From: a virus
Taxonomy: Duplodnaviria > Heunggongvirae > Uroviricota > Caudoviricetes
Length of the DNA stretch: 11,712 nucleotides
Direction: 5' to 3' (one strand)
Virus record (IMG/VR): IMGVR_UViG_3300000228_000007
Positions 1 through 11,712 of the stretch are shown here, piece after piece. The notes under the pieces are model-generated. The model saw only the letters and a program-made list of their open reading frames with translations. It had not been told where the DNA came from and ran no database searches. A program made the position numbers and the translations under genes. Each line of letters starts with the position of its first letter. Position 1 is the first letter of the stretch.

Positions 1-120
1 ATTTTAGTAGAAGAACCTAAATATAATTGATATTTTTGAGAACTAATTGAAGAACAAAACGTAAATCCATATGAATATATAGATGCCGTAGATATATTAA
101 TTTATTCACTAACAAGATAA
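1..120 (+). CDS. Hypothetical protein, 3' part (5'-truncated by the window)
   Basis: Frame 1 open under code 25 (ILVEEPKYNGYFGELIEEQNVNPYEYIDAVDILIYSLTR), TAA 118-120, next ATG 3 nt later. A decayed paralog lies at 656-782. Confidence 0.6.
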
Positions 121-547
121 TATATGATTAATTTAAGACTTTTAAGACTTTTAATAGATGAACTATTAAAAATAGATGGTAACAAAAATATATTAGTGAT
201 GTCAAATACTGCTGATGCAGAAGATGAAGATTATGACATAACGTATGAAGCTCAAGAATTTGATTCTATAAAAATAAGTGATTTGTTAGTATTAATAAAA
301 AGATTTTCTGTCTCAAATATTAATATTATATGAAACTTTACAGATCCTAAATGATATAATGAAATTATGATTTGATTTGACGTTTGAGACAATGGAGATG
401 AGAGTATAACTTTATTTTTTTATTAAAAATTAAATATATGAAATCGGAGAATTTATAGATGTTATAGGATTATAATTATAAATATGAAGTAAAATTGAAT
501 ATATAATGTGCAATGGCGTAGATTTAGGATTCGTTTGAATAAGTAAC
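19..547 (+). repeat. Degenerate direct repeat, copy A (pairs with about 687-1243)
   Basis: 388-439 is identical to 1149-1200 (52 bp) and 498-547 to 1194-1243 (50 bp). Coding parts are highly similar with substitutions and indels. The 5' boundary is approximate and may extend outside the window. Confidence 0.9.
124..426 (+). CDS. Hypothetical protein, 100 aa; paralog of 786-1187 lacking 34 internal residues
   Basis: ATG 124 to TAA 424-426 with TGA read-through: MINLRLLRLLIDELLKIDGNK...GFDVGDNGDESITLFFY. Frame is conserved in both copies. Confidence 0.75.
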
Positions 548-586
548 ATGGAAAAAATTGAAAAAGAAAAAGGAATTACATTTTAA
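438..586 (+). pseudogene. Possible small gene remnant
   Basis: Protein-like pieces (EIGEFIDVIG / GSKIEYIMCNGVDLGFVGISNMEKIEKEKGITF) are broken by stops and apparent 1-nt losses. The 3' part recurs at 1202-1243. Confidence 0.35.
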
Positions 587-598
587 TTCCTTTTTCTT
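564..598. terminator. Intrinsic terminator-like hairpin, likely bidirectional
   Basis: Perfect 15-bp inverted repeat AAGAAAAAGGAATTA (564-578) / TAATTCCTTTTTCTT (584-598), 5-nt loop, at the end of repeat copy A. Confidence 0.8.
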
Positions 599-655
599 GA
601 TTATTTTACATATTTATATATGGTATAAATACCATTATTTTAATAACTTGAACTA

Positions 656-782
656 ATGATTAATAATCATAAAATATTAATAACGGAAAATATAACTAAA
701 TGATATTTTTGAGAATTAATACAAGAATAACAACATAATCCTTATGAAGATATGGATACTATTATATTCACTAACCAGATAA
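656..782 (+). pseudogene. Decayed paralog of the 1-120 gene
   Basis: MINNHKILITENITKGYFGELIQE then premature TAA 728-730, followed by NPYE. A later frameshift relative to copy A (...SLTR-TAA equivalent at 780-782). Confidence 0.6.
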
Positions 783-1243
783 TGTATGATTAATTTAAGA
801 CTTTTAAGAGACGAACTATTAAAAATAGATGATAATAAAGCTGTATTAGTAATGTCAAATACTACTAACGCAGAAGATGAAAATTATGACATAACGTATG
901 ATGCTGTCGCATATGATATGGATAAATGAGAATTATATCTAACTATAGCACCTGAATACGTATTAGAATATACATATGAAAATTATTTGAATTTTAATAA
1001 AAATAAACAAGAATTTGATTCTATAAAAATAAGTGATTTGTTAGCATTAATAAAAAGATTTTCTGTTTCAAATATTAATATTATATGAAACTTTACAGAT
1101 CCTAAAGATGAATGATATAATGAAATTATGACTTGATTTGAAGTTTGGGACAATGGAGATGAGAGTATAACTTTATTTTTTTATTAAAAATTAAATATAT
1201 AATGTGCAATGGCGTAGATTTAGGATTCGTTTGAATAAGTAAC
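687..1243 (+). repeat. Degenerate direct repeat, copy B
   Basis: See copy A. Carries 102 extra nt (906-1007) and lacks the 65 nt corresponding to 440-504. Confidence 0.9.
786..1187 (+). CDS. Hypothetical protein, 133 aa, apparently two related small modules
   Basis: ATG 786 to TAA 1185-1187 under code 25: MINLRLLRDELLKIDDNKAVLV...IKISDLLALIKRFSVSNINIIG...GFEVWDNGDESITLFFY. Confidence 0.8.
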
Positions 1244-1311
1244 GATGAAAATGCTTAAATGTTGAATATTGGAGGTGTTTGAATACTTTACATTGTAATA
1301 ATTAATAATAT

Positions 1312-1479
1312 ATGAAAATTTCAGAGCTTAAAGAATTAATAAATAAAATACCAGATGATTTTTATATAGTAGGATTTAGTCCGTATCCAAGCTATTGACC
1401 ACTTATTAAAGAAAATATAAGAGTAAATAAGAAAAAATTAGAAGTAACGATTTCATTAGTAGATCCCATAAATAATTAA
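1312..1479 (+). CDS. Small hypothetical protein, 55 aa, phage-like
   Basis: MKISELKELINKIPDDFYIVGFSPYPSYGPLIKENIRVNKKKLEVTISLVDPINN, TAA 1477-1479, 15 nt before the ligase ATG. Confidence 0.65.
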
Positions 1480-1494
1480 TAACTTACAACAAAA

Positions 1495-3162
1495 ATGTTA
1501 AAAATAACAAAAGAAAATTTAATATATTTACAAAATTTATTAATGGTAAATTTTACTATTGTAGATAATATAGATAAAATTTTTAATATCTACCATGAAA
1601 ATTATGGTTTTGCATTATCAAATGAAGATATTAATAGTATTATTAACTCTGATATTTCAATACTTTCAAACTTTGATAACTATGTATTTATTGAAAAGTC
1701 ATCATGATTAAAAGAAGATATTTTTAATATATGCGTAGAACGTAAAAAAATCTCCATAGGAGAGTGATTAGATAATTTTAACGGTTATGTATTAACATAC
1801 CATGATGACATACGTCTATGAGAAAAATTTAGAGATTTAGATATTTATGATAATAGTGGAAATTTATTAACATTAAATCAAAAAATAGTATTAATTTGAC
1901 ATATTGGAAAATTCATTCAAACAAATTTTTTCTTACAAATGTTTAGAAGTTTGTATATAAATGATTATGGTGTAATTATAAACTTATTTAATTTAAGATT
2001 TTATAATGAACATGAAATCATTAATATGGCAAACGATTGAGATTTACGTTGGTCAAAAATAATTAATGAATCTGGAGAGCTTACTCCGTTTTTTATGGAA
2101 AAGGTTGACTGACAAATGTTAATGTTATTTACGTATGACAACGTTACGTTTTTACAATCAAAAGGTGCTGTTACTACGATAGATCTTATAGATTTTGATA
2201 AAAATTGAATTTTTGGTTCAGTAGTTAAATTAATTTGAACTGATTGATTGTTATACCTTCAAAAAATGTCTCAAGAAAATAATGATATAGTATATCATTT
2301 TGAACTTTTAGCAACAGTAAATCAAGTTGTGCAAGAATATTCAGAACCATGATTATTTTTGATTGGTTGAAGATATATAAATTCTTTCAGAAACTGTATT
2401 GATTTTTCAAACGAGGAAACTTTTATGAATACATATTATTGAATTTATGATTGAAAGTATATTACTAAGATAGTATTTTCAAGCGATGAAAATATTATCT
2501 ATGATAAAATTAAAAAAACTCGTGCTATTGATGATGATTATGATAACTACGTTATTGAGTGATATGTTATGGTAAAATGATACTTATTTACAAAAATAAA
2601 AAACTATCAATACTTCATAGCAAAATTAATAAAATCCTTTTCCTTAAGCAAATCAAAAGAAACCATTAATGGAATAAAAAATGTATTACAAAAAGACGCT
2701 AATTTTTTAACAATACAAACAAACTTTTTAATGGATAGTGAAAATATATATGATTCAAATTTAATTAATGAAAGTTTAGATAAAGTTTCTACATTAAAGC
2801 AAAATAGAAAACTTAAAATATCTTATACGAGATTTATTAGATATTTAGCAAAGCATATATCAAGAGATTTAGTTGATGATATAATATTTTCAATAAAGAA
2901 TAATAAAAACAAGTTTATAGAAATCTATAAAGATTTCTTAATTGAATCACTTATTGATGTTATAGCATGAATGCTTACTTCAGACCAGGAAGAAATATCG
3001 GCATTGCATAATATACTTGGTGTTGGAGGTGAACTTGATATAAGTTCAGATAACTTAAAATCAGATGTAAAAAATATCATATACGAGAAACTTAACTTTG
3101 ATGAAAATTCATATTTCATAAATAAAGTAAAAATCGTAATCAACGATATTAAATCTATTTAA
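1495..3162 (+). CDS. RNA ligase, T4 Rnl1 family, 555 aa
   Basis: One 1668-nt ORF under code 25. Ordered ligase motifs: I MEKVDG (K at 2101-2103), Ia QSKG, III HFELL (E 2302-2304), IV IEGYV (2554-2568), V TKIK (2590-2601). IV-V spacing matches T4 Rnl1 (EGYV...KIK). Confidence 0.85.
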
Positions 3163-3179
3163 TAATTAACATATATATT

Positions 3180-3614
3180 ATGGAAATAACAGATATTAAA
3201 AAAGAAATTATACAGTTAATTCATTCTTGTATGAATAAAGAATTAACACCATGAACTTTAGTAGAAACTAATGAAATTTATAAAAATGTAAAAATTACAG
3301 AAATGAAAATTTTTGCATGATACAATGCTATTTGATGACATTATGTTAAAGACTTAGATAATTTCGACTTTTATAATAGTGATTATGAAATATGAAAGAA
3401 TAGTTATCGTATTATTGGATACTATGATATAATGGCTGTGTTAAAATATATAAAATTAAAATGATTAGAAATATGTTTTATTGATGAAGGGATTTTAGTA
3501 TATTGAACTAAGTCAGGACATGATGATTATTGAATTATTCCATTTAAACCACTTCATTTATATACCGAAGAAGAAGATAAAAATTTGTTAGATTTATTAA
3601 TTAAAATTAAATAA
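3180..3614 (+). CDS. Hypothetical protein, 144 aa
   Basis: ATG 3180 to TAA 3612-3614, many TGA-Gly, ends KPLHLYTEEEDKNLLDLLIKIK. Tight operon spacing. Confidence 0.8.
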
Positions 3615-3615
3615 T

Positions 3616-3954
3616 ATGTTAGATTTAAATAAAGAACAAAATCAAAAATACATAGAATTGTCTTTGGAGATTTGAAAATTACAATCAGAATTGGATAATG
3701 AAAATATTTGACAATTATATATTGCCCATGAAAGTGAATATAATAATTATTTATATGTAGGTGCTGTTGATACAACTAAATTAACAACAGAAACGTTTAA
3801 TCTTTCAACGTTAGAAAAAGAAATATATAAAAATGTCTTACAACTTCACTGACCAGACTATGCTGAAGGTTGACTTCACTATGAAATCAGAAAGTTTAAA
3901 TATGATGAAGTTATTTTTAGTGGATATTATTATAATGATAGTAATGAAGATTAA
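3616..3954 (+). CDS. Hypothetical protein, 112 aa
   Basis: ATG 1 nt after the previous TAA, open to TAA 3952-3954: MLDLNKEQNQKYIELSLEIG...GYYYNDSNED. Confidence 0.75.
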
Positions 3955-3973
3955 TATATAATTAATAACAAAT

Positions 3974-4363
3974 ATGATACAATTAACGTATAACTGAATT
4001 AAAGTTCCTGAAAACTTTAATCCAAAAATGATAATTTCCGCATTTGATAACCCAATTGATTATAATAAGGTTGATAAATATACGGAAGATATGCTAAATG
4101 AATATGATTTTGAATATACATTTCCTCCTATAATGTGATTCCCATTAATTATAGATGAAGATATGGTCGATAATGAATATTTTTTGACTGGAGAACCAGT
4201 TTCAGAAGATGATATTTGAAAAATATGTTGGTATGTTACCGATTGACACCATAGAGTTTTATCAGCAATAAACGCTAATAAAAAATATATTGATGTAGAA
4301 CTTGATAGATCTACTATAACAATAGAAAGTGAATTAGAATTATTTGACAAAATTTATAAATAA
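3974..4363 (+). CDS. ParB/sulfiredoxin-like fold protein, 129 aa
   Basis: FPPI strand followed by WYVTDGHHRVLSA (4229-4267), the hhhDGxHR motif of ParB/Srx. TAA 4361-4363. Confidence 0.75.
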
Positions 4364-4464
4364 GGTATATATTGATATGTGTCAGAAAATTAATTAAATT
4401 ATTATAATATAAAAATATGATAGATTTTATACATAATATATGGAAAATTTCTTTTAATTGAGTA

Positions 4465-4513
<49 letters not shown>

Positions 4514-4631
4514 GATGAAATACTAAGACTAAATATATGCATTCGTATATTTCAGTCGATAATTGTAAATAAACTTAAATTTATTGATAATTATATTATT
4601 ATATCATCATTAGATAATTAACTATTTTATA

Positions 4632-6043
4632 ATGATATTAGATATAGATATTGTAGGTAAAAACATAACAAATAAAAATATAGATTGAATAGTTTCAACG
4701 CCATTATATATATCAAAATATATGGTTGAAAATTCAAATATTGACATAAATACAACAATAATAGATCCGTGTGTTTGACATGGGGTCTTTCCACTAGCAA
4801 TACTATTTTATATAGAAAAAAATATAAGTTATCTTGAGACGAATTATATGACTATTTTATTAATAAAGTAACTTGTCATGATATTAATGAAGAGTCGTTA
4901 GAAAGTTTTTTTTTATTATTAATTGAGTTTTTCAAATTAAGAAATGTAATAAAAGTTAAAAACGACTTTAAAAATATAATATTACAGGACTTCTTGTTTA
5001 ATGAATGTAATCAGAAATATGATTTATGCATATGAAATCCTCCATATATTAGAACTAAAAAAATAGAAGAAAGTTATCTTAAAAGATTAAGAAAATCATA
5101 TAAAACTTGTAAATCTTGAAATATTGATATTTATTATGCCTTTTTTGAAAAAGCAATATTAGTTGCAAATCGTGTTGTTTATATAACACCTAATTCACTC
5201 CTTTTAAATAATTCGGCAAAAGAGACAAGAAATATTATAAAGACTACTGGAATAGAATTTCTTATAGATTTTAAGGATTATAAAGTTTTTGAATGAATTT
5301 GAGCATATTGTTTAATTATTTCATTAAATAGTGAAAAAATAGATAAAAAAACAATCTTATATAGTAGTTCATTAGATTCAGAATTTATAAAAACAAATAT
5401 AAATGATATTTTTATTACAAAAAAGAATAATCATAATATAGAAATTTATAGCGGTATTGCAACACTTGCTGATAGTTTATATTCTATTAAGTTATTAAAT
5501 GGCAATTATTATACTAAAAATAATATAGAAATAGATAAAGAACTTATTGTACCTTTATATAAGTTAACAAAATTTAATCATAATTGATATATATTGTTTC
5601 CATATACAAACAAGAAAATATTAGATTTAGAAATATTATCAGAAAAATATACAAAAACATATAATTATTTATTATCAATTAAAAACGTATTAAATAATAG
5701 AGATAAGTGAAAAACGGAAAAATATGATAGTTGGTATGCTTATGGAAGAAAGCAATGATTTAATAATATAAAATGAGAGAAGGTTATTATAATACCGAAA
5801 ATGATTTCAAATAATAATAAACCGTTCGAAGTAGAATTAAATTCTCTATATGCATGACATAAACAATTTTTATTTACATCATGATATATCATAAGTTGAT
5901 ATACAGATTTAGAAAAATTGTTTATATTATCTGATATATTTATTGATAGTTGTAGAAAATATTGAAAAGCATTTCCTTGAAAGAACTTTTCATACTATTC
6001 TATTTCTAAAACAATACTTGATACTATTTTTTCAAACATTTAA
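4632..6043 (+). CDS. Orphan N6-adenine DNA methyltransferase (gamma class, Eco57I/TaqI-like), about 470 aa, with a frameshift at the A7 run 4816-4822
   Basis: Motif I IIDPCVGHGVF (4758-4790) is in the ATG-4632 frame, which stops at TAA 4869-4871. The -1 frame carries HDIN, motif IV CIGNPPY (5027-5047), YITPNS, SGIATLAD, RDKG and WYAYGRKQG, ending TAA 6041-6043. One more A restores a single ORF. Confidence 0.85.
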
Positions 6044-6152
6044 TCAATTTAAAAATGAAGTAAATATACTTGTCTTAATTGAAAAAAATTTCCCTAAAAG
6101 AAAAAACATCAGTGGTGATGGATGAAAACTTTATATAATAACAATAAATAAC

Positions 6153-6431
6153 ATGGCTAAATGATATTCAAATGACGCAATTTTAGATTGATTAAACGAA
6201 TCATATTGTTCGTTAGTTAATTCATATTGAGTAAAAAAAGATTTATTTATAAAATTAACTATAAAAGAAAAATTAGATATAATTAATGATATTGTAAATT
6301 ATGCAAATAACGGTATAGCACACTTGTATGACGTTAAAGATAAATGAATGATTATAAATTTTACATTAAACTGGTTTAAAGATCAAATTGATATAAACCA
6401 TTTTGAAATACTTAAATCAAAGTTAGTATAA
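6153..6431 (+). CDS. Hypothetical protein, 92 aa or longer (start uncertain)
   Basis: ATG 6153 to TAA 6429-6431. The frame is open upstream; ATG 6055 would give MKVNILVLIEKNFPK... if one A were added. Confidence 0.65.
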
Positions 6432-6438
6432 ATCCAAT

Positions 6439-6472
6439 AAAACTCCTTTTTATTAAATAATAGGAGTTTTTT
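6439..6472 (+). terminator. Intrinsic terminator
   Basis: AAAACTCCT (6439-6447) / AGGAGTTTT (6462-6470) stem followed by a T tract, 7 nt after the TAA at 6431. Confidence 0.7.
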
Positions 6473-6576
6473 GTTTCTTTATTTGATAATATATTACTAT
6501 AATGATACAGAATATACTGTATATAATACTGAAGTAATGCTTATGGATAACTATAAAAAAAGATATTATAAATAAA

Positions 6577-7452
6577 GTGAAAATATATCTTAGTAAAAAT
6601 GAAAATAAATATAAACTTGCTTTAATATTTGTTTTTTTTAGTTTGTTTATATGAACATTTTTACATGAAGACACATATATGAATTTCTTTATCAATATGA
6701 TATTAACTTGAGATTATTCATTGATAATGTTGCTACCTATAATTATTATTATATGGATTTCTTATGATTCAATAAATAAAAAATTATTTTACGTTTCGGT
6801 CAATTTAGCATTTAGTATTATATCACTATTATACATGTCGTTTTTATACTTAACTCATAAATATGAAAACTTTTGATATATGTTTTTTATTATTTTTATA
6901 ACAATAACTCTTATGTGAATATTTTCCTTTCTTGAAAAACTAAAAACAAACAAATCAGATCCCGTTAAAGAAAATGTATTAAAAAATACACAAGATGAAA
7001 TTATTGAAAATCAAAATCCTATTGAATTGGAAAATTTAGTAAATAATGATACTGATTTATTGTCTGATTGAATTATTGACAACCCTATAATTGAGACTAT
7101 TGAAGACAATGATACTATTATAGAAATATCAAATGAAGATAATATTGAAACTGAATTAACAAAAGATTCAGAATTAATAGAATTTTCTAATTCTAACGAT
7201 ATAGCTAATGATATAGAAGTTGTTGAAATTAAAGAAGATACGATAAAATCTCCATCGAAAATATTAATTAAAGAAAAATTAAATGAATTTAAGATTAAAT
7301 TACAGTCTTTAAGTTCAAAAGATTTGTTTGCATTAAAAGAAAAAATTACATGACTATTATTAAATAGTGAAAAACTTAACGAAGATCAAAAAAAACTGCT
7401 CCTTTTGGAAAAAGAGCATGTTATAGCAATATTAGCGGTTAATGAATTATAG
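6577..7452 (+). CDS. Membrane protein, about 291 aa: roughly 4 N-terminal hydrophobic segments, acidic linker, helical C-terminus
   Basis: Open from GTG 6577 to TAG 7450-7452. Hydrophobic blocks within about 6619-6930, then a D/E/N/I-rich stretch. Alternative start ATG 6537/6543 needs removal of one A from the A7 run 6555-6561. Confidence 0.75.
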
Positions 7453-7806
7453 ATCTATATCAAAATCAATATCTGGAAGTGAAATATCTATATCAGGCAT
7501 TGAAATATCTGGTATAAGGTCTCCTATTCAGTCAAAGAATCAAGAACTATCAGTATCAGTATTATTTTCAGAGGATGTAGGACTATGTAGTATTAAATCT
7601 GAAATTCAGGCAACGGCTTCGTCAGAATCAATAATATCGTCTTCTTCATTGTTTTCGTTATTATCTTCTTGAGGCTTACATTCCTCACAAACGTAAATAA
7701 TATTTTCGTTATGATAGTCTGGATCTAATGGAGATATTTCCATAAAATTAATACCACACTCATTACAATAAATCTTTTTAACTTCATTAACATTAATATT
7801 TGTCAT
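7447..7806 (-). CDS. CxxC-CxxC Zn-finger protein with very acidic tail, 119 aa
   Basis: C14NEC17 and C40EEC43; continues through TGA 7606-7608 to TAA 7447-7449; ends GFFDGIGDLIPDISMPDIDISLPDIDFDIDL. Confidence 0.75.
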
Positions 7807-7888
7807 AGATTATATAATTAGTAAATATATAGTTATATGATAATTATATTATTTGAAAAATTAAATTTTTAAAACATAACTATTAAAA

Positions 7889-8338
7889 ATGACTATTAAA
7901 GAAATAATACCTAAGGTAAATAAAAGTATCATAATTATATGATCTTGTGGAACATGAAGAACAACTATTGTTAATGAGTTAGTTGAAAACGTTAGTGATA
8001 TAAAATACTTTGTTGATATAGAAAGTCTTTTACTATTAAAAAATGAAGATATAGTAGTTGTGATTGTTGAATTAAACTTTAATGAAGAAGAAGTAAAAAA
8101 AATTGTTTCATTATTAAAAGAATCTAATTCTTGAAAAAGTAATTTGAAGTTTATAATTGTAACATTTTTTAGAAATGTAAATTCCGAACTTGTATATGAA
8201 AAATATAAAGATATTAGAGATAATTGTGAAATAGAAATACTTACTAATACTGATGTCATTTCAGAAAGTATAGAAAAAAGAGTATTAAACTTTAAAAGAA
8301 AAATTATATTTAAACAAGAACAAAAAATTATAATATAA
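7889..8338 (+). CDS. Small P-loop NTPase-like protein, 149 aa, Walker A Lys replaced by Arg
   Basis: SIIIIGSCGTGRTT (motif 7940-7966), later hydrophobic strand VVVIVE. TAA 8336-8338. Confidence 0.7.
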
Positions 8339-8342
8339 AATT

Positions 8343-8370
8343 TTGATAAAAATAATTTTATTATTATAAT
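8343..8370 (+). promoter_or_regulatory. Candidate sigma70-type promoter
   Basis: TTGATA 8343-8348, 16 nt, TATAAT 8365-8370, upstream of ATG 8408. Weak because such hexamers are frequent at this AT content. Confidence 0.4.
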
Positions 8371-8407
8371 AATATTGTATATAATTTATTTATTAAACTT
8401 TTTGAAT

Positions 8408-8602
8408 ATGTTAAAGAACCAATTAATAATCATTAGAGATTTTGAACAAATGATGGTTTGATCTGTTTTACCAAATACTACTAATGAAAAAGCATGGGAC
8501 TATTGAAATGAAAAATTTCCATTATTTGATTTTGATGTTTTGGAATTTGATACCATGAATGATTTAAATGAATTTCTAATGGGTGAATTACCTAAAATGT
8601 AA
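8408..8602 (+). CDS. Small hypothetical protein, 64 aa
   Basis: MLKNQLIIIRDFEQMMVGSVLPNTTNEKAWDYGNEKFPLFDFDVLEFDTMNDLNEFLMGELPKM, TAA 8600-8602. Confidence 0.65.
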
Positions 8603-8622
8603 TAAATAACTATAATTTTCCT

Positions 8623-9195
8623 ATGAAAAAAATATTGAAATATTATGAAAATGAACTTGGACTAAATTTTATCAAGATTTAGATACATGAAAGTATTATT
8701 TACAAACAAAAGATTATATAAAAGAACTTTATGATGTAAATAATTGGTTTAGAAGAGGGGCGTTTTATCAACATTTTCCTAATTTGATATATATTGAATC
8801 AACTGAAGATTGACTTTCAAAAATATATGAAACAGAACTTCTATATCCATTAAAAGCTGAAAATACAATAGCTTGGAAGCAATATAAATATCTAAAGGGT
8901 TGTTTGGATCAAGCATATGATGATTATCCTTTACAATATTCATATAATGAAATTGATAGAATGTGGTGTTTCTTTAATAAACTAAAAGATAATAATATTG
9001 CTCAGGATGGAACAGAGGTTATATCTAAAACGATGTTATGTGAATTAAGTGAGACCATTCGATTGAATATGTAATTATACATCTCGCCCAATGATAGAAT
9101 TATCACCAAGAAACTTGAAAGTAGATTGAAATTGAAATATAATACTGATTAATATATTATTTGATAGAGAATTATTACTAAATAAAAATAAGTAA
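8623..9195 (+). pseudogene. Minimal protein-kinase-like fold gene, about 190 aa, interrupted by two frameshifts
   Basis: Reconstruction: MKKNIEILGKGTWTKFY (Gly-loop-like; needs +1 A at A7 8626-8632), HFPNLIYI, YETELLYPL, then after removing one base near 9060, DGICNY...IELSPRNLKVDGNGNIILINILFD (catalytic-loop-like), TAA 9193-9195. Confidence 0.55.
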
Positions 9196-9232
9196 AAAAA
9201 AGAGAGTTATTTTAAAATGATAACTCTTTTTT
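9194..9232. terminator. Bidirectional intrinsic terminator between convergent units
   Basis: AGAGTTAT (9203-9210) / ATAACTCT (9220-9227) stem, flanked by an A tract on the left and a T tract on the right. Confidence 0.75.
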
Positions 9233-9240
9233 ATTATATT

Positions 9241-9768
9241 TTATACAAGATTTATATCCAATCACATATTTTTGAAAGAAATCAAGCATTCAGCAACTCC
9301 TTTTGCGTCATCAACTGGATTGTGCGTATGTTTTGTAAAAGAATATTTTTTCTTCCAATCATTTTTTACTTTCATTGTCTTTTCCATTCAACAGTATAAA
9401 TCTCCTACTCTTATTCAAGAGTGTCAAAACGGATTTTCTCCTACATATTTATGAAAATAATAATTTATAAATTGCCAATCAAAAGCCAAGTTGTCTGATG
9501 CAAAAACATTAGGTCAAATAGAATTTCTTTCAACCCATTTGAAAAACTTTAACATTACATCTTCAGAATTATTAAATTGTAAATGTTCTTCTCTTGAAAA
9601 TCAAGATATAGATAGGGCTACTGGATCAAAATTATCAGTAATTGGAGCAACTTCTCCATAAAAAGTTCTTGTAAGAGTATCTTCTACTATTACGGCTCAA
9701 AAAGAAACCATTGAATATAATCATGGGCAAGGTCAATCGGCTTCAACGTCTACTACTATATAGGACAT
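9241..9768 (-). CDS. DEDDh 3'-5' exoribonuclease-like protein (Rv2179c/RNase AS-like), 175 aa
   Basis: YIVVDVEADGPCPGLYSMVSFGAV (Exo I), SDNLAFDWQFINYYF (Exo II), NPFGHSG, HTHNPVDDA (Exo III). ATG 9768 to TAA 9241-9243. Confidence 0.9.
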
Positions 9769-9772
9769 ATAT

Positions 9773-10126
9773 TTATTGTTTATTATTTAATAATAAAATG
9801 AATTCATCCATCATTATTCTTGGTATATAATCATTCGGCCACAATTTTCAATGAAAACGTAGATAATTAAAAGTATTTACAACCTTTTTATATCTCAATG
9901 AATAATCATCAGAATAATGAGATATTTTTTCAATATCATAAAATAGAACTTCAATTAATTCTATACGATCTTTGTAATTATAAAATACATATCTTAATGC
10001 CTGAAAATCTTGGACTGTTACTATTCTTTCCAATAAATCATTCAAACTTAAAATTTTACCACGCCAACAAACAGTCGGATAATGATCCTCCATATACTTA
10101 AAGAATATGCTATCATAATTATTCAT
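9773..10126 (-). CDS. Hypothetical protein, 117 aa
   Basis: Track ORF 9848-10126 extended through TGA to TAA 9773-9775 (...FHGKLWPNDYIPRIMMDEFILLLNNKQ). Gaps of 10 nt and 4 nt to its neighbours. Confidence 0.75.
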
Positions 10127-10136
10127 AGTTGTATAG

Positions 10137-11087
10137 TTATTTTTGAAAAACGTTTATAAGATAATTTATTAATTCAATATTTGAATGTTTTAACCATAAT
10201 GATTTAATTTTTGGATAAAATGCGTACTCATTTCAATGATCGTAATTTGACTTTTCTTTTAATGCATTTATCAGCATATCAATATTTATTTTATTAGAAA
10301 GATAGATTATATCATCAATATCACGTTCATTTAAACGCTTTAATTTATTTGCAACTATATCCTCATCTGATGCTTTTGGAATAGTAACTCAATCCAAATT
10401 TACATATTCATATTTTGAATTAAAATTAGGCATCCAGTCTAATTTAATTGAGGCTATTCAATATCAAGGAAATTCAAACGTTATATCTTTCCAATTAGCG
10501 TTTTCATTTACAAAACACCCATTTTCAGTTAAAAAAGTTATTATAAAATCCGCCGTATTTTCAATTTCTCATAAAAGAATACCCTGGTCTACAGTATTAT
10601 GGTAAAATGAAAAATCTAAATCTAATGAAAATCTAATATAATCTTGTCATGATAAATTATCTTTTATCAACAACGAAGTTCAACCTGTAAAAAGAACTTC
10701 ATTAGATATAAATGATGTATTTTTAAAGAAAAATTTAACACCTTCAATTAATGCTTTTTTATGTATTATTTGTTTTTTATCATCATACACTATTTTGGGT
10801 ATAACTTCATTAGCATAATCATATTGAAGAAATTTATCATCTATAAAATCAGACTCATTACTTGTAAGAAAATTTTTATTAATATAATTAAATATATCTT
10901 CATGCGTAACAAAATTATCATTTCAAAAACGTATATTCATTGTGTCTTCTAACTCTTTTATTGAAAACACATAAATATAATCCATAAATGAATTGATATT
11001 ATCTTCTGATATTTTGTAATTATAATCTACATTTCAATTTATAGAAATATAAATATAATTATTCTCTTTTATGAAATAAATTTTCAT
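10137..11087 (-). CDS. AbiEii/AbiGii (MenT-like) nucleotidyltransferase, 316 aa, with long N-terminal extension
   Basis: VLFTGGTSLL (GG at 10680-10685), RFSLDLDFS, and C-terminal EDIVANKL...RDIDDIIYL. ATG 11087 to TAA 10137-10139, uninterrupted under code 25. Confidence 0.8.
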
Positions 11088-11152
11088 AGTAATATATTAA
11101 GTGATATTAATTATAATCAATAATACGTAAAAAATGAAAAAAATCAAAAAGA

Positions 11153-11368
11153 TTATCTATTATTTTTTTTCCATTTTCTAAATTCTTCCAATTCTTTATT
11201 GCTTATGTATTCTTCATATTTTTCTTTTGCATATTTTCATACTACGGCTAATCCAGTTCAAACTAAAACAACTTTTCAAACAGTAGTTTTTAATGCTGTT
11301 GAAATAACTTTACCAACTACAATAGAGCAAACTGCTTTTTTAGCAATATTTAAAAGTTCAGTATTCAT
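11153..11368 (-). CDS. Small hydrophobic/amphipathic protein, 71 aa
   Basis: MNTELLNIAKKAVCSIVVGKVISTALKTTVGKVVLVGTGLAVVGKYAKEKYEEYISNKELEEFRKWKKNNR, TAA 11153-11155. Confidence 0.7.
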
Positions 11369-11447
11369 AATTTATAAGTTAAATGTTAATATATTAAATA
11401 TATTAATTTTTTGAAAATAATCAATAAGAAAATTGAATATTTTAGTA

Positions 11448-11712
11448 TTGTTACCTATAAATAAATAGTAGAAGATTTTACTATAGCAAGAAAAAATAGA
11501 GATTTGAAACTTGCTAATACTATTGGAAATATCAAGACTAAACTTTTGATAATTAAAAAAAAGAAAAAACTGTTACTGCTACTCAATCAGTAAAAGTAAT
11601 TAAAGATGAAATAGTCTCTCTTAACTCAACTATTAACTTTGTTTGAATAAAGGAAATTCTTAAATCAGAAGCTCTTATAGAGAAAAAATTTTTTGAGCAA
11701 TACTTACCGGAA
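11448..11712 (+). pseudogene. GatB/YqeY-like protein, frameshifted, 3'-truncated by the window
   Basis: IVEDFTIARKNRDLKLANTIGNIKTKLL (from 11465) joins EKTVTATQSVKVIKDEI...EKKFFEQYLPE if one A is added to A8 11555-11562. Pattern resembles YqeY (D..AMKAKD...YLPEQ). Start at TTG 11448 needs a further +1 A near 11463. Confidence 0.6.

Follow-up and report, generated by a model that had tools for sequence, protein, structure and literature searches.

This locus raises two questions: in which genetic code its genes are written, and whether they belong to a virus or to a bacterium. The window (the whole stretch of 11,712 nucleotides analysed here) is readable only with TGA as glycine (table 25, not table 4). 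It probably comes from the chromosome of an uncultured bacterium of Gracilibacteria type from a cave biofilm, and not from a virus.

Genetic code of the window

Under code 11 the window contains 19 open reading frames (ORFs) of at least 60 amino acids, the longest of 132. With TGA as a sense codon, ORFs of 555, 452, 316 and 291 amino acids appear, and greedy coding density is 0.80, compared with 0.28 under code 11; standard annotation does miss nearly every gene, as was initially claimed. In-frame TGA occurs 93 times among 3048 codons, and each of the 17 credible genes, on the plus and on the minus strand, has at least one, in agreement with the proposal that both strands are recoded. The same genes contain 47 GGN and 17 TGG codons and end in TAA (15) or TAG (1). 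TGA is the main glycine codon, accounting for about two-thirds of glycine codons in the window. Motif glycines, including those of catalytic motifs, are encoded by TGA in five unrelated enzymes:

2110–2112 and 2560–2562, plus strand: glycines of KxDG and EGYV in the RNA ligase
4244–4246, plus strand: glycine of DGHHR
4776–4778 and 5033–5035, plus strand: glycines of motif I and GNPPY in the methyltransferase
7940–7942 and 7955–7957, plus strand: Walker A glycines
9733–9735, minus strand: glycine of DVEADG in the exonuclease

Alignments with homologues show the same assignment. The minus-strand exonuclease, compared with PDB 7t2s, has glycine at 7 of 9 TGA columns and tryptophan at none, and the TGA preceding NPPY in the methyltransferase matches a glycine of CamA and TaqI. 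In DnaG of the matching contig (described below), 7 of 15 TGA columns are invariant glycine across five standard-code homologues and none is tryptophan, while TGA column 203 of the DUF2202 protein is glycine in 33 of 35 sequences. Among orthologues on two related contigs, a TGA faces another TGA in 9 cases and GGN in 10, and never TGG.

If TGA instead encoded tryptophan (code 4), the source would be a Mollicutes-like organism or its phage. The very low GC of the window would fit, and public gene callers use this code, obtaining identical open frames. The reading is nonetheless scarcely credible. Pfam scores with TGA as glycine, masked, or tryptophan are 80.5, 71.3 and 69.8 bits for the methyltransferase and 31.6, 25.1 and 20.3 bits for the exonuclease, so that in both cases tryptophan scores below the masked value; the P-loop protein reaches 21.5 bits with glycine and has no match otherwise. 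Public code-4 gene calls lose Pfam matches in this way, the exonuclease falling under the Pfam cut-off with tryptophan and over it with glycine. Across the 17 credible genes, code 4 would put tryptophan at 3.6% and glycine at only 1.5%, compared with 0.56% and 4.6% when TGA is glycine, and the conserved tryptophan of the exonuclease is written separately as TGG. Pfam scores, alignments and TGA–GGN pairs all agree on glycine, with tryptophan at no TGA column of the PDB or standard-code homologues, and the initial assignment stands. Genetic code 25, in which TGA is glycine, is the code of Gracilibacteria and Absconditabacteria.

Genes of the window

The features identified with TGA as glycine are as follows:

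124–426, plus strand: 100-aa orphan ORF, 4 TGA, no Pfam or PHROG match
786–1187, plus strand: 133-aa orphan ORF, 4 TGA, no Pfam or PHROG match
1495–3162, plus strand: 555-aa Rnl1-type RNA ligase, 16 TGA
3180–3614, plus strand: 144-aa orphan ORF, 8 TGA
3616–3954, plus strand: 112-aa orphan ORF, 4 TGA, no family match
3974–4363, plus strand: 129-aa protein with DGHHR motif, possible ParB/Srx-like nuclease fold
4465–4513: (AAT)16 microsatellite in the gap 5' of the methyltransferase
4632–6043, plus strand: Eco57I-family type II gamma-class N6-adenine DNA methyltransferase (PF07669, 80.5 bits)
6577–7452, plus strand: 291-aa protein, hydrophobic N-terminal half, acidic C-terminal half, 6 TGA
7447–7806, minus strand: 119-aa acidic protein, CxxC...CxxC zinc-ribbon-like N-terminus, 3 TGA
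7889–8338, plus strand: 149-aa P-loop NTPase, Walker A GSCGTGRTT with Arg replacing the usual Lys
8375–9074, plus strand: two short ORFs (75 and 96 aa), sub-threshold Choline_kinase (E 0.033)
9241–9768, minus strand: 175-aa DEDDh 3'-5' exonuclease, 9 TGA, RNase_T 31.6 bits, phrog_192
9773–10126, minus strand: 117-aa orphan between the nucleotidyltransferase and exonuclease, neighbour gaps of 4 and 10 nt
10137–11087, minus strand: 316-aa AbiEii/DUF6036-type nucleotidyltransferase, 9 TGA
11153–11368, minus strand: 71-aa small membrane protein, phrog_7539 (E 3.7e-4), glycine-zipper glycines encoded by TGA

The ligase is the longest of these. Its nucleotidyltransferase core spans approximately residues 197–376 and is flanked by long extensions at both termini. 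The Pfam search gave no match, the protein lying under Pfam detection, and the AF2 model is poor. However, T4-like Rnl1 genes are the only matches among phages by tblastn (E 3e-7), and hhalign with Rnl1 of Morganella phage MP1 gives a probability of 94% (E 8.5e-8), so the Rnl1-type assignment made initially is upheld. Only three relatives occur among 5.8 billion proteins, all on recoded metagenomic contigs, and no homologue was found in the 301 class genomes searched.

The methyltransferase gene is broken across two frames near an A7 tract (4817–4823), with motif I in the frame 4632–4871 and GNPPY in the frame 4685–6043; none of the four other assemblies compared has an indel in the gene. The protein matches PADLOC MTase_II (2e-48), and its N-terminal piece matches phrog_3820. 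PF07669 identifies an adenine methyltransferase, and no restriction partner was seen; its description as an orphan enzyme holds. In two other assemblies the microsatellite 5' of the gene lacks 33 nt.

The exonuclease matches PDB 7t2s over residues 3–129 (E 2e-21) and, as a whole protein, PADLOC PDLC00753, 'Effector, Exonuclease' (3e-36). The matches of the nucleotidyltransferase, to DUF6036 (E 9e-5), AbiEii (1.5e-3) and PADLOC AbiEii (4e-6), are all near or under curated cut-offs. The AAA_18 and nSTAND3 matches of the P-loop NTPase arise only with TGA as glycine. A ParB/Srx protein had been named initially, and for the DGHHR protein such an identity is weakly suggested by a 'ParB-like' PHROG match (phrog_1033, E 0.0045, residues 76–104); Pfam gives only a sub-threshold DUF1015, and the assignment to this family stays weak. 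Pfam and PHROG searches of the window proteins did not confirm the YqeY family, also named in the initial annotation. The 119-aa acidic protein has weak matches alone, to phrog_5602 (E 0.0048) and zinc-finger families, and the 291-aa protein has no family match in Pfam, PHROG or PADLOC.

The first ORF is a tandem paralogue of the 133-aa gene, with segments 94% identical to 1008–1200. The 133-aa family also occurs on a related recoded ENA contig (L012) as a 149-aa ORF with 31.5% identity. The N-terminus of the 144-aa ORF varies among assemblies by an indel of ~93 nt (3208–3300), and JGI called a gene of 103 aa here.

Contig context and relatives

The window is 99.6–100% identical to JGI contig TB_FS06_10DRAFT_1000015 (77,482 bp) from a Frasassi cave biofilm, and equally to Logan contigs of SRR1559230, SRR1560064 and SRR1560848, which Hamilton et al. 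2015 (PMC4288042) list under cave biofilms from Frasassi and Acquasanta. The context was read over the 49 kb of the JGI contig that precede its record position 49,327. A three-domain DnaG primase gene occurs 5 kb upstream of the window, and Ro60/TROVE is upstream as well. Downstream are genes for a GSP-synthase-like protein, DUF350, PrsW, a Na+/H+ exchanger, a PNK-like kinase and SbcD, together with Endonuclease_1, an MFS transporter, CSD, an ECF sigma factor, DUF2202 and SbcC. GC is even across the 49 kb (0.20–0.27), with no step. Genes of the ribosomal, tRNA, aminoacyl-tRNA synthetase or RNA polymerase classes were not seen in the 49 kb read.

Two Candidatus Gracilibacteria MAG contigs carry the sigma, anti-sigma and DUF2202 triad in synteny, with identities of 55–56%, 35–40% and 50–52%, respectively. 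In the DnaG tree, the contig's primase falls within a clade of eight recoded sequences (support 100/100), and the context of this clade in relatives is chromosomal: the gene adjoins MutS, SecA and Tmk on L074, TK and MutS on L075, TK, an ABC importer and a MetK fragment on L012, and SbcC on L073. The contig's DnaG lacks its zinc ligands; of 401 class genomes sampled, 379 have a DnaG with only 26–34% identity to it, and a search of 401 sampled phylum genomes gave no match at E≤1e-55. Because the SecA of L074 is itself only 34–37% identical to class genomes, this low identity points to a divergent lineage and not to an alien gene. The clade lies on a long branch, set apart in the tree.

Origin of the window

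The initial annotation took the window for part of a large phage, lytic or integrated, of a code-25 host whose code it shares. The T4-type Rnl1, the phrog_192 exonuclease, the orphan methyltransferase, the many small orphans and the long co-oriented gene blocks are all compatible with this, as are SbcCD-like, PNK-like and GSP-synthase PHROGs close by, and phages and prophages that use code 25 are known (Liu et al. 2023, mBio, PMC10746230). Against it, searches of the window and of 49 kb of the JGI contig gave no terminase, portal, capsid, tail or integrase match, and GenBank phage and IMG/VR searches with the window sequence gave no match. The window is instead flanked by DnaG, whose clade lies beside SecA and MutS genes in relatives, by MFS and Na+/H+ transporters, by the ECF sigma operon that Gracilibacteria MAGs share in synteny, and by SbcCD, and GC shows no step. 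Housekeeping genes at the flanks and no viral hallmark in the sequence read are the pattern that the initial annotation itself named as contradicting a phage. A phage or prophage is accordingly an improbable source.

A non-viral mobile element (an ICE or a genomic or defence island inserted behind dnaG, or else a large plasmid) seems unlikely as well. The interval from dnaG to sbcC is ~40 kb here and ~2 kb in L073, and the content is accessory and defence-like (methyltransferase, AbiEii-like nucleotidyltransferase, PADLOC-effector exonuclease, ParB-like motif). The nearest Gracilibacteria genomes lack most genes tested: none of the four contains a homologue of SbcD, the Na+/H+ exchanger, the GSP-synthase-like gene or the window exonuclease, and the ligase has none in 301 class genomes, so this content is accessory. 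However, the 49 kb read contains no integrase, relaxase or type IV secretion match, and GC is uniform. Near dnaG on L012, a relative of 168.6 kb that is 42–44% identical, the Rnl1-like gene, the 133-aa family and DUF2202 occur as well (31–57% identity), and this recurrence argues for long residence and not recent insertion.

We infer that the contig itself is chromosomal and that the window is no mobile insert. The source bacterium would represent an unsampled, very AT-rich (22–23% GC) code-25 lineage of sulfidic cave biofilms. In its chromosome the window would lie in a stretch of variable gene content between lineage-conserved genes, with dnaG on the upstream side and the ECF-sigma/anti-sigma/DUF2202 operon with sbcC on the downstream side. 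It encodes lineage-specific orphans together with accessory proteins of nucleic-acid repair, modification and defence type, namely the Rnl1-type ligase, the frameshifted orphan adenine methyltransferase, the possible ParB/Srx-like protein, the P-loop NTPase and the nucleotidyltransferase/117-aa/exonuclease trio. Counting against a chromosomal origin are the relatives in phage families (Rnl1, phrog_192, phrog_6215, phrog_10415 and SbcCD-like gp46/47), the lack of ribosomal, tRNA, synthetase and RNA polymerase genes in the 49 kb read, the accessory content and the loss of the DnaG zinc ligands, and the many orphan ORFs could mask divergent structural proteins.

Comparison with known systems

The dense in-frame TGA and near absence of code-11 annotation are shared with the code-25 phages and prophages of Gracilibacteria and Absconditabacteria already described (Liu et al. 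2023, PMC10746230). The prophages of that study were accepted because portal, tail, terminase or integrase genes were present; none of these was found in the window or its 49-kb context.

T4 RNA ligase 1 (gene 63; e.g. gp0231 of Morganella phage MP1) has motif I MEKxDG, SKG and the FE motif III in common with the window ligase. Downstream of FE the latter contains EGYV and KIK, which we take to be motifs IV and V. The phage Rnl1 has 364 residues and the window ligase 555, with ~196 additional N-terminal residues and an unlike C-terminal half, and the gene lies near dnaG on an apparent bacterial chromosome.

The DEDDh motifs of PDB 7t2s and PDLC00753 are conserved in the window exonuclease. A difference is that no cyclic-oligonucleotide synthase was recognised alongside; the weak-scoring AbiEii/DUF6036-like nucleotidyltransferase is found instead.

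Code-25 genomes of Gracilibacteria (BD1-5) and Absconditabacteria (SR1), among them a closed Gracilibacterium genome with hypervariable regions (Sieber et al. 2019, PMC6851277), resemble the window in TGA as glycine throughout, low GC, many orphans and variable gene content. The lineage of the window differs from sampled Gracilibacteria in its GC of 22–23% and in a DnaG that is only 26–34% identical and has lost its zinc ligands.

Genetic code

TGA encodes glycine on both strands of the window, as the initial annotation had proposed. Under code 11, in which TGA is a stop, the longest open reading frame is 132 aa and the coding density is 0.28, whereas with TGA as a sense codon the density rises to 0.80 and frames of 555, 452, 316 and 291 aa appear. 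The earlier expectation that standard annotation would miss nearly every gene is borne out by these figures. Seventeen genes were accepted: 12 plus-strand genes between 124 and 9074, and 5 minus-strand genes at 7447-7806 and 9241-11368. All 17 contain in-frame TGA, which accounts for 93 of their 3048 codons, compared with 47 GGN and 17 TGG codons; the stop codons are TAA (15 cases) and TAG (one). Read as Gly, TGA gives a composition of 4.6% Gly and 0.56% Trp; read as Trp, it gives 3.6% Trp and 1.5% Gly.

Four independent lines of evidence assign TGA to glycine. Pfam scores are highest with TGA translated as Gly, intermediate with TGA masked and lowest with TGA as Trp, both for the adenine methyltransferase (80.5, 71.3 and 69.8 bits) and for the exonuclease (31.6, 25.1 and 20.3 bits), and the P-loop families are detected by Pfam solely with the Gly reading. 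When the minus-strand exonuclease is aligned to PDB entry 7t2s, Gly occupies seven of the nine TGA columns and Trp none, a conserved Trp being encoded by TGG; likewise, the TGA preceding NPPY in the methyltransferase matches the Gly of CamA and TaqI. On the JGI contig TB_FS06_10DRAFT_1000015, which carries a near-identical copy of the window, 7 of the 15 TGA columns of DnaG hold an invariant Gly across five standard-code homologues and none holds Trp, while a conserved TGA column of the DUF2202 protein is Gly in 33 of 35 cases, with no Trp. Finally, orthologues on two related recoded contigs yield 10 TGA/GGN pairs, nine TGA/TGA pairs and no TGA/TGG pair. The available assemblies are 99.6-100% identical and thus hold too few substitutions to test the code by strain comparison. 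TGA serves as the glycine codon in the KxDG and EGYV motifs of the ligase, in a DGHHR motif, in motif I and GNPPY of the methyltransferase, at both Walker A glycines and in the DVEADG motif of the exonuclease. No tRNA gene was found in the window or in six context loci. Gracilibacteria and Absconditabacteria are known to use code 25, in which TGA is glycine.

Pipelines that use code 11, and even code 4, mis-annotate the whole contig. The public JGI and Logan gene calls read TGA as Trp, and the exonuclease appears in code-4 translation on the JGI contig and several Logan contigs. In that reading the exonuclease drops below the Pfam cut-off, and has no Pfam assignment on record, and the P-loop is invisible; the code-25 translation of the exonuclease passes the RNase_T cut-off. 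The public calls are therefore wrong at ~3% of residues, with the errors clustering at catalytic glycines.

Genes of the window

The features discussed here are:
124-1187: tandem paralogues of 100 and 133 aa
4632-6043, plus strand: adenine methyltransferase, split into two frames that overlap at 4685-4871, near an A7 tract at 4817-4823
7889-8338: P-loop NTPase, with Walker A (G-SCGT-G-R-T-T, both Gly encoded by TGA) at residues 18-26
9241-11087, minus strand: DEDDh exonuclease, 117-aa orphan and AbiEii/DUF6036-like nucleotidyltransferase, separated by 4 and 10 nt

The 555-aa protein has a core of the RNA ligase 1 type (Rnl1; T4 gene 63 family, PF09511), in keeping with its initial annotation. 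Its only tblastn matches in the phage collection are T4-like Rnl1 genes (E = 3e-7), hhalign comparison with the Rnl1 of Morganella phage MP1 gives a probability of 94% over motifs I-III, and the covalent nucleotidyltransferase motifs of Rnl1 type (the KxDG lysine motif I, motif III, EGYV and KxK) are present. There are ~196 surplus N-terminal residues, and only three relatives were found in 5.8 billion proteins. The protein has no Pfam match even at E = 10, a profile search of the PDB was empty, and the AF2 model, built from a 3-sequence alignment (pLDDT 47), is not reliable enough for fold searching. Relatives are also absent from the GTDB species genomes, IMG/VR and 301 class genomes, which speaks for the rarity of the family and not for any particular origin. 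Judged by these comparisons, the protein appears to be a highly divergent Rnl1-type ligase, far from the rest of the family.

The orphan methyltransferase proposed earlier is a real gene with an interrupted frame. It belongs to the Eco57I family (PF07669) of gamma-class N6-adenine DNA methyltransferases, scoring 80.5 bits where the cut-off is 25.3 (PADLOC MTase_II, 2e-48), with motif I and the (G)NPPY motif IV both located and no restriction partner seen adjoining it. Motif I lies 5' of the A7 tract and GNPPY 3' of it, in different frames. Four other assemblies carry no indel in the gene, so the split is fixed in these assemblies, and no length variation suggestive of phase variation is seen across them. 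The split gene could be a pseudogene or could be expressed by frameshifting.

The exonuclease of the minus-strand trio is well matched (PADLOC 'Effector, Exonuclease', 3e-36; PDB 7t2s, 2e-21), and its AbiEii/DUF6036-type nucleotidyltransferase scores weakly. Together with the 117-aa orphan these genes may form a defence module or one for the tailing and trimming of RNA 3' ends. The 129-aa protein, which carries the DGHHR motif, is a tentative candidate for the ParB/Srx protein named in the initial annotation; it matches phrog_1033 weakly (E = 0.0045) and DUF1015 below threshold, and has no ParBc Pfam match. YqeY (GatB/YqeY, PF09424), also named in the initial annotation, was not found: it is absent from all window proteins at E ≤ 0.01 and, at E ≤ 10, from the ten unassigned window proteins that were re-scanned. 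In the P-loop NTPase, arginine replaces the invariant lysine of Walker A. The DNA segments of the tandem paralogues are 94-95% identical and spaced ~755 bp apart, and a 149-aa member of the same family occurs on a related recoded 168.6-kb ENA contig (L012). The remaining window ORFs are orphans, and Rfam gave no match in the window. The JGI and SRR407177 assemblies carry a version of the (AAT)16 microsatellite at 4465-4513 that is shorter by 33 nt, and an indel of ~93 nt at 3208-3300 alters the N-terminus of a 144-aa ORF, which the JGI call gives as 103 aa; apart from these two differences the population is nearly clonal.

Genomic context

The window is 99.6-100% identical to the JGI contig (77,482 bp) and to several Logan contigs, and corresponds to positions 39,583 down to 27,872 of the JGI record. 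This record runs 27.9 kb past the window's end, the window's own 75.7-kb piece overruns the other end of the record, and the two merge to ~104 kb. A circular element was considered and dropped, as the 764-aa gene beyond the window's end is SbcC-like and the two assemblies simply merge. Three of the matching runs derive from sulfidic cave biofilms at Frasassi and Acquasanta, FS06-10 being the June 2006 sampling of Fissure Spring (Hamilton et al. 2015, PMC4288042). Context was read over positions 140-49,326 of the JGI record (49 kb of the ~104 kb merged) and includes the following genes:
Upstream flank: Ro60/TROVE; three-domain DnaG primase
Downstream flank (1): coiled-coil protein, GSP-synthase-like ATP-grasp, DUF350, PrsW, Na+/H+ exchanger, PNK-like kinase, SbcD
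Downstream flank (2): Endonuclease_1, MFS transporter, cold-shock protein (CSD), ECF sigma factor with putative anti-sigma partner
Downstream flank (3): DUF2202, SbcC, C39-like peptidase

No ribosomal or tRNA gene was seen in the window or in the 49 kb read. The GSP-synthase-like ATP-grasp gene (PF03738, 82.9 bits) lies just past the window's end, near DUF350 and PrsW (4615-5946 and 2012-2473 of L001, a locus read on the JGI contig); the pairing of ATP-grasp with DUF350 recalls the yjf cluster of E. coli. RNA-repair-type genes flank the window at two further loci of this contig (L010, 2812-5590; L058, 871-2373), namely Ro60/TROVE and the PNK-like P-loop kinase (AAA_33, phrog_505). The kinase adjoins a metallophosphoesterase scored as SbcD-like.

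The DnaG clade

The dnaG gene lies 5.3 kb upstream of the window (L058, 2971-4605). Its product shares 26-34% identity with DnaG from 379 of 401 class genomes; among four Gracilibacteria DnaGs, by comparison, mutual identity is 37-55%. No close DnaG was found among ~800 sampled genomes of the class and phylum. The sequence groups, with strong support, in a clade of eight recoded sequences from metagenomes (38-64% identity); the tree is unrooted and has long branches, and the clade may or may not be sister to the recoded Gracilibacteria. On related recoded contigs, genes of this clade neighbour MutS, SecA and Tmk (L074), TK and MutS (L075), TK, an ABC importer and a MetK fragment (the L012 contig) and SbcC (L073). 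SecA is a cellular gene. That of L074 is 34-37% identical to those of class genomes and is thus as divergent as DnaG, which argues that the whole lineage is divergent and the primase not foreign. The idea that an 'alien' DnaG points to a mobile element was accordingly rejected, given SecA, MutS and TK beside the clade. With DnaG at most 34% and SecA at most 37% identical to sampled Patescibacteria genomes, genome collections appear to lack the lineage.

All four zinc ligands of this DnaG are lost, YLSPFK...KDFSS replacing CPFH...CxxC. The loss is common to three relatives (51-64% identity; P0005-P0007), and more distant members of the clade retain the cysteines. By this distribution, the loss is a conserved trait of the sub-clade and not a one-off decay. 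A TnpB-type gene (Cas12f1-like_TNB) was also observed on the related 168.6-kb contig (L072, 5348-6892), indicating that transposon-associated nucleases operate in this code-25 lineage.

Chromosome, phage or mobile element

The window is probably an accessory region of a bacterial chromosome. Three observations favour a chromosome over a phage: the synteny of the sigma triad, the neighbours of the DnaG clade and the recurrence of window genes near dnaG on the L012 contig. The sigma, anti-sigma and DUF2202 genes share synteny with contigs from two Candidatus Gracilibacteria MAGs (55-56%, 35-40% and 50-52% identity, respectively), and the best matches of DUF2202 among 185,579 species genomes are in Gracilibacteria. 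On L012, counterparts of the Rnl1-like gene, of the 133-aa orphan family and of DUF2202 (31-57% identity) lie no more than 17 kb from dnaG, and on this basis all three appear to be old residents of the chromosomal neighbourhood. The large phage or prophage proposed in the initial annotation is, by comparison, quite improbable. The search for terminase and capsid genes that it called for was carried out, and no credible Pfam or PHROG match to terminase, portal, capsid or tail families was found, either within the window or across 49 kb of the JGI contig; the only structural-category matches are weak (a tail fibre at E = 0.0034, and a small terminase at 1.8e-5 that falls on a P-loop kinase). No integrase or recombinase family was detected in the window or the 49 kb read, GC content stays at 0.20-0.27 over the 49 kb without a step that could mark a boundary, and nothing matched in GenBank phages (megablast) or in IMG/VR (exact-pattern scan). 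Genes of a housekeeping or transport kind instead flank the window: DnaG, the MFS transporter, the Na+/H+ exchanger, the ECF sigma operon and CSD share its contig, and SecA and MutS adjoin the same DnaG clade in relatives. Flanking housekeeping genes combined with a lack of viral hallmarks are the pattern that the initial annotation itself had said would refute a phage.

A non-viral mobile element of which the window forms part is unlikely as well, with some evidence in its favour. The interval between dnaG and sbcC is ~40 kb here versus ~2 kb in L073, and homologues of most genes tested are missing from the nearest Gracilibacteria genomes. On these two observations, an integrated island, or a degraded prophage devoid of recognisable structural genes, is a less probable alternative.

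RNA-end repair genes and comparison with known systems

RNA-end repair genes are notably concentrated in the window and its flanks, on an apparent bacterial chromosome. The proposed set comprises Ro60 with Y-RNA candidates, the enlarged Rnl1-type ligase, the PNK-like kinase, and the nucleotidyltransferase with the DEDDh exonuclease. We tentatively suggest a deep, unbinned and ultra-AT-rich TGA=Gly lineage, with a sub-clade of DnaG lacking the four zinc ligands, in which this unusually dense repair and tailing set downstream of dnaG may be the cell's equivalent of the toolkit with which phages repair tRNA. If so, such a toolkit would reside in an organism that relies on a recoding tRNA for decoding.

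Phages and prophages with code 25 have been described, the prophages being accepted only if they carried portal, tail, terminase or integrase genes (Liu et al. 2023, PMC10746230). In contrast to those prophages, the fragment studied here displays none of these hallmark genes in 49 kb. As the code and code-25 phages were already known, the claim of a recoded phage adds little as stated, and it does not hold. The remaining value lies in the unsampled-looking lineage, the divergent Rnl1-type ligase and the clustering of RNA-repair genes on an apparent bacterial chromosome. Set beside these known systems, the fragment is a further piece of a code-25 bacterial genome.

Follow-up and report, generated by a model that had tools for sequence, protein, structure and literature searches.

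A putative toxin-antitoxin-like pair of nucleotidyltransferase and helical partner, with a Cap18-like nuclease, on a DNA element that reads TGA as glycine

As a 11,712-nucleotide stretch of DNA recorded as that of a virus of the class Caudoviricetes, the window analysed here (this whole stretch) carries three consecutive genes, encoding a nucleotidyltransferase (NTase), a 117-residue protein (the partner) and a DEDDh nuclease. By examining their gene structure, genetic code and protein families, together with their neighbourhoods in related loci, we hypothesize with moderate confidence that the first two form a toxin-antitoxin-like pair with the toxin gene in front, and that the nuclease is co-transcribed and autonomous. 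The functional unit would thus be two genes, NTase and partner: the NTase, as its fold and motifs suggest, would add nucleotides to the 3' ends of tRNA and so block aminoacylation, as MenT and AbiEii do; the partner would bind and silence the NTase, plausibly by inducing auto-phosphorylation of its residue S154; and the nuclease, on a common transcript and with a common terminator in the window lineage, would have a separate task, most likely the clearing of short or 2'-5'-linked oligonucleotides, and would not be required for control of the NTase.

Genetic code and organization of the locus

The window has a GC content of about 20%, and its TGA codons are read as glycine (code 25). A reading with table 11 was rejected, since all three genes are interrupted at TGA and become open once TGA is a sense codon; table 4 (TGA as tryptophan) was rejected as well, as none of the nine TGA codons of the exonuclease gene falls in a tryptophan column of an alignment with 15 homologues, while eight of the nine align to columns that are mostly glycine. 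Under code 25 the features are the following:

11153..11368, minus strand: ORF of 71 aa, co-oriented, 65 nt upstream of the NTase gene
10137..11087, minus strand: NTase, 316 aa, DUF1814 (AbiEii/MenT-type), code 25; predicted toxin
10773..11087, minus strand: N-terminal extension of the NTase, about 105 aa
9773..10126, minus strand: partner, 117 aa, all-helical, new family; predicted cognate antitoxin or obligate partner
9241..9768, minus strand: nuclease, 175 aa, Cap18/CBASS-Exo-like DEDDh
9194..9232, no strand assigned: intrinsic terminator hairpin, from sequence, fold and coordinates

The NTase and partner genes are separated by 10 nt, and the partner and nuclease genes by 4 nt. Gaps of 10 nt or less occur in only two of the 21 other co-oriented gaps of the 21-kb source locus, and an operon is plausible because such tight gaps are rare on this element. 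The 71-aa ORF may lie on the same transcript as the NTase; no equivalent was found at the matching place in the other NTase loci. The terminator consists of a 7-bp stem (9204-9210 paired with 9220-9226) and a 9-nt loop, and is probably bidirectional, since an A8 tract (9194-9201) and a T6 tract (9227-9232) flank the hairpin and would let it work in both directions. It had been missed by an automated terminator scan because loops longer than 8 nt fell outside the limit of the scan; comparable hairpins lie 3' of the nuclease gene in three related loci (L060, L210 and L212). The initial annotation had described three co-oriented genes with these two gaps and a single terminator, all of which is confirmed under code 25. 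No tRNA genes were found in the window, and nothing points to the involvement of tRNA-Gly(UCA) or to the takeover of host tRNA that had also been proposed.

A JGI contig of 77 kb carries the same DNA, as do other assemblies, and near-identical pieces were found in wastewater runs. Contig pieces from an RNA library span parts of all three genes, which is no proof of expression.

Several other features were observed on the element. The first 1,251 nt of the window (1-1251) contain a tandem duplication of about 660-760 nt that has given rise to paralogous ORFs (124-426 and 786-1187), with segments 73-98% identical. The coding sequence of an Eco57I-type DNA methyltransferase is split over two frames that overlap (4632-4871 and 4685-6043, together 4632-6043), and no cognate endonuclease was recognised nearby; a long (AAT)n tract (4466-4513) lies within a mostly non-coding gap. 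On the source contig, the region some 3-8 kb upstream of the NTase gene contains a glutathionylspermidine synthase-like gene (L054:5934-7265) and genes for DUF350 and PrsW.

The NTase belongs by fold and motifs to the DUF1814/AbiEii/MenT superfamily

Profile searches relate the NTase weakly to the AbiEii proteins: Pfam matches to DUF6036 (E 9e-5) and AbiEii (E 0.0015) are both under the cut-off (19 bits against 22.5 for PF08843, and 22.7 against 23.6 for PF19502), two of its homologues (P0008 and P0017) carry PF08843, and the AbiEii model of PADLOC matches at E 4e-6. The core comprises approximately residues 105-316, and the AF2 model has a pLDDT of 90. In Foldseek searches with this model, MenT3/TglT, JHP933, MenT4 and MenT1 are the best matches (E 2e-6 to 1.5e-4) and occupy all of ranks 1-14 with a probability of 1.0, while CD-NTases rank far below (E no better than 3e-3, TM near 0.27). 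The core carries the motifs G135-G136-T137, R152-x-S154-x-D156-x-D158, K248, R251 and D259, in which G136, T137, R152, S154, D156, D158, K248, R251 and D259 are invariant across 11 homologues. Motifs I-IV of the superfamily (GG, S/T-x-D-x-D, Lys and late Asp), mapped by spacing and by comparison of the NTase profile with PDB sequences, are all present. Fold and invariant motifs agree with the MenT/AbiEii-like identity given in the initial annotation, and judging by motif spacing S154 and D156 would correspond to S78 and D80 of MenT3 and to T39 and D41 of MenT1.

The DUF1814 fold is common to the window NTase and the toxins of MenAT1 and MenAT3 from M. tuberculosis (MenT1, 8AN5; MenT3/TglT, 6J7S), and the four motifs and the phospho-acceptor position of these toxins (PMC7450476, PMC11375011) are also found in the NTase. 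Different from MenT, the window NTase has a code-25 gene and the N-terminal extension. Family membership is the basis on which we would expect it to tail the 3'-CCA of tRNA and to arrest growth.

The extension is missing from homologues of 189-229 aa, and is partial in P0005 and perhaps in P0008. It weakly resembles (pairwise E 7e-5, 23% across 141 aa) the product of a degenerate gene in L060 (L060:4213-4988), which lies just before the NTase region, encodes 164 aa that resemble the first 141 residues of the window NTase, and has a worn GG motif; this gene and the next ORF may together represent a full-length NTase that was copied in tandem and has since decayed. Pattern scans for the NTase recovered one archaeal locus among genome contigs and no match in viral or metagenome contigs, although TGA-encoded glycine weakens such scans and absence is not implied. 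Annotated phages yielded no match to the NTase, and the homologue P0016 had no match in the atlas.

A small helical partner accompanies the NTase

A gene of the partner family (91-160 aa) lies directly downstream of the NTase gene in all nine code-25 loci (the window, L060-L065, L069 and L070, with L066 duplicating L065), a small sample in which several contigs are short. The gaps between the two genes range from -56 to +11 nt, and the pairing, with unrelated flanks around it, persists down to about 27-30% NTase identity; the surroundings of the pair vary and include HigB, resolvase and methylase genes. The partners constitute one family: leave-one-out searches recover each member with E values of 4.5e-5 to 1e-24, the background lying above 0.2, and the family is marked by a W-R-G motif, W21, and by N84. 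The AF2 model of the window partner (pLDDT 83) has six helices. No match to the family was found in Pfam, PADLOC or the sequences of the PDB; its FW motif presumably resembles that of DUF6922, and none of eight members matched DUF6922 (PF21956) in a Pfam search.

Neither neighbour of the NTase matches the AbiEi/COG5340 wHTH antitoxin (by Pfam and PADLOC, and by eye for the 71-aa ORF), so the window pair is not AbiE, although AbiEii profiles match the NTase weakly. The pair would act in the manner of MenAT1, with which it shares a small cognate partner, MenA1 being a small unrelated antitoxin of 7.4 kDa (PMC11375011); by contrast with MenAT1 and MenAT3, the toxin gene comes first, the partner family is unrelated, and structural identity is 11-19%. 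Of the related systems RlegTA and SanaTA, RlegTA has this gene order, its antitoxin RlegA being encoded downstream of the DUF1814 toxin (10.64898/2026.01.19.700257). Antitoxins are known to induce auto-phosphorylation of MenT at the S/T-x-D-x-D site (PMC11375011), the AbiEii site being T65.

Natural deletions reveal the order of gene loss

Syntenic relatives of L060, found via proteins at least 90% identical to its nuclease, have lost the NTase in two separate events. In L212-L214 (three assemblies, probably of one population), which are 93-95% identical to L060 at the nucleotide level, a deletion of about 780 nt has reduced the NTase gene to stubs, and a 4-nt frameshift interrupts the partner gene near codon 84. 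In L210 and L211 the whole NTase gene is gone, and the partner gene is reduced to a remnant of 103 nt. The partner thus decays after the NTase is lost and depends on it, as expected of an antitoxin; two genes strictly coupled, with the toxin lost before the antitoxin, is the general pattern of toxin-antitoxin systems. The nuclease, by contrast, is intact in L210-L214 (98-99% identical to that of L060), with a pN/pS of 0.02-0.05, a sign of purifying selection that also spans time before the deletions; kept after both of them, it is independent of the NTase in the L060 lineage. This evidence comes from two events in a lineage where the nuclease gene is convergent, rather than from the window's own operon. 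As for the element itself, L210 (on the 309-kb contig ERZ25540811) and L060 represent a code-25 element with YopX genes, a DNA methylase, a T2SS/T4P ATPase and a pilin-like gene.

Constant pairing and decay after NTase loss make it likely that the partner is the cognate antitoxin of the NTase, and probable that its family is a new one among the antitoxins of DUF1814/MenT toxins. The initial annotation had named the 117-aa protein as a possible antidote beside the nuclease, and it behaves as one.

The NTase may also be no toxin at all: with the partner as a subunit, it would be an enzyme that modifies RNA ends or nucleotides, perhaps in an RNA-repair kit that includes the nuclease. Two archaeal homologues (26-27% identical) stand alone, with no partner gene alongside, and so this NTase branch may not always be toxic; moreover, the closest solved sequence to the NTase profile is H. 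pylori JHP933 (4OK0/4O8S; E 2.7e-6), which has a similar short core, 18-20% structural identity and no known link to the partner. A ligase-like KxDG motif, at K203 of a 555-aa ORF elsewhere in the window (1495-3162), would suit such a kit, but this ORF has no Pfam, PHROG or PDB match and its identity as a ligase finds no profile support. The order of loss, NTase first and partner second, follows toxin-antitoxin logic (though a subunit would decay too), the fold is nearest to those of proven toxins, and the variable contexts of the pair also speak against an enzyme of this kind, which we consider unlikely.

The nuclease belongs to the Cap18/Exo family

By sequence, the nuclease is a member of the Cap18/Exo DEDDh family and is not RNase T-like. 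Its closest solved relative is Cap18 (7T2S; single-sequence E 5e-26), its profile matches Cap18 at E 6e-37 against E 6.5e-4 for RNase T, and the PADLOC exonuclease model PDLC00753 matches at E 3e-36. The catalytic residues D7, E9, D97, H149 and D154 are all intact, as in the CBASS-associated Exo (PMC9122588). The DEDDh part of the earlier designation as a DEDDh exoribonuclease therefore stands, while the exoribonuclease part is uncertain, the closest solved relative being Cap18. Mapped from motif spacing, P13, D48, I54, N93 and H116 would correspond to P15, D49, V55, N97 and F120 of VcExo, and on this mapping the pocket is partly conserved; the E51 position is Val in the nuclease. Cap18 and its relatives favour 2'-5' links, SmExo (the one Exo so tested) is inactive on ordinary DNA and RNA, and Exo dampens cGAS in CBASS (bioRxiv 10.1101/2025.03.04.641389). 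Unlike Cap18 and the CBASS-associated Exo, the window nuclease has no CD-NTase or CBASS gene nearby: the combination of CD-NTase and effector in one operon was not found, and PADLOC gave no CD-NTase match.

The nuclease subfamily is widespread (53 viral stretches and at least 472 metagenome stretches) and stand-alone, in bacteria and large phages. At 130 other nuclease loci, with 937 kb of flanking sequence, neither the NTase subfamily of the window nor the partner was found; the neighbours vary, and no neighbour family occurs in more than eight of these loci, none of which uses code 25, making them an imperfect background. In the phylum of the archaeal homologue, six of 351 genomes carry the nuclease, none beside an NTase of this kind. 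A search by DNA pattern for nucleases under code 25 returned three matches, all due to chance. In one lineage (L080:2145-4391, L119 and L137), a pair of AbiEi-like (named by eye) and AbiEii genes lies about 115 nt downstream of the nuclease gene, which is itself downstream of a gene for a 599-aa unknown protein. In an archaeal genome (L154:2-1556), the nuclease gene heads a co-oriented run with genes that by eye are wHTH-MNT- and HEPN-like, a further case of a neighbour of the NTase type.

The nuclease is a neighbour of the pair at some loci

The nuclease gene adjoins the pair at three of eight informative loci: the window, L070 and L060 (L069 was left out, as its contig ends too soon). The three genes are co-oriented in L070, with a nuclease gap of 2 nt and 70.6% nucleotide identity to the window; in L060 the nuclease gene is adjacent and convergent, on the opposite strand from the pair. 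Between the window and L060, identity is 36% for the NTase, 31% for the partner and 59% for the nuclease, and no other gene is common. At L061-L065, no nuclease was found beside the pair within 0.7-5.4 kb of downstream flank. In a quick tree the nuclease of the window groups with that of L060 as its sister, with weak support (SH-aLRT 84); this agrees with a single old association better than with recruitment on several occasions. In the favoured reading, the three genes are long-standing neighbours. The recurrent link between NTase and nuclease that was anticipated from the window is thus real at L070 and, in convergent form, at L060, but is missing from the other five loci. An obligate link, as a three-gene system of writer and eraser would have, was not found: besides its presence at only three of the eight loci, the nuclease outlasts the NTase.

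These observations bear on the proposal, made in the initial annotation, that the nuclease is an antidote which trims 3'-5' tails from tRNA, in a toxin-antitoxin system of writer and eraser or in a takeover of host tRNA. Co-orientation and tight gaps would favour it, and the logic of tail trimming is sound, since RNase PH and the CCA-adding enzyme are both able to remove MenT3 tails, and trimming may in principle relieve MenT toxicity (PMC7450476, PMC11541572); those enzymes, however, are unrelated to the nuclease, which lies far from RNase T and has in SmExo a relative inactive on ordinary nucleic acids. The constant partner of the NTase is instead the 117-aa protein, and a nuclease that is missing at five of eight loci, conserved after the NTase has twice been deleted and surrounded by varied neighbours elsewhere makes this role very improbable.

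Alternatively, the partner may be the main antitoxin and the nuclease an accessory eraser that sets a threshold by also removing what the NTase makes, be it a tRNA tail that has leaked through or a product that is short or 2'-5'-linked. The operon with its 4-nt gap and common terminator, the trio in L070, the adjacency and the weakly supported nuclease sisterhood in L060, and the independent nuclease lineage next to AbiE would all be in keeping with such a role. There is precedent too, as Exo negatively regulates an NTase when it dampens cGAS, and RNase PH gives partial rescue from MenT3 (PMC7450476). On the other side, the nuclease is conserved after NTase loss and is lacking at most informative loci, and the link to AbiE is one lineage among about 85 nuclease clusters and could reflect clustering in defence islands. 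To our knowledge, moreover, no DUF1814 enzyme is known to form 2'-5' links. We regard this accessory role as rather unlikely, and the same doubt attaches to its generalization, in which Cap18/Exo-type nucleases would be recurrent accessory regulators of DUF1814 toxins, in a two-layer control with the new antitoxin family.

Implications

We thus favour a toxin-antitoxin-like pair accompanied by an autonomous nuclease. Literature searches found no description of the partner or of the trio, in line with the initial annotation, which knew of none. Were the product of the NTase erased by the nuclease, a minority reading here, the recently described 2'-5' Exo enzymes would be tied to tRNA toxins; accessory regulation would take the function of Exo beyond CBASS, and would imply a new MenT-type chemistry. 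In the favoured reading, a probable new antitoxin family joins the unrelated antitoxins already known for DUF1814/MenT toxins, and the pair is a small system in which induced auto-phosphorylation could be tested. The natural deletions reveal the order in which the genes are lost, evidence of a kind seldom available for uncultured code-25 elements.
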